Position numbers and translations under genes: made by a program. DNA of 64,000 nucleotides from Flavobacteriaceae bacterium (GTDB lineage: Bacteria > Bacteroidota > Bacteroidia > Flavobacteriales > Flavobacteriaceae), in contig JAVVDW010000017.1 of the NCBI GenBank assembly GCA_032251335.1, positions 546 to 64,545 of the forward strand. Direction: 5' to 3'. This document shows, in pieces, positions 1 through 64,000 of this stretch. Every line of letters starts with the position of its first letter. The first letter of the stretch is position 1. The notes under the pieces were generated by a model that was not told the origin of the DNA, did not search any database, and was given only the letters and a program-made list of their open reading frames with translations.

Positions 1-2
1 TG

Positions 3-10
3 TATCTTTG
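3..10 (+). promoter_or_regulatory. Bacteroidota-type -7 box TATCTTTG (TAnnTTTG)
   Basis: Exact TAnnTTTG match at the window edge, upstream of the repeat cassettes and the SRPBCC gene. The -33 context lies outside the window. Confidence 0.3.
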
Positions 11-27
11 CATGAGATAATCAAATC

Positions 28-72
28 ATGAAACGCCTATGTAAAAAATTTCGCACACAGGCACATGATCAT
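28..72 (+). repeat. Partial copy A of the upstream cassette (ATGAAACGCCTATGTAAAAAATTTCGCACACAGGCACATGAT)
   Basis: Shares the first ~45 nt (ATGAAAC-CC-ATGTAAAA...CACACAGG-ATGAT) with the copies at 117 and 776. Confidence 0.7.
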
Positions 73-116
73 TTGTATTGTTACATCTGATCAATTAAAT
101 CAAATAAAATAAACGC

Positions 117-236
117 ATGAAACGCCCATGTAAAATTATTGACACACAGGAGTATGATTATCCTAGGGCGTTCCAAGCCTGTGCTGAGCGTAGTCGAAGC
201 ATGACCGATGAAAAACAATAAAAATAAACAGATGAA
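117..236 (+). repeat. Full copy B of the ~120-nt upstream cassette, ending at the SRPBCC start codon
   Basis: Aligns by eye along its whole length with 776-895, with about a dozen differences. It contains the block GTTCCAAGCCTGTGCTGAGCG(T/C)AGTCGAAGCATGACC and the tail GAAAAACAATAAA-ATAAACAGATGAAA. Confidence 0.8.
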
Positions 237-699
237 ATTGCATACGCTCCACAGCATTCAGAAGTTGCCCATTCCGCTCGAACAAGCCTGGGATTTTTTG
301 TCCAATCCGGCAAATCTCAGCGTCATCACCCCTCCCGATATGGGTTTTGTCATTCGATCGGGCGCAGATAGAAAGATGTACCCGGGACAAATCATCCATT
401 ATTGGGTTTCACCTATTGCCGGCATCAAAACGCAGTGGGTGACAGAAATTACCCATGTGCAAAATCTGCAATTTTTTGTAGATGAGCAGCGCTTTGGTCC
501 TTACAAGATGTGGCACCACAAGCATTTTCTAAAAGCGGTGGATGGTGGTGTGGAAATGGAAGACATCATTCATTATGTGATACCCTTTGGATTTTTGGGA
601 AGCGTGGCACACCAACTTTTTATTCGCAAAAAATTGGAAACCATTTTTGAATACAGACGGTTGAAACTCATCGAATTGTTTGGTTCTTTTGATAACTGA
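232..699 (+). CDS. SRPBCC (START/Bet v1-like, polyketide cyclase/dehydrase-type) family protein
   Basis: Track ORF 208-699. The pattern LPIPLEQAWDFLSNPANL...FVDEQRFGPYKMWHHKHFL is typical of the SRPBCC 'cell division inhibitor-like' family. I prefer the ATG at 232 because the 208 start lies inside the repeated non-coding cassette. Confidence 0.75.
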   Translation: MKLHTLHSIQKLPIPLEQAWDFLSNPANLSVITPPDMGFVIRSGADRKMYPGQIIHYWVSPIAGIKTQWVTEITHVQNLQFFVDEQRFGPYKMWHHKHFLKAVDGGVEMEDIIHYVIPFGFLGSVAHQLFIRKKLETIFEYRRLKLIELFGSFDN

Positions 700-775
700 T
701 TTTTTCTTGCGTAAAAGCAACCTCAAGTCGGATTGTACACGCGCAATATTTTTATTTAGAAATTCACATTGACTT

Positions 776-895
776 ATGAAACACCCATGTAAAAATTTTT
801 CACACAGGAGCATGATGAGTTAGGGTGTTCCAAGCCTGTGCTGAGCGCAGTCGAAGCATGACCTTTGAAAAACAATAAATATAAACAGATGAAAA
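776..895 (+). repeat. Full copy C of the ~120-nt upstream cassette, ending at the SDR start codon
   Basis: See copy B. It occupies the same position relative to the downstream ATG (889). Confidence 0.8.
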
Positions 896-1584
896 ACATT
901 CTTCTTATCGGCGGTTCGTACGGCATAGGCCTTGAAACGGCTCGTATTTTGTCTAAAAACAATAAGGTTTTTGTCGCGTCTAGGTCAGTCGGAGATTTGG
1001 ATACAACCCTCATTACCCACATTCCTTTTGATGCGTCCGCAGATACTTTATCTGAAACACAACTGCCTGAAGTTTTAGACGGATTTGTCTTTTGCCCGGG
1101 TAGCATAAACCTCAAGCCTTTTAGAGCTTTGAAACCCGAACAATTTGCATCGGACTTTAAAACAAACTTTTTGGATATGGTTGCGGCTTTGCAAGCCGTT
1201 TTACCCATGTTGAAAAAGTCAAACCAAGCCTCAGTGGTTTTGTTCAGCACTGTTGCAGTCGCCCAGGGCATGCCTTTTCATACAAGTGTAAGTGCATCTA
1301 AAGGTGCTATTGAAGGTTTTGCAAAGGCTTTTGCAGCCGAACATGCACCTCAGATTCGCATGAATGTGATTGCCCCTTCACTAACACAAACACCCTTGGC
1401 AGAAAAACTCTTATCTTCGGAAGATAAAGTAGAAAAAGCCGCGATGAGGCATCCGTTGAAAAGAATCGGACAGGCAACAGATATTGCTCAAGCAACTGCC
1501 TTTTTGCTTTCGGAAGAAGCTTCGTGGATTACCGGTCAGGTTATAGGTGTTGATGGCGGTTTGTCAAATTTAAAAATAGGATAG
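889..1584 (+). CDS. SDR family oxidoreductase (short-chain dehydrogenase/reductase)
   Basis: Track ORF 865-1584. It has the LLIGGSYGIG Rossmann motif, the S...ASKGAIEGF catalytic region and the GQVIGVDGG tail. The upstream TTG at 865 lies within the repeat cassette, so I prefer the ATG at 889. Confidence 0.85.
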   Translation: MKNILLIGGSYGIGLETARILSKNNKVFVASRSVGDLDTTLITHIPFDASADTLSETQLPEVLDGFVFCPGSINLKPFRALKPEQFASDFKTNFLDMVAALQAVLPMLKKSNQASVVLFSTVAVAQGMPFHTSVSASKGAIEGFAKAFAAEHAPQIRMNVIAPSLTQTPLAEKLLSSEDKVEKAAMRHPLKRIGQATDIAQATAFLLSEEASWITGQVIGVDGGLSNLKIG

Positions 1585-1589
1585 GTTTC

Positions 1590-2891
1590 TTGGAAAAATT
1601 AAATATTTTTTGGTTTCGAAGAGATTTGCGTATTGCGGACAATCACGGCTTGTTTTGTGCGCTGAATTCGTCAGAAAATGTATTGCCTGTTTTTATTTTT
1701 GATACTGAAATTTTAGATAATCTTCCCAAAAACGACGCGCGTGTTACTTTTATCCAACAACAGCTTCATCAGCTTAACGATTTTTTAAAAACACAAAACA
1801 AAGGCATTCGGGTTTGTGTGGGTAAACCGCTTAATGTATTTGCGCAGCTCCTTTCAGAATTTCAAATAGAAAGTGTCTTTAGCAATCGGGATTACGAACC
1901 TTATGCACAAAAACGCGATCGGGAAATTGCCGAATTTTTAACCAAAAACGGTATTCGCTTTCAGCAATACAAAGACCAGGTCATATTTGAGCAAGACGAA
2001 GTAGTCAAAGAAGACGGAAGTCCCTACGTGGTGTACACGCCGTTTATGCGCAAATGGAAAAGTGTTTTTGCCCATGTTCCAATGCATCAATATCCTTCGG
2101 AAGCGTACTTGCATAAACTGTGGTGGCAAAAAACGTATCCCATACCTACTTTGAAAGAAATCGGCTTTGAAGCTTCATCCATACATGTACCCAAGTATCA
2201 AATGGATGCGCCAACCCTCACAAATTATGAAGCCACCCGAAATTTTCCGGGCTTGAATGGCACTTCATTTTTGGGAACTTATCTTAGGTTTGGTACTGTA
2301 AGTGTTCGACAAATTGTGCAAAAAGCACAACAAGTTGAGAACCAAACATTTTTAAATGAATTGATTTGGCGTGAGTTTTTTATGCAAATTCTTTGGCATT
2401 TTCCGCAGACGGTTACGCAGAGTTTTAAACCCCAATACGATGCGATTTTGTGGCGCAACAACGAAGCCGATTTTGACAAATGGAAGCACGGCCAAACCGG
2501 TTTTCCTTTAGTAGATGCCGGCATGCGCCAACTCAACCAGACCGGTTGGATGCACAATCGTGTACGGATGCTTGTGGGGAGTTTTTTGTGCAAACATCTG
2601 TTGATAGATTGGCGTTGGGGCGAAGCTTATTTTGCTGAAAAGTTGTTGGACTACGAAATGGCCAGTAATGTAGGCAATTGGCAATGGGTAGCCGGATGCG
2701 GTGTAGATGCAGCACCCTATTTTAGAATCTTCAATCCTGCTGAACAAGTCAAAAAATTTGACCCAAAAAACCTTTACATCAAAAAATGGGTGGATGAACT
2801 GGATAGCTTGACTTATTCGCAACCCATGGTAGATCACAAAGAAGCGCGAGAACGATGTTTGCGGGTTTACAAAACCGCTTTGGAAAACTAA
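1590..2891 (+). CDS. Cryptochrome/photolyase family protein (DASH-like or class I photolyase)
   Basis: 433 aa with a TTG start 6 nt after the SDR stop. N-terminus FWFRRDLRIADNHGL. FAD-binding C-terminal motifs: GFPLVDAGMRQL, GWMHNRVRM, NVGNWQW, PYFRIFNP. Confidence 0.92.
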   Translation: MEKLNIFWFRRDLRIADNHGLFCALNSSENVLPVFIFDTEILDNLPKNDARVTFIQQQLHQLNDFLKTQNKGIRVCVGKPLNVFAQLLSEFQIESVFSNRDYEPYAQKRDREIAEFLTKNGIRFQQYKDQVIFEQDEVVKEDGSPYVVYTPFMRKWKSVFAHVPMHQYPSEAYLHKLWWQKTYPIPTLKEIGFEASSIHVPKYQMDAPTLTNYEATRNFPGLNGTSFLGTYLRFGTVSVRQIVQKAQQVENQTFLNELIWREFFMQILWHFPQTVTQSFKPQYDAILWRNNEADFDKWKHGQTGFPLVDAGMRQLNQTGWMHNRVRMLVGSFLCKHLLIDWRWGEAYFAEKLLDYEMASNVGNWQWVAGCGVDAAPYFRIFNPAEQVKKFDPKNLYIKKWVDELDSLTYSQPMVDHKEARERCLRVYKTALEN

Positions 2892-3526
2892 CGGCATTTC
2901 ACAAAATATCGCTTCCAAATTGGATTTCGATTTTCAAAGAGTTTTCTTTTTATTTTCAGAAAGGCCAGCGCCGTCAGCATAGCATCACCTTCAGCGGTGT
3001 GCCTTCCATGTCCGGATATGTTTAACTCATGACAAAGCGCGTCCAAAGAAACGGCTTCGTTTTTGTGGTCGTATGTATAGAGCGGTTTTAGCTTTTTAAA
3101 CAGGTAGGCCGTGTCGAGCGTAGGATTTCGGAGTTTCATCAAACCATTTCTCTCAAGTGCGCAGTTGAGCATTTTTATATCAAAACAAATATGATGACCG
3201 AGCAAAATGGCATCAGCCACGTAAGCGATAAATTTTTCCAATGCTTCTTTTTCTGAAATTTTACTTTCCGATCCCTTTTTGGTGATGCCGTGAATGCCGG
3301 CAGTTTTTGAGTTAAAATAATCTTGGGTAATTAAACACTCAAACCTGTCAGCAAGCAAAATTTGATTGTCTTCAATGGTGATACAAGCGATAGAAAGTAA
3401 TCTGTCGATACGCACGTCAAGTCCGGTAGTTTCTGTATCCAATACTACAATTTTGGAGACAGAAGCCTTGTTTTGAGTTTTTAAAAAACGCGTTATAAAA
3501 GAACCCATGTTATAGGCAGTTTGCAC
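2888..3526 (-). CDS. 3'-5' exonuclease, DnaQ/DEDDh family
   Basis: VVLDTETTGLD (ExoI), GHHICFDIKML (ExoII) and HTAEGDAMLTA (ExoIII, DEDDh). Confidence 0.88.
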   Translation of the reverse strand: MQTAYNMGSFITRFLKTQNKASVSKIVVLDTETTGLDVRIDRLLSIACITIEDNQILLADRFECLITQDYFNSKTAGIHGITKKGSESKISEKEALEKFIAYVADAILLGHHICFDIKMLNCALERNGLMKLRNPTLDTAYLFKKLKPLYTYDHKNEAVSLDALCHELNISGHGRHTAEGDAMLTALAFLKIKRKLFENRNPIWKRYFVKCR

Positions 3527-3531
3527 TAAAA

Positions 3532-5688
3532 TCAGACCAAGAGTTTAAAGAGTTTTCGGTAAAACTCGTCTGGTTTAAAAGGTTTGTTGATGATTTCATC
3601 CATGCCGCAAGCCAGAAGTTCTTGTCTTTTTTCGCTTAGGGACAAAGCGGTGAGTGCGATGATTGGTATAGAGGTATTAAAAATACGAATGTAGCGTGTG
3701 GCTTCAATGCCACTGATACCCGGCATGTGTATGTCCATCAAAACGCCATCGTATTTTCTGTATTTGACCATTTCTACAGCCTTGGAACCATTGTCAACCA
3801 CTTCGCAAGAGATTCCCACGCTTTCTACAATTTTTCGGGTGATCATTTGGTTTATTTTGTTGTCTTCTACAATTAAGAGTTTTTTTCCTTTGAGTTTTTC
3901 CAAGTCAAAATGTGCGATTTCTGCACCCTCTTCTCCGTTAGTCAGTTTGGCGGTCAAATCGAAATAGAAAGTAGAGCCTTCGCCCACTACGCTTTTTACA
4001 GCAATTTCGGAATCCATGACAGCCAAAATACGTTTTACGATGGCCAAGCCCAAACCGGTGCCGCCAAATTTTTTATTGATTTCGGTATCACCCTGAGAGA
4101 AATTGTCAAAAATATTTTCGAGGTGTTTTTGGTCAATTCCGATACCCGTGTCTTGAACTTCAAAAGTAAAATTAACAGCAGTGTCTTTTAGCCAATTTTG
4201 TTTGACGCGCACCCAAACCGTACCATTTTCTGTGAATTTAACGGCGTTTCCAATTAGATTGACAATGACTTGATTAAACTTAACTTCGTCTGTGACGATT
4301 TTTTCGGGCAGATTGGGATCTATTTCCAGAATTAATTTGGTGTTGTTTTTCTTGGCAGCTTCCTGAAAAGATTGGATGACTTGTTGGAGGGTGGTTTTGA
4401 TCTCAAACTGATTAAAATCAACGGTTGCCTTATCAGAATCGAGTCGGTTGATTTCGAGGATGTCATTGACCAGTGCTAACAAATACTCACCCGAATACCG
4501 CAGGGATTCCAAATTTTCTAGTTGCTCCGGTTTGGGATTTTCTTTGAGCAATAAATGGGAAATACCCGTCACGGCATAGAGCGGCGTTCTCAATTCGTGG
4601 CTGATGGTAGATATAAAACGTTCACGAATAGAGGCGATGTCTTCCGCTTTGTTTTTGGCTACTTCCAATTGTTGGTTTTTAATGCGAAGCAGTTCGTTGG
4701 ATCGGAGGCGCAAGTTATTATTTCTATAGAATGTACTTGTCAAGAAAGCCAATACAATAATCAGTGCCAAACCCATAAAAGTAATCAGATACAAATTGCG
4801 AATCGTTTTGGCATCAGCGGCTTGGCCTGCTTTTAAACGATCGATGATTTCCGAATAATACTGACTGTTTTCCGATTTTTTTAGCGGGAAGAATTGGTAT
4901 TGGTTTGACAATAGTATTTTGTCTTTTTCCTCTTGATGTTTTTTGAGATACAAGAGGGCTTTTTCGGCGTCTTTTATCGCTTCATAATAATCAGACAGCC
5001 GCTTATAAGCCATAGAAGACAGCATGATATAATTTTCCTGAAGTGCAAAATTGAGCACCTCTCTGCTCTGCTCATAGGCTGTTTCGAAATTCCCGACTTT
5101 GAGGTGTGCCCCGGCAAGTTTTGCTTTGGCATAGTTGATTTCATAGCCATTTCCGTATTGTTCATAAGTCTTGAGCGAAAATTCATAGCGCTTCAACGCT
5201 TCTTCGGGCAGTTGACGATGTTCGTCAAGAATTCCTAAATGAATATAAGTTTTTGCCTTAAAATATTTGCTCGGCAGTCTTACGGTCGAATCGATGGCCG
5301 TGTTGAAATACAAATTTGCCAAGTCCAAATTTTTCTTGCCTAAGTGGAAAATGCCATAGGCCAAATAGGTTCTGCAAATCAGTGAATCGTTGTTTTTTTG
5401 TTGGATTTCAAGGGCTTCTTTTAAGTGCTGTTCGGTCTCATCAAAGTAGTTGAGTGCCATGTACGCTTCTGTGAGTAAAGTGCCGAACCTCGCCTGCTGT
5501 AGTGCATTATTTTCCAGCATAGCAAAATCATACACTTCTCTAGCTAAAACAGCTGCTTCGGTAAAATTAGCTTTCTCGTATAGATGCGTAAATTCATTTT
5601 TCTCTGCCACATAGTCAAAATCTTGCGATTGAATAACGCAACAAAAACAGAGAAAAAGTGTTAAAATCTTGAGTTTAGTTAGTGTCAT
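3532..5688 (-). CDS. Hybrid sensor histidine kinase/response regulator with N-terminal TPR-like repeats
   Basis: Signal/TM segment, TPR-like helices and a TM. H-box SHELRTPL, N/G boxes (NLIGNAVKFT, DTGIGI, GGTGLGLAI), and a C-terminal receiver domain (LLIVEDN...DIHMPG...ALTA...KP). The ATG at 5688 is preferred over the track TTG at 5715, which overlaps the -7 box. Confidence 0.9.
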   Translation of the reverse strand: MTLTKLKILTLFLCFCCVIQSQDFDYVAEKNEFTHLYEKANFTEAAVLAREVYDFAMLENNALQQARFGTLLTEAYMALNYFDETEQHLKEALEIQQKNNDSLICRTYLAYGIFHLGKKNLDLANLYFNTAIDSTVRLPSKYFKAKTYIHLGILDEHRQLPEEALKRYEFSLKTYEQYGNGYEINYAKAKLAGAHLKVGNFETAYEQSREVLNFALQENYIMLSSMAYKRLSDYYEAIKDAEKALLYLKKHQEEKDKILLSNQYQFFPLKKSENSQYYSEIIDRLKAGQAADAKTIRNLYLITFMGLALIIVLAFLTSTFYRNNNLRLRSNELLRIKNQQLEVAKNKAEDIASIRERFISTISHELRTPLYAVTGISHLLLKENPKPEQLENLESLRYSGEYLLALVNDILEINRLDSDKATVDFNQFEIKTTLQQVIQSFQEAAKKNNTKLILEIDPNLPEKIVTDEVKFNQVIVNLIGNAVKFTENGTVWVRVKQNWLKDTAVNFTFEVQDTGIGIDQKHLENIFDNFSQGDTEINKKFGGTGLGLAIVKRILAVMDSEIAVKSVVGEGSTFYFDLTAKLTNGEEGAEIAHFDLEKLKGKKLLIVEDNKINQMITRKIVESVGISCEVVDNGSKAVEMVKYRKYDGVLMDIHMPGISGIEATRYIRIFNTSIPIIALTALSLSEKRQELLACGMDEIINKPFKPDEFYRKLFKLLV

Positions 5689-5712
5689 TGATGGATTTTT
5701 AGCAATCCACCC

Positions 5713-5720
5713 CAAAAGTA
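5713..5720 (-). promoter_or_regulatory. -7 box TACTTTTG (minus strand)
   Basis: The plus strand reads CAAAAGTA, 25 nt upstream of the ATG at 5688. Confidence 0.45.
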
Positions 5721-5780
5721 AAAATAAAATTGAGAAATTTGTTTATTTATCAATTTATAAAATACACAGCATCTTTTTCT

Positions 5781-6653
5781 TTATAAAATATGTTTCTGCG
5801 CTTTGTAGGACGAACGCACCAAAGCACCACTTTCTACATGTCTAAAACCGAGGTCTTTACCGATTTGTTCATATTTGTGAAATTGCTCCGGTGTGATAAA
5901 TTCTTTTACAGGCAAGTGCTTTTTGGAAGGTTGTAGGTATTGTCCGATGGTAACTACATCTACCTCGGCATTTCTCAAATCGTGCAATGTTTGTATTACT
6001 TCTTCTTCTTTTTCACCCAGTCCCAACATAATGCCGGATTTAGTTCGGCGTACGCCTTGCGTTTTTAAGTATTGTAAAACTTCCAGACTTCTGTCGTATT
6101 TTGCTTGAATACGTACTTCGCGGGTAAGTCTTCGCACCGTTTCTAAGTTGTGAGAAACGACTTCGGGTGCTACTTCTACAATACGGTCAATATTGCGGTG
6201 CACACCTTGGAAATCCGGGATTAAGGTTTCCAGGGTGGTTTTAGGATTCATCCGCCTGATTGCCATAACCGTCTCGGCCCAAATAATAGAGCCCATATCT
6301 TTGAGGTCGTCTCTATCTACCGAGGTGATGACGGCATGTTTGATGTCCATTATTTTGATAGATCGCGCCACCTTTTCTGGTTCTGCCCAATCCACCGTTT
6401 CGGGTCGTCCGGTTTTGACGCCGCAAAAGCCGCAAGATCGGGTACAGACATTTCCCAAAATCATAAAAGTGGCTGTACCTTCGCCCCAACATTCGCCCAT
6501 ATTTGGACAACTTCCTGAGGTACAGATGGTGTTGAGTTTATAATTTTCTACCAGGCTGCGAAGTTCCGTATATTTTTTCCCGGTTGGAAGCTTCACGCGA
6601 AGCCACTTGGGTTTGGCGGTGGGCAATATATGTGATTTTTCTATTGTTTCCAT
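5781..6653 (-). CDS. lipA: Lipoyl synthase
   Basis: [19 protein letters not shown] and CTRSCGFC radical-SAM/auxiliary cluster motifs; 290 aa. Confidence 0.97.
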
Positions 6654-6671
6654 AGCAAAATTTTAAAGACA

Positions 6672-6679
6672 CAAAGGTA
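6672..6679 (-). promoter_or_regulatory. -7 box TACCTTTG (minus strand)
   Basis: The plus strand reads CAAAGGTA, 19 nt upstream of the lipA ATG, in the 34-nt gap after the Nramp-like gene. Confidence 0.45.
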
Positions 6680-6687
6680 TGATTTAC

Positions 6688-7911
6688 TTATAAGATGCTC
6701 AAATACCAAATGCTAAAACTAACCAAAAAGAACAAACCGCTCCAGCTGAGCAAACGTAGCCACTTACCCGGTCTGTCTGCCACCGGCATATGCTTTCCGG
6801 TGACCAATCTGAAATTCATCAAAGCGTAAAAAGGTGCAGTCAAAAATGAGGCAATCGTGGCAAACTTGACCAGAGCACCCATTTCTGAAATGTAGAAAAA
6901 GAAAATAACAAGTGTCCCTGTTGCGAGTATCCCGATCCATAAAAAGTACCCCTTGCTGTTTTTTTTTCCTGTTAGAATCTCAACAGCCCGATTCATAGAC
7001 CTTGGCGATGCATCCAATGTGGTGATGGTGGTGCTAAACATAGTAGTAAAAGCCGCTACGGCTACCACGAGCGCGGCACCCGAACCCAGCGTTTCTGTGT
7101 AAAGGCTTAAGAGTTGCGAGGTAAAAGCAGATGCATTATCGCTAAAGCCTATGGGGCGGCCAAACATCACCAAAGCACCTAAAAGCAGAAAGAGAATCGC
7201 CAGAATCACGGCGCCTATAAGGCCAAAATTGAAATCGCGTAAACCTGATTTTTGGTCGAAAGACGCGTTTGACTTCTTTTTTTCCAACACCCATAGCGAT
7301 TGCCAAACCGAGATGTCCAAAGGGGCCGGCATCCAACCCATAAAAGCAATTAGAAATACAATCCCTGTGGTTTCGGTTGGGAAGGCTTGCGCCCAATGTA
7401 TCGAGGGTGTTTTTTGGAAGGCAAATGCCACGGCCAAGAGCGTGCAAATCGTGAGTGTGAGAATAATAACTTTCATGATTTTATCCAAAAAAGCATATTT
7501 ACCAACAGTTAAAATAAGGATGCAAACTAAGGTAATAACGCCACTCCAAACAGCTAGGTTGTCTGTGAGCCCAAATAAATGCCCGGCAATATTGGCTGTC
7601 ACGATAGTAACCGCAGTTTGTATGGTAAACATGGTTGCAAAAGTGATGACGATATAGACCACCAACACCCATTTCCCCATTTTTCTGTAGCCCTCCAGCA
7701 AGCTTTCACCGGTTGCCAGTGCATATCGCGGTCCGTATTGAAAAAATGGATATTTAAAAAAGTTGACCAACAAAACGGCCCAGAGCAATCCCAAGCCGTA
7801 ATCGGCACCGGCACGGGTAGATTGTACCAAATGAGACACGCCCACAGCCGCACCGGCAAACAAAAGGCCCGGGCCTAGATTTTTGACGAAGGAAACCGCT
7901 TTAGGAAACAT
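6688..7911 (-). CDS. Nramp-related (SLC11-like) membrane transporter, divergent
   Basis: 407 aa with ~11 TM segments. N-terminal NLGPGLLFAGAAVGVSHLVQSTRAGADYG aligns by eye with the Nramp TM1 region. FMGWMPAPLD aligns with the TM6 MPH region. Confidence 0.75.
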   Translation of the reverse strand: MFPKAVSFVKNLGPGLLFAGAAVGVSHLVQSTRAGADYGLGLLWAVLLVNFFKYPFFQYGPRYALATGESLLEGYRKMGKWVLVVYIVITFATMFTIQTAVTIVTANIAGHLFGLTDNLAVWSGVITLVCILILTVGKYAFLDKIMKVIILTLTICTLLAVAFAFQKTPSIHWAQAFPTETTGIVFLIAFMGWMPAPLDISVWQSLWVLEKKKSNASFDQKSGLRDFNFGLIGAVILAILFLLLGALVMFGRPIGFSDNASAFTSQLLSLYTETLGSGAALVVAVAAFTTMFSTTITTLDASPRSMNRAVEILTGKKNSKGYFLWIGILATGTLVIFFFYISEMGALVKFATIASFLTAPFYALMNFRLVTGKHMPVADRPGKWLRLLSWSGLFFLVSFSIWYLSIL

Positions 7912-8527
7912 GATCGCGTTGGGTTTTTATGATTTCTGCCAACAATTTTTTGGCGCGCAAGAGCTTTATTTTTACGTTGTTGACGGGTTCCTGTTTGGCG
8001 ATTGCAATTTCTTTGTACGAAAGTTCCTTAAAATAGCGCAGGTTGATGATTTCTCTGTAATCCGGTTTTAGTTTTTTGATACATGCCAACAAATTGGACA
8101 AGTTTTGCTCCCGAATCAATTCGTCTTCTTGGGTGAGTGATTCATCGGCAATATCGTGTTTGCGAATGTCCGAGGCTTGTTCCATATCGATGTTTTTGGC
8201 CGCATTTTTTTTGCGAAGAAAATCGATGTAAACGTTTTTAGAAATGGCTATCAGCCAAGTTTTGAAAGTGTAATTGGCGTCGTAAGTGTTTAGTTTGTCA
8301 AAAGCTTTGGAAAACGTTCGTATGCAAATGTCTTCAGCGTCGTTTTCATTTACATTTCTTTTCAGGTGAAAGGCCAATACTTCTTGCCAATACAAGTCGA
8401 GGAGGCTGCTGAATGCCTGTTGCTGTCCTTTTTTGGCAGCTTCTATAAGTGCAGAAACATTTTTTTCAGGATTCAAACAGTTCGGTTTTGATTGGAGGCG
8501 ACAAAAATCAACGGTAAATATACACAA
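7901..8527 (-). CDS. RNA polymerase ECF-type sigma-70 factor
   Basis: Region 2 (LIEAAKKGQQQAFSSLLDLYWQEV...ICIRTFSKAF) and region 4 (REIINLRYFKELSYKEIA). There is no in-frame ATG near the N-terminus. The start is either the TTG at 8527 (track) or the TTG at 8476. The 3' end overlaps the Nramp-like start by 11 nt. Confidence 0.85.
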   Translation of the reverse strand: MCIFTVDFCRLQSKPNCLNPEKNVSALIEAAKKGQQQAFSSLLDLYWQEVLAFHLKRNVNENDAEDICIRTFSKAFDKLNTYDANYTFKTWLIAISKNVYIDFLRKKNAAKNIDMEQASDIRKHDIADESLTQEDELIREQNLSNLLACIKKLKPDYREIINLRYFKELSYKEIAIAKQEPVNNVKIKLLRAKKLLAEIIKTQRDHVS

Positions 8528-8715
8528 GGAAAATCAATAGTGAAATTTTTTATGTTGACAAACAAAAAACAAGTGTTCATTTTGTATTGTATATGAAAGG
8601 CAGTGTAAATAAAAGCATATCTTTCGTGTTAAATAACACTTATAAATTAAAGACAATTAATGGTTTGGCATAAAATTAGCTATTTTTTGTAGCATTGTTA
8701 TTTACAGTTTTTTTG

Positions 8716-8723
8716 TACATTTG
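8716..8723 (+). promoter_or_regulatory. -7 box TACATTTG with a TTG about 18 nt upstream
   Basis: Exact TAnnTTTG 39 nt upstream of the ATG at 8762, with a TTG at 8695-8697 as a possible -33 element. Confidence 0.45.
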
Positions 8724-8761
8724 CAGACGTTTTATTAACTTTATAAAACAATTTTAAACAG

Positions 8762-8998
8762 ATGTTAGAAAAAGAATTTAAATATTACCTTGATAATCAG
8801 GATAAATTCGTAAAGGAATACGAGGGGAAATATTTGGTTATTGTTGGGGAAGAAATAGTTGGTATATATAGTTCAGATGAAGAGGCTTATTTTGAATCTG
8901 AAAAGAAATATAAACCTGGAACTTTTCTAATACAATTTTGTGAGTCAGGAGATAGTTCTTACACGCAATCATTCCATTCACGTGTAAGTTTTGTTTAA
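8762..8998 (+). CDS. Small acidic hypothetical protein (DUF5678-like pattern, unverified)
   Basis: 78 aa, AT-rich. The core GKYLVIVGEEIVGIYSSDEEAY...KPGTFLIQF resembles small proteins I recall as DUF5678. It is followed 3 nt later by the protease ORF. Confidence 0.6.
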   Translation: MLEKEFKYYLDNQDKFVKEYEGKYLVIVGEEIVGIYSSDEEAYFESEKKYKPGTFLIQFCESGDSSYTQSFHSRVSFV

Positions 8999-9001
8999 TT
9001 T

Positions 9002-9505
9002 ATGGATAGTGTTTCTAAATCATTTACACTTCAATCAGATAGTACTTTAAGAGTGTTGCAAACTCCTTGCGGTGTTTGTCCTGCTTATGACCCTTTGAGT
9101 GGTGGTACATACCCAAAAGTCGAGCAATTTACAGGCTTATGGGATACTGGTGCAACTGGTACAGTAATAAGTCAAAAATGCGCTAAAAAATTAAATTTAA
9201 AACCTATAAGCAAAGCAAAGGTTTTTCACGCAAATGGGGAATCAATTGTAAATGTCTATGCAATAAATCTATTTCTGCCAAATCAAGTTGGTTTTCAGTT
9301 TATTAAAGTTACAGAAGGTATTCTTAACGGAATAGATTTATTAATAGGTATGGATATAATATCAAGAGGGGACTTTGCTATAACAAATTTTGCAGGTAAA
9401 ACAACCTTTTCCTTTAGAGTTCCCTCTACACAAAGAATTGATTTCGTTGAAGAATCAAAGCCTAAAACTATTGTAAAAGCCGGTAAAAAAAATAGGGAGA
9501 AATGA
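9002..9505 (+). CDS. Retropepsin-like (clan AA) aspartic protease
   Basis: GLWDTGATGTVIS contains the D-T-G-A active-site signature, and LLIGMDIISRG is the usual downstream motif. 167 aa with no signal peptide. The ORF ends just after an A8 tract. Confidence 0.8.
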   Translation: MDSVSKSFTLQSDSTLRVLQTPCGVCPAYDPLSGGTYPKVEQFTGLWDTGATGTVISQKCAKKLNLKPISKAKVFHANGESIVNVYAINLFLPNQVGFQFIKVTEGILNGIDLLIGMDIISRGDFAITNFAGKTTFSFRVPSTQRIDFVEESKPKTIVKAGKKNREK

Positions 9506-9506
9506 C

Positions 9507-9563
9507 CCTTGTCATTGTGGTAGTGGTAAAAAGTTTAAACAATGCCATGGCAGAAATTCCTAA
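9507..9563 (+). other. SEC-C type Cys/His metal-binding motif encoded in the +1 frame directly after the protease stop
   Basis: CCT TGT CAT TGT GGT AGT GGT AAA AAG TTT AAA CAA TGC CAT GGC translates to PCHCGSGKKFKQCHG(RNS*). This matches the CxCGSGKKxKxCHG SecA C-terminal motif. Confidence 0.7.
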
Positions 9564-9724
9564 TTTGTGCATGACAATCTTTAAAGATTAAAATCAGTAA
9601 CTTTTATTATCATTGATTTTGATGCCTTTAAAAGAGGTCTCTACTGCACAGATACATAATTCTGAATGAATAAGCAGCAGTATGTATGGTGATCAAACCC
9701 AGTTTTTGAAGTAATAAACGGGGT

Positions 9725-9928
9725 TTAGCTCTTTTTTTCTCCCTCACAAGTATCAAACTGATCGGGTGTTTTGCCGCAAAAACTACAGGCTTCACCATCC
9801 TGATTCAGAAAAGGACTTTGGCTGGCGCAAGTGCCTGAAAATTTACCGTCTTTCTTAGCCCAGATTTTTATGGCAATACCGGCAAAAGACAAGCCAATTA
9901 ATACGATGGTAATCAGAAAAAGTTCCAT
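9725..9928 (-). CDS. Small single-TM cysteine-rich membrane protein (NqrM/DUF539-like architecture, unverified)
   Basis: 67 aa with an N-terminal TM (LFLITIVLIGLSFAGIAI), followed by GTC...CSFCG...C. Confidence 0.5.
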   Translation of the reverse strand: MELFLITIVLIGLSFAGIAIKIWAKKDGKFSGTCASQSPFLNQDGEACSFCGKTPDQFDTCEGEKKS

Positions 9929-9946
9929 GACTGTTTAATTTCACTG

Positions 9947-9954
9947 CAAAGATA
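9947..9954 (-). promoter_or_regulatory. -7 box TATCTTTG (minus strand)
   Basis: The plus strand reads CAAAGATA, 19 nt upstream of the ATG at 9928. Confidence 0.45.
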
Positions 9955-10033
9955 AGGGATGGGATACTTATTCTAAAATGTGAGGCGTTAATTATTTTAT
10001 AAACCCCCAATAAATTGAGAATGAATGCGTTTG

Positions 10034-10041
10034 TAACTTTG
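10034..10041 (+). promoter_or_regulatory. -7 box TAACTTTG
   Basis: Exact motif 46 nt upstream of the guaA ATG at 10087. Confidence 0.45.
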
Positions 10042-10086
10042 TGCCTTTCGCCCAAATAGATTCTGACAATTGTGTTATTTTTGCGC

Positions 10087-11616
10087 ATGCAAAACAATGT
10101 ACTCATACTCGATTTTGGTTCCCAATACACCCAACTCATTGCCAGAAGGGTTCGCGAACTCAATATTTATTGTGAAATTTTCCCGTTCAACAAAATTCCG
10201 GAGGATATCTCTAGCTTCAAAGCAGTCATTCTTTCGGGTAGCCCGTCCTCAGTTCGGTCTGATACCGCACCCATTCCCGATTTGACAAACCTCAGAGGCC
10301 ATTTGCCTGTGTTGGCGGTCTGCTATGGTGCCCAATTTTTGGCCCATCGTTTCGGAGGCGAAGTCAATGCGTCCAACACACGTGAATACGGACGTGCAAA
10401 GCTCTCCTACGTTTCGCAAGATTGTCCGCTGTTTCAGAACATAGCAGTGGGCTCTCAAGTTTGGATGAGCCATAGCGATTCAATTATCCGCTTGCCTGAG
10501 GGCGCCAAACATATTGCCGCCACGCACGATGTTAAATACGCTGCTTTTCAGATGCCCGATGAGTTGACTTTTGGTATTCAATTTCACCCGGAAGTTTATC
10601 ATTCCACAGACGGGGCGCTGTTGTTAGAGAATTTTTTGATTCGTATCGCCAAGCTTTCACAAGATTGGACACCGGATTCCTTCGTAGAAATGACGGTTGC
10701 CGATTTGCAAGCTCAAATTGGATCCGATAGGGTAGTGCTCGGTCTTTCCGGTGGAGTCGATTCTACCGTGGCCGCAGTATTGTTGCACAAGGCCATTGGC
10801 AAAAATTTGTACTGTATTTTTGTTAACAACGGTTTGTTGCGCAAAAATGAATTTGAAAAGGTTTTGGATCAGTACAAACATATGGGACTCAATGTAAAAG
10901 GCGTCGATGCAACGGATCAGTTTTACAAAGCATTGGCGGGCAAAGAAGACCCCGAGCAAAAGCGAAAAGCCATTGGTAAAACTTTTATCGAGGTTTTTGA
11001 CCAAGAGGCGCATGCCATTCAAGATGTTTCTTGGTTGGCGCAAGGCACCATTTACCCGGATGTCATCGAATCGGTATCTGTAAACGGGCCGTCTGTCACC
11101 ATCAAATCGCATCACAACGTGGGCGGGTTGCCCGATTTTATGAAGTTGAAAGTTGTAGAACCTTTACGGATGTTGTTTAAAGATGAGGTAAGGCGTGTGG
11201 GTCGCTCTTTAGATATCGCAGACAGTTTGTTGGGAAGGCATCCTTTTCCCGGTCCTGGTCTGGCCATTCGCATCTTAGGAGACGTCACTGCCGAAAAGGT
11301 ACGGTTGTTGCAAGAAGTAGATGATATATTTGTGGAAGGACTCAAAACTTGGGGTTTGTATGACGATGTTTGGCAAGCGGGTGTCATTTTGTTGCCGGTT
11401 CACAGCGTGGGTGTAATGGGTGACGAAAGAACCTATGAAAAAGTAGTTGCATTGCGGGCTGTTTCTTCTACGGATGGGATGACCGCAGATTGGGTACATT
11501 TGCCCTATGAGTTTCTGATGAAAGTGTCTAACGACATCATCAATAAAGTGAAAGGCGTCAATAGGGTAGTGTACGATATTTCCTCTAAACCGCCATCAAC
11601 CATAGAATGGGAGTAA
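10087..11616 (+). CDS. guaA: GMP synthase (glutamine-hydrolyzing)
   Basis: GATase domain ([27 protein letters not shown]), ATP-PPase SGGVDS loop, and a C-terminal PPSTIEWE. The ATG at 10087 is preferred over the track start at 10072. Confidence 0.97.
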
Positions 11617-11633
11617 TTATAAACGAAACAGTT

Positions 11634-13490
11634 ATGCTGAGAAAAACATATTTTGCAATTCTATTTGTTTTTATCATTCAACTTTCTTTTGCGCAGTTAC
11701 ATACAGTTCAAAAAAGAGAATCTATTACCGATATTGCCCGACAATACAACATGACGCCGTTTGAATTGTTTCAGCTCAATCCGCATGCAAAAAACGGTCT
11801 CGAAGAGGGAGAAGTACTTCGTGTGACGCAAGTAGTGCCACTTGGCACACAGCTTTATGATGCATACAAAGTAGGAAGGAAAGAAACCCTTTTTGCGATA
11901 GGTCAGAAATTTGGAATTTCCGTAGAAGACATCAAAAAATACAACCCGATTTTGGAGCGAAATGAATTGAAAAACAGGCAAATTCTCCTGATTCCGGTCA
12001 CCTACAAGGATATGTTTGGCTCAGAAAAAGCATCGGCTGCCATAACCTATGTTGTCAAACCCAAGGACACCAAGTGGCGTGTTGCATATTTACACAATAT
12101 GACGCTTGAGGAATTGGCGACATTAAACCCCGGCCTTACAGAAGTTTTAAAGCCGGGTGAAATACTGAAAGTTTCTCATCCCATGAGGACTTTACCCACA
12201 TTCGATGCTGATAAATATGATTTGTACGAAGTAAAACCCAAAGAAACGCTTTATAGTTTACTCAAAAAGTGGCAAATTTCCGAGGCTGCGCTCAACGAAT
12301 TGAATCCCCAACTGAAAGACGGATTAAAGGCCGGGATGATGTTGAAAATTCCTAAACAGCAACAGGAAAAGTCTTTTGAAGTTTTTGAAAATGTAGCCGC
12401 ATTACAGTCAGAAACGCTTAACACAAAACCCTATAAATTGGCATTCATGTTGCCGTTTGCCATCTCCAAAATGGAAGCTGATACACTTTTTGATTACAAA
12501 AAACAGTTTCGTACCGATAGAAATCTTAATGTGGTTCTCGATTTTCTTTCCGGTGCACAAATGGCCATAGATTCGGCCAGAGCTTTGGGGATGAATGTTT
12601 CCTATAAAGTCTATGACACCGAAAACAACCCGGAAAAAGTGGCGCAACTCATTAGGCAAAACCGATTGGAAACCTTAGATGCATTGATTGGACCGCTTTA
12701 TCAAAAAAATGTGGAACGCGCCGGAGAAATACTCAAAAATGACAAAACACCTGTGTTCTCGCCACTTACAAACCGCGAAATTCAACTCTTTCAAAATTGT
12801 TTCCAAACGGTGCCATCTCAAGAATTGATGGAAGATAAAATGATTGATTTTATAGATGCCCATTACACCGATCAAAACATCATCATCATCGCCGATAGAA
12901 AATTGCAAGGAAGGGCAAAAAAAATTCAATCAAAGCTTAGAGAGAGTTTGGTGATTACCCCGGACACAAACGGATTGGTCAAGCCTGAGTTGCTGCGTAC
13001 CGCTCTTGCTGTTGACAAACCCAATTGGGTGTTGTTGGAGTCTGAAAACTTAAACCTTATCAGCACAGTAGTGCCCAAGCTGGCAGAATTTTTAAAGGAC
13101 TACAAAATTACCCTACTCACCACAGACCGAAACCGTTTTTTTGAAGGAGACGAAGTGCATAGCAGCCATCTTGCGCGTTTGCATTTTCATTTCCCTTCGG
13201 TTGACAGACCCTATCAAAGAGATGATTTGAATACATTTGCGAAAGCTTATAAAGAGAAAAATGGCATCAGCCCGGATAAATTTGCCGTGCGTGGTTTTGA
13301 CTTAACCTTTGATGTTTTAATGCGTTTGGGAAGTTATGAGGATATTTATGAAAGTTTTAAAGAAAACATCACAACTTCTTATGTAGAAAATGCTTTTTCA
13401 TATCAGAAAAAACTATTAGGCGGATTTGTCAATCGGGCATTTTACATACTTAAATATGACGGTTATAAAATCATAGAAGCGACCCCATGA
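11634..13490 (+). CDS. LysM-repeat protein with a periplasmic-binding-protein-like C-terminal domain
   Basis: Signal peptide (FAILFVFIIQLSFAQ). Four LysM repeats (HTVQKRESITDIARQY, YKVGRKETLFAIGQKF, YVVKPKDTKWRVAYLH, YEVKPKETLYSLLKKW), followed by ~350 aa of PBP-like sequence. Confidence 0.85.
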   Translation: MLRKTYFAILFVFIIQLSFAQLHTVQKRESITDIARQYNMTPFELFQLNPHAKNGLEEGEVLRVTQVVPLGTQLYDAYKVGRKETLFAIGQKFGISVEDIKKYNPILERNELKNRQILLIPVTYKDMFGSEKASAAITYVVKPKDTKWRVAYLHNMTLEELATLNPGLTEVLKPGEILKVSHPMRTLPTFDADKYDLYEVKPKETLYSLLKKWQISEAALNELNPQLKDGLKAGMMLKIPKQQQEKSFEVFENVAALQSETLNTKPYKLAFMLPFAISKMEADTLFDYKKQFRTDRNLNVVLDFLSGAQMAIDSARALGMNVSYKVYDTENNPEKVAQLIRQNRLETLDALIGPLYQKNVERAGEILKNDKTPVFSPLTNREIQLFQNCFQTVPSQELMEDKMIDFIDAHYTDQNIIIIADRKLQGRAKKIQSKLRESLVITPDTNGLVKPELLRTALAVDKPNWVLLESENLNLISTVVPKLAEFLKDYKITLLTTDRNRFFEGDEVHSSHLARLHFHFPSVDRPYQRDDLNTFAKAYKEKNGISPDKFAVRGFDLTFDVLMRLGSYEDIYESFKENITTSYVENAFSYQKKLLGGFVNRAFYILKYDGYKIIEATP

Positions 13491-13888
13491 CCTCAACTGT
13501 ACACTACCAAGGAAATCTTCGCACCCGCTGCGAGCACCTACAATCCGGTAATTCTTTTATCACCGATGCCCCCACAGACAACAACGGCAAAGGAGAGGCC
13601 TTCTCGCCAACCGACACAGTAGCTACTGCACTAGCCTCTTGTATGTTTACCATTATGGGTATCAAGGCAAGCCAAATGCAAATAGATTTAGCAGATAGCC
13701 GTGCAGAGGTAACCAAAGTAATGACAACAGACCCAAGACGGATTTCCAAAATTGAGATTGCTTTTGATATGTGTGGCATCTTCGATGCAAAAACACGTCA
13801 AATCCTTGAAAACGCCGCAAAAACTTGTCCTGTTTGGTACAGCTTACATCCGGACATTGAGAAACAAATTGTATTTAGTTGGAAATAA
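13487..13888 (+). CDS. OsmC family peroxiredoxin-like protein
   Basis: 133 aa with GEAFSPTDTVATALASCM and a second Cys in AKTCPV. ATGA overlap with the upstream gene. Confidence 0.85.
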   Translation: MTSTVHYQGNLRTRCEHLQSGNSFITDAPTDNNGKGEAFSPTDTVATALASCMFTIMGIKASQMQIDLADSRAEVTKVMTTDPRRISKIEIAFDMCGIFDAKTRQILENAAKTCPVWYSLHPDIEKQIVFSWK

Positions 13889-13946
13889 ATCTTAAGAAAA
13901 GCACTGCCTTTGGTTTTTTTGGATTGGTCGGCTCGATTCAAATTTG

Positions 13947-13954
13947 TACTTTTG
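13947..13954 (+). promoter_or_regulatory. -7 box TACTTTTG
   Basis: Exact motif 34 nt upstream of the pyrG ATG. Confidence 0.5.
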
Positions 13955-13987
13955 CCCGAATTCAACAAACAACACTTGGCTACCTGA

Positions 13988-15631
<1,644 letters not shown>

Positions 15632-15648
15632 ACCTTCATCTCATTCTA

Positions 15649-17517
15649 ATGGAAGATAAAAAATTTGATACCAACTCTATTATAGGTTTTGTAATGATTG
15701 GTGTCATATTTATATGGATGCTATACAACAACCAACCTACTGAGGAAGAATTGTTACAGCAACAACAAGAGCAGGTTGACAACCCGCCACAGATACCACA
15801 ACAACAAACACAAAAACCCGTATCAACAGAACAAGTATTGGATTCTGTCGGTTTGGCAGCCCAAGCCTCCAAGTTGGGGAGCTTTGCCTATTCGGCAACA
15901 CTCGCCAAAGCAACAGACTTTACCACACTTGAAAATGATGTGATGTCATTGAAAGTGAGTAACAAAGGTGGTTTTGTGATAGAATCCAAACTCAAAGACT
16001 TCCATACCTACAATCAAAAACCGGTCTATCTTATCAAAGATGGCAATGCAGATTTCAACCTCTCACTGCAGACTACCGATAACCGCACCTTGCAAACCCG
16101 TGACTTGGTTTTTCAACCTACTCTGACAACGCAAAACGGGAATCAGATTTTGTCTATGAGGTTAAAAGTTTCCGAAAATCAATTTTTGGAATACAGATAT
16201 GCACTGCGTCCGGGCGATCATATGTTAGATTTTTCCATTCGATCTCAAGGATTGGAAAATGTACTGAATTCCGCAACACAACCGCTGATGCTTTGGCAAA
16301 TGAAAACCTACAGATATGCCAAAAGTGTTTCTTATGAAAATCGCTATTCGGAACTTTTGTTCGAATATGAAGGCGGCAAAGATGATTGGTTGAATGCGCA
16401 AAGCGAATCTACAGATGATACGGCTAAAGACGTAACTTGGGTCGCCTATAAACAGCATTTTTTCACAAATATTTTACTGACAGATACGCCATTTGAAAAC
16501 GCCAATTTTCGTTCAGAAAACTTGGTAAAAGACGAAGTGGTGGATACCCTTTTCACCAAAAGATACACCACTACTGCGCCACTTAAGCTGACCGCCGGAA
16601 ACCTAAGCTATAATATGAATTGGTATTTTGGCCCGTCTGACTATAAAATTTTAAATACCTACGACCGAAACTTAGACGAAGTAATTCCTTTGGGTTGGGG
16701 TCTTTTCGGCTGGATAAATCGCTATCTTTTCATTCCCTTCTTCACCTTCCTCAGCAACTGGTTGCCACACGGCATCGCCATTATCATTATGACGATAGTC
16801 GTTCGCATCTTGATGTCGCCGGTTACTTACAAGTCTTATCTGTCTCAGGCCAAGATGAAAGTCATCCGTCCGGAGATTACCGAAATCAATGAGAAATTTA
16901 AGAAAGATGCCATGAAAAGGCAGCAAGAAACCATGAAGCTGTATTCCAAAGCGGGTGTCAATCCTATGGCAGGTTGTATTCCGGCAGTGATGCAAATTCC
17001 GATTTTCTATGCCTTATTTATGTTTTTCCCCTCCACCATAGAATTGCGTCAGAAACCCTTTCTGTGGGCAGACGATTTGTCTTCCTACGACACCATTTTT
17101 AAGTTGCCTTTTCACATTCCTTTCTATGGAGACCACGTGAGTTTGTTCCCTATTTTGGCTTCGGTTGCGATATTTTTCTACATGCAAATGACAACCGGAC
17201 AACAAATGATGTCGCAACCCACACAAGAAGGCATGCCGGACATGGGTAAAATCATGAAAATCATGATGTATTTATCACCCATCATGATGCTGTTTTTCTT
17301 CAACAACTACGCTAGTGGTCTGAGTTTGTATTACTTTGTTTCCAACCTCATTACCATCTTGATTATGTTGGTGATTAAGTATCGTATTATAGACGAAGCG
17401 AAAATCCATGCGAAGATTCAAGAAAACAAACTAAAACCCCGAAAAGTGGGCAAGTTCCAGCAGAAGATGCAGCAAATGATGGAAGAAGCCGAAAAACAAA
17501 AAAAGAACAAACGCTAA
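15649..17517 (+). CDS. yidC: Membrane protein insertase YidC
   Basis: 622 aa with an N-terminal TM, a Q-rich linker, a large periplasmic domain, and the C-terminal 60-kDa insertase core (GWGLFGWINRYLF..., PMAGCIPAVMQIPIF). Confidence 0.95.
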   Translation: MEDKKFDTNSIIGFVMIGVIFIWMLYNNQPTEEELLQQQQEQVDNPPQIPQQQTQKPVSTEQVLDSVGLAAQASKLGSFAYSATLAKATDFTTLENDVMSLKVSNKGGFVIESKLKDFHTYNQKPVYLIKDGNADFNLSLQTTDNRTLQTRDLVFQPTLTTQNGNQILSMRLKVSENQFLEYRYALRPGDHMLDFSIRSQGLENVLNSATQPLMLWQMKTYRYAKSVSYENRYSELLFEYEGGKDDWLNAQSESTDDTAKDVTWVAYKQHFFTNILLTDTPFENANFRSENLVKDEVVDTLFTKRYTTTAPLKLTAGNLSYNMNWYFGPSDYKILNTYDRNLDEVIPLGWGLFGWINRYLFIPFFTFLSNWLPHGIAIIIMTIVVRILMSPVTYKSYLSQAKMKVIRPEITEINEKFKKDAMKRQQETMKLYSKAGVNPMAGCIPAVMQIPIFYALFMFFPSTIELRQKPFLWADDLSSYDTIFKLPFHIPFYGDHVSLFPILASVAIFFYMQMTTGQQMMSQPTQEGMPDMGKIMKIMMYLSPIMMLFFFNNYASGLSLYYFVSNLITILIMLVIKYRIIDEAKIHAKIQENKLKPRKVGKFQQKMQQMMEEAEKQKKNKR

Positions 17518-17865
17518 TTAGAAATTTCTTTTCCAAGCGAGATATCCGCCCGAAAGCTCAAAAATTTCTTTAAATCCCAAATCGGCCATGAGCCGTGCGG
17601 CTTTTTTACTCCTCATCCCGGATTGGCAATAGACAAAAACCGTTTGGTCTTTTGAAAATTTTGCCAGCTGTTCGGCAAAGTTTGCGTCAAAAAAATTGAT
17701 GTTTTTAGCCTTTGAAATATGGCCTTGCAAAAACTCGTTTGGCGTGCGTACGTCAATGAGTTGGCCGTTTTTCCGTTTGATGTTTTCCGAAAATTCAAAA
17801 GCGTCTAATGAGACAAAGCCATGCGAATGTTTTTTAGGCCGAAAAAAGGATAAGATACTAGACAT
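17518..17865 (-). CDS. Rhodanese-like domain protein
   Basis: QLIDVRTPNEFLQGHI and the active-site loop YCQSGMRS. The ATG at 17865 is preferred because the -7 box lies inside the longer track ORF. Confidence 0.85.
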   Translation of the reverse strand: MSSILSFFRPKKHSHGFVSLDAFEFSENIKRKNGQLIDVRTPNEFLQGHISKAKNINFFDANFAEQLAKFSKDQTVFVYCQSGMRSKKAARLMADLGFKEIFELSGGYLAWKRNF

Positions 17866-17882
17866 ATTGTGATGTTTTGATG

Positions 17883-17890
17883 CAAAATTA
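17883..17890 (-). promoter_or_regulatory. -7 box TAATTTTG (minus strand)
   Basis: The plus strand reads CAAAATTA, 18 nt upstream of the ATG at 17865. Confidence 0.45.
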
Positions 17891-18059
17891 CACGATGCCA
17901 ACCCAACCGAAAGTTACAAAAGTTACATCCGGACGGAGTCTCTTTTTGGCTGCGTTTGCTCGAAACCATTCGATGCATGTGTTTTCATATCAGACGTATT
18001 CAAAAACCATTTGTTTTTCTCATTGAAATACTGTTATTTAGGCTTGTATTTCATCACTT

Positions 18060-18575
18060 ATGAACAACCACATCCACGACGGCACCAACTTGCGCATTCG
18101 TTTTGAAAAAACGTTGGCAGCACCACCCGATTACTTTCTTGAAAAATTTAAAAAAGCCAAAGCAGCATCATCGCCTCAATACAAAATTAAAATGCTCGAC
18201 AGGCATGTGTGGTTGAGCATGGGTGCTTCCGAAAAGAAATACTATTCGCCTACTTTGCATTTAGAATTTGAACCTTTAGACGACGGTTCAAAGACCCTTT
18301 TAAGAGGACTTTTTGGTCCGGAGGCCGGCTTGTGGACTTTGTTTATGTTTCTGCACTTTGTGGTGGCCGGTATTTTTATCATGTTTTTGACTTTTGCTTA
18401 TTCAAATTGGGTGATGCATCAGTCCTACGTATTGGATATCATCGTGATGGTTTTGATGTTGGTGGCGTGGTTTGCACTCTATTTTTTTGCCCGCCTCAAT
18501 CGAAAAAACGGCATGCCGCAGGCGGTTATGCTTTACCGACTGATGGAAGCGGTTTTGGATGAAAAGCACAATTAA
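18060..18575 (+). CDS. Hypothetical membrane protein
   Basis: 171 aa: an ~85-aa soluble N-terminal part followed by two or three hydrophobic helices. I do not recognise a family. Confidence 0.6.
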   Translation: MNNHIHDGTNLRIRFEKTLAAPPDYFLEKFKKAKAASSPQYKIKMLDRHVWLSMGASEKKYYSPTLHLEFEPLDDGSKTLLRGLFGPEAGLWTLFMFLHFVVAGIFIMFLTFAYSNWVMHQSYVLDIIVMVLMLVAWFALYFFARLNRKNGMPQAVMLYRLMEAVLDEKHN

Positions 18576-18676
18576 TGAACTAAATGTGAGTTACTTAAAT
18601 TCGAACATGCCGCCCTTGTGCATCCGGTTTCATCAAATTCATTAGTGTTTTTGTTTGAAAATTCGCAATTTTTCTC

Positions 18677-18684
18677 TATATTTG
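18677..18684 (+). promoter_or_regulatory. -7 box TATATTTG
   Basis: Exact motif about 145 nt upstream of the ATG at 18829. A near-match (ATAAATTTTG) also sits immediately before that ATG. Confidence 0.3.
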
Positions 18685-18828
18685 TATCAATATCAGGAAC
18701 GCAGCAATGCGTACCAACCGAGCAACAAAGCCACGGTGGTTTAGTATATGGACAGTTCAGTCAAAAAAATGAATTCCTCACTGTTTCGTTTACTATCCTG
18801 ATGCATAATTAGATATAAATTTTGCATT

Positions 18829-19548
18829 ATGAAGACTGTTTTTACAAAAAGAGAAGGTGTTTCCATCAATTCGAGCATTGATTTTGGCAGTACCGAAAAC
18901 ATTTCCCACGAATTTGTATTTCTATTGAAGGTTTTTGAATACCATTGGAAAGTCAATATTTCTTACCATTACCGAACGACGGATGATGGCTATATCCAAC
19001 TGGCCACCCAAGACGAGAAAAAAAAGTATCACATTGTTGCCCAAATTGCGCTCAGATTTGAGTGCCCGAAAATCGACAAAATGTTAGTGCTTTTTCACAA
19101 TTTTTTGGCACAACGTTCTGATGAATATAAACCGATGTTTTTGAGCAGTCCGATTCTCACCGAAGAAGACTTTTCTAATATTTTGGACGAAGTAAACAAT
19201 AGGCGCGACGAGAATATACGAATGGCTGAGGCCAAACAAAATCGCTTCATTGATTATTTGCAAAAGCAAGGTTTTAAGCCACAAGCCGACGGTTGTTCTG
19301 TTCATACTTGGACAGCTTGTTGTCCTAACGGAGAAGGTCACCACAAAATCGCTATCTCCACACAAGACGATTCATGGCATTGCCCGCTGTGCGAAAAAAA
19401 GGGTAATCAACAGGCTCTAGATAAATGGCTGATGCAGTTGCGCATGCACAACGATCAAAAAAAAATATCCAAAATGCTGAAAGAACTCGACAAGCACGGA
19501 CGCATGGTTTCGCCGGATGTTATTGGATGGTGGATGAATCGGTATTAA
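18829..19548 (+). CDS. Hypothetical protein with a C-terminal DnaG/primase-type (CHC2-like) zinc finger and no catalytic domain
   Basis: FIDYLQKQGFKPQADGCSVHTWTACCPNGEGHHKIAISTQDDSWHCPLCEKKGNQQALDKWLM aligns by eye with the E. coli DnaG zinc-binding region (...[40 protein letters not shown]). The N-terminal 150 aa are unrecognised. Confidence 0.65.
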   Translation: MKTVFTKREGVSINSSIDFGSTENISHEFVFLLKVFEYHWKVNISYHYRTTDDGYIQLATQDEKKKYHIVAQIALRFECPKIDKMLVLFHNFLAQRSDEYKPMFLSSPILTEEDFSNILDEVNNRRDENIRMAEAKQNRFIDYLQKQGFKPQADGCSVHTWTACCPNGEGHHKIAISTQDDSWHCPLCEKKGNQQALDKWLMQLRMHNDQKKISKMLKELDKHGRMVSPDVIGWWMNRY

Positions 19549-19631
19549 TTGTGCTAAAAGGAAAAATCAGTAAGATTTTGGTTTTAAAGCGGATATAATC
19601 TTAGATTTGTGTTACAAACACAAAATAAAAA

Positions 19632-19656
19632 AAGGGCTACATTACTGTATGCCCTT
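19632..19656. terminator. Bidirectional intrinsic terminator hairpin
   Basis: AAGGGCTACA-TTAC-TGTA(T)GCCCTT stem-loop, flanked by an A7 run on the left and TTATTTTA on the right. On the minus strand it sits 10 nt after the tRNA 3' end and is followed by T7. Confidence 0.65.
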
Positions 19657-19666
19657 ATTTTATTAG

Positions 19667-19740
19667 TGGTCCCACCTGGGCTCGAACCAGGGACCACCTG
19701 ATTATGAGTCAGGTGCTCTAACCAACTGAGCTATAGGACC
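19667..19740 (-). tRNA. tRNA with CAU anticodon (elongator Met, or Ile2 if lysidine-modified)
   Basis: The reverse complement GGTCCTATAGCTCAGTTGGTTAGAGCACCTGACTCATAATCAGGTGGTCCCTGGTTCGAGCCCAGGTGGGACCA folds as a cloverleaf. The anticodon loop is CTCATAA, CCA is not encoded, and there are no initiator features. Confidence 0.9.
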
Positions 19741-19917
19741 GTTGTGCAATATTTATTTGGCGTTTTACCTGAATCAGACTGTACAAAGGTAAAAGACATT
19801 CTGCAACAGTTTCCAAATCAATTAATAAAACAAAATAAATACTTTTGAACGTGTGCAACACGCTGTAAGCGTTTAGCGGTGCGAAATTAATACATATTTT
19901 CGGATGGTAAAAATTTT

Positions 19918-20328
19918 TTATCTGTCCTTTTCTATCTCTTCACACAATTCTACCAAAACGCCTTGGGTGCTTTTAGGATGCAGAAAGACAATGCGCTTGT
20001 TGTCGGCACCTTTCTTGGGCGTTTCGCTCACGAAGGAAAATCCTAACGATTTTAACCTGTCTATTTCAGCGTTTATGTCATCTACAGCTATGGCAATGTG
20101 ATGCATGCCCGGTCTGTTTTTGGATAAAAAGGAAGCAATCGCACTTTTTTCGTCTAAGCTTCCCAAAAGTTCGAGTTTGCTCTCACCGAGTTGGAAAAAT
20201 TCGGTTCGCACGCTTTCGGATGCTACATCCTCGGTTTTGTAAGATTTTCGGTTGAGGAGTTTTTCAAAAGTATCAGATGCCAAACCCAAATCCGAAACAG
20301 CAATACCGATATGTTCTATTTTATTCAT
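19918..20328 (-). CDS. mce: Methylmalonyl-CoA epimerase (VOC/glyoxalase fold)
   Basis: MNKIEHIGIAV..., HHIAIAVDDI..., FLHPKSTQGVLVEL; 136 aa. Confidence 0.88.
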   Translation of the reverse strand: MNKIEHIGIAVSDLGLASDTFEKLLNRKSYKTEDVASESVRTEFFQLGESKLELLGSLDEKSAIASFLSKNRPGMHHIAIAVDDINAEIDRLKSLGFSFVSETPKKGADNKRIVFLHPKSTQGVLVELCEEIEKDR

Positions 20329-20360
20329 GCCGTCAAAATCTTTTTAATGCTTAAAAATAC

Positions 20361-20368
20361 TACTTTTG
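20361..20368 (+). promoter_or_regulatory. -7 box TACTTTTG immediately before the rbfA ATG
   Basis: An exact motif ends 4 nt before the ATG at 20373. This implies a leaderless or near-leaderless transcript. Confidence 0.45.
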
Positions 20369-20372
20369 TAGC

Positions 20373-20765
20373 ATGGAAACAAACAGACAGAAAAAAATAG
20401 CAACCATCATCCAAGAAGACATGGCAGACATCTTAATGCGCGATCTAAAGGCGCAAAATTTGCAAGGTGTGGTGCTTTCTGTGACCGATGTACACGTGAC
20501 GGCCGACTTGTCTGCGGCAAAAATATATGTGAGTGTGTTCCCCAAAGTTCACCAGAAAGGACTTATTGCCGAAATTGCGGAAGCCACAGTAAAATATAGA
20601 CACGAACTCGCCCGGCGAACCCGTCATCAACTCAGACGGGTTCCCGAGTTGACTTTTCAAGCCGACGACTCCGTAGAACGCGCACAAGAAATTGAAAAAT
20701 CTCTGACCAATCCGGATAATCCCATTTCCAATCCGGACTTATTGGATAAAAGAAAAAAGATCTAA
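20373..20765 (+). CDS. rbfA: Ribosome-binding factor A
   Basis: METNRQKKIATIIQEDMADIL...VTDVHVTADLSAAKIYVS...LRRVPELTF. Confidence 0.93.
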   Translation: METNRQKKIATIIQEDMADILMRDLKAQNLQGVVLSVTDVHVTADLSAAKIYVSVFPKVHQKGLIAEIAEATVKYRHELARRTRHQLRRVPELTFQADDSVERAQEIEKSLTNPDNPISNPDLLDKRKKI

Positions 20766-20766
20766 A

Positions 20767-21966
20767 TTGTCTTTTCCGCTCTACATCGCCAAGCGTTACC
20801 TCGTTGCTAAAAGCAAACAAAACGCTATTAATATCATTACGCGCATTACCGGATTGGTGGTCGTTGTTGGTGCTTTTTCGCTTTTTGTTGTCTTGGCAGG
20901 CTTTGCCGGGTTAAAAGAATTCAGCCTTTCTTTTATCAACAATTTTGATCCCGATCTTAAGGCTTACCCAATTCAAGGCAAAACTTTGACAGTCTCTACG
21001 CAACTTGAAGATGATTTGCAAAACACCAAGGGCATTGCTGCTTACAGTTTTGTAGTAGAGGACAAAACTTTTTTTAAATACCGCGACAAAAGTCACGTAG
21101 GTATTCTTAAAGGAGTTGACGCACATTACGGAAGGGTTCACGACATTGATTCCATGATGGCCTATGGCAATTGGATAGAACCGGAAAAACCACAGGTTGT
21201 GGCCGGATTTGGCGTTGCTAATGTGCTGTCTCTGCCTTTGTTTGATTATGAAAACCCACTAGTTGCCATGGCGCCAAAACCCGGAAAAGGTGTCGTCAAT
21301 CGACCTGATGAAGCATTTGAAGAAATAAACCTCTTTTCTGTCGGCTTGTACAACATCACAGAAGAAATCGACAAAAAATACGTTTTTACAGATTGGCGTG
21401 TTGCACAAAGTTTATTCAGTATTGATACCAATAAGGTTTCGTATGTCGAGTTCAAACTTATGCCGAATATTGATGAAGCTGAAGTGGTAGCTGCGCTTCA
21501 AAATGTTTTTTCCGAAGCTGTTCTTATCAAAAATCGCATGCAACTGAACGATGCGCTTTACAAAATGTTGAACACGGAAAACTTGGCTACCTATTTGATT
21601 TTTACCTTAATTATTATCGTGGCGCTCTTCAATGTGGCTGGCGCAACCATTATGATGATTTTGGACAAAAAAGCAAATCTTAAAACCCTTTTTAGTCTGG
21701 GAGCATCTTTATCGCAAATCCGATATATTTTTTTCTTACAAGGCACGCTGCTTTCCGTTTCAGGCGCGGTTATCGGTATTTTGTTGGCAACGCTTTTGGT
21801 GTTGGTTCAACAAAAATGGGCGCTAGTGATGATTACACCTACCCTAGCGTACCCGGTCAAACTGGAATGGACAAACTACGTGGTCGTTTTTCTCACTATT
21901 GTGATATTGGGTATGTTGGCATCTAAAATTGCCGCCAACCGCATTCGTGAAAAAATGTTTTTATGA
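20767..21966 (+). CDS. FtsX-like ABC transporter permease (LolC/E-type)
   Basis: TTG start. N-terminus FPLYIAKRYL, four TM segments with a large periplasmic loop; 399 aa. Confidence 0.88.
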   Translation: MSFPLYIAKRYLVAKSKQNAINIITRITGLVVVVGAFSLFVVLAGFAGLKEFSLSFINNFDPDLKAYPIQGKTLTVSTQLEDDLQNTKGIAAYSFVVEDKTFFKYRDKSHVGILKGVDAHYGRVHDIDSMMAYGNWIEPEKPQVVAGFGVANVLSLPLFDYENPLVAMAPKPGKGVVNRPDEAFEEINLFSVGLYNITEEIDKKYVFTDWRVAQSLFSIDTNKVSYVEFKLMPNIDEAEVVAALQNVFSEAVLIKNRMQLNDALYKMLNTENLATYLIFTLIIIVALFNVAGATIMMILDKKANLKTLFSLGASLSQIRYIFFLQGTLLSVSGAVIGILLATLLVLVQQKWALVMITPTLAYPVKLEWTNYVVVFLTIVILGMLASKIAANRIREKMFL

Positions 21967-21996
21967 GCCTTTTCAATTCGAGAAAGCAAATGACAA

Positions 21997-23679
21997 TTAC
22001 TGCATTTTAGCCCAGCTATCGCGCAAACCTACGGTTTTGTTAAATATCAATTTTTGGGCATCGCTGTCCTTGTCCACGCAGAAATAACCGATGCGTTGAA
22101 ACTGAAATCGGTCGCCGGGTTTGGCTGTTTGTAAACTCGGTTCTGCATAAGCCTCTATAAGCTGAAGCGAATCCGGATTTAGAAATTCCAAGAAGTCTTT
22201 CCCTTTATGGCCATCGGGCGATTCGTCTAGAAAAAGACGGTCGTAGAGTCGTACTTCTGTTTTGATGGCGTGTTTTACAGAAACCCAATGCAGGGTTCCT
22301 TTCACTTTCCGCAAACTCGCTTCTGTGCCGCTTCCGCTGCGGCTGTCCGGATCAAAAGTGGCATGAATTTCAAGAATGTTGCCTGCATCGTCCTTCACAA
22401 GCTTTTCTCCTTTAATAATGTAGGCATTTTTTAACCGAACTTCTTTGCCTAGAGTCAAGCGGAAAAATTTTCTGTTGGCCTCTTCCAAAAAATCTTCCCG
22501 TTCTATATATAGGGTTTTGGAAAAAGGTACTTTTCGGAAACCGGCCGTTTCATCTTCCGGATTGTTTTCTGCATCTAGCCATTCCTCGGCATCATCCGGA
22601 TAATTGGTAATGACTAATTTTACGGGATCCAAGACGGCCATCACTCTGGGAGCTGACTTATTGAGGTCTTCTCGTACACAAAATTCCAGCAAAGACATAT
22701 CTATTACGTTGTCTCTTTTGGCAATACCCACAGTTTCTGCAAATTTCCGAATCGCTTCGGGTGTGTAACCGCGCCTGCGCATGCCCGATAGGGTAGGCAT
22801 ACGCGGGTCGTCCCAGCCACTCACGTGCTTTTGAGTGACCAACTGCAGCAACTTTCGCTTGCTCATGATGGTGTAACTCAAGTTTAACCGAGCAAATTCT
22901 CGCTGTTTAGGTGGCTGTGGCAAAGCTTCAGCATCATAAACTTGTTCAATAAACCACTCGTATAGTTCGCGATGCATCATAAACTCGAGCGTACAGATGG
23001 AATGAGATACTTGTTCTATATAGTCGGATTGGCCGTGCGCCCAATCATACATCGGATAAATACACCAACTGCTGCCGGTGCGGTGGTGGGGTTTGTTTAG
23101 TACGCGATATAAGATAGGGTCGCGCATCAGCATATTGGAGGAAGTCATGTCAATTTTGGCACGCAACACATGTGTACCATTTGGATATACGCCATTTTTC
23201 ATGGCTTCAAATAGTGTCAGATTTTCAGAAACAGACCGGTTCCTATATGGACTTTCTGTTCCGGCTTGAGAGGGTGTTCCCTTTTGTGAAGCAATGTCCG
23301 CTGAGGTTTGCGAATCTACGTAGGCTTTGCCTTTTTCAATAAGCATGACTGCCCAATCGTACAACTGTTGAAAATAGTCTGAAGCATAACACTCTTTTGC
23401 CCAAGAGAAACCAAGCCACTCAATATCTGCCTTGATGGCATCTACGTATTCTTGTTCTTCCTTGTCGGGGTTTGTGTCGTCAAAACGCAAATTGACGGGT
23501 GCTGCGTAGCGAAGCCCTAAGCCAAAATTTAGGCAAATAGATTTTGCGTGTCCGATGTGAAGATATCCGTTGGGCTCGGGAGGAAAACGAAAACGGAGCT
23601 TGTTTTTGTCTAGGCCGTTTTTGAGGTCTTCTTCAATAATATATTCTAAAAAATTGAGCGATTTTGTTTCCGTTGACAT
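21997..23679 (-). CDS. glnS: Glutamine--tRNA ligase
   Basis: HIGH motif (PEPNGYLHIGHAKS) and MSKRK (KMSKS-type) motif. The ATG at 23679 is preferred because the -7 box lies within the longer track ORF. Confidence 0.96.
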   Translation of the reverse strand: MSTETKSLNFLEYIIEEDLKNGLDKNKLRFRFPPEPNGYLHIGHAKSICLNFGLGLRYAAPVNLRFDDTNPDKEEQEYVDAIKADIEWLGFSWAKECYASDYFQQLYDWAVMLIEKGKAYVDSQTSADIASQKGTPSQAGTESPYRNRSVSENLTLFEAMKNGVYPNGTHVLRAKIDMTSSNMLMRDPILYRVLNKPHHRTGSSWCIYPMYDWAHGQSDYIEQVSHSICTLEFMMHRELYEWFIEQVYDAEALPQPPKQREFARLNLSYTIMSKRKLLQLVTQKHVSGWDDPRMPTLSGMRRRGYTPEAIRKFAETVGIAKRDNVIDMSLLEFCVREDLNKSAPRVMAVLDPVKLVITNYPDDAEEWLDAENNPEDETAGFRKVPFSKTLYIEREDFLEEANRKFFRLTLGKEVRLKNAYIIKGEKLVKDDAGNILEIHATFDPDSRSGSGTEASLRKVKGTLHWVSVKHAIKTEVRLYDRLFLDESPDGHKGKDFLEFLNPDSLQLIEAYAEPSLQTAKPGDRFQFQRIGYFCVDKDSDAQKLIFNKTVGLRDSWAKMQ

Positions 23680-23697
23680 ATGTGTTGTTATAAGCGG

Positions 23698-23705
23698 CAA
23701 ATTTA
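23698..23705 (-). promoter_or_regulatory. -7 box TAAATTTG (minus strand)
   Basis: The plus strand reads CAAATTTA, 19 nt upstream of the glnS ATG at 23679. Confidence 0.45.
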
Positions 23706-23807
23706 TCAAATAATCTGCGGATACGCTAAGTAGCAGGCATGCATTTTTATTTGATTTGAAATGATATACTTGAATACGTCAAAATTTTAATAACACCGGG
23801 GTTTGAT

Positions 23808-23815
23808 TATCTTTG
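23808..23815 (+). promoter_or_regulatory. -7 box TATCTTTG
   Basis: Exact motif 12 nt upstream of the ATG at 23827. Confidence 0.45.
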
Positions 23816-23826
23816 GCAAAAAAAAT

Positions 23827-24180
23827 ATGGGTGTCATCAGACTTCGAAACATACGGCTTTATGCCTACCACGGCTGTATGGAGGAAGAGGGTAAAATAGG
23901 TTCGGAATACCGCGTAGATGTTAAAGTAAACGCAGATTTGAGCCTCGCATCAGAAACCGATCGCTTGCAAGATACTGTAGATTATGTAGCGCTTCACCGC
24001 ATTGTAAAAGAAGAAATGGCTATCCGATCCAAACTATTGGAGACGGTTGCCAAAAGAATCATAGACCGGGTGCTTTCAGAATTGACCGCAGCGAAAATAG
24101 AAGTAGAAATTTCGAAGCTCAATCCGCCTATCGGCGGCGATGTGCTGTCTGTATCTGTTGCCCTGCAGGGAAGTAAATAA
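23827..24180 (+). CDS. folB: Dihydroneopterin aldolase
   Basis: IRLRNIRLYAYHGCMEEEGKIGSEYRVDV...VDYVALHRIV...LLETVA; ~117 aa from the ATG at 23827. Confidence 0.9.
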   Translation: MGVIRLRNIRLYAYHGCMEEEGKIGSEYRVDVKVNADLSLASETDRLQDTVDYVALHRIVKEEMAIRSKLLETVAKRIIDRVLSELTAAKIEVEISKLNPPIGGDVLSVSVALQGSK

Positions 24181-24237
24181 AAAAAACTTTGCTATATTTT
24201 TAGAGATATTTTTTCTAACTTCGCAACCCAAAATAAG

Positions 24238-24308
24238 GGCATCGTGGCCGAGTGGCTAGGCAGAGGTCTGCAAAACCTTTTACAGCGGTTCGAATCCGCT
24301 CGATGCCT
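24238..24308 (+). tRNA. tRNA-Cys (GCA)
   Basis: GGCATCGTGGCCGAGTGGCTAGGCAGAGGTCTGCAAAACCTTTTACAGCGGTTCGAATCCGCTCGATGCCT. The anticodon loop is CTGCAAA, the discriminator is U73 (a Cys identity element), and the T-loop is TTCGAAT. Confidence 0.9.
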
Positions 24309-24519
24309 CTAATTTTTTCTCCCTCTTATTTTTAAAATATTAAAAGAAGCACTGGGATGTATTCTTATGATTGGTCATAAAAACACAACCCGAAGCCTCT
24401 TTGTTTCCTAAGGATAGCAGCACCATTTAGCTTACAAAGCGGTCTCGATTTCGCCCTGCTGGAAGCGGTTTAACGAGAATTTGACCAAAAGTCAATTGAT
24501 GAGGCGACCCCGGCGTAAA

Positions 24520-25260
24520 TTATTTTTGCAATATAAAATTGATGGGAAGACTGTAGGGCACTTTTACGGCTTTGCCACCTTGTTTGCCGGGAATCATTTT
24601 GGGCAGTTTGGAAATAATTCTTCCGGCTTCTGTTTCCAGCCTGCTATCCGGACCACGCATTTGAATATCCGTGATATTGCCTTGTTGATCTATGATAAAT
24701 TGAATATAAACGCGGCCTTGCACATTCAAGTCGATAGCATCTTGCGGATAGCGAAAATTTTTCTTGACATGCTCGGTCATTTTATCCTGGAAACAAGCCC
24801 TTTGTTGGTTTTTTGCCACTTTTTCGCAACCGGGGAACAAAGGAATTTGTTCTACAAATTCATAGGGAACCCTAACATCTTCGGTAGGTTTAATAAATGG
24901 AATGTCTTCCACCTTGGCAACCGGCGTATCTTGCGTCACATCTTGGGCTAAAATATCGACTTCAATAATATCATCGTCATCCGGTCTTACGTCAATTTTT
25001 TCGGGCTGTTTAGGCTTTGCAGCCGGAGGCTCGGGTTCTTGGATTTCAATAAGAGGCATTTCTGGTTCCATGAGCATTTCAGGGTTGCCTGAGTAAACTT
25101 CTGAAATTTCCGAACTTGAAGTTTTCAACTCAAAAGAGAGAAATGTTAAAAACAAAACGAGAATCAAGCCTATTTGAAAATACAATTGGCTTTTGCGATT
25201 GAGGTCTTTGCGGGGATTTTTCTTGACATGCATAACTTGATATTTTTTAGATTTAGACAA
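24520..25260 (-). CDS. Energy transducer TonB family protein
   Basis: N-terminal basic region plus TM (LYFQIGLILVLFLTFLSF), a Pro/Glu-rich linker (EPEPPAAKPKQPEK), and a C-terminal TonB domain (YPQDAIDLNVQGRVYIQFIIDQQGNI...). Confidence 0.88.
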   Translation of the reverse strand: MSKSKKYQVMHVKKNPRKDLNRKSQLYFQIGLILVLFLTFLSFELKTSSSEISEVYSGNPEMLMEPEMPLIEIQEPEPPAAKPKQPEKIDVRPDDDDIIEVDILAQDVTQDTPVAKVEDIPFIKPTEDVRVPYEFVEQIPLFPGCEKVAKNQQRACFQDKMTEHVKKNFRYPQDAIDLNVQGRVYIQFIIDQQGNITDIQMRGPDSRLETEAGRIISKLPKMIPGKQGGKAVKVPYSLPINFILQK

Positions 25261-25384
25261 TGGTTTACTGATTCCTGAAAAAAAAAATATTTTTTCAGAA
25301 AGAGATCTATCAAGCTATACTGCAGTAAGAAGATGTTAATTTTCTTAACAAACCAAGATTTGTGCCATAATTTGTAAAAACAAC

Positions 25385-25410
25385 AAAACCCCTGAAATTT
25401 CAAGGGTTTT
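25385..25410. terminator. Hairpin terminator after the lipoprotein gene (usable on both strands)
   Basis: AAAACCC-C-TGAAATTTCA-A-GGGTTTT. On the minus strand it is followed by GTTGTTTTT, 36 nt past the stop at 25446. Confidence 0.6.
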
Positions 25411-25445
25411 GTTTTGCATGCATTGCGTTGTTTTAACGAGTAATT

Positions 25446-26516
25446 TTATCTTTCGTTACATACTTGTGCATTTACGATTAACCAATATTGACCATCTCCG
25501 CTGTACTCAATGTCATAAGTTACAGAAGTTGCATTGGCATTGCGTTGTCGATACGGATAGGTGTTGGGTGTGTGTTGCGTGGGAGGGTCGTCGGACAGAT
25601 ATACATTGGTTTGGTTAAATGAATATCCGGGAAATGCCTGCATTTGAACGGTGACTTTTTTATCGTTGTGCGTTACCAGCACATCAGAAACATGAGAAGC
25701 GACAGCCAGGTTGTTATTGACGGCGCCAATGTACATGGGTTTGGGTTGGATGGTTTCGTTGGTTTTTATTTCAGAAATCCACCCCCAGCGCGTGTTTGTG
25801 AGTCCGAAATCTATAAATGACACGTCTCCAAACATGAAAGCATCTTGGCAATTAAGGACTTGTATCTTGAAGCAATCTTGCAAGCAATAATTCATATAGC
25901 GGGCAATGCTGTTTCCGGGAAAATCCTGATCGCCTGCCCAACCGCCTTCATAGCGATACTTCTTGCTGGTGTTGCTTGTGAAATTTTTGCTAACCGCTGC
26001 TGTTTGCCTGTCGTCATCGTCATCGTCGTCGTCTGCTTCGGGCAATTTTGTAACCAGGGCAGCGTAGGCAGCAATGCTGATACAAGTGGGTGCAGACAAA
26101 GAGATTTCCGACAAAGCAATGGTCAGGCTAAATTCGCTTTGAGGCTTTTTAAATTCATATTTGTAAGGAAATTGTCCCACTTTTGGGTTTCCACCACCGA
26201 AAAGCGGGATGTCTTCAAATTTTCCTGCAAACACTTTGGCAGCCAGCATATACCAACCTTCGTTGAGTTTGTAGGTAATGGTGAGCGAATCTTTGGTGTT
26301 TTCTACTAAAACTTTCCCTGCAATTTCTTTTCGTCCGGCGAACAAATCAAAAGAAACGGACAAACATTCATCGAAAGGAACAACCAGTTGGGGTGTTTGG
26401 TCAACCGATTGAAGCGCGTCTGTTTGGGGCCTTGTGGATAAGATTTCTTCTGATTCGTCAATGCTGCAACCCAGCACTGCCCAAAACATAAAGAAAGCCA
26501 AAACTTTACGAGGCAT
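25446..26516 (-). CDS. Hypothetical lipoprotein with two related beta-rich modules joined by a poly-Asp linker
   Basis: Lipobox (FWAVLGCS). Module 1: FAGRKEIAGKVLVENTKDSLTITYKLNEGWYMLAAKVFAG...GNPKVGQFPYKY. D8 tract. Module 2: AVASHVSDVLVTHNDKKVTVQMQAFPGYSFNQTNVYLS...TPNTYPYRQ. Confidence 0.7.
   Translation of the reverse strand: MPRKVLAFFMFWAVLGCSIDESEEILSTRPQTDALQSVDQTPQLVVPFDECLSVSFDLFAGRKEIAGKVLVENTKDSLTITYKLNEGWYMLAAKVFAGKFEDIPLFGGGNPKVGQFPYKYEFKKPQSEFSLTIALSEISLSAPTCISIAAYAALVTKLPEADDDDDDDDRQTAAVSKNFTSNTSKKYRYEGGWAGDQDFPGNSIARYMNYCLQDCFKIQVLNCQDAFMFGDVSFIDFGLTNTRWGWISEIKTNETIQPKPMYIGAVNNNLAVASHVSDVLVTHNDKKVTVQMQAFPGYSFNQTNVYLSDDPPTQHTPNTYPYRQRNANATSVTYDIEYSGDGQYWLIVNAQVCNER
26010..26033 (-). 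repeat. (GAY)8 trinucleotide tract encoding D8
   Basis: The plus strand reads GTCGTCATCGTCATCGTCGTCGTC, inside the lipoprotein gene. Confidence 0.9.
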
Positions 26517-26647
26517 AAAACCAATTTTATTAGATTAGTTTAGTAAAGTTATCAGCTTACTTTATTATAAAGAACTGTGAAACAGTATATTCTACAAATG
26601 GTGTGTTATTATCGATGAAAGGTGTTAGGGCTCGCCGAAAAAGTGAA

Positions 26648-26827
26648 TTATTGTGTCAATTGAACGTCAAATGATACGATTTCCTCATTTTCGATAGAAA
26701 TTAAGAAATCCAAAGGCCGGCAGCAAACTTCACAATCTTCAATAAAATTTTGTTCTTTTATAGAAATATCTACGAGCAGAGAGACTTGCTGCCAACAACT
26801 TGGGCAGGTAAAAAAATATTCAATCAA
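26648..26827 (-). CDS. CPXCG-motif cysteine-rich small protein (not in the ORF track; 59 aa)
   Basis: My translation is (M/L)IEYFFTCPSCWQQVSLLVDISIKEQNFIEDCEVCCRPLDFLISIENEEIVSFDVQLTQ*. It has paired CPxC and CxxCC motifs, as in the CPXCG family. The TTG start lies 2 nt after the YHS gene stop. Confidence 0.7.
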   Translation of the reverse strand: MIEYFFTCPSCWQQVSLLVDISIKEQNFIEDCEVCCRPLDFLISIENEEIVSFDVQLTQ

Positions 26828-26829
26828 AT

Positions 26830-27213
26830 TCAGCCGTTGAGTTTTTTATAAGCCGCATCGGCCAATTTTTGCTTTTGTTCGGGTGCTTTTACCCACTGCC
26901 GTTTGGCATCAATTAGTCCGAAAAGCAATCGCGTAAAGAAATAGAGTTTGCCATCTTGAACGACAAAACTTTTTGGGTTCGGATTTACCTGTTTGCCTTC
27001 TGACATGGCAATGGCACAATAGCCACCGTATTGAGGTGTAAAGGCATCGGGAGATTTTTTAAATTTTTGAAGATTGGCATCATTTACAAACCGGTACTTG
27101 GCTTCTTTGTGGGTGGTTTCAAATTCTGAAGACCCTTCAGCCGCTTGGCCGTTAAAAAATTCCACTACATCGTAAGCGTTGGCTGCCAAACCATTTTTTA
27201 AATTCTGTAACAT
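26830..27213 (-). CDS. YHS-domain-like protein
   Basis: AYDVVEFF...KYRFVNDANLQKFKKSPDAFTPQYGGYCAIAM...VVQDGKLYFF matches the YHS-type family pattern. There is no signal peptide, and an in-frame stop lies 5 codons upstream of the ATG. Confidence 0.75.
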   Translation of the reverse strand: MLQNLKNGLAANAYDVVEFFNGQAAEGSSEFETTHKEAKYRFVNDANLQKFKKSPDAFTPQYGGYCAIAMSEGKQVNPNPKSFVVQDGKLYFFTRLLFGLIDAKRQWVKAPEQKQKLADAAYKKLNG

Positions 27214-27321
27214 AGTTAGATAATTTTAATCTGGTTGAAAAAAAAATTGTGACGACACGAATGTATCATCTTACAACCTTATTCGTTGCAATCTATGACA
27301 TAAACTTACGAAAAAAATTAA

Positions 27322-27762
27322 TCAATTTGAAATGACCAAGTTGCCTCCTTCAAATCGCACAGCATAGTTGACAAGGCCAAACAGTTGTCTGTCGCTCTCA
27401 GACATGATTTGACCTGTAAAAAGGTTGTATTCGTACTGCTCGCATTGGCAAGTTACTGTGATGCCGCTAGCCAGTGTGGTGGAACAAGTATTAGGAAAAT
27501 GATTGGGGCAACTCGCTTCCCAGGCCATAAAACCACTGCCGGTGTTGATGACATGTACACCTTTGATGCCGGTGCCGTCATTGTTATTCGGGATAAAAAG
27601 TGTGTTTCCGGTGACCAAAATCCTGCTGAAAGCCGGCAAATTGGTGTTGATAACCCTCGTAAATGAAACTTTTCTAATATTAGGGTTTCTGTTGTCGCTA
27701 CCGCCCGAGGTGCTGCAGCCCAAAACAGAAAGCACAAAAGCCAAAGCCAAAATTTTTCTCAT
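27322..27762 (-). CDS. Lipoprotein with a degenerate Rieske-like motif
   Basis: Lipobox (LSVLGCS) from the ATG at 27762. ASCPNH...(17 aa)...CQCEQYEYNLFTGQ aligns by eye with the Rieske C-x-H...C-x-x-H-G-x-x-F-D-L-x-T-G motif, with the second His replaced. Confidence 0.6.
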   Translation of the reverse strand: MRKILALAFVLSVLGCSTSGGSDNRNPNIRKVSFTRVINTNLPAFSRILVTGNTLFIPNNNDGTGIKGVHVINTGSGFMAWEASCPNHFPNTCSTTLASGITVTCQCEQYEYNLFTGQIMSESDRQLFGLVNYAVRFEGGNLVISN

Positions 27763-27902
27763 TTGTCGATATTTATTTTTAGTCCCTAATGTGCCCGGTT
27801 TGTTGTGTGATTTCATTCGCAAAACGTGTGTATGCATAATATTTCGAAATAATGAAAACGATTTAAAACTTTATATACTGTAAATATAGAAATCATTTTC
27901 AC

Positions 27903-27910
27903 TATATTTG
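27903..27910 (+). promoter_or_regulatory. -7 box TATATTTG
   Basis: Exact motif 54 nt upstream of the greA ATG. Confidence 0.45.
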
Positions 27911-27914
27911 TGAT

Positions 27915-27948
27915 GAAATCCCGGCCATGTTGGGATTTTTCTTTTTTC
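27915..27948 (+). terminator. Terminator-like hairpin plus U-tract in the greA leader
   Basis: GAAATCCC-GGCCATGTT-GGGATTT followed by TTCTTTTTTC. It lies between the -7 box and the greA ATG. The upstream gene is divergent, so this cannot be its terminator. Confidence 0.45.
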
Positions 27949-27963
27949 TAAAACGATGAAGTC

Positions 27964-28440
27964 ATGAGTAAAGTATCTTATTACACCGAAGAAGGTTTAA
28001 AAAAATTGCGAAATGAGCTCGATCATTTAAAATCCGTTGAGCGGCCAAAGGTTTCGCAGCAAATTGCAGAAGCCAGAGACAAAGGCGATTTGTCTGAAAA
28101 TGCAGAATACGATGCGGCAAAAGAAGCGCAAGGTTTGCTGGAATTGCGCATTGCTAAGATGGAAGAAACCCTTTCAAACGCTCGTTTGATAGATGAATCT
28201 CAATTGGATATATCTAAAGCTTTGGTGCTGTCCCATGTAAAGATTAAAAATTTGTCGAACGGAAAAACCATGGATTACACCCTTGTAGCGGAGAGTGAGG
28301 CCGATTTAAAAACCGGAAAAATATCGGTTACTTCTCCCATTGGTAAAGGTCTTTTGGGGAAATCTGTAGGAGAAATCGCTGAAATAAGTGTACCCAATGG
28401 TTCTTTAAAATTTGAAATTCTCCAAATATCAAGAAGCTAA
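27964..28440 (+). CDS. greA: Transcription elongation factor GreA
   Basis: Coiled-coil N-terminus with the acidic tip (ARDKGDLSENAEYDAAKE) and a C-terminal globular domain; 158 aa. Confidence 0.96.
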   Translation: MSKVSYYTEEGLKKLRNELDHLKSVERPKVSQQIAEARDKGDLSENAEYDAAKEAQGLLELRIAKMEETLSNARLIDESQLDISKALVLSHVKIKNLSNGKTMDYTLVAESEADLKTGKISVTSPIGKGLLGKSVGEIAEISVPNGSLKFEILQISRS

Positions 28441-28443
28441 GCA

Positions 28444-28998
28444 ATGTCAACACAAATTAGAACCGTCAAAGAACCCAAAGGCCTTGCTGTTGGTGCGCAA
28501 GTGCCCAATTTTGAAGCAAAGGATTTATTCGATCAAACCTTTCAGCTATCGGAAGCACTCAAAAAAGGTTGTTTGGTCGTTATTTTTTATCGCGGACAGT
28601 GGTGTCCGTTGTGTAACAAACATCTGAAAGCTGTTGAAAAAAGACTCGAGGAAATTTATGCAAAAGGCGCGCAAGTTGTTGCCGTATCGCCCGAACGCTC
28701 GGAGTTTTTAAAAATGACAGCCGAAAAAACCAAGGCCTCTTTTCAATTGCTTTTTGATGAAGATTATGCCATCTCCAGGCTTTTCGATCTCGATTTTAAA
28801 CCCTCACTCACCTCACGACTGATGTATAACAAACTGTTGGGTGCCCATTTGAAGAAAGCGCATTCAGACGATAGTGAGCGTTTGCCTATTCCGGCTACCT
28901 ACATCATAGACCAGCAAGGAAAAGTTGTTTGGAGACACTTCGATCCGGATTATAAGAAGCGATCTTCGGTAAGTGATATTTTGGCTAACTTACCCTAG
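28444..28998 (+). CDS. Peroxiredoxin-like (AhpC/TSA, thioredoxin-fold) protein
   Basis: VVIFYRGQWCPLCNKHL and the PATYIIDQQGKV pattern. Confidence 0.85.
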   Translation: MSTQIRTVKEPKGLAVGAQVPNFEAKDLFDQTFQLSEALKKGCLVVIFYRGQWCPLCNKHLKAVEKRLEEIYAKGAQVVAVSPERSEFLKMTAEKTKASFQLLFDEDYAISRLFDLDFKPSLTSRLMYNKLLGAHLKKAHSDDSERLPIPATYIIDQQGKVVWRHFDPDYKKRSSVSDILANLP

Positions 28999-29591
28999 AA
29001 TTTTCCTGCTTTGATTTCCATCAGTGTCGCGTAAACCTTATGTGTGGGAAGTCCCATGACATTGAAAAAAGACCCTTCCAGTCTTTCCACACCAATCAAA
29101 CCAATCCAATCTTGTATGCCGTAAGCACCGGCCTTATCATAGGGTTTGGCCACATCTAGGTAATAGTTGATTTCAGCGACACTGAGTTCTTTAAAAGTTA
29201 CTTGGGTGATATCGGTTATTACCTTCTCAAAACGCGTGGTTTTAAAGCATACTGCCGTTATCACCTCATGCGTTTTGCCCGATAATTTTTGGAGCATTTG
29301 CGTAGCTTCTGCGGCGTTTTCGGCTTTTGCCAACGACTCGTTTTCACACCAAACTACGGTATCAGATGTGATGAGCAGTTCTTCATCTGACAAATCGGTG
29401 AAAACAGAAGCCTTGAGTTTGGCAAGGTAAACTGCTATATCTTCTCGTTTGAGCGTTTCGGGATACACTTCTTCCAAAGGCCGAACCCTTGAATTGAAGG
29501 GAATGCTTATATCTTTAAAAAATTGTTGCCTGCGCGGCGAACCCGAGGCAAGTACAATTTGATAAGGGAAAGTGTCGAAAAATGTATGCAT
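28995..29591 (-). CDS. maf: Maf family nucleoside triphosphate pyrophosphatase
   Basis: ILASGSPRRQQF..., SDTVV..., KAGAYGIQD. Confidence 0.92.
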   Translation of the reverse strand: MHTFFDTFPYQIVLASGSPRRQQFFKDISIPFNSRVRPLEEVYPETLKREDIAVYLAKLKASVFTDLSDEELLITSDTVVWCENESLAKAENAAEATQMLQKLSGKTHEVITAVCFKTTRFEKVITDITQVTFKELSVAEINYYLDVAKPYDKAGAYGIQDWIGLIGVERLEGSFFNVMGLPTHKVYATLMEIKAGKF

Positions 29592-29594
29592 GGT

Positions 29595-30098
29595 TTAAAA
29601 ATTCCAGTTTCCGTGTACGCGCAATACCTGTTCAATCACGTCACGAACGCATCCTTTGCCGCCTTTTTTGTGGGAGACATACAGTGCCATTTTTTTGACT
29701 TCGGGTACTGCATCTTGCGGGCAAGTAGGCAGTGCCACCAGCTGCATGGCTTCCAAATCCGGAATGTCATCACCCATGTAGAGAACGGTTTTAGGCTCGA
29801 TTTGGTTGATGTCTAAAAATTCGTCCAAAGCAGCTCTTTTTTCAAGAGATCCAAAGTACAAATCAGTGATGCCAAGTTCTCTGAGCCGATGCTTCACACC
29901 TTCGTTATTGCCTCCGGAAATGATACAAATTCGGTAGCCTTTTTCATGAGCAATTTTTATGGCAAAGCCATCTTTGGTATTCATGCTGCGCAGTAATTCT
30001 CCTGAGGTGGTGATGATAAAGCTTCCGTCTGTTAACACACCATCCACATCGAAGACAAAGGTTCGTATATCGTTGAGGTATTCTTTATAGTTCTTCAT
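29595..30098 (-). CDS. kdsC: KDO 8-phosphate phosphatase (HAD-IIIA)
   Basis: FVFDVDGVLTDG, NTKDG, ISGG and YMGDDIPD motifs. Confidence 0.88.
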   Translation of the reverse strand: MKNYKEYLNDIRTFVFDVDGVLTDGSFIITTSGELLRSMNTKDGFAIKIAHEKGYRICIISGGNNEGVKHRLRELGITDLYFGSLEKRAALDEFLDINQIEPKTVLYMGDDIPDLEAMQLVALPTCPQDAVPEVKKMALYVSHKKGGKGCVRDVIEQVLRVHGNWNF

Positions 30099-30882
30099 TT
30101 TTGACCATTTTTTCTGAATTCAAATCTTCGTGTATTTTCCGAATAGACTTTGTCATTATTTCATACAAATGACGCAAATCTACATCTTCAATCAACGACA
30201 AATGCCGCTCCAAAGTGGGCAAATCCAAGCGTTTGGCCGGGCCGGTTTGTGCCAATTTAGGGCTGAGGTGCTGCACTTTTTCGGCGGTTTCCAATATGAG
30301 TGGTTTTAACAAATCAAAACGGAGCTTGTTTTTATGTAGAAATAGCTCAGATAATGTATAGAAATGGTTGGAAAAATTATTGACCAATGTGGCTGCCAAA
30401 TGATATTTGACGCGTTCTTCAGACGAAACCCATGCAAAGCGATTGGAGAATGCCGAAGCCAATTTTTCCAATATGGGTTTATCGGACTCGTTTGCAGTTT
30501 CCAGCAAGACCGTGATTTTGTTGTAGTCGATCACACGTCCGATAGAAAAACTTTGAAGGGGATAGAAAACACCGCCGTGTTGCTTTGAGCTAATTGCATC
30601 GATGTGCGTTGCGCCGGAAGTGTGTATGACGATTTTGTTTTCAAAAGGCAGTTGCGCACAAACGGATGCGATGGAACTGTCTGAAACGGCTAAAACATAG
30701 ATGTCTGCATCCGGCAAAGTGTGGATTTCGTTGCAAATTCGGTAGGTGTAGGTGTTGAAAAGATCTTCCTTCTCAGGATTTCGCACCCAAATACTTTCTA
30801 CAGATACCTGCTGTTTTCCGTGCAAACATTTGGCCAAGTGATAGGCTACATTTCCGCTACCGATGATGGCTACTCTAATCAT
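30085..30882 (-). CDS. Rossmann-like plus DUF2520-type domain protein (putative NAD(P)-binding oxidoreductase)
   Basis: MIRVAIIGSGNVAYHLA N-terminus. The C-terminal half resembles DUF2520 (from recollection). Confidence 0.7.
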   Translation of the reverse strand: MIRVAIIGSGNVAYHLAKCLHGKQQVSVESIWVRNPEKEDLFNTYTYRICNEIHTLPDADIYVLAVSDSSIASVCAQLPFENKIVIHTSGATHIDAISSKQHGGVFYPLQSFSIGRVIDYNKITVLLETANESDKPILEKLASAFSNRFAWVSSEERVKYHLAATLVNNFSNHFYTLSELFLHKNKLRFDLLKPLILETAEKVQHLSPKLAQTGPAKRLDLPTLERHLSLIEDVDLRHLYEIMTKSIRKIHEDLNSEKMVKNEEL

Positions 30883-30977
30883 GCTGCGAAAGTAGTTTTA
30901 AAAAATCTTCTTTCAAAAAACACAATCAAAAAAGGCTAATATATGATGAAAGTCATAGATAAATCTCCTCAATGTCG

Positions 30978-30985
30978 TAAATTTG
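30978..30985 (+). promoter_or_regulatory. -7 box TAAATTTG
   Basis: Exact motif 56 nt upstream of the ATG at 31041. Confidence 0.4.
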
Positions 30986-31040
30986 TGCAACAAATATGTA
31001 GTTAAATTTTTCGTTCAACTATCCTCTACTCAGAACCGCT

Positions 31041-34000
31041 ATGATTGCAAAAAAGATTGCTCAAATTTTATTTTCTACCAGACTCACTGCACTTTTATTT
31101 ATCGTCTTTGCCATTGCAATGGCGGTGGGCACATTTATAGAAGATGCATACAACACAACCACGGCTCGTGCATTAATCTACAACAGCTGGTGGTTTGAAG
31201 CCATTATGGGATTTTTCCTCATCAATTTCATCGGAAACATAGACCGATATCGCCTGTTTCGCAAAGAAAAATGGGCGACGCTCATCATACATTTGTCTTT
31301 TATCCTTATTATTTTGGGTGCATTTATTACTCGCTATATCAGTTATGAAGGCAGTATGCCCATACGCGAAGGCGAAACAGAAAATGTCATTTACTCAGAC
31401 AATACTTTTTTGACAGCCTATGTAGATGGCGAAATAGACGGAGAGCCCAAAAGACGAATTTTGCCCAAAAAGAAACTCTTTCTATCTACCGAGGCAAACA
31501 ATCATTTTAAGTTGTCATCAGACTATAACGGGACGCCTATCGAAATAGAATACGTCGATTTTATCATGTCTGCCAAAGAAGCTTTTGAAGCAGACGAACA
31601 AGGAGATTTGTTTCTCAAAGTGGTTGGCACAGACGAGAATGGCAGAAGTGAAGTGTATATGAAATCGGGCGAAATCAAGCACATAGGTGGCGGACTTTTT
31701 ACGTTCAACAATCCGATGGACGGTGCCATCAACCTGATGTACGAAGACGGCAACTACCAAATCCAATCTTCCTTCCCGGGCGGGTTTATGCGTATGGCCG
31801 ATCAGTCCAACGGTATTGTGACAGCCGACAGTTTGCAACCCCTCGAACTGCGTTCGCTCTATAACGTAGGAGGTGCACAGTTTGTGTTGCCCGAAATGGC
31901 AGGCGTGGGTAAAATAGTACTTAAACAGCCCGAAGAAATCGATGAAAACGCACCCGATGCACTTGTAGTAGATGTCACTTCGGGCAATGAAACCAAGCGC
32001 GTAAATCTGTTCGGTTCCCAAGGAACTGTGAGGCAGGACACCAAATTGGAAATCAACGGCCTAGATGTGTACCTTCACTACGGTTCTGTTCGCTATCAAT
32101 TGCCTTTTTCCGTTAAATTAAACGATTTTATTGCTGAAAAATACCCGGGCACTGAAGCTGGTTACTCTTCTTATGAAAGCCAGGTTACCGTCATAGACCC
32201 CAGCGAAACTTTTGATTATAGAATTTACATGAACCACGTGTTGGATTACAAAGGCTATCGGTTTTTTCAAGCTTCTTTTAATCCGGATGAAAAAGGTACC
32301 ATTCTCTCCGTGAATCACGATTTTTGGGGCACTTGGATTACTTATATAGGTTATTTCTTACTTTATTTTGGACTTATGGCTATTCTTTTTGATAAAAACA
32401 CACGCTTTGCGGATTTAAAAAATATGCTCGAAAAAGTGAAGGCGAAAAAGGCAAGCCTCTCCGTTTTGATGCTGTTTATCTCGTTGGGCGCAGTAGCTCA
32501 AGAAATACCGGACAGCCACAAGGCTTCTGCGGAAAAGCTAGATTCCTTGATTACAGCCAATGCAGTTGATCCGGATCATGCATACGATTTTGCTTCGCTG
32601 GTGATTCAAGATGCTGGTGGGCGGATGAAACCTGTAAATACGTTTGCTTCCGAACTGCTCAGAAAAGTGAGTAAAAGCGACACTTACAAAGGGCTCGATG
32701 CCAATCAGGTGATGATGTCTGTCATGGAAAATCCATTTTTGTGGTACAATGTGCCTTTTGTCTTTCTCAAAAGGGGCAACGACAGCCTTCGGCAAATCAT
32801 AGGTGTACGCAAAGAAGCCAAGTACGCTGCCATGGTTGATTTTTTTGACGAAGAAGGCAATTATAAATTGGCCAAATATTTGGAAGAGGCCTCACGCGCA
32901 GCCATCCCCAACCAGTTTCAAAAAGACTTTTTGGAAGTAAACAAAAAAGTGAACCTGCTCTATTCGGCATTGGAAGGTCGTATTTTTAGATTTTTTCCGG
33001 TTCCGGGCAGTGAAAACAACAAATGGATTTCCTCTTTTGAACTTGGTGAATACGACATCACAGGTATGGATTCTACCTATGTAAAAAATGTATTACCCAT
33101 CTATTTTAACGAATTGCAAAGAGGCAAGAAAGATGGGGATTATAAAAGTGCAGACGAAATTTTGGCCAGTATGCACAAATATCAAAAAAAATACGGCGCC
33201 GAAGTAATACCATCGGACACACATGTCAAACTCGAAATTCTTTACAACAAGTTTGATGTATTTAAAAAGCTCTTTAGCTACTATATGTATGCGGGCACGC
33301 TGATGTTTGTCTTTCTGATTTTTCAGATTTTTAAAGACAGAAAATGGCTGCGGATCACCATCAAAGGCTTCAAAATCATCATTGCTGTTTTGTTCCTTTT
33401 GCATACGGCAGGCTTGATTGCGCGTTGGTATATTTCTGGACACGCACCTTGGAGCGATGCTTACGAGTCTATGATTTACGTGGCCTGGGCAACGATGTTT
33501 TTCGGATTGGCCTTTGGTAGAAAATCAGATTTGACATTGGCGGCAACTACTTTTGTGGCTTCCATGATACTGATGATAGCCCATTGGAATTGGATGGATC
33601 CGTCCATAGCCAATTTGCAACCCGTTTTGGATTCGTATTGGTTGATGATACACGTTGCGGTGATTGTGGCCAGTTACGGACCGTTTACCCTCGGTATGAT
33701 TCTGGGTCTGGTATCACTGTTCCTCATTATCTTCACCACCAAAAGCAACAAAGCCAAGATGGATATCAACCTCAAAGAGTTGACACTCATCAATGAAATG
33801 GCGCTGACCGTAGGCTTGGTGATGCTAACCATTGGCAATTTCTTGGGCGGACAATGGGCCAACGAGAGTTGGGGACGATATTGGGGATGGGATCCCAAAG
33901 AAACTTGGGCGCTCATTAGTATTATGATTTATGCTTTTGTGATACACATGCGCTTGGTGCCCGGGCTTCGTGGGCGGTTTGCTTTTAATCTTGCAGCCGT

Positions 34001-34184
34001 TTGTGCCTTTGCCTCTATTATGATGACCTATTTTGGGGTCAATTTCTACCTTTCCGGTTTGCACAGCTATGCCAGTGGAGACAGGGTGGTAACACCCACT
34101 TTTGTGTATTATTCAGTGGTTTTTGTGGCTGTTATCGGCAGCTTGGCTTATTGGCGATATAGGGTGCATTACGCTAAGAAATAA
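31041..34184 (+). CDS. ccsBA: Fused cytochrome c biogenesis protein CcsB(ResB)/CcsA
   Basis: 1047 aa. The N-terminal half is ResB-like, with a large periplasmic loop. The C-terminal half is polytopic and carries the WWD heme-handling motif WGRYWGWDPKETWALI. Confidence 0.9.
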   Translation: MIAKKIAQILFSTRLTALLFIVFAIAMAVGTFIEDAYNTTTARALIYNSWWFEAIMGFFLINFIGNIDRYRLFRKEKWATLIIHLSFILIILGAFITRYISYEGSMPIREGETENVIYSDNTFLTAYVDGEIDGEPKRRILPKKKLFLSTEANNHFKLSSDYNGTPIEIEYVDFIMSAKEAFEADEQGDLFLKVVGTDENGRSEVYMKSGEIKHIGGGLFTFNNPMDGAINLMYEDGNYQIQSSFPGGFMRMADQSNGIVTADSLQPLELRSLYNVGGAQFVLPEMAGVGKIVLKQPEEIDENAPDALVVDVTSGNETKRVNLFGSQGTVRQDTKLEINGLDVYLHYGSVRYQLPFSVKLNDFIAEKYPGTEAGYSSYESQVTVIDPSETFDYRIYMNHVLDYKGYRFFQASFNPDEKGTILSVNHDFWGTWITYIGYFLLYFGLMAILFDKNTRFADLKNMLEKVKAKKASLSVLMLFISLGAVAQEIPDSHKASAEKLDSLITANAVDPDHAYDFASLVIQDAGGRMKPVNTFASELLRKVSKSDTYKGLDANQVMMSVMENPFLWYNVPFVFLKRGNDSLRQIIGVRKEAKYAAMVDFFDEEGNYKLAKYLEEASRAAIPNQFQKDFLEVNKKVNLLYSALEGRIFRFFPVPGSENNKWISSFELGEYDITGMDSTYVKNVLPIYFNELQRGKKDGDYKSADEILASMHKYQKKYGAEVIPSDTHVKLEILYNKFDVFKKLFSYYMYAGTLMFVFLIFQIFKDRKWLRITIKGFKIIIAVLFLLHTAGLIARWYISGHAPWSDAYESMIYVAWATMFFGLAFGRKSDLTLAATTFVASMILMIAHWNWMDPSIANLQPVLDSYWLMIHVAVIVASYGPFTLGMILGLVSLFLIIFTTKSNKAKMDINLKELTLINEMALTVGLVMLTIGNFLGGQWANESWGRYWGWDPKETWALISIMIYAFVIHMRLVPGLRGRFAFNLAAVCAFASIMMTYFGVNFYLSGLHSYASGDRVVTPTFVYYSVVFVAVIGSLAYWRYRVHYAKK

Positions 34185-34207
34185 GGGCGTGCGGGTATTC
34201 ATTGGAA

Positions 34208-34411
34208 ATGACAGTACAAAATATAGATTTATCTCTTCATCAATATGTAGAATTTATAAACAATACTGAGAAATCCTTCTGCTATATTTACAGAGGTCAA
34301 GCGAACTCATATACTGACTATAAATTTATTAAATGAAAGATAGTTTCTTCTTTTTATCGGAATAGACATTTGATTTTTACAATGCGAGGAACAAAAAATT
34401 ACCAGATGTAA
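34208..34411 (+). pseudogene. Remnant of an FRG-domain gene (in-frame TGA, truncated)
   Basis: My translation is MTVQNIDLSLHQYVEFINNTEKSFCYIYRGQANSYTDYKFIK*KIVSSFYRNRHLIFTMRGTKNYQM*. The YRGQ...(L/I)xxSxxR spacing resembles the FRG domain N-terminus. It has an internal stop at 34334-34336 and ends after ~67 codons. Confidence 0.4.
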
Positions 34412-34464
34412 ATATTCCGCCTTTACTCGTCTTTTACTTTGCCAGATAAATAAAACAAAAAAAC

Positions 34465-34472
34465 TACATTTG
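34465..34472 (+). promoter_or_regulatory. -7 box TACATTTG
   Basis: Exact motif 24 nt upstream of the ATG at 34496. Confidence 0.45.
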
Positions 34473-34495
34473 TTGTCGCATTACAAACAGTAACC

Positions 34496-35278
34496 ATGTA
34501 TTCAAAAACTTTTTTCAAATCCATTTTTGCGGTTCTTTGTTTTATTATATGTAGCAATACACAGGCACAAGACCGTCAATTTTACCAACTCAGTATCTAC
34601 CAAATCTCCGATAAAAATCAGGAGCAGGTCATCGATCAGTATCTAGAAAATGCCTTGTTGCCGGCGCTCAAAAGACAAAATATCGAAAAAGTCGGGGTTT
34701 TTAAATCTATTCAAAACCAGCAAGATACCATTCGAAAAATCTATGTTTTGGTGCCATACCGTTCATTGTCAGTCATCCCCGAGGTTTCAGCCGCGCTCTT
34801 AAACGACAATACTTACCTGTCTGCAGGTAAGGCCTACATAGAGGCACAACACGACCAGCCTCCCTACCACAGAATAGAAACGGTTTTGCTCCGTGCATTT
34901 TCGAGCATGCCTATTTTGCAAACACCCACACTGAAGGGTGAAAAAAAGGACAGAATTTACGAACTGCGCAGCTACGAATCGGCCACTGAAGCACTGTATA
35001 GAAACAAGGTAGAAATGTTTGACGGCGGCGGTGAAACAGCCTTATTTCACCAATTGGGTTTTCAGCCCGTTTTCTTTGGAGAAGTCGTTTCAGGAAGCCG
35101 TATGCCCAACCTCATGTACCTCACAACCTTTGAAAACATGGATGATCGTACAGCACATTGGAAGGCTTTTGTAGCATCTGACAAGTGGAACCAAATCAAG
35201 GATTTGCCCAAATATCAAAACAATATGAACCACGCGGATATTTGGTTTCTCTATCCTGCCGATTATTCAGACTACTAG
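34496..35278 (+). CDS. NIPSNAP family protein with a signal peptide
   Basis: Signal peptide ending TQAQ. IYELRSYE and the TFENMDDRTAHWKAF pattern (dimeric alpha-beta barrel). Confidence 0.8.
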   Translation: MYSKTFFKSIFAVLCFIICSNTQAQDRQFYQLSIYQISDKNQEQVIDQYLENALLPALKRQNIEKVGVFKSIQNQQDTIRKIYVLVPYRSLSVIPEVSAALLNDNTYLSAGKAYIEAQHDQPPYHRIETVLLRAFSSMPILQTPTLKGEKKDRIYELRSYESATEALYRNKVEMFDGGGETALFHQLGFQPVFFGEVVSGSRMPNLMYLTTFENMDDRTAHWKAFVASDKWNQIKDLPKYQNNMNHADIWFLYPADYSDY

Positions 35279-35310
35279 TTTTTTACTGCTGAAGGTTTAC
35301 CTTTAGTGCA

Positions 35311-36450
35311 TCAACCGCTGTATTTCAGCTTCCTGAAAATTCGCATGGTTTCTTTAAAGGTGTTGTAAGTGTCTTCGCCTTGCGCTTTTAAAAAGGGCTT
35401 GGCTTCTATCACTTTCTCCTTGGCATCGCCAAAACCGTTCAGGTAACACAGCAAATAAGTATTGGCAAGGTTTTTTAGTTCGCCTGTTTCTGCTTCTGTC
35501 AAGGGTGTTCCTTTTATCAATTTGCCTAACAATGCGTTGTTGGCATTGTAGAGGTGGTGCATCACTTTTTTGTCAAACTGCGGCGGCTCAAAAAGCATGT
35601 CGTTGGTGATCAGATACGTACCGTTTTCCCTAAAATGTATGGTAACCTTTTCCAGCGGATAGTATTTAGAATAAGGATTTACACCCAAATGCACATATTC
35701 CAAAATACTAAAACAATCTGAATCGTAGGAAATGGACACTTCGTCCAAAGCCGAGTAAAACAAACGAACTTGCTCGTTTACTAGCTCAATATCGAGCCTG
35801 GAATAATAAATTTTGTCGTTCACTTTCTTCTCAACCCCCGCCCAGCACAACACAAAAATTTCTTTAAAAACCTTGTAATGAGAACGCAAATCAGTGTGTT
35901 TTTTCATAATAAAATCAAAAACACTGTCCAGCGTCAGTTCAATATTGTTCTGCGCAGACCTTTCAATAGATGCCACTATGGCCGAATTGGTATCGCGCAA
36001 ATCACTTCTAAAACGCACAGGCACCGAGTTGCTTCCTTGTCTAAAAAACACCGTCCCGCCCCAGTATTTCCAAATATTTCTCCGAAGCGACGTCAGTTTG
36101 TTGTTCGGATGAATCGTCACCAAGCCCACCACTTTGTCGGCAGGCAAATGCGGAAACGGAATATTTTCATAAGAAACCACCGGTGTATGATCCATATAGG
36201 CATCAATCAAATTTTGAATGCGGCTGTCATCAAAAAAATCAACGCCCACTATAGCATTGTCCGTGTCTTCCACGCCCACCACTATGTACGAATTGTTCAT
36301 AGGATTCGAATTGCTCAAGGCACAAACGTGTTTCAGAAACTTGGCCTTGCCCTCTTTAGCATACAAATCCAACCGACGTTTTTTGTCATAGAAACTGTTT
36401 TCGTCTTGGTGTGCGAGCAAATTTTTCACCAACAAACGTTTGTTAATCAT
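35311..36450 (-). CDS. AlbA_2/Schlafen-like putative DNA-binding domain protein with an unrecognised C-terminal half
   Basis: The N-terminus ENSFYDKKRRL...KFLKHVCALSNSNPMNNSYIVVGVEDTDNAIVGV fits the AlbA_2 pattern (E-x-K ... N-x-x-G-G/x-IxxGVxD). Residues ~160-379 are unassigned. Confidence 0.7.
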   Translation of the reverse strand: MINKRLLVKNLLAHQDENSFYDKKRRLDLYAKEGKAKFLKHVCALSNSNPMNNSYIVVGVEDTDNAIVGVDFFDDSRIQNLIDAYMDHTPVVSYENIPFPHLPADKVVGLVTIHPNNKLTSLRRNIWKYWGGTVFFRQGSNSVPVRFRSDLRDTNSAIVASIERSAQNNIELTLDSVFDFIMKKHTDLRSHYKVFKEIFVLCWAGVEKKVNDKIYYSRLDIELVNEQVRLFYSALDEVSISYDSDCFSILEYVHLGVNPYSKYYPLEKVTIHFRENGTYLITNDMLFEPPQFDKKVMHHLYNANNALLGKLIKGTPLTEAETGELKNLANTYLLCYLNGFGDAKEKVIEAKPFLKAQGEDTYNTFKETMRIFRKLKYSG

Positions 36451-36531
36451 TTTTTAAAGAAAATTTATCCGCTTAAACAACGCAACAATTTAGTGAGAAT
36501 TTCCAAGCATTGCGCTATTTTTTTGGGCGAT

Positions 36532-36558
36532 TTTCCCGGCAATGTATTTGCCGGGAAA
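36532..36558. repeat. Palindrome A: TTTCCCGGCAA-TGTAT-TTGCCGGGAAA
   Basis: Perfect 11-bp arms, located 82-108 nt upstream of the AlbA_2-like start. Confidence 0.85.
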
Positions 36559-36577
36559 CCGGGCTTTCCACTCATAG

Positions 36578-36605
36578 TTTCTGCACAAATACATTTGTGC
36601 AGAAA
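36578..36605. repeat. Palindrome B: TTTCTGCACAAAT-AC-ATTTGTGCAGAAA
   Basis: Perfect 13-bp arms. It shares the TTTC...CAAATACATT(T)G...GAAA frame with palindrome A, read on the opposite strand. It lies 31 nt past the metallophosphatase stop. Confidence 0.85.
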
Positions 36606-36635
36606 GCTAACCGTTTCAATCCCTATCGCGGGTGC

Positions 36636-37541
36636 CTAACCAAGAGCCAAAGCCCCACCGCTGATGGTATTTTCTGCCGTACCCAAGTACAAATCAATGC
36701 GCCCCATATACACACCTTTGTACCCAACCTGATTGATCAATACGGTTTTGCCTTCTCTGTTTTTAACAAAAACCGGCACTTCCATCAACGTATGCGTATG
36801 CCCACCAATAATGACGTCTATGTCTGCGGTTTCAGCAGCCAATACGCGGTCGCTTACCTTGTCGTTTTTATATTCGTAACCCAAGTGAGACAGGCAAATC
36901 ACCACATCGCAGGCCGCTTCGGTTTTAAGTTGCTTAACGATTTTGGTAGCCGTTTCTATGGGTTCTAAGTACAAGGTTTCTTTGTACATTCTCGGGTCAA
37001 CCAAGCCTTCTAGCGCTATGCCCAATCCGAAAACACCTACCCGAATACCGTCTTTAACAAACACTTTGTAGGGTTTTACATAACCCGCCATCACCGTTTT
37101 AGAAAAATCGTAGTTGGCAGCCAAGAGCTCAAATTTGGTATGTGGCATCTGCGCCAAAAGTCCGTCCAGGCCACCGTCAAAATCGTGGTTTCCAATGGCC
37201 GCTGCATCGTATCCCATCATGCTCATCAACTTCATTTCCAGCTCACCGCCGTAAAAATTAAAATAAGGCGTTCCTTGGAAAATATCACCGGCATCCAACA
37301 GCAAGGTATTCGGATTTTCCTGCCTGATTTGGTGAACCAAAGTAGCGCGTTTGGCCGCACCGCCCATATTGGGGAATTGCGGGTGCGTGCTTTCATACGG
37401 ATCTATTTGGCTGTGCACGTCATTCGTATGCAAGATGGTAAGCCATTTGTCTTTTGGAGCACAGCTTTTCAAGGCAAATCCGGGGATGGACAATGCGCCG
37501 GCAGCCACGATGGTTTTTTCTAGAAAATGTCTGCGTTTCAT
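36636..37541 (-). CDS. Metallophosphoesterase domain of a 5'-nucleotidase/UshA-type enzyme (Tat signal)
   Basis: MKRRHFLEKTIVAAGAL twin-Arg leader. Metallophosphatase motifs: HTNDVHS, DAGD, GNHDFD, GGHTH. Confidence 0.88.
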   Translation of the reverse strand: MKRRHFLEKTIVAAGALSIPGFALKSCAPKDKWLTILHTNDVHSQIDPYESTHPQFPNMGGAAKRATLVHQIRQENPNTLLLDAGDIFQGTPYFNFYGGELEMKLMSMMGYDAAAIGNHDFDGGLDGLLAQMPHTKFELLAANYDFSKTVMAGYVKPYKVFVKDGIRVGVFGLGIALEGLVDPRMYKETLYLEPIETATKIVKQLKTEAACDVVICLSHLGYEYKNDKVSDRVLAAETADIDVIIGGHTHTLMEVPVFVKNREGKTVLINQVGYKGVYMGRIDLYLGTAENTISGGALALG

Positions 37542-37676
37542 GGATGGGTTTTATTTTTTTTGAAGCACAAGCCCGCAGGCATGTGTCGTTAAAGTCTTTG
37601 GTGTGTGGTTTTTAAAAAATTATTAATTCATTGACTTTTATTAAGCATTAACCAATCAAACCATCGCATCATCAAA

Positions 37677-38453
37677 TCATTGCACCCGAAACCGTCCATC
37701 TATTTTCGTATATATGGTATCCGTTTTTTCCAAATAGTCGATGAGTGCATTCCTCACTTTGTAGTCCAGGTGGACTGTGGAAACCGGATTTTTGAAAAAA
37801 TTCATTTGGTCGCCGCCGTTCATAAGGTAGTCATTGGTCACCACCCAATAGGTTTTGTTTTCTTGTATGGGTTTTTGCTGGATCAGAAAGTTTTTTAGAA
37901 CCCCGCTTTTGTCCAACGTGAGTTGCATACCCCAAATGGGATGCGCCGTTTTGGCTTGAACCAGATAGTTTGCCAACGCATGCATCTGATGGCTAGTAAG
38001 TTCCAGTGCAACCAGCGAATTTTCAAACGGCATGATGCCATAAATATCGGCTACTTTGACATCACCTTTTGCCAATATATTTCGAATGCCCCCGTGATTG
38101 AACAAACCCGCATCGGCACTTTTGCCTGTTCTTTGTTCTAGAACAAAATTGGCCTGTGCCATCAAGGCGTCGGCAAACCAATTGCCCAAGCGGGTTTCGA
38201 GTTTTCTGTCACTTTTGTTGAGCAGTTCCGGATTGTAGGCCAAAACCCGCTCCAAACCTTGTTGCATACCTACTCTGTATGGGGTAATCAGGCTGTCTAT
38301 TTTGATGTCTTTTTCTAAAGAATCTGTTAAAGCGATTTCAACTCCCTGAATATTTTGTAATTTCAATTCAGAATTTTGGCAAGACCCCAAAAAAATTATT
38401 GTTACAAATAAAACAATATGTTTTAAAATTAATTTAAGTCGTATATTTGTCAT
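37677..38453 (-). CDS. 5'-nucleotidase C-terminal (substrate-binding) domain lipoprotein
   Basis: Lipobox (FLGSCQ). The WFADALM..., NHGGIRN... and FENSLV pattern is typical of the 5'-nucleotidase C-terminal domain. Confidence 0.82.
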   Translation of the reverse strand: MTNIRLKLILKHIVLFVTIIFLGSCQNSELKLQNIQGVEIALTDSLEKDIKIDSLITPYRVGMQQGLERVLAYNPELLNKSDRKLETRLGNWFADALMAQANFVLEQRTGKSADAGLFNHGGIRNILAKGDVKVADIYGIMPFENSLVALELTSHQMHALANYLVQAKTAHPIWGMQLTLDKSGVLKNFLIQQKPIQENKTYWVVTNDYLMNGGDQMNFFKNPVSTVHLDYKVRNALIDYLEKTDTIYTKIDGRFRVQ

Positions 38454-38489
38454 CCTTTTTCGGATTTGATTATGTAAATGTAAAAGAAA

Positions 38490-39005
38490 TTGAACAGCCT
38501 AAAAAAAATACTTGTAAAAAGAATCGTTCGCAAGCGAATAGCCGCTTATGAATGTGCAAATCTGCAAGAGGGTAAGCTCGAATCCATGTTGATATTGTTT
38601 GATGCGGAAGCTGCATTTTCGGAAAGTTTTTTTACCGAGTTGGGCAGTTTGGCAAACATTCCGCCCGGCCAGACAAAATGGTTGGGATTTAGCGCAAAGC
38701 CAAGGAAGCATAAAGTTTGGAAACACCCTGTTTTTCACAACAATAACATTGGTTGGGATGGTACTTTAAAAGGTGACGTGGTGGATGTAGTTTTGAACCG
38801 TCCGTATGATTTGGTTGTCAATTATTTTGACAAGCCGAGTTGGCAATTGAAAGCGGCAGCTTCTCAAGTTCAAACCGGGTTGAGACTGGGTTTTGAAGAG
38901 GTGAATGCCGACATCAACGACATTGTTTTTAAAGCTGATTTGAAGGCCGGCGAAGTTTTTAAGACAGAATTTTGTAAATATCTTAAAGCGCTGAGAAAGT
39001 TATAA
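38490..39005 (+). CDS. Conserved hypothetical protein
   Basis: 171 aa with a TTG start and no recognisable motifs. Its position directly upstream of dapA looks like a conserved Flavobacteriia arrangement (from recollection). Confidence 0.55.
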   Translation: MNSLKKILVKRIVRKRIAAYECANLQEGKLESMLILFDAEAAFSESFFTELGSLANIPPGQTKWLGFSAKPRKHKVWKHPVFHNNNIGWDGTLKGDVVDVVLNRPYDLVVNYFDKPSWQLKAAASQVQTGLRLGFEEVNADINDIVFKADLKAGEVFKTEFCKYLKALRKL

Positions 39006-39041
39006 CTCAGTACACATAAAAAAATAATAAAAAACACAAAA

Positions 39042-39935
39042 ATGGACACAAGGTTTACAGGAACGGGTGTGGCACTCATCACGCCATTTGATGCATCAGG
39101 GGCAGTTGATTACACAGCCTTGGAAAAACTAATTACATTCAATATCAATAGTGGTATAAACTACTTGGTTGCTTTGGGCACAACAGCCGAAACCGCCACG
39201 CTCACCGATGCAGAAAAAAAAGCTGTAAAACAATGTATTTTAGATACCAACCACGGCCGCTTGCCTTTGGTATTGGGCCTAGGGGGTAACAACACGGGGG
39301 CTTTGCAAGGCGAACTCAAATCAGCCGAAGTTCGTGATTTTGATGCCATTTTATCTGTTTCGCCATACTACAACAAGCCGACCCAAGAAGGCATTTACGC
39401 ACATTACAAGGCTTTGTCGGCCGCGTCGTCTTTGCCGATTATTTTATACAATGTACCCGGACGCACAGGATCTAATGTGCTGCCGCATACCGTTCTGCGC
39501 TTGGCAAGAGAATGCGACAACATTATAGGCATCAAAGAAGCGTCGGGTGATATCGTTCAAGGCATGCGCATACTGAGAGAAAAACCGACAAATTTTATAG
39601 TTATTTCCGGTGATGACATGACCGCTTTGCCACTGATTATGGCCGGCGGTTCGGGTGTGATTTCTGTTATCGGGCAAGCCATACCGGACGTTTTTTCAAA
39701 GTTGGTTCAAGCGGGCTTGTCGGGCGATGTGTCCACGGCTAACTTATTGCAACATCAATGTATGCCCATCATAGATCTCATCTTTCAGGAAGGCAACCCG
39801 GCAGGCATTAAATCCTTGTTGGCACAACTCGGTTTTGGAACGCCCACCGTCAGGCTACCTTTGGTATCGGCATCAGAAACCCTTGCTTCGCAGATTGGCC
39901 TGTATTTGAATCAAACCAAGGCAGTTTCCTGTTAA
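39042..39935 (+). CDS. dapA: 4-hydroxy-tetrahydrodipicolinate synthase
   Basis: GTGVALITPF..., GTTAE..., YNKPTQEG..., YNVPGRTG..., and the catalytic Lys region IGIKEASGD. Confidence 0.96.
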   Translation: MDTRFTGTGVALITPFDASGAVDYTALEKLITFNINSGINYLVALGTTAETATLTDAEKKAVKQCILDTNHGRLPLVLGLGGNNTGALQGELKSAEVRDFDAILSVSPYYNKPTQEGIYAHYKALSAASSLPIILYNVPGRTGSNVLPHTVLRLARECDNIIGIKEASGDIVQGMRILREKPTNFIVISGDDMTALPLIMAGGSGVISVIGQAIPDVFSKLVQAGLSGDVSTANLLQHQCMPIIDLIFQEGNPAGIKSLLAQLGFGTPTVRLPLVSASETLASQIGLYLNQTKAVSC

Positions 39936-40018
39936 ACTTACCTTAACAAACCCGTAAAGGTTTCACTTTTAAGCCGTTTAGATGTGAAAAATAGTTTTTT
40001 ATATAAATGATTAATGTG

Positions 40019-40026
40019 TACTTTTG
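40019..40026 (+). promoter_or_regulatory. -7 box TACTTTTG
   Basis: Exact motif 20 nt upstream of the bamD ATG. Confidence 0.5.
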
Positions 40027-40045
40027 CAGGCAACTTTGAGCGTTC

Positions 40046-40867
40046 ATGAGAAATTTTTTCTACATATTGATATTGATGCTAGTTACCACCGGTTGTAGCC
40101 AGTATCAAAAAGCGTTAAAATCAGAAGATTTGGCATTTAAATCCAAATTGGCTGAGGAGCTTTACAATGCTAAAAAGTACAAAAAATCCATACGTCTTTA
40201 TGAACAAATAGAGCCAAAATACAGAGGCAGACCTCAAGGCGAGCGCATACTGTATTTTTACGCCACCAATTTGTATTTTCTGAAAGACTACATCACATCC
40301 GGTTACCAATTAGAAAGGTTTACCAGTGCCTATCCGCGCAGCGAAAAAGTGGAAGAAGTAGCTTTGATGGGAGCCAAAAGCTACTACCATTTATCTCCTA
40401 AGTACAGTTTGGACCAAACAGATACGCAAACTGCGCTAGACAAATTGCAGAATTTCATAAACTCCTATCCCAAATCTGAAAAGTTGGACGAGGCCAATGC
40501 CTTGTATCAGGAATTGGCCGGAAAATTGGAACGCAAGGCATTTGAAGTAGCCAAGCAGTACAATAAAATTTACGATTATCAGGCAGCACTCAAATCCTTA
40601 GATTTATTTCTGTCCGAATATCCCGGTTCTTCTTTTCGAGAAGAAGCATTGTATTACAGGGTTTTAGCGTCTTTTAACTATGCTGAAAACAGTATTCAAA
40701 TTAGGCAGATTGATAGGTATAAAGATGTTTTAGCCGCATACAACAAACTTGTAGATTCTTTTAAAGAATCTATTTATATAGGACAACTCAAAACCATGGT
40801 CAACAAAAGCAAAGCACAAATAGAACGCTTGACGCTCCTCGCTAACAACGCATCAAACAATCCATAA
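40046..40867 (+). CDS. bamD: Outer membrane protein assembly factor BamD (TPR lipoprotein)
   Basis: Lipobox (LVTTGCS) and TPR-like helices. It sits in the conserved position ahead of rpoZ-coaBC. Confidence 0.85.
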   Translation: MRNFFYILILMLVTTGCSQYQKALKSEDLAFKSKLAEELYNAKKYKKSIRLYEQIEPKYRGRPQGERILYFYATNLYFLKDYITSGYQLERFTSAYPRSEKVEEVALMGAKSYYHLSPKYSLDQTDTQTALDKLQNFINSYPKSEKLDEANALYQELAGKLERKAFEVAKQYNKIYDYQAALKSLDLFLSEYPGSSFREEALYYRVLASFNYAENSIQIRQIDRYKDVLAAYNKLVDSFKESIYIGQLKTMVNKSKAQIERLTLLANNASNNP

Positions 40868-40868
40868 A

Positions 40869-41201
40869 ATGATAGATTTAAAAAACACAGACGCACCCGT
40901 CACTACGGTAACGCTCAACAGAAACGAAATTGACCAGCAAACCAATAACATCTACGAAGCCATTGTGATTGCTGCCAAACGTGCAGAACAAATCAATTCG
41001 GAGATCAAAAAGGAACTCTTAGAAAAATTGGAAGAGTTTGCCACCTACAACGACAGTTTGGAAGAAGTTTTTGAAAACAAAGAGCAAATCGAAGTTTCCA
41101 AGTTTTTCGAAAGATTGCCCAAGCCGCACGCATTAGCTCTACAAGAGTGGTTGGATGGCAAAATTTATTATCGTCACGTTGACGATCAACAACAGCAATA
41201 G
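40869..41201 (+). CDS. rpoZ: DNA-directed RNA polymerase subunit omega
   Basis: NIYEAIVIAAKRAEQIN core; 110 aa, the Bacteroidota-type long omega. Confidence 0.85.
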   Translation: MIDLKNTDAPVTTVTLNRNEIDQQTNNIYEAIVIAAKRAEQINSEIKKELLEKLEEFATYNDSLEEVFENKEQIEVSKFFERLPKPHALALQEWLDGKIYYRHVDDQQQQ

Positions 41202-41209
41202 TATTTTAC

Positions 41210-42421
41210 ATGTCTGTTTTTCAGGACAAAAAAATTCTTCTCGGTGTTTGCGGAGGCATAGCTGCGTATAAAACAGCTTCGTTGGTGCGACTTTTGGTAA
41301 AAGCCGGTGCAACTGTAAAGGTAATCATGACACCATCGGCAAAAGATTTTGTAACGCCGCTCACCTTGGCAACGTTGTCTAAAAATCCTGTACTTTCCAG
41401 TTTTACCGAGCCAGACGACCCGTCGGGTGTATGGAATAATCACGTAGATTTAGGTCTGTGGGCAGACGCAATGGTCATCGCGCCTGCTACAGCCAACACT
41501 TTGTCAAAAATGACTGACGGCGCATGTGACAACTTGCTACTTGCCGTATATCTTTCTGCCAAATGTCCGGTGTATTTTGCCCCGGCTATGGATTTGGATA
41601 TGTACCAACATCCGGCTACACTGTCTGCCTTTGACAAACTTCAATCCTATGGCAATATCATGATTCCGGCAACCAGCGGCGAGTTGGCCAGTGGTTTGGT
41701 TGGCCAAGGTAGGATGGCCGAGCCTGAAGATATTGTAGCTTTTATTGAGAAAGATTTCACCGCCCAATTGCCTTTGAGAAACAAAACCGTGCTCATCACA
41801 GCCGGGCCTACTTATGAAGCCATTGATCCGGTTCGATTTATCGGAAACCATTCCACAGGTAAAATGGGCTTCGAAATTGCCAAAGCAGCTGCAAATTTGG
41901 GTGCCGAAGTCATACTCATTAGCGGTCCTTCGCAACAAAGCGTTTCACATCCCAAAATCACGCTGATTCGCGTCACCGGCGCAGACCAAATGTACGACGC
42001 CGCACATCAACATTACCCCAAAGTAGATATTGCCATCCTTTCTGCCGCAGTTTCAGATTATAAACCCAAAACCGTTATTTCTCAGAAAATAAAGAAGAAA
42101 GACCAAAATCTTCAAATAGAATTGGTGCCCACCCCCGATATTTTAGCTTCTCTGGGCAAAATAAAGAAACAGCAATTTCTGGTAGGATTTGCCTTAGAAA
42201 CGAATGACGAACTCGAAAATGCCAAAGGAAAACTTACACGTAAAAATCTAGATCTCATCGTGTTAAATTCGCTGAACGATGCCGGAGCCGGATTTGGAAC
42301 ACCCACCAACAAAATAACTTTGATTGATAAATCGTTAGATATAACATCCTTTGATTTGAAATCCAAAACAGCGGTTGCTTACGACATCCTAAATCACGTC
42401 ATTTTAAAATTGCAAACATGA
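41210..42421 (+). CDS. coaBC: Bifunctional phosphopantothenoylcysteine decarboxylase/phosphopantothenate--cysteine ligase
   Basis: N-terminal flavoprotein (KILLGVCGGIAAYK, PATANTLSKM) and C-terminal CoaB (ITAGPTYEAIDPVRFIGNHSTGKMG). Confidence 0.96.
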   Translation: MSVFQDKKILLGVCGGIAAYKTASLVRLLVKAGATVKVIMTPSAKDFVTPLTLATLSKNPVLSSFTEPDDPSGVWNNHVDLGLWADAMVIAPATANTLSKMTDGACDNLLLAVYLSAKCPVYFAPAMDLDMYQHPATLSAFDKLQSYGNIMIPATSGELASGLVGQGRMAEPEDIVAFIEKDFTAQLPLRNKTVLITAGPTYEAIDPVRFIGNHSTGKMGFEIAKAAANLGAEVILISGPSQQSVSHPKITLIRVTGADQMYDAAHQHYPKVDIAILSAAVSDYKPKTVISQKIKKKDQNLQIELVPTPDILASLGKIKKQQFLVGFALETNDELENAKGKLTRKNLDLIVLNSLNDAGAGFGTPTNKITLIDKSLDITSFDLKSKTAVAYDILNHVILKLQT

Positions 42422-43308
42422 TCAAAAAACTGATTTTCACGCTTTTTATCTTGTCACAATTCACCGTGATGGCTCAAGAAATGAATTGCTATGTGGAAAT
42501 CAATTTTAATGAAGTCAAACAATCTAACCGAAAGATATTCGGTACGCTTCAGCAAAGCCTGTCAGATTTTATCAATAAAAACCGTTGGACCAATAGAGCC
42601 GTCAATCCGCAAGAAAAGATAGATTGTTCTGTTTTTGTTCGTGTTCGTGAATTTGTAGGGCAGGAATTTGTCGCAGAACTTCAGGTGCAATCAGCCAGGC
42701 CTGTTTACAACAGTACTTACAGCACACCTGTCTTGAATTTTAAAGATGAACAGTTTCGTTTTAGCTATGTCGAATTTCAGGACATGACCTATAATTCTTT
42801 TGTGTTTAACTCCAACCTCTTGTCTGTCATGACTTTTTACATCTACACCATGATTGGTATGGATGCAGATACCTACGCACTCATGGGAGGCTCGCCTTTT
42901 TATCAGGAGGCACAAAAAGTTATGAATTTGGCGCAGGGTAACGGCTACAAAGGCTGGGACAGCACAGACGGCAACCAAACGCGCTTTCGAATGATTACGG
43001 ATTTGACTTCCGGCACTTTTGACAACTACAGACAAGCGTTGTACGAATACCATAGGAACGGATTAGACATGCTGGCAGACAACCCCAGAAAAGCCAAAGA
43101 AAGCATAGCCAAAAGTTTTTTGTTTCTGGAAGAGATGAACAGCAGCAGACCCAATTCGATGTTGCTTCGCATGTTTTTTGATGCCAAATCCGATGAAATT
43201 TTCAACGTTTTTTCTGAGGGTCCGGCCATCAATTTGGTGAGTACACTCAATGTCCTCAATAAATTAGCGCCACAATATGCCTCTCGTTGGGCGATGATCC
43301 AAAATTAA
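42418..43308 (+). CDS. DUF4835 family protein (annotated in some genomes as a type IX secretion component)
   Basis: Signal peptide, then NCYVEINFNEVKQSNRKIFGTLQQSLSDFINKNRWTN, which is typical of DUF4835. It sits in the conserved slot between coaBC and recN. Confidence 0.8.
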   Translation: MIKKLIFTLFILSQFTVMAQEMNCYVEINFNEVKQSNRKIFGTLQQSLSDFINKNRWTNRAVNPQEKIDCSVFVRVREFVGQEFVAELQVQSARPVYNSTYSTPVLNFKDEQFRFSYVEFQDMTYNSFVFNSNLLSVMTFYIYTMIGMDADTYALMGGSPFYQEAQKVMNLAQGNGYKGWDSTDGNQTRFRMITDLTSGTFDNYRQALYEYHRNGLDMLADNPRKAKESIAKSFLFLEEMNSSRPNSMLLRMFFDAKSDEIFNVFSEGPAINLVSTLNVLNKLAPQYASRWAMIQN

Positions 43309-43446
43309 GCTTTCGTCAATTTTTTCTTTTTTACCCTTGGTGACATGGAGACTTACAGTGAGCTTCAAAAAGAGTCATGTAAATTTTCGTTTAGCGTTTT
43401 TTAAAAAATTTGAATACGCGTATCTTTAGGCTCAAATTTTACCATT

Positions 43447-45108
43447 TTGCTGCAATCCATTTATGTAAAAAATTACGCATTGATAGAAGACATTCAAGTG
43501 TCTTTTGGCAAAGGACTGTCCGTGATTACCGGAGAAACAGGTGCCGGAAAATCTATTTTGCTCGATGCTTTGGGCTTGCTGCTCGGCAATCGTGCAGATT
43601 TGGACAGTTTGCGCGACAAGGAACAAAAATGCACCATAGAAGCACATTTTTCACTAGATAATCTTCATCTCGAATCACTTTTTGAAACTTTAGCATTCGA
43701 TTACGACAAGCATACCGTTGTGCGCAGGGAAATTTTGCCCGGAGGAAAATCGAGGGCTTTTGTGAATGATTCGCCGGTAGGCCTGCAAGCACTGAGTCAA
43801 TTGGGTACCCGGTTAATCGATATTCACTCCCAGCACCAAACCCTTCAGTTGGCTGAAACCGACTTTCAGTTTCAATTGCTAGATGCTTTGGCTCAGAATT
43901 CTGAAAGATTGCAAGATTACAGAGCGGCGTATCAACAGTATCAAACAGCTGAAAAAGAGCTTCAAGCACTAATAGATTTTCAGAAATCTGCATCCAAAGA
44001 GCAAGAATTTGATACTTTTCAACTCGAAGAATTGGAGCAAGCCGCGCTTAAACCCGGTGTGCAAGAAACTTTGGAACAAACCGTTGAGCAACTCTCCAAC
44101 GTAGAAGATATACAGCAACAGCTGTCGCAAGCCATTGCATTGCTCGATCACGAAGAAATGGGAGTTCTTAAGCAACTCAATCAAATTCGACAGGCGTTGC
44201 AAGCGGTTATGGGTTTTTCAAAAGATTACCAAGAACTCTTTGAAAGAACCGAATCGGCGCGTATTGAACTGTTTGATATCAGCACCTCTTTGCAAAATGC
44301 GGCCGAGCGTTTGGAAGCAGATCCGGAAACTTTAGCCAAAGCCAACGAACAACTGCAACGCATCTATTTTCTTCAGAAAAAACACAATGTACAAAGTGTG
44401 GAAGCACTTATTGCACACAGAGACCAAATCGCGCACAAAGTGCTTAGGGTGCTAAACCTCACAGATGAGATACAATCTAAACAGCAATCGCGCGACCAAG
44501 CTTTTGAAAATGCGAAAGAAATTGCGGAACAGTTACACAAATCACGCTTAGCGATTATTCCCGAACTCGAGAAACAACTCCGGGAAATTGTTGCGCAATT
44601 GGGCATGCAACACGCACGATTTCAGATAGTTTTGACAGCTTCCGAAACATTTGACAAATACGGGCGTAGTAGGGTAGAAGTGCAGTTTTCGGCCAACAAG
44701 GGATTGCCTTTCGGACTGCTGAAGAAAATGGCTTCGGGTGGCGAATTGTCTCGTGTGATGCTCGCTGTGAAAGCTGTTTTGGCCAAACACATGCGTTTGC
44801 CGACTATTATTTTTGATGAAATAGACACCGGTATTTCGGGTGAGGTGGCCAAGCAAATGGCAGAAGTACTCGATACACTCAGCCGGAGCCTTCAGGTAAT
44901 TGCCATTACCCATTTGCCTCAAATTGCCGCCAAAGGACAGCACCATCTAAAAGTGTACAAGGAAACCCTCGAAAACACAACACGTACCCAACTAACGGTT
45001 CTTAAGGAAACAGAACGCATTAGAGAATTGGCAGAAATGTTGGGCGGAAAATCGCTGACAGATGCGGCAATGGCGCATGCGCAAGATTTATTGGCAAACA
45101 AGGGCTGA
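43447..45108 (+). CDS. recN: DNA repair protein RecN
   Basis: TTG start. N-terminus LQSIYVKNYALIE, Walker A GETGAGKS, a long coiled coil, the signature ASGGELSR, and Walker B IIFDEIDTG. Confidence 0.96.
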   Translation: MLQSIYVKNYALIEDIQVSFGKGLSVITGETGAGKSILLDALGLLLGNRADLDSLRDKEQKCTIEAHFSLDNLHLESLFETLAFDYDKHTVVRREILPGGKSRAFVNDSPVGLQALSQLGTRLIDIHSQHQTLQLAETDFQFQLLDALAQNSERLQDYRAAYQQYQTAEKELQALIDFQKSASKEQEFDTFQLEELEQAALKPGVQETLEQTVEQLSNVEDIQQQLSQAIALLDHEEMGVLKQLNQIRQALQAVMGFSKDYQELFERTESARIELFDISTSLQNAAERLEADPETLAKANEQLQRIYFLQKKHNVQSVEALIAHRDQIAHKVLRVLNLTDEIQSKQQSRDQAFENAKEIAEQLHKSRLAIIPELEKQLREIVAQLGMQHARFQIVLTASETFDKYGRSRVEVQFSANKGLPFGLLKKMASGGELSRVMLAVKAVLAKHMRLPTIIFDEIDTGISGEVAKQMAEVLDTLSRSLQVIAITHLPQIAAKGQHHLKVYKETLENTTRTQLTVLKETERIRELAEMLGGKSLTDAAMAHAQDLLANKG

Positions 45109-45261
45109 GACATCACATTTTGTTAAAATACTCCATGACAGAAACTGTTATTATCTTTCTTATGTCGAACCCAAGTTACATTAAAACTAAGTCAAATTTC
45201 ATTTTAAGAACACGCTGATTTTCCTGAGACAACTTTGCTGTTTCAACTCATATTTTTTAAA

Positions 45262-45269
45262 TATCTTTG
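45262..45269 (+). promoter_or_regulatory. -7 box TATCTTTG
   Basis: Exact motif 31 nt upstream of the ATG at 45300. Confidence 0.5.
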
Positions 45270-45299
45270 GTGCCACCAAGAACGTTAAAACCATTTAGC

Positions 45300-46115
45300 A
45301 TGTCATACAATCTTTTAAAAGGAAAACGAGGAATAATATTTGGCGCGTTGGACGAAAACTCCATCGCTTGGAAGACCGCCGAAACGGTTTATAAAGAAGG
45401 CGGTCGTTTTGTGTTGACCAACGCACCCATCGCCCTTCGCATGGGCACCATTAATGAACTGGCCGAAAAAACCGAGTCACAGGTCATCCCGGCCGACGCG
45501 ACGAGTATGGAAGATTTAGAAAATTTAGTGGCTAAAGCCCAGGAAATACTCGGTGGTAAAATCGATTTTGTTTTACACTCTATCGGGATGTCGCTCAACG
45601 TGCGCAAAGGGCGTCACTACACCGAACAGAACTATGAATTTACAACCAAAGGTTGGGATATTTCAGCAGTGTCTTTTCACAAAGTCATGCAAGTGCTCTA
45701 CAAACAAAACGCCATGAACGAATGGGGCAGTATTGTCGCTTTGACATATATGGCCGCGCAGCGTACCTTTCCTGATTACAATGACATGGCAGACAACAAA
45801 GCCTATTTGGAATCTATAGCCAGAAGTTTCGGTTACTTTTTCGGGAAAGACAAAAAAGTGCGTGTCAATACCATTTCTCAATCGCCTACACCCACCACGG
45901 CGGGCAAAGGTGTCAAAGGTTTTGACGGCTTTATCAGTTTTGCCGATAAAATGTCGCCTTTGGGCAATGCAACGGCACAAGATTGCGCCGATTACACCGT
46001 CACGCTTTTCTCAGATTTGACCAAAAAAGTCACGATGCAAAATCTTTTTCACGACGGCGGTTTTTCAAACACCGGCGTGAGCCAAGAAGTTATTGAAGCC
46101 TTTACCGAGGAATAA
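45300..46115 (+). CDS. fabI: Enoyl-[acyl-carrier-protein] reductase FabI
   Basis: LLKGKRGIIFGALDENSIAW, HSIGMS and Y...NKAYLES (Tyr/Lys catalytic region). The ATG at 45300 is preferred over the track start at 45267. Confidence 0.92.
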   Translation: MSYNLLKGKRGIIFGALDENSIAWKTAETVYKEGGRFVLTNAPIALRMGTINELAEKTESQVIPADATSMEDLENLVAKAQEILGGKIDFVLHSIGMSLNVRKGRHYTEQNYEFTTKGWDISAVSFHKVMQVLYKQNAMNEWGSIVALTYMAAQRTFPDYNDMADNKAYLESIARSFGYFFGKDKKVRVNTISQSPTPTTAGKGVKGFDGFISFADKMSPLGNATAQDCADYTVTLFSDLTKKVTMQNLFHDGGFSNTGVSQEVIEAFTEE

Positions 46116-46135
46116 TTTCTCACTCAATTTGAAAA

Positions 46136-47134
46136 ATGGAACTTTCGTTATCGATTGTGGTTCCGGTTTACAACAGGCCAGAGGAAATTGGGGAGTTGCT
46201 GGATAGTTTGTGCCATCAAACTGTCAAAACTTTTGAAGTCGTGATTGTTGAAGATGGATCGAATGAGAAGGCAGAAGCTGTAGTTGAGGCATTTCGAAAC
46301 CAACTCAATATCCTTTACCTGACGAAACCCAACACCGGTCCCGGCGATTCGCGAAATTATGGTATGGCACGTGCGCGCGGTAATTATTTTATCATTTTGG
46401 ACAGCGATTGCCTCTTGCCACCGCAATACATCGAAGTGGTAACTGAAAATTTAAAAACCAAGTACACCGATTTTTTTGGAGGTCCGGACACGATGCACCC
46501 CGATTTTTCGAATATTCAAAAGGCCATAAACCACAGCATGACGTCTTTTTTTACAACAGGTGGTATTCGAAATTCCGAATCGCAACGCAAATTTCAACCG
46601 AGAAGTTTCAATATGGGTATATCTAAAGAAGCTTTTGAAGCCAGCGGCGGCTTTGGAAATATTCACCCGGGCGAAGATCCGGATTTGACCTTGAGATTGT
46701 GGAAAATGGGTTTTAGTTCACAACTGATTTCCGAGGCCTTTGTATATCACAAAAGACGTATTTCTTGGTCAAAATTTTATAAACAAGTTTATAAATTCGG
46801 GGTTGCACGCCCCATACTCGACAGTTGGCATCCGGAGTTTAAATCGGTTACCTACTGGTTTCCGAGTCTGTTTTTGATAGCAGAAATGGCATCGATTTTC
46901 TTCCTTTTAGCCGGTTTTGGTTTTCCTGCATTTTTGTTTTTGTGCTACTTCGGTTTGGTCTGTTTGGATGCTTTTGTGAAGCGACAAACCCTTCGCACCG
47001 CTTTGTTGAGCATTTTGGCAGTTCAAATTCAATTTTTTGGTTATGGTTGGGGATTTTTGAAATCTTTTTTTAAGGTGCAGCTCTTGGCACAAAAACCACA
47101 AGTTGCTTTCCCCGATTTTTTCTTTAAACACTGA
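46136..47134 (+). CDS. Glycosyltransferase family 2 with C-terminal TM segments
   Basis: LSIVVPVYNRPEEI, VIVEDGS and ILDSDC (the DxD region). Confidence 0.88.
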   Translation: MELSLSIVVPVYNRPEEIGELLDSLCHQTVKTFEVVIVEDGSNEKAEAVVEAFRNQLNILYLTKPNTGPGDSRNYGMARARGNYFIILDSDCLLPPQYIEVVTENLKTKYTDFFGGPDTMHPDFSNIQKAINHSMTSFFTTGGIRNSESQRKFQPRSFNMGISKEAFEASGGFGNIHPGEDPDLTLRLWKMGFSSQLISEAFVYHKRRISWSKFYKQVYKFGVARPILDSWHPEFKSVTYWFPSLFLIAEMASIFFLLAGFGFPAFLFLCYFGLVCLDAFVKRQTLRTALLSILAVQIQFFGYGWGFLKSFFKVQLLAQKPQVAFPDFFFKH

Positions 47135-47760
47135 TGTCAAATATGGAGACAATCGTACATTATTTTCCTGATTTGACCGATTTGCAAAAAGCACAGTTTG
47201 CAATGCTCGGTGATTTGTACAAAGATTGGAACTTGAAAATCAATGTGATTTCCCGTAAGGACATCGAACATTTATACACGCGCCATGTACTGCACAGCTT
47301 GGCAATTGCCAAAGTAATTTCTTTTAACGCCGATGCTAAAGTGTTGGATGTTGGGACGGGAGGTGGTTTTCCGGGCATACCTTTGGCCATTCTTTTCCCG
47401 GAAACAAACTTTTTACTGATAGACGCAATCGGAAAAAAAATTACGGTGGTAAATGCCGTTTCAGAAGCTTTAAACTTGCAGAATTTGAGAGCGGCACACA
47501 CACGTGCCGAAGCGGTAAAAGATCGTTTTGATTTTATCGTCAGCCGTGCGGTGACCAATATGCCTGATTTTGTAAATTGGGTTAAAGGCAAAACGTATAA
47601 AGAAAATAAACATCCACTCAAAAACGGCATCCTTTACCTGAAAGGTGGCGATTTGGCAGCAGAACTGAAGCCTTTTCCAAAAGCCAAATGTTATCCCATT
47701 TCAGACTTTTTTGGCGAGGCTTTTTTTGAGACTAAAAGTGTTGTGCATCTGCCGATGTGA
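47134..47760 (+). CDS. rsmG: 16S rRNA (guanine527-N7)-methyltransferase
   Basis: WNLKINVISRKDIEHLYTRHVLHSL and the SAM motif DVGTGGGFPGIPLAI. TGATG overlap with the upstream GT2 gene. Confidence 0.93.
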   Translation: MSNMETIVHYFPDLTDLQKAQFAMLGDLYKDWNLKINVISRKDIEHLYTRHVLHSLAIAKVISFNADAKVLDVGTGGGFPGIPLAILFPETNFLLIDAIGKKITVVNAVSEALNLQNLRAAHTRAEAVKDRFDFIVSRAVTNMPDFVNWVKGKTYKENKHPLKNGILYLKGGDLAAELKPFPKAKCYPISDFFGEAFFETKSVVHLPM

Positions 47761-47801
47761 GTGAGCAAAGACCAAGTTGATCAGATCTATTTTCCTGTAT
47801 T

Positions 47802-49496
47802 TTAGACCAATCCAACCCAAAGTCCGTCTGCGTTTTTAGTAACTTTGGCCAGTTGATTTTGGGTGAGTTCTTTAATGGCTTTGTCCCATTTTTTGTTGGA
47901 CAAACCGGATTGATTTTTCACATCTTCCAGTAACTTTTCACCTTCCGCTTTTAAGTGGTTTAGTATTTCTTTTGCTTCATCGCTCAGTGGGATGGCTTTT
48001 TTCTCGGGTTTCATTTGCGGGAAGAACAAGACTTCTTGTATGGAACTGTTGTTGGTCATCAGCATGACGAGTCTGTCTATGCCTATGCCAATTCCGGCCG
48101 TGGGCGGCATGCCGTATTCTAAAGCGCGTAAAAAGTCCTGATCGATAAACATGGCTTCATCGTCACCTTTTTCAGACAGACGAAGTTGGTCTTCAAATCG
48201 AAGTCTTTGTTCTATGGGGTCATTGAGCTCGGAGTAGCAATTGGCAATTTCTTTACCATTGATGAGCAACTCAAATCGCTCTGTGAGTTCGGGATTGTCT
48301 CTATGTTGCTTGGTAAGCGGACTCATCTCTTTGGGATAGTCGATAATAAAAGTAGGTTGTATATAATGATGTTCACAAGTTTCGCCAAACAATTCGTCTA
48401 TCAGTTTGCCCTTGCCCATGGTTTCGTCAACTTCCAAGTGAAGTTTTTTACAAACTTCCCTCAACTCGTTCTCGTCCATGCCGGCAACATCAAATCCGGT
48501 ATGTGTTTTAATGGCTTCAAGTATGGGCACGCGCGGATAGGGCGCTTTAAAGTTGATTTCTTTATCGCCCACTTTTACGGTTGTTTTTTGATGTACTTTT
48601 TGGGCAATTTCTTCCAACAGTTTTTCGGTGGTTTCCATCATCCATCGGTAATCTTTGTAAGCCACATACAACTCCATCACTGTAAATTCCGGATTGTGGG
48701 TGCGGTCCATACCCTCGTTTCGGAAGTCTTTCGAAAACTCATAGACGCCATCAAATCCGCCTACAATTAGTCTTTTTAGATACAATTCGTTGGCAATTCG
48801 CAAGTAGAGCGGAATGTCCAAAGCGTTGTGGTGCGTGACAAACGGACGGGCCGAGGCCCCACCGGGAATGGGTTGTAGTATAGGCGTTTCCACTTCCAAA
48901 TATCCCATGCGGTTGAGAAATTCGCGAATGGTGTTGGTGATTTGCGTTCTTTTGACAAAAGTGTCTTTAACGGCGTCGTTTACGATCAAATCTACGTAAC
49001 GTCTGCGGTAGCGTTGTTCAGGGTCGGAGAAAGCGTCATGGGTTTTGCCGTCTGCATCTGTTTTGACAACCGGCAAGGGCCGCAAGGCTTTGGAAAGTAC
49101 GAATAGCTCGCGCGCATGCACAGAAATCTCACCGACTTGTGTTTTAAAAACCTCACCGCGAATACCGATAAAATCGCCTATGTCCAACAGTTTTTTAAAG
49201 ACAGCGTTGTACATGGTACCGATTTCGTCCGATGAGATATCATCGCGAGTAATATATACCTGAATGCGTCCGCTGCTGTCTTTCAATTCTGCAAACGAGG
49301 CTTTTCCCATGATGCGTCTGCTCATGAGCCTGCCGGCCAAAACCACTTCTTTTCCTTGTAGTTTTTCGTAATCTTTTACAATTTGGGTAGCGTGGTGGGT
49401 AATCTGAAAAGCGGCTGCCGGATAGGGTTCTATGCCCATTTTTCTGAGCTCAATCAGGCTTTCTCTGCGGATGTTTTCTTGTTCGCTGCGTTGCAT
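47802..49496 (-). CDS. lysS: Lysine--tRNA ligase (class II) with a ~70-aa C-terminal extension
   Basis: OB-fold N-terminus, class II motifs (FRNEG, GGIGIGIDRL), and an extra helical tail after FFPQMKPE. Confidence 0.96.
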   Translation of the reverse strand: MQRSEQENIRRESLIELRKMGIEPYPAAAFQITHHATQIVKDYEKLQGKEVVLAGRLMSRRIMGKASFAELKDSSGRIQVYITRDDISSDEIGTMYNAVFKKLLDIGDFIGIRGEVFKTQVGEISVHARELFVLSKALRPLPVVKTDADGKTHDAFSDPEQRYRRRYVDLIVNDAVKDTFVKRTQITNTIREFLNRMGYLEVETPILQPIPGGASARPFVTHHNALDIPLYLRIANELYLKRLIVGGFDGVYEFSKDFRNEGMDRTHNPEFTVMELYVAYKDYRWMMETTEKLLEEIAQKVHQKTTVKVGDKEINFKAPYPRVPILEAIKTHTGFDVAGMDENELREVCKKLHLEVDETMGKGKLIDELFGETCEHHYIQPTFIIDYPKEMSPLTKQHRDNPELTERFELLINGKEIANCYSELNDPIEQRLRFEDQLRLSEKGDDEAMFIDQDFLRALEYGMPPTAGIGIGIDRLVMLMTNNSSIQEVLFFPQMKPEKKAIPLSDEAKEILNHLKAEGEKLLEDVKNQSGLSNKKWDKAIKELTQNQLAKVTKNADGLWVGLV

Positions 49497-49521
49497 AGGT
49501 TTCGTTACTTTTTTAAAGTTG

Positions 49522-49529
49522 CAAAGATA
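49522..49529 (-). promoter_or_regulatory. -7 box TATCTTTG (minus strand)
   Basis: The plus strand reads CAAAGATA, 26 nt upstream of the lysS ATG. Confidence 0.45.
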
Positions 49530-49574
49530 AGGATGAAATTTGAACCCCGATAAGTTGTGGGTCTATAAATGCTA

Positions 49575-51038
49575 CTATTTAAAAACCAAACGCACATATT
49601 TTTCAATCAATTGGTTGATTTCTATTGAAATTTTAAATTGATACGCCACACCCACATACAAAAAAGTAGTGAGTATAGATTTTAAAACGATATTGATAAT
49701 GCTATGAAAAGGGAAGTCCCAATAATACAGCAAGGCAAACAAAAACAAGGAAAACACGAATAATTTGACGGTATTTTGTGTGAAAGGAAACAATTTAATT
49801 TTTCGGACGACAAAATACAGCTTTAAAATGCTATAGGCCAACATGCTCAAAAGTGTGGCGATAGCTGCGCCTTCTATACCCAAAGCAGGAATTAGCCAAA
49901 AGTTGAGACCGATGGTCGCTAAAATCAGAAAGATGCTGATGGCCAACACGATGCGGTAGTAATTTGAATTGAAAATAATTGCATTGTTGTTGCCGAGCAC
50001 CAACTCGAAATATTTAGAAAAGCCAATCAGAAAAACAATAGGGATGCCGCCGCTGTACTGTGCCGGAATTAGTTCGTAAATCTGATGCAGGTTTACGAGT
50101 ATCCCCAAAAAAATGAGTCCACCCACAAATTGCAGGTTGATAGAAGTTTGTTTGTAGAGTTTGTTTAATTCCGCAAAGTTTTGTTGTGCCATCAGTTTGG
50201 CGGTAAGCGGGTAGGTGATTTGGTGCATGGCCCTACCCGGTACGGCAATCACCGCAGCAATAAAAACGGCTACAGAGTAGTAAGCAACATTTTCTATTTG
50301 TACAAATTGTGAAATCATAAAACGATCTATATCAACGAGAAGTGCTGCAATACTACCCGAAATTAAGATAAAAAATGAATAGGTGAGGATAGAGATCAGC
50401 TTATCGGGCAAGTAAAATTTAAAGCTGGGTTTTTTAATCCAAAATGCGGTCAGCATCATGACGCTCGTATTCAACCCGTAAATCAAAACCAGTGAAAAGA
50501 CAAAAAAAACAGCTGTGATGATTTCAAAATAAACCAATAACAAGCTTACACTCACCAAAAAGCGCAAAAAAACTTCTTTTAAAAAACTTCCGAAAACAGA
50601 TTGAAAATGGACCTTTACCCAAGCGTAATATATTTCGAAATAGCTCATTAAAATACCCAAAACCGGCAAAAGCCAAATAAAATCGAGCAACAACGGATTT
50701 TCTCGACTGAGCCAAAGGGCAATTTCCGTGTATTTTAGATAAAAGACCAAGCCTAGCGGCAGAAAAAAAAGCAGCGGCAAAAAAAGCATGGCCGTGAGGA
50801 AGCCCGATTGTTTTTTGGCCGTTTCACCATGCGGATAAAATTTGACGATAGTGTTGTGCGCACCCAATGCCATCAAAGGCATCAAAATACCGGATGACGA
50901 CAAAACAAATGCTGTGACGCCGTAGTAGGTTTCGCCCAAAATTAAAGTGTACAGAAAAAGGGCGTTCACGGCACCTATCCCAAAACCAAAATAGGTAGTG
51001 AGGGTGTTCCTTATCGATTGTTTGATGACAATGCCCAT
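49575..51038 (-). CDS. Polysaccharide/oligosaccharide flippase (Wzx/MOP-type)
   Basis: 487 aa with ~12-14 TM helices. It directly abuts the upstream glycosyltransferase gene. Confidence 0.8.
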   Translation of the reverse strand: MGIVIKQSIRNTLTTYFGFGIGAVNALFLYTLILGETYYGVTAFVLSSSGILMPLMALGAHNTIVKFYPHGETAKKQSGFLTAMLFLPLLFFLPLGLVFYLKYTEIALWLSRENPLLLDFIWLLPVLGILMSYFEIYYAWVKVHFQSVFGSFLKEVFLRFLVSVSLLLVYFEIITAVFFVFSLVLIYGLNTSVMMLTAFWIKKPSFKFYLPDKLISILTYSFFILISGSIAALLVDIDRFMISQFVQIENVAYYSVAVFIAAVIAVPGRAMHQITYPLTAKLMAQQNFAELNKLYKQTSINLQFVGGLIFLGILVNLHQIYELIPAQYSGGIPIVFLIGFSKYFELVLGNNNAIIFNSNYYRIVLAISIFLILATIGLNFWLIPALGIEGAAIATLLSMLAYSILKLYFVVRKIKLFPFTQNTVKLFVFSLFLFALLYYWDFPFHSIINIVLKSILTTFLYVGVAYQFKISIEINQLIEKYVRLVFK

Positions 51039-52325
51039 CTATTTTTTTATCAAAGCTGCCAGAGAAGCCGTTAGATTTTTTCGACTGTAAACATCTATGT
51101 TTTTTGAATTGACCTGTAGTTTTCCTTCTTTGAATTTTTGAAAACTGTCAACTATATATTTTTTTAAGGCGATTTTTTCGCGGTGTTCAAAACACATGCC
51201 CGATTGTGTTTTTTCAAGCATATCCGACACTTCCCACGCAGCAGGACCGATGGCTAAAATAGGTCTTTTTGCCTGAAAATATTCAAAAATTTTACCCGGA
51301 ATGATTTGCCGCGTTTCTTCCGAATCAATTTCTATCAACAACAACATTTGAGCACCCGCTTGTGTTTTTTTTGCATCCAAATGAGGTAAATAACCGAGTT
51401 GTAAAACATGAGCAGACAACCCGTGTTCTTCGAGTGCATACAAAACTTCCCGGCTGACCACACCCGCCAAATCGATGCGTAATTTGTCTTTAAAATCGGC
51501 ATCTTCTTCAATTAATTCTGCCAAAACTTCCCAAAGATGTAACGGATTTCGAGCAGAAAGCAAAGAGCCGGTGTGAACGATGTTAAATACTTTAGCCGAC
51601 GGTTTTCCTGTTGAGATTTCTGTCTTGTCAAACCCATTTGTAATCAGCACGACAGGATTGTCGGTCCGCTTTTGATACAATTTTTGCAAGGCCTTACTCG
51701 TAACTAAAATGCTGTCGGCTTGGTCTAAAACGGATTGCTCCATCTTCAAATGTTTTTGTTTGGAGAAAGGCAGTAGTCTTAGTTTTTTGTGATAACCAAT
51801 GTCTGTCCACGGATCTCGAAAATCGGCCAACCAACGGATGCCCAAAGTGCGTTTTAAAGATTGACCAATTAGGTGTAAACTGTGTGGTGGACCGCTTGTG
51901 ATGATGACATCAACCGGATGCGCTTTGAGTTTTTTACTCAAAAATGCAACCGAAGGCTTTACCCATGATTTTCTGGCATCCGGAATAAAAAAATTACCCC
52001 TCACAAATAGCAAGAGCGTTTCTAAAAGTGATGGATTTTTATGTGAGATCATACCCGAACTGATTTTTTGAGTTTGCTTTTTGGCCAAGAAACCGGCCCA
52101 TCTGTAGGGTTCGGAGATGGGAAAACGAATCAGCTGTAAAGTGTCTGAAACTTCCTGCTGTAATTCTTTATCAACAATAGGGTAATGCGGATTGTCGGGT
52201 ACAAAAACGATGGGTTCGATGCCGAATTCGGGTAGGTATTTTACGAATTTCAACCAACGCTGTACACCGGGACCGCCTGCCGGTGGCCAATAATAGCAAA
52301 TGATAAGAACTTTGGTCATACACAT
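51039..52325 (-). CDS. Glycosyltransferase (GT4/GT-B fold)
   Basis: KVLIICYYWPPAGGPGVQRW N-terminus and a C-terminal GT-B half. The start is the ATG at 52325 or at 52319. Confidence 0.82.
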   Translation of the reverse strand: MCMTKVLIICYYWPPAGGPGVQRWLKFVKYLPEFGIEPIVFVPDNPHYPIVDKELQQEVSDTLQLIRFPISEPYRWAGFLAKKQTQKISSGMISHKNPSLLETLLLFVRGNFFIPDARKSWVKPSVAFLSKKLKAHPVDVIITSGPPHSLHLIGQSLKRTLGIRWLADFRDPWTDIGYHKKLRLLPFSKQKHLKMEQSVLDQADSILVTSKALQKLYQKRTDNPVVLITNGFDKTEISTGKPSAKVFNIVHTGSLLSARNPLHLWEVLAELIEEDADFKDKLRIDLAGVVSREVLYALEEHGLSAHVLQLGYLPHLDAKKTQAGAQMLLLIEIDSEETRQIIPGKIFEYFQAKRPILAIGPAAWEVSDMLEKTQSGMCFEHREKIALKKYIVDSFQKFKEGKLQVNSKNIDVYSRKNLTASLAALIKK

Positions 52326-52335
52326 TGGGTTGTTG

Positions 52336-52343
52336 CAAATGTA
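52336..52343 (-). promoter_or_regulatory. -7 box TACATTTG (minus strand)
   Basis: The plus strand reads CAAATGTA, 11-17 nt upstream of the two candidate ATGs. Confidence 0.4.
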
Positions 52344-52478
52344 AAATTTATTTAAAGAGTCTTTACTGGCAAATTTAGGGTTTCATTGTCTATTTCTTTA
52401 CAATGTTTATGAATGTGATTAGAATCCCTTTCAAAAGTTAAAGAAAAACTAAAAACTTCGCCTCGCTGTTATTTTTTC

Positions 52479-52486
52479 TAAATTTG
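52479..52486 (+). promoter_or_regulatory. -7 box TAAATTTG
   Basis: Exact motif 26 nt upstream of the ATG at 52512. Confidence 0.45.
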
Positions 52487-52511
52487 GAAATCGCAACCAA
52501 AAATCTATTCC

Positions 52512-55028
52512 ATGTTACGTCATTTTACGTATGTGTTCTTTCTCTCACTGATAATTTTTCAATTTTCATTCGCTCAAAAACCATCAAAGCCCAATGCATC
52601 AGATATTTACGAATCCATAAAAAAGCTCAATTTCGTAGGTTCGGCAATGTTTGTGGCTGCCCATCCTGATGATGAAAATACACGACTTATTTCCTACTTG
52701 GCCAACAGCCTCAAAGCCCAAACCACTTATCTGTCTATCACGCGTGGTGATGGTGGTCAAAATCTGATAGGGCCCGAATTGGGGCCTTTCTTGGGCGTTA
52801 TTCGCACCCAAGAATTACTGGCTGCCAGACGAACAGACGGTGGCCAACAAATGTTTACACGCGCTGTTGATTTTGGTTATTCTAAACATCCGGACGAGAC
52901 CTTTGCCATTTGGGACAAGCAAAAAATATTGGCGGATGTGGTTTTCGCCATTCGCAAACTACGGCCGGACGTCATCATCAATAGGTTTGACCACCGGTCG
53001 CCCGGAACTACCCACGGACACCACACCGGCTCGGCCATGCTCAGTTACGAAGCTTTTAGTTTGGCCGGCAATCCTGATGCATTTCCGGAACAATTAGACA
53101 AAGTAGATGTGTGGAAACCTCGAAGGATGTTCTTCAACACTTCCTGGTGGTTTTACGGCAGTCAAGAAAAATTTGAACAGGCCGATAAATCGGGTATCAC
53201 CCAAGTAGAGGTGGGCGATTTTTATCCAAGTTTAGGGCTTTCCAACGGCGAAATAGCCTCTTTGAGCAGAAGCCAGCACAAGAGTCAAGGATTTGGCTCT
53301 ACGGGGTCAAGGGGCGCCGAAACCGAATATTTAGAATTTATTAAAGGCCAGGCACCGCGTCCCAAATATAAAAACGACCTATTTGATGGCATTGACACAG
53401 GCTGGGGAAGACTTGCCAATGGCGAGGCTGTAAAAGAAGTGTTGGAATTAATTTTGATGCGCTTCGACCACCGCCAACCCGAGGCTAGCATTCCACTTTT
53501 ATTGGATGCGCAGGTATTAATCAGCAAGTTAAAAGACGACCATTGGCGCAGAATCAAACTGACAGAAATCAACGATATTATTGCGGCTTGCTCTGGCCTG
53601 TTTGTAGAAGCCGTTGCACAACAAGCATCGGTAGTGCCGGGGGAATCTATAAAAATCAATGTAGAAGCCATCAACCGCAGTGATTTTCCGGTAACCTTGA
53701 GTGGATTTAAAGTTTCATTGGCTCAAAACAGTGAAATTCTAAATTTGCAACTCAATAACAATGTGTCTCACAAACTGGAAACTATATTGACAATTCCTGA
53801 AGATACACCTTACAGCAGTCCTTATTGGCTACAAAAAGAGAAAGCCTTGGGTATTTATACCGTTGAACAGTCTGAATGGATTGGTTTACCGGAATCTCCG
53901 GCTGCGGCAACGGTCGATTTTTTACTTTCTTTTGGTGGCAAGTCAACCGTTTTGTTGCGCAGAGATGTAGTGTATAAATCAAACTCGCGTGTAGATGGCG
54001 AGGTGTACGAGCCATTTGTGGTTTTACCGCCGGCTACCGTTGGGATAGATGAAAAAGTATGGATGTTTACCGAAAATACCGCACAAAAAATACCTGTAAA
54101 AGTAGTTTACAACCAACAAAATATTTCCGGAACGGTTCGTTTGGATGCGCCTGAGGGATGGCAAATCAGTCCGGAAAGTTTCCCCTTCCAAGCCAAGGGC
54201 TCGTCAGAAAATTTTGAATTTATCGTAACACCACCTTCCGGCGAATCTTCCGGGACTTTTCGCCCAACTGTAGAGATAGGAGAAAAACGATACGCACTTG
54301 AAAAATTTGTCATCGACTATCAGCATATTCCCAAGCAAACCATATTGATGCCGTCCGAAGCCCAAGTCAGTAAAACCAATTTAAAAAAAGCGGGACTTCG
54401 CATTGCATATCTGCACGGAGCGGGCGATGACATTCCGCAAAGCTTGCGCCAAGTTGGCTATGAAGTGATTGAACTTAAGCCGGAGGAAATCAGTTCAGAA
54501 AACCTGAGTCAGTTTGACGCTTTGGTTATAGGTATCCGAGCCTATAATGTGCATGATCAGTTTGAATCAAAACAAAAGGAAATACTTACATATGTATCGC
54601 AGGGTGGTACGGTCGTTACCCAGTACAACACTACGGGCGACCTCAAGTTGAATGACTTTGCACCTTACCCGTTAAAAATCTCTCGTGAACGGGTAACAGA
54701 CGAGCAAGCTACAGCCATCTTTTTGGCACCCAATCATCCGGTACTCAATTATCCCAACAAAATCAGTGCTTCCGATTTTGACGGTTGGGTGCAAGAGCGT
54801 GGTCTGTATTTTCCGAACCAGTGGGATGCTGCGTACACGCCCATCCTAGGTATGAAAGATTCACAAGAACCAGAAGAGTTGCAAGGAGGTCTCTTGGTAG
54901 CTTCATACGGTAAAGGTTTTTATGTTTATACAGGCCTGAGTTTTTTTAGGGAATTACCTGCCGGCGTGCCGGGTGCTTTTAAATTGTTTGCAAATCTCTT
55001 AGCTTTGAGCCAAAATGGAAAACCCTAG
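52512..55028 (+). CDS. PIG-L/LmbE family deacetylase with a large C-terminal extension
   Basis: Signal peptide and the VAAHPDDEN zinc-deacetylase motif. The middle ~450 aa are beta-rich. The C-terminal IAYLHGAGDDIP...ALVIGIRAY region looks like a class I amidotransferase fold. Confidence 0.85.
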   Translation: MLRHFTYVFFLSLIIFQFSFAQKPSKPNASDIYESIKKLNFVGSAMFVAAHPDDENTRLISYLANSLKAQTTYLSITRGDGGQNLIGPELGPFLGVIRTQELLAARRTDGGQQMFTRAVDFGYSKHPDETFAIWDKQKILADVVFAIRKLRPDVIINRFDHRSPGTTHGHHTGSAMLSYEAFSLAGNPDAFPEQLDKVDVWKPRRMFFNTSWWFYGSQEKFEQADKSGITQVEVGDFYPSLGLSNGEIASLSRSQHKSQGFGSTGSRGAETEYLEFIKGQAPRPKYKNDLFDGIDTGWGRLANGEAVKEVLELILMRFDHRQPEASIPLLLDAQVLISKLKDDHWRRIKLTEINDIIAACSGLFVEAVAQQASVVPGESIKINVEAINRSDFPVTLSGFKVSLAQNSEILNLQLNNNVSHKLETILTIPEDTPYSSPYWLQKEKALGIYTVEQSEWIGLPESPAAATVDFLLSFGGKSTVLLRRDVVYKSNSRVDGEVYEPFVVLPPATVGIDEKVWMFTENTAQKIPVKVVYNQQNISGTVRLDAPEGWQISPESFPFQAKGSSENFEFIVTPPSGESSGTFRPTVEIGEKRYALEKFVIDYQHIPKQTILMPSEAQVSKTNLKKAGLRIAYLHGAGDDIPQSLRQVGYEVIELKPEEISSENLSQFDALVIGIRAYNVHDQFESKQKEILTYVSQGGTVVTQYNTTGDLKLNDFAPYPLKISRERVTDEQATAIFLAPNHPVLNYPNKISASDFDGWVQERGLYFPNQWDAAYTPILGMKDSQEPEELQGGLLVASYGKGFYVYTGLSFFRELPAGVPGAFKLFANLLALSQNGKP

Positions 55029-55125
55029 AAATGAACCTTCTTGGCGCAAGTGGTATGTGATGATTCTAATCGCAAATGTGCTGTATTTTTTGGTTTTTAT
55101 ATACTTGATGAATTTATACGCCTGA
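55015..55125 (+). CDS. 36-aa single-TM small protein (not in the ORF track)
   Basis: My translation is MENPRNEPSWRKWYVMILIANVLYFLVFIYLMNLYA*. It overlaps the PIG-L end by 14 nt and stops 1 nt before the symporter ATG. Confidence 0.4.
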   Translation: MENPRNEPSWRKWYVMILIANVLYFLVFIYLMNLYA

Positions 55126-55126
55126 T

Positions 55127-56827
55127 ATGCAGCTACTCGATTGGACAATATTGATAGGAACGCTTTCTTTTATAGTCTTTTACGGTTATTATAAATCTAA
55201 AGGCAGCAAGAATGTGAAAGATTATTTGCTAGCCAATAATGAATCTAAATGGTGGACAGTGGGTTTGTCTGTAATGGCTACTCAGGCTAGTGCGATTACC
55301 TTTTTATCTACGCCCGGACAAGCATTTCACGACGGAATGGGTTTTGTACAATTTTATTTTGGTATGCCTTTGGCGATGGTGGTGATTTGTGTCACGTTTA
55401 TTCCGATTTTTCATAAATTAAAGGTTTATACTGCCTACGAATTTTTAGAAAACCGATTTGATCTAAAGACACGTTCACTTGCCGCTATTTTGTTTCTGAT
55501 ACAAAGAGGTTTGGCAGCCGGCATAACCATTTATGCACCTGCCATTATTCTTTCGTCTATTTTGGGGTGGAACCTAAAAGTATTGAATATCCTTATCGGT
55601 ACCATGGTCATCATTTACACCGTTTCGGGAGGCACCAAAGCCGTGAGTGTCACACAAAAACAGCAGATGTTTGTCATCATGATGGGGATGTTTGCCGCTT
55701 TTTATTTTATTGTCAGTCAACTGCCCGAAGAGGTCAGTTTTGCAAACGCATTGCAGCTGGCCGGTGCAAGCGACAAAATGAAAATCATAGACTTTTCGTT
55801 TGATTTAGACAACAGATACACCATTTGGTCGGGGACTTTGGGCGCTTTCTTTTTGTTTCTTTCTTACTTTGGTACAGACCAGTCGCAGGTGCAGCGATAT
55901 TTGTCAGCAAAATCTGTCAGGGAAAGCCGGATGGGCTTGCTTTTTAATGCAGCTATCAAAATACCCATGCAATTTTTCATACTATTGGTGGGCGTGATGG
56001 TTTTTATCTTTTTTCAGTTTCAATCGGCACCTTTAAATTTTAGTCCCGCTGCCAATGAGGTGGTGAAAAACTCTGAATACGCCCAGCAATACACAGATTT
56101 GGAATTGGTGTATGCAGGCATGCAGCGTAGGAAAATGGAACTGAACATGAATTATCTGCAAGCGATTGAGAACCAAACGGATGACCGCGAAGCCTTGAAA
56201 AATAATATGGGACAGATAACTACGAAAGAAAAACAGATTAGGGAAGAAGCCAAAGAGTTGATATCGGCCGCAAACAAGTCAACCGAAACCAATGACAAGG
56301 ATTATGTTTTTATTTATTACATACTCAATTACCTTCCAAGCGGACTTATTGGGCTGCTTTTGGCTGTAATTTTTTCAGCAGCAATGTCTTCTACTGCATC
56401 CGAGTTAAATGCGTTGGCATCAACCACAGTGATGGATATTTACAAGAGAAATTTGAAAACAGAAAAAGGCGAAACCCATTATTTGAACGCCTCCAAGTGG
56501 TTTACGGTGATGTGGGGATTGATTGCCATTCTCTTTGCGAGTTTTGGTACTTTGTTTGAAAACCTTATCCAATTTGTGAACATAGTAGGCTCTATCTTTT
56601 ACGGCACCATACTTGGCATCTTTTTAGTGGCTTTCTATGTAAAATCCATCAAGGGTGCATCCGTTTTTTGGGCGGCTTTGTTGTCGGAAATACTTGTGAT
56701 AGCCGTGTTTTTTCAAGACATTCTCAGCTATCTTTGGCTAAATGTTTTGGGCGTTTTTCTGACCGTTCTCATGGCATTTATATTGCAACAATTTAACAAT
56801 TTCAGACACAGACAACTCACAGCTTAA
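55127..56827 (+). CDS. Sodium:solute symporter (SSS) family transporter
   Basis: 566 aa with ~13-14 TM. The GLSVMATQASAITFLSTPG pattern is typical of SSS, and there is an inserted cytoplasmic helical loop. Confidence 0.88.
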   Translation: MQLLDWTILIGTLSFIVFYGYYKSKGSKNVKDYLLANNESKWWTVGLSVMATQASAITFLSTPGQAFHDGMGFVQFYFGMPLAMVVICVTFIPIFHKLKVYTAYEFLENRFDLKTRSLAAILFLIQRGLAAGITIYAPAIILSSILGWNLKVLNILIGTMVIIYTVSGGTKAVSVTQKQQMFVIMMGMFAAFYFIVSQLPEEVSFANALQLAGASDKMKIIDFSFDLDNRYTIWSGTLGAFFLFLSYFGTDQSQVQRYLSAKSVRESRMGLLFNAAIKIPMQFFILLVGVMVFIFFQFQSAPLNFSPAANEVVKNSEYAQQYTDLELVYAGMQRRKMELNMNYLQAIENQTDDREALKNNMGQITTKEKQIREEAKELISAANKSTETNDKDYVFIYYILNYLPSGLIGLLLAVIFSAAMSSTASELNALASTTVMDIYKRNLKTEKGETHYLNASKWFTVMWGLIAILFASFGTLFENLIQFVNIVGSIFYGTILGIFLVAFYVKSIKGASVFWAALLSEILVIAVFFQDILSYLWLNVLGVFLTVLMAFILQQFNNFRHRQLTA

Positions 56828-56904
56828 TCAGTTAAAGAATTTATTTTATCATATAAATAACACTGTTTGCTATTCTTTCCTTTCAATTTAACAATTTCAT
56901 AACG

Positions 56905-56912
56905 TATATTTG
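56905..56912 (+). promoter_or_regulatory. -7 box TATATTTG
   Basis: Exact motif 21 nt upstream of the ATG at 56933. Confidence 0.5.
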
Positions 56913-56932
56913 TCAAGTTTAGGATTGATAGA

Positions 56933-59359
56933 ATGGTCCATAATAAGAACTTATTATTTTTACGCGCTGAGATCGTTTCTCTTGGTTGCATGATATTTTT
57001 TCTCGTGCTAACCTTGCCTTTATTTGCGCAGAGCAAAATTGAAAAGCAAAAGGGAATTATTGACCTCACCCGACTCGATTTCAATAAAACCGAAGATGTA
57101 AGTTTGGAAGGTCAATGGGAGTTTTATTGGAACGAGCTCATACATCCACAAGATTTTATTCTCAAGCAAAAGCCAAATTACAAGGCGTTTCCAAAACTTT
57201 GGAATGACATAAATGGGAATAGTTACGGCTATGCCACCTATCGTGTGATTTTGCAATTGCCCAAAAGCCATCCCGAATTAGCCCTGTATATTCCGGATTT
57301 TTACAGCTCTTATAGGCTGTTTGCCAGCGGTAAAGTGATTTCCCAAAACGGAATGGTTGCAAAATCAAGAGCACTTTATCAGCCTAAATTTAAACCCACT
57401 ACAGTGCGTCTTCCTGCCGATACGCCTCAGGTTGAATTGGTGCTTCAAATTGCCAATTTTCACCATTACAGAGGTGGTGCGGCTAAGCCTATCTATATAG
57501 GAAATGAAAATTTTATAATTAACCACATATCAGGCTCAAACGGACTTATTTATTTGTTGGCAGGTATGGCCTTCGTTTGCAGCCTTTTTTTTATAAGCTT
57601 GTTTACATTTAACAAGACAGACAGGGCTTCTTTCTATTTCGGACTTTTTTGCCTTTCTTCATCGCTTTATATTATGCTTCGCGGCGAATATCTTTTGCTC
57701 AATTTTTTCCCCAATTTACCTTGGCAATTAATAACAAGACTAGAACATCTGAGTTTTTTTATGGGCTCGTTTCTATTTATTCGCTTTGTGAAACATCTTT
57801 TTCCCGATAATGTGCACCCCAAAATCGTGAACGTCATTTCCGGAATATCTCTTTTCTACGCAGCACTCGCTTTGCTTTCGCCAATCTATGTTTATACAGC
57901 TTTAACACCTGTATTTTTGGGAATGATGATTTTAAATGTTTTGTATGTAAAATATGTTTTTTTGACTGCCATTCTACAGAAGCGATTGGGAGCTGTTTTT
58001 GCATTTGTTAGCGTAGGCCTTTTATCTGTGTCTATTTTGTACATTATTTTTTATCATTTCGATTGGATAAGACCCATTTCGTATGTGTATTTTTCCGGGC
58101 TTTTCGGTTCATTTATCACTATGACATTGTTGATTTCTTATCGTTTTGCTGACTCCATGACCAAGGCCAGAATCAAAGCAGAGACTGCCGTAGAAGCCAA
58201 AAGTCAGTTTTTGTCCAACATGAGTCACGAGATTAGAACCCCGTTAAATTCAGTGATCGCCCTGGCAGATTTGCTGCAGAATACAAATTCTGAAGAAGAC
58301 AAAAAAGAATTTTTAGTGTCCATTAAGAAAAGCGGCGAAACCCTCTTGTCTATTATTAATGATATTTTAGACTACTCAAAAATTGAGGCAAATGAATTGA
58401 TTGTAAGAAGAAATAAACTTAATATTAGAGACTTTCTCAGAGATGTGTATGCCATCAATAAACCTATTTGCAATGAAAAGGCCATCACTTTAAAGCTTTT
58501 TATTGATGAAGAGGTTCCGCATTGTGTGGTGACGGATGCAACACGATTGCAGCAGATACTCAACAACCTGATTGGCAACGCCATCAAATTTACCAAAGCA
58601 GGTAGTATAGAAATTAAAGTGGAGCGTATTCATAACGAAACCATCCCGGGTAATTTAAAATTTAGTGTCTCAGATACAGGTTCGGGCATCCAAGAGGACA
58701 AACTCCCTTTGTTGTTCGAAAGATTTTCTCAAATAGAAGACCGCGAGTCTAAGAAACTTACAGGAACCGGGCTTGGTTTGGCCATTTCAAAACTTCTCTC
58801 CATAGCTTTGGGCGGTACTATTGATGTGTCTTCTGTTTGGGGAGAGGGATCTGTGTTTTGGTTTACCGTAGATGCACCCGAAGTTTGTAACAAAGAGTTT
58901 GAAGCTGAAAATGAGATGCTTGCAGCGGCTCAATTGTCTAATCATATTTCATTTTCATCTTTAAAAGTGCTTTTGGTAGAAGATAATAGTATGAATCGGC
59001 TTGTGGCCATCAAAGTGCTAGAAACCCTGGGCATATCAGATATTGAAATAGCCCACGACGGCCTGGAAGCTATTGATAAATGCGAAAAGCATTTTTACGA
59101 CTTGATTTTTATGGATATGGAAATGCCCAATATGGGTGGCGTAGAGGCTACAAAATACATTAGGCAATTGGTCAACCACGGCTATATCTCTAAAATTGTT
59201 GCCATGACAGCCAACGTAACCGAAGATGACAAAGAAAACTGTTTGAATGCGGGCATGAACGACATCATTTTTAAACCCATTTCAAAAGAACGCATCGCTC
59301 TAGTTCTCAACAAACTCTTTTCGCACAAGCAAGATGAAAGAATCATCAGACAAAATTAA
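56933..59359 (+). CDS. Hybrid sensor histidine kinase/response regulator with a 7TMR-DISM-type sensor
   Basis: Signal peptide, an extracellular beta-rich domain (GQWEFYWNEL...), seven TM helices, H-box SHEIRTPL, N/G boxes (NLIGNAIKFT, DTGSGI, GTGLGLAI), and a receiver domain (VLLVEDN...DMEMPNMGG...KP). Confidence 0.9.
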   Translation: MVHNKNLLFLRAEIVSLGCMIFFLVLTLPLFAQSKIEKQKGIIDLTRLDFNKTEDVSLEGQWEFYWNELIHPQDFILKQKPNYKAFPKLWNDINGNSYGYATYRVILQLPKSHPELALYIPDFYSSYRLFASGKVISQNGMVAKSRALYQPKFKPTTVRLPADTPQVELVLQIANFHHYRGGAAKPIYIGNENFIINHISGSNGLIYLLAGMAFVCSLFFISLFTFNKTDRASFYFGLFCLSSSLYIMLRGEYLLLNFFPNLPWQLITRLEHLSFFMGSFLFIRFVKHLFPDNVHPKIVNVISGISLFYAALALLSPIYVYTALTPVFLGMMILNVLYVKYVFLTAILQKRLGAVFAFVSVGLLSVSILYIIFYHFDWIRPISYVYFSGLFGSFITMTLLISYRFADSMTKARIKAETAVEAKSQFLSNMSHEIRTPLNSVIALADLLQNTNSEEDKKEFLVSIKKSGETLLSIINDILDYSKIEANELIVRRNKLNIRDFLRDVYAINKPICNEKAITLKLFIDEEVPHCVVTDATRLQQILNNLIGNAIKFTKAGSIEIKVERIHNETIPGNLKFSVSDTGSGIQEDKLPLLFERFSQIEDRESKKLTGTGLGLAISKLLSIALGGTIDVSSVWGEGSVFWFTVDAPEVCNKEFEAENEMLAAAQLSNHISFSSLKVLLVEDNSMNRLVAIKVLETLGISDIEIAHDGLEAIDKCEKHFYDLIFMDMEMPNMGGVEATKYIRQLVNHGYISKIVAMTANVTEDDKENCLNAGMNDIIFKPISKERIALVLNKLFSHKQDERIIRQN

Positions 59360-60323
59360 TTGGGGCATTCTCGGTCCAGGCAAAATAGCCACACTCTTTG
59401 CCGAAGATATACAGAAAGTATCCAATGCCCGACTCTATGCATGTGCTTCAACACAAATAGAAAGAGCCAATCAATTCAGCCAAGCTTTTAAAATCCCTTT
59501 CGTGTATGGCAGTTATGCAGAAATGCTCAACAACCCCGATTTGGACGTGGTGTACGTTGCTACGCCACACGTTTTCCACTACCAGAATACGCTGCAATGC
59601 CTCAGAGCCGGAAAAGCAGTGCTTTGTGAAAAACCTTTTGCCATCAATACCGTTCAGGTAAACGGAATGATTAAACTGGCAACGCAGAAGAATCTTTTTC
59701 TGATGGAAGCCATGTGGACGCGTTTTTTACCACATTTTCAGTTTGTTTTGGAGATGATTCGAGAACAAAAATTGGGTGCTTTGCGTGCCATGGAAGCAGA
59801 CTTCTGCATCGATGTGCCCTTTGATTCTGCTTCGCGTATATACAACAACAAATTGGGCGGCGGCAGCTTGTTAGATTTAGGCATCTACCCGGTTTTTGCC
59901 GCTTTGATGTTTATGGGGAAACCCGACGACATACAGGCAACCGCAACTTTGTCAAAGACAAATGTAGATTTGGATTGTCAAATCACTTTTGATTATAAAA
60001 ACGGAAGACAAGCCAAACTATTCTCTGCCATCAATCAGGAAACCCCTACCACGGCTACACTCCATTTTGAAGGTGGAAAAATCTTGATGAACAGCCGTTT
60101 TCACCAACCAAGTACAGTCACTGTCACGGACGAACACGGTTCAAAAACGCATGATTTCGGCTATACAACACACGGCTACTCCTACGAAGCACAACACGTG
60201 ACAAGCTGTTTGCTAAACCGTCAAAAAACGAATGAACTCATGACGCATGAACTTAGTGTAGAGCTGATTTCTACGCTCGATGCCATCAGAAGTAAAATAG
60301 GACTCGTTTACCCTCCTGACTAA
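59334..60323 (+). CDS. Gfo/Idh/MocA family oxidoreductase
   Basis: INWGILGPGKIA Rossmann N-terminus and the EKP motif (VLCEKPFA). Confidence 0.9.
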   Translation: MKESSDKINWGILGPGKIATLFAEDIQKVSNARLYACASTQIERANQFSQAFKIPFVYGSYAEMLNNPDLDVVYVATPHVFHYQNTLQCLRAGKAVLCEKPFAINTVQVNGMIKLATQKNLFLMEAMWTRFLPHFQFVLEMIREQKLGALRAMEADFCIDVPFDSASRIYNNKLGGGSLLDLGIYPVFAALMFMGKPDDIQATATLSKTNVDLDCQITFDYKNGRQAKLFSAINQETPTTATLHFEGGKILMNSRFHQPSTVTVTDEHGSKTHDFGYTTHGYSYEAQHVTSCLLNRQKTNELMTHELSVELISTLDAIRSKIGLVYPPD

Positions 60324-60417
60324 GCAAATCTATAGAATAAAAGACTGAAAAACTAAAAGCTATCATCTCTTTGGCGTAAAAGTTGATGAGACTTAAAAAC
60401 AATTTTTTTAACGCACA

Positions 60418-62826
60418 ATGATTCAAAAGTACCTATTTCTATTTCTCTTGTTCTTTTATATTTCAAACCAAGCACAGACGCTCACTGTTTTGGATGCAAC
60501 TACCCAAAAACCAATTGAGTTTGCCAGTGTTTACACACAGTCATCCAATATTTTCTTAACCACGAATGCCAAAGGGCAAGTCAAATTGGGAAAACTCAAA
60601 AATGCTTCCGAAATTTTCGTTTCCATCATTGGTTACAACACACAAAAAATCACCAACACCGCTCTTAAAGAGAGTCATTATATCGTTTTACTTACCACAA
60701 GCGCATCGCCTCTCAACGAAGTGGTCGTTTCTGCCTCCAAGTGGTCTCAAAACTCGGGCAAAGTCCCTGTTAAAATAGAAACCATAGACCATGCTTTCAC
60801 CCTTTTTGCCAATCCGCAAACCAGCGCAGATTTGTTGAGCGCTTCAGGAAGTATCTTTGTACAAAAAAGCCAACTCGGTGGCGGTAGCCCCATGATTAGG
60901 GGATTTGCTACCAATAGGGTTTTGATGACCGTAGATGGCGTTCGGATGAACACAGCTATATTCAGAGGCGGAAACCTGCAAAATGTTATTTCGTTGGATC
61001 CATTGGCTGTCGGCAAAACTGAAATTATATTTGGGCCTGCATCGGTTATTTACGGCAGCGATGCCATTGGTGGCGTCATGAATTTTCAAACGCTGAAACC
61101 TGTATTTTCAGGTACAGATAAAACGCTAATCAGCACCTCCGGGCTTGCCCGATATTCCACTGCAAATGAAGAACAAACGGCCCACGCAGATGTAATGATC
61201 GGACTCAAAAAATGGGCTTTTATAAGCAGTTTTACCTATTCGGATTTTGGCAATTTAAGAACAGGTACGCATGGGCCTACTCGTTTTTTGCGTGATCGAT
61301 TTGTGAAGCGCATCAATGGAGAAGACGTCCAACTGGCGAATGACAGTCCCAGAGAGCAAGTTTCAACTGGCTTTAGCCAAACACACCTGATGCAGAAAGT
61401 CAGTTTTAAACCTTCAGACAGCTGGCAGTTAGACGCGAACGTCTATTTTTCATCTTCATCCAAATACAATAGATTTGACCGTTTGTTGCGACCGCGCGGC
61501 GACAACTTAAGGTCTGCCGAATGGTTTTATGGGCCTCAACAATGGTTGCTGGGTTCGTTGGCTGTTTCCCATACAGAGAAATCTTTTTGGTACGATGAAA
61601 TGAAACTGATAGTGGCAGGCCAGCGATTGGAAGAAAGTAGGCACGACCGCGATTTAAACGCCGTCATCCGTGACAATACCATCGAAAATGTGGACGCATA
61701 TTCCTTGAATGCAGATTTCTCTAAAAAGCTCGATTCGACTAAAAATTTGTATTATGGAAGCGAGTATGTGTTGAATAATGTTTTCAGTACAGCTTTTTCA
61801 GAAAACATTGATACAGGGGCACGCGAAAAAATTCAAACCCGATATCCCGATGGCTCAGATTGGCAATCTGTAGCTGCGTATGCTAATTTTTCATGGGAAG
61901 TATCTCCTAAACTTACACTGCAATCCGGCGTTAGATACAACTTCGTTTCTATCTCTGCTACGCTCGATAACACCTTTATTCCATTTCCATTCAAAAAAGT
62001 TCAATTGGATCACGGTGCGCTTACCGGCAGTTTGGGACTCACCTGGAGGCCGGCACCTTCGTGGGTTGTCAAGCTAAACGAATCCACCGGATTTCGTTCG
62101 CCAAACATAGATGATATCGGTAAGATTTTTGATTCCGAGCCCGGTGCACTTGTAGTACCCAATCCGGACTTAGATCCGGAATACGCATGGAATACAGACA
62201 TAGGTGTAGTGAAAAGTTTTGGCAATTGGTTAAAACTCGATTTTACCGCTTTTTATACGCATTTAGAAGATGCTTTGATTCGTGATAACTTCACTCTAAA
62301 CGGTTCTGAAACCATTTTTTTTGACGGTGAAGAAAGCCAGGTCTTAGCCATACAAAACGCAGCTCAGGCTTATGTGTATGGATTTCAATACGGTGCCGAA
62401 ATCAACTTTACGCCCCAATGGCAATTGAGCACCAAGGGAAATTACCAATGGGGAAATGAAAAACCTGAAAATGACAGTGCGGTACCTTTGCGCCACGCTG
62501 CGCCATTTTTTACAGATGCGCACCTGCGCTACAAAAGCAAAAGATTGAATGCCGATTTGTTTGTAAACTACAACGCCGAAGTGTCTTTTAACAGGCTTCC
62601 ACCCTCAGAAAGAAGCGAAATACATCTTCACGACTTGGACGAGAATGGAAACCCCTTTACGCCGAGTTGGTACACGCTCAATTTGCGCACCCAATTCCCT
62701 GTTAATGATCAACTTATCCTATCCGGAACCATAGAAAATATGACAGATCAGCGCTACAGACCCTTTTCATCGGGCATTTCCGCACCCGGAATCAATTTCA
62801 TTTTTGCTGTAAAAGTGACCATTTGA
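60418..62826 (+). CDS. TonB-dependent receptor with an N-terminal carboxypeptidase-regulatory-like domain
   Basis: Signal peptide, CarbopepD_reg-like N-terminus, plug domain (GGSPMIRGF..., DGVRMN), 22-strand barrel pattern, and a C-terminal aromatic-rich strand. Confidence 0.92.
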   Translation: MIQKYLFLFLLFFYISNQAQTLTVLDATTQKPIEFASVYTQSSNIFLTTNAKGQVKLGKLKNASEIFVSIIGYNTQKITNTALKESHYIVLLTTSASPLNEVVVSASKWSQNSGKVPVKIETIDHAFTLFANPQTSADLLSASGSIFVQKSQLGGGSPMIRGFATNRVLMTVDGVRMNTAIFRGGNLQNVISLDPLAVGKTEIIFGPASVIYGSDAIGGVMNFQTLKPVFSGTDKTLISTSGLARYSTANEEQTAHADVMIGLKKWAFISSFTYSDFGNLRTGTHGPTRFLRDRFVKRINGEDVQLANDSPREQVSTGFSQTHLMQKVSFKPSDSWQLDANVYFSSSSKYNRFDRLLRPRGDNLRSAEWFYGPQQWLLGSLAVSHTEKSFWYDEMKLIVAGQRLEESRHDRDLNAVIRDNTIENVDAYSLNADFSKKLDSTKNLYYGSEYVLNNVFSTAFSENIDTGAREKIQTRYPDGSDWQSVAAYANFSWEVSPKLTLQSGVRYNFVSISATLDNTFIPFPFKKVQLDHGALTGSLGLTWRPAPSWVVKLNESTGFRSPNIDDIGKIFDSEPGALVVPNPDLDPEYAWNTDIGVVKSFGNWLKLDFTAFYTHLEDALIRDNFTLNGSETIFFDGEESQVLAIQNAAQAYVYGFQYGAEINFTPQWQLSTKGNYQWGNEKPENDSAVPLRHAAPFFTDAHLRYKSKRLNADLFVNYNAEVSFNRLPPSERSEIHLHDLDENGNPFTPSWYTLNLRTQFPVNDQLILSGTIENMTDQRYRPFSSGISAPGINFIFAVKVTI

Positions 62827-62938
62827 TAGCGGCTTTATAAGTGTGCTTCCCAACTTTTTTTAATGATTTATAAAGTCATAAATGTTTTTAAGCAATCACT
62901 CTAATCAATTCCTTTATTCGTAGCAAGACCAAATTGGT

Positions 62939-64000
62939 TTATTCCATTTCCGAGGTAAAATAAAACCGTATAGATGGATATTTGTCCTGCGTCATTTGCA
63001 GTGTAAAGGCCGAATCGGCTAAAAAGACCAGTTGGCCGCGTTTGTCTTTGGCCAAAAATTTATTTTTTACCCGCAGAAAGTCAAGAAATTCGGCACTTTT
63101 AGGATTGTCCGTTGCCACCCAGCAAGCCTTATGGATAGATAGCGGTTCGTAGCTGCATTTGGCACCATATTCGTGTTCCAATCGGTATTGGATTACCTCA
63201 AATTGTAGTGCGCCAACCGTACCGATGACTTTTCTGTTGTTCATTTCAAGCGTGAAGAGCTGTGCCACGCCTTCGTCCATCAATTGGTCCACACCTTTGT
63301 CTAATTGCTTGGTTTTCATAGGGTCGGCATTGTTGATATACCGAAAGTGTAGTGGAGAAAAATTTGGGATTCCTTTAAAGTGGAGCAGTTCGCCACCAGT
63401 AAGCGTGTCTCCAATTTTAAAATTTCCTGTGTCGTGCAAACCGACAATATCACCGGGGTAAGAAATATCTACAATTTCTTTTTTTTCGGCAAAAAAAGCA
63501 TTCGGGCTGGAAAATTTAAGTTTTTTGTTATGCCTAACGTGCAAGTAAGCCACATTGCGTTCAAAAGTTCCGGATACGACTTTGATAAAAGCCAAGCGGT
63601 CGCGGTGTTTTGGATCCATGTTGGCGTGTATTTTAAACACAAAACCCGAAAAATCAGTCTCATCCGGATTCACGAGTCGTTCTTCCGCTTTTTTGGGTCT
63701 GGGAGCGGGCGCTATTTGGATAAAACAATCGAGCAGTTCGCGCACGCCAAAGTTGTTGAGTGCCGAACCGAAGAATACCGGCTGCAAGTTACCGCTCAAG
63801 TATGCGTTTCTATCAAATGTTGGATAGACTTCATAAATCAATTCCAGATTATTTCTCAGATCCGTGGCAGATTTTTGACCTATCATTTTTTCGAGTTCCG
63901 GACTCTCCAAATCTTCAAAAGAAATGACATCTTCTATGTTTTTTCGGCCGTCTTCGCTAAAGAGGTTGATGTTTTTCTCCCAAATGTTGTAAATGCCTTT
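62939..64000 (-). CDS. prfC: Peptide chain release factor 3 (partial; the N-terminus lies beyond the window)
   Basis: The C-terminal two-thirds is RF3-like (PVFFGSALNNFGV..., FKIHANMDPKHRDRLAF..., LQFEVIQYRLEHEY). The reading frame stays open to position 64000. Confidence 0.93.
   Translation of the reverse strand, partial: KGIYNIWEKNINLFSEDGRKNIEDVISFEDLESPELEKMIGQKSATDLRNNLELIYEVYPTFDRNAYLSGNLQPVFFGSALNNFGVRELLDCFIQIAPAPRPKKAEERLVNPDETDFSGFVFKIHANMDPKHRDRLAFIKVVSGTFERNVAYLHVRHNKKLKFSSPNAFFAEKKEIVDISYPGDIVGLHDTGNFKIGDTLTGGELLHFKGIPNFSPLHFRYINNADPMKTKQLDKGVDQLMDEGVAQLFTLEMNNRKVIGTVGALQFEVIQYRLEHEYGAKCSYEPLSIHKACWVATDNPKSAEFLDFLRVKNKFLAKDKRGQLVFLADSAFTLQMTQDKYPSIRFYFTSEME

Follow-up and report, generated by a model that had tools for sequence, protein, structure and literature searches.

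The described proteins closest in fold to the protease analyzed here are APRc of Rickettsia conorii, which is a membrane-embedded autotransporter-like protein, Ddi1, and the retroviral proteases, all of which combine a retropepsin fold with a D-T-G-A-type catalytic motif. The SEC-C element, by comparison, is known from the C-terminal domain of the translocase component SecA, where this small knuckle binds zinc or iron and contacts SecB, ribosomes and membranes, and tails with the same CxCGSGKKxKxCH(G) signature are found in YchJ- and YecA-type proteins. Two further kinds of described system resemble parts of the locus examined here: (i) two-gene modules of the toxin-antitoxin or defence type, in which a small upstream partner precedes the effector gene; and (ii) intact genes split by an indel in an A-run, with rescue by unprogrammed slippage on poly(A), as documented for disrupted ORFs (Baranov et al. 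2005, PMC1088944) and for tssM of Citrobacter rodentium (PMC4256274).

The locus lies in a 64,000-nucleotide stretch of a Flavobacteriaceae genome assembly (hereafter the window), and its nearest counterpart is an uncharacterised family in which a retropepsin-like protease domain (PF13975/PF13650) is followed by a C-terminal SEC-C domain (PF02810). The DTGA site, the upstream partner of 78 aa and the sequence of the tail are all the same in the window as in this family; the difference is one extra A, which places the tail out of frame, so that the predicted product has 167 aa rather than 186 aa. The features that define this junction are as follows.

9002 to 9505, plus strand: ORF for an aspartic protease (retropepsin-like, clan AA) that encodes 167 aa, has its DTGA at residues 48-51 and closes with a frameshift-derived end, ...GKK-NREK and stop
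9474 to 9476, plus strand: TAA that closes the SEC-C frame upstream, leaving the tail without its own start codon
9485 to 9492, plus strand (contig C17:10030-10037): A8 homopolymer, one A above the in-frame A7 or AAGAAAA of relatives
9492 to 9563, plus strand: stranded SEC-C zinc-binding tail, IGRNDPCHCGSGKKFKQCHGRNS and TAA, in the +1 frame and fully intact (PF02810, 44.1 bits)

Re-reading the sequence bore out the description of the junction given in the original prediction. The protease ORF extends from 9002 to 9505 (167 aa) and ends ...GCC GGT AAA AAA AAT AGG GAG AAA TGA, with the TGA at 9503-9505; the A8 run just upstream had been placed correctly, and its position is exactly the junction between the linker and the tail of the protease. 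Past this run, the +1 frame reads KKIGRNDPCHCGSGKKFKQCHGRNS up to a stop at 9561-9563. Following the TAA at 9474-9476, the letters of the same frame are AAG CCG GTA AAA AAA ATA GGG AGA AAT GAC CCT TGT..., and from stop to stop it translates as KPVKKIGRNDPCHCGSGKKFKQCHGRNS. Since that TAA shuts the frame and no ATG, GTG or TTG occurs between it and the motif, the tail cannot be a separate gene, as had been claimed, and we rejected its independent translation. The SEC-C motif is therefore outside any translated ORF of this genome: its frame is closed, startless and out of register with the protease. When the tract is read as A7, on the other hand, a single 186-aa protein results that matches both the protease and the SEC-C domains in Pfam, again as predicted. 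Two other candidate explanations for the arrangement were discarded: the ORF at 9502-9591 as carrier of the tail, because it lies in the third frame and its product is unrecognisable, and a -1 frameshift, because it meets a TAG at 9493-9495 after one codon.

The protease ORF scored above the Pfam thresholds for both PF13975 (gag-asp_proteas, 35.8 against 28.2) and PF13650 (Asp_protease_2, 31.8 against 24.3), and the catalytic residues W47-D48-T49-G50-A51 are invariant in the two alignments of the protease family (A1 and A2). The body of the window protease is 92% identical to homologue P0001 and close to P0123, the family head. The fold was assessed from an AF2 model of P0123, a 95%-similar homologue of the window ORF, rather than from the window ORF itself. 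This model (pLDDT 83) has the retropepsin fold, with Rickettsia APRc as its best Foldseek match (5c9f_A, E 2.8e-07) and the Ddi1, FIV, HIV and RSV proteases next; residues 141-165 are disordered and link the protease domain to the C-terminal zinc knuckle. Although the family model shares its fold with APRc (PDB 5c9b, 5c9f), Ddi1 and the retroviral proteases, sequence identity to these proteins is only 12-23%. Moreover, the window family, unlike APRc, shows no membrane or autotransporter context, and its members differ in an additional beta-hairpin at the N-terminus, which bears a near-invariant CxxC, in their zinc tail and in the small partner to which they are obligately linked. In alignments A1 and A2, conservation of the CxxC pair on this hairpin (C23, C26) is 90% or higher, and the pair is kept even in protease homologues that lack the SEC-C tail; it may form a second site for metal or redox chemistry that does not depend on the tail. 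Family members are named 'SEC-C metal-binding domain-containing protein' in nr and 'predicted aspartyl protease' at JGI.

The 25-residue peptide encoded in the +1 frame matched Pfam SEC-C (PF02810) with 44.1 bits and an E value of 1.8e-11, the cut-off being 20.4. The statement that CxCGSGKKxKxCHG is a SEC-C motif occurring on many unrelated proteins agrees with the NCBIfam matches of the tail, which are the SEC-C ends of YchJ-like proteins, PRK05590, a methionyl aminopeptidase and SecA. The signature is thus common to the window tail and to the SecA, YchJ and YecA types, but whereas the SecA-type SEC-C sits on a translocase, the window tail belongs to a protease and is left untranslated in the normal frame.

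The coding sequence of this motif has a property of its own. In metagenome loci, the KK-IGRN that precedes SecA-, YchJ- or YecA-type tails is often encoded with AAA AAA ATA, so that in-frame runs of A8-A9 are common there. In the metagenome contigs L117-L145, many long ORFs with SEC-C ends, which are probably SecA-like, encode ...KK-IGRNDPC as NNA AAA AAA ATA GG and hence carry an in-frame A8-A9. SEC-C coding sequence generically creates slippage-prone runs of A7-A9. As a separate observation, two of the metagenome contigs (L130 and L144) show an apparent frameshift inside the second KK of the SEC-C motif.

Using the read-through sequence of 186 aa as the query, we identified 1773 homologues in the database, the great majority of which are 182-190 aa long and contain both the protease and the SEC-C domain, a fused architecture that, at this number, is far beyond chance. 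The closest homologues (85-92% identical) have the C-terminus ...KKIGRNDPCHCGSGKKFKQCHGRNS. To compare reading frames, 89 related loci were taken as DNA. The SEC-C domain is in frame with the protease in 59 of these and out of frame in two, while 26 loci contain no SEC-C domain, the tail being either absent or replaced by a different basic tail, and two could not be evaluated by the script. Metagenome and MAG copies were used for the comparison of tract lengths, as the protease is absent from all 60 related genomes of the same genus, family and order; the only matches in these genomes are short, confined to the SEC-C region and located where other ORFs, mostly long ones, end.

The relatives nearest to the window copy have A7 or an interrupted run at the junction, and in all of them the tail is in frame. 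Three loci from independent metagenomes (L103-L105), which share 90% nucleotide identity with the window over the whole cassette, read GGT AAA AAA ATA GGA, that is, A7. The copy of Tenacibaculum adriaticum, likewise in frame, reads CGC AAA AAA ATA GGC, and in L098-L100 the run is interrupted (AGT AAG AAA ATA). In pairwise comparisons with L103, L098 and L100, neither coding region of the cassette contains any indel but the extra A of the window. SEC-C coding potential is clearly present downstream of the protease in the orthologues, and the proposal that the ancestral gene was a retropepsin-SEC-C fusion holds: 59 of the 89 loci are fused in frame, L103-L105 carry GGT-A7-TAGG in frame, and the database search recovered the same architecture as the norm. 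Judged by these sequence comparisons, there is strong support for a fused protease with SEC-C of about 186 aa as both the family norm and the ancestral state.

Loss of the tail is not confined to the window. Naturally tail-less relatives of 151-163 aa exist (P0073, P0083-85, P0089, P0100 and P0109), and several loci have damaged tails: in L026 the frame shifts before the tail is reached, within a stretch that contains A4 and A7 runs (L026:3440-3620); L106 has a deletion adjoining an A6 run (L106:760-902); L059 ends after GRNS (L059:3400-3490); L061 has a nonsense codon inside the SEC-C motif (near 3520); and in L044 the second Cys of the motif is replaced by Trp (near 3540). Some of these damaged copies come from low-coverage or very long, perhaps long-read, contigs and could themselves be errors. 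Split tails are confined to loci with A-runs of at least 6 at the junction (A7 in L026, A6 in L106), while the 54 loci whose runs do not exceed 5 are all unsplit, which fits the view that a long junction A-run is a mutational hot spot for splitting off the tail. As splits occur only at long junction A-runs and whole clades lack the tail, these data suggest that the SEC-C tail is a modular, loss-prone add-on.

The protease gene and its upstream neighbour are contained in a discrete islet, the features of which are listed here.

8583 to 9595, plus strand: AT-rich islet of 1,013 bp holding the cassette, absent from congener G003 (about 92% nucleotide identity), where 19 bp are found instead of it
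8665 to 9575, plus strand: DNA homology to other cassette copies in unrelated contexts (90% to L103-L105, 88% to L098/L099, 79-80% to L100 and L018)
8716 to 8723, plus strand: putative promoter TACATTTG, a match to TAnnTTTG that precedes the partner ATG by about 40 nt
8762 to 8998, plus strand: partner gene of 78 aa with a weak DUF5678 match and a conserved C-terminal FHSRVxF(A/V)

In a blastn comparison of the window with G003, positions 6653-8582 and 9596-12500 align contiguously. The islet has a GC content of 30.8%, as against 42.5% and 42.4% in its flanks, and no convincing terminal repeats or target-site duplication were found at its borders. The -7 promoter consensus of the Bacteroidota is TAnnTTTG, and TACATTTG, by its sequence, may serve as the promoter of the partner gene; a scan for sigma-70 promoters returned nothing on the plus strand.

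In 87 of the 89 loci, the gene directly before the protease is a homologue of the partner, and in the window the partner stop is located 3-4 nt before the protease ATG. The match of the partner to DUF5678 (PF18929) has an E value of 0.001 and does not reach the family cut-off. Its alignment (A3) shows an invariant C60 and G63 in addition to the strongly conserved C-terminal FHSRVxF(A/V), and its AF2 model has a mean pLDDT of 80.8 and a disordered C-terminus; comparison of this fold with the PDB gave no match (best E 1.6). The free, conserved FHSRVxF(A/V) end looks like a substrate or pseudo-substrate of the adjacent protease and is a candidate for such a role.

The partner-protease pair is found in many phyla and in unrelated neighbourhoods, once beside a ParD antitoxin gene, and the nearest copies come from Flavobacteriaceae-type genomes such as that of T. 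adriaticum. Because the contexts vary, many phyla are represented and the islet is present in one congener and absent from the other, the cassette is mobile. About 0.9-1.0 kb in length, it was acquired horizontally and encodes the 78-aa partner and then the retropepsin-like protease. The presence of a small upstream partner (in 87 of 89 loci), the uneven spread over the phyla and the discrete AT-rich islet are likewise features of toxin-antitoxin-like and defence modules, and by analogy the cassette appears to behave as a mobile module of this kind. However, its PADLOC match is weak (PDC-M08B, E 0.0078-0.013). PHROGs returned matches driven by the tail and none to the protease body, and a literature search on SEC-C with retropepsin and on DUF5678 found nothing relevant and no experimental study of the cassette.

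Two other elements of the window were noted in passing. A second islet of about 1 kb (18559-19608) is also absent from G003, where 93 bp are found instead, and holds an ORF of 239 aa (18829-19548) that is rich in Cys and His (CCPNGEGHH...HCPLCEKKG) and zinc-ribbon-like. Between the cassette islet and guaA, a Cys-rich ORF of 67 aa on the minus strand (9725-9928) contains one hydrophobic segment (...CASQSPFLNQDGEACSFCGKTPDQFDTCEG...); its sequence is common to the congener and it is thus outside the cassette.

We consider the most probable history of the junction, at roughly 60%, to be a genuine and recent A7-to-A8 insertion in this horizontally acquired cassette. A recent real indel was one of several options offered by the original prediction, and the A7 relatives, the single indel and the lack of non-synonymous change in the tail single it out as the likeliest. 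The ancestral protease would have been joined by about 25 residues of flexible linker to the SEC-C zinc knuckle, giving a protein of about 186 aa. In the lineage of the window, the two Lys codons in front of the tail would then have become AAA AAA, creating A7; as AAA accounts for 82% of the Lys codons in the window genome, this strong preference of the host explains a drift from AAG AAA to the hazardous AAA AAA. Replication slippage would have added one A, and the ribosome would now read ...GKK NREK and stop, producing a 167-aa protease with its catalytic domain intact and its zinc tail lost. As in the documented cases of poly(A) rescue, an indel in an A-run has split an intact gene, and slippage of RNA polymerase, or of tRNA-Lys on the A8, may restore a small, unprogrammed full-length fraction; in the window, where the run is just 8 A's, such rescue is no more than a possibility.

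The age of the event can be gauged from the nearest relatives. Compared with L098/L099 (88% nucleotide identity), the 24 tail codons have 7-8 synonymous and no non-synonymous differences, while the protease body has 40 synonymous and 14 non-synonymous differences. From the tail counts, it follows that purifying selection acted on the tail during practically the whole period of divergence, and therefore that the frameshift is very recent, or is not real, or that the tail is still made. Provided that it is real, the frameshift appears from these counts to be evolutionarily very recent, which would explain why the stranded tail has not yet decayed.

The second of these options, a homopolymer artefact of base-calling, consensus building or polishing in an organism that has A7 and an intact 186-aa gene, is the best of the alternatives, if on balance unlikely. 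The damage amounts to one base in a homopolymer of 8 nt, a classic site of error, and the rest of the cassette is undamaged; a tail that is 100% intact at the protein level, with no non-synonymous changes, is expected equally from a sequencing error. Furthermore, the 167-aa protein is known from one NCBI contig only, with no second assembly of the strain in the collections, and an exact look-up found that the exact 186-aa form is absent from the collections. The two other out-of-frame copies come from a megabase-scale contig, guessed to be long-read (L026), and from a contig of 2.5x coverage (L106), so that errors are plausible in both. The assembly itself, however, is not of a kind prone to coding homopolymer errors. 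Its contig ends share exact 77-mers, rather than 21-, 31-, 55- or 127-mers, and it has N-gaps of varying length, which fits a de Bruijn assembly at k=77 (SPAdes-type) from Illumina reads, the platform being deduced indirectly; in Illumina/SPAdes-like assemblies, consensus errors at A8 are uncommon. Across the genome, long ORFs in different frames abut at 0.86% of A/T runs of at least 8 nt, as compared with 0.92-0.98% at runs of 5-7, so that ORF breaks are not over-represented at long runs. Over 61.6 kb aligned with G003 (about 92-93% identity), we counted 37 indels of a length not divisible by three, none of them in long ORFs save two at no more than 50 nt from an ORF end. Genome completeness is 99.87%, and about 326 A8 runs on the sense strand are located within ORFs that are intact. 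Coding homopolymer errors in this assembly are rare, not impossible, and we infer that the extra A is present in the DNA of the organism.

Phase variation or recoding of some kind would leave the A8 as a functional element rather than a lesion, and even jointly these readings are improbable. The broadest of them, a decidedly improbable one, treats the A-run as a slippage switch, acting through DNA phase variation or RNA polymerase slippage, that yields tail-less and zinc-tailed isoforms in varying proportions, with A8 as one setting. If this were true, a mobile toxin-antitoxin-like cassette could use it to tune the targeting or toxicity of its protease, and the A8 would be no dead end. A phase-variable contingency tract in the strict sense, with A7 (tailed) and A8 (tail-less) switching in the population and the assembly recording the majority state, is very improbable. 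A7 and A8 alleles do both occur among close relatives of the cassette, split tails are restricted to copies with long A-runs, and an uncorrupted tail is what periodic expression would preserve. Against this, an efficient slipped-strand switch would call for a run longer than A8, the genome contains 746 A/T8 runs, among which the tract is not special, most in-frame loci have runs of 2-5, the tract being unconserved in the family, and a metagenome scan for the window allele with A7-A9 found no copies.

Other homopolymers of this genome, all outside the window, were recorded independently of the junction. Poly-G tracts at C7:306-314 (G9) and C24:28762-28771 (G10) have near-identical flanks, TTGGnTAATTnATTA-Gn-TAyTTTTGnATTCAA, and may both derive from a repeat whose G-tract varies; in addition, C13:78343-78357 is a C15 run and C1:278014-278030 is an A17 run.

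That a programmed +1 ribosomal frameshift or transcriptional slippage on the A8 sets a fixed ratio of tail-less to tailed protease is highly improbable, because the signature of programmed recoding, a conserved shift site together with a conserved split arrangement, is absent from the family. The mechanism is not without precedent: A-runs of 8-9 can allow RNA polymerase slippage in some bacteria, and while selection against A/T runs in coding regions typically sets in from about 9, certain IS elements seem to make use of a run of 8 A's (PMC1088944). Moreover, tRNA-Lys can re-pair perfectly one base forward on an A-run, and A/T runs are progressively depleted from the ORFs of the window genome from a length of 7-8, the share inside ORFs being 0.84 for runs of 5, 0.75 for runs of 7, 0.64 for runs of 8 and 0.51 for runs of 9, with a coding fraction of 0.875 as the reference. 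E. coli RNA polymerase, by contrast, needs at least 7 T's, or more than 7 A's, in order to slip, and is inefficient on poly(A), according to one study (PMC6260861). The window A8 is not special, since the 326 sense-strand A8 runs occur in ORFs that are intact. Of the 59 in-frame, tail-bearing loci, 54 have 2-5 A's in their longest run ahead of the first Cys codon and five have 7, and a run of 8 occurs in none. A metagenome scan for at least 8 A's before a SEC-C-like tail yielded 29 loci, none of them a split retropepsin; most are long in-frame ORFs with a SEC-C end, presumably SecA-like ones, and the others consist of fragments at contig edges or of short frames that are unrelated. A search for stimulatory elements was negative: the 88 nt that follow the A8 form no significant RNA structure (z -1.62; 12 of 200 shuffles fold as well), and the zero-frame A-site codon, AAT, is common in the window genome. 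The AGGGAG after the tract was considered as a Shine-Dalgarno-like signal and rejected, as it is the coding sequence for G-R-N and common to the in-frame relatives. The programmed +1 event, a further option of the original prediction, is accordingly unsupported.

If the A7-to-A8 insertion is genuine, the 167-aa product, which by its sequence keeps the whole catalytic domain, probably folds and cuts; that it is still active is made probable by the natural tail-less relatives of 151-163 aa. By analogy with other SEC-C proteins, we infer that the tail may tether or regulate the protease, in which case its loss would change targeting and might attenuate the cassette if the protease is toxin-like.

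The most likely meaning of the junction is a routine one: a recent homopolymer frameshift that trimmed a dispensable C-terminal module of an accessory gene, or else an assembly error. For annotation, the 167-aa nr protein is best regarded as a truncated allele of the 186-aa protease and SEC-C family. More interesting than the frameshift is the cassette itself. The combination of an FHSRVxFA partner with a retropepsin-like protease is widespread, mobile and experimentally untouched, and the occurrence of a natural tail-less allele beside natural tailed alleles offers a ready comparison for the role of the zinc tail.
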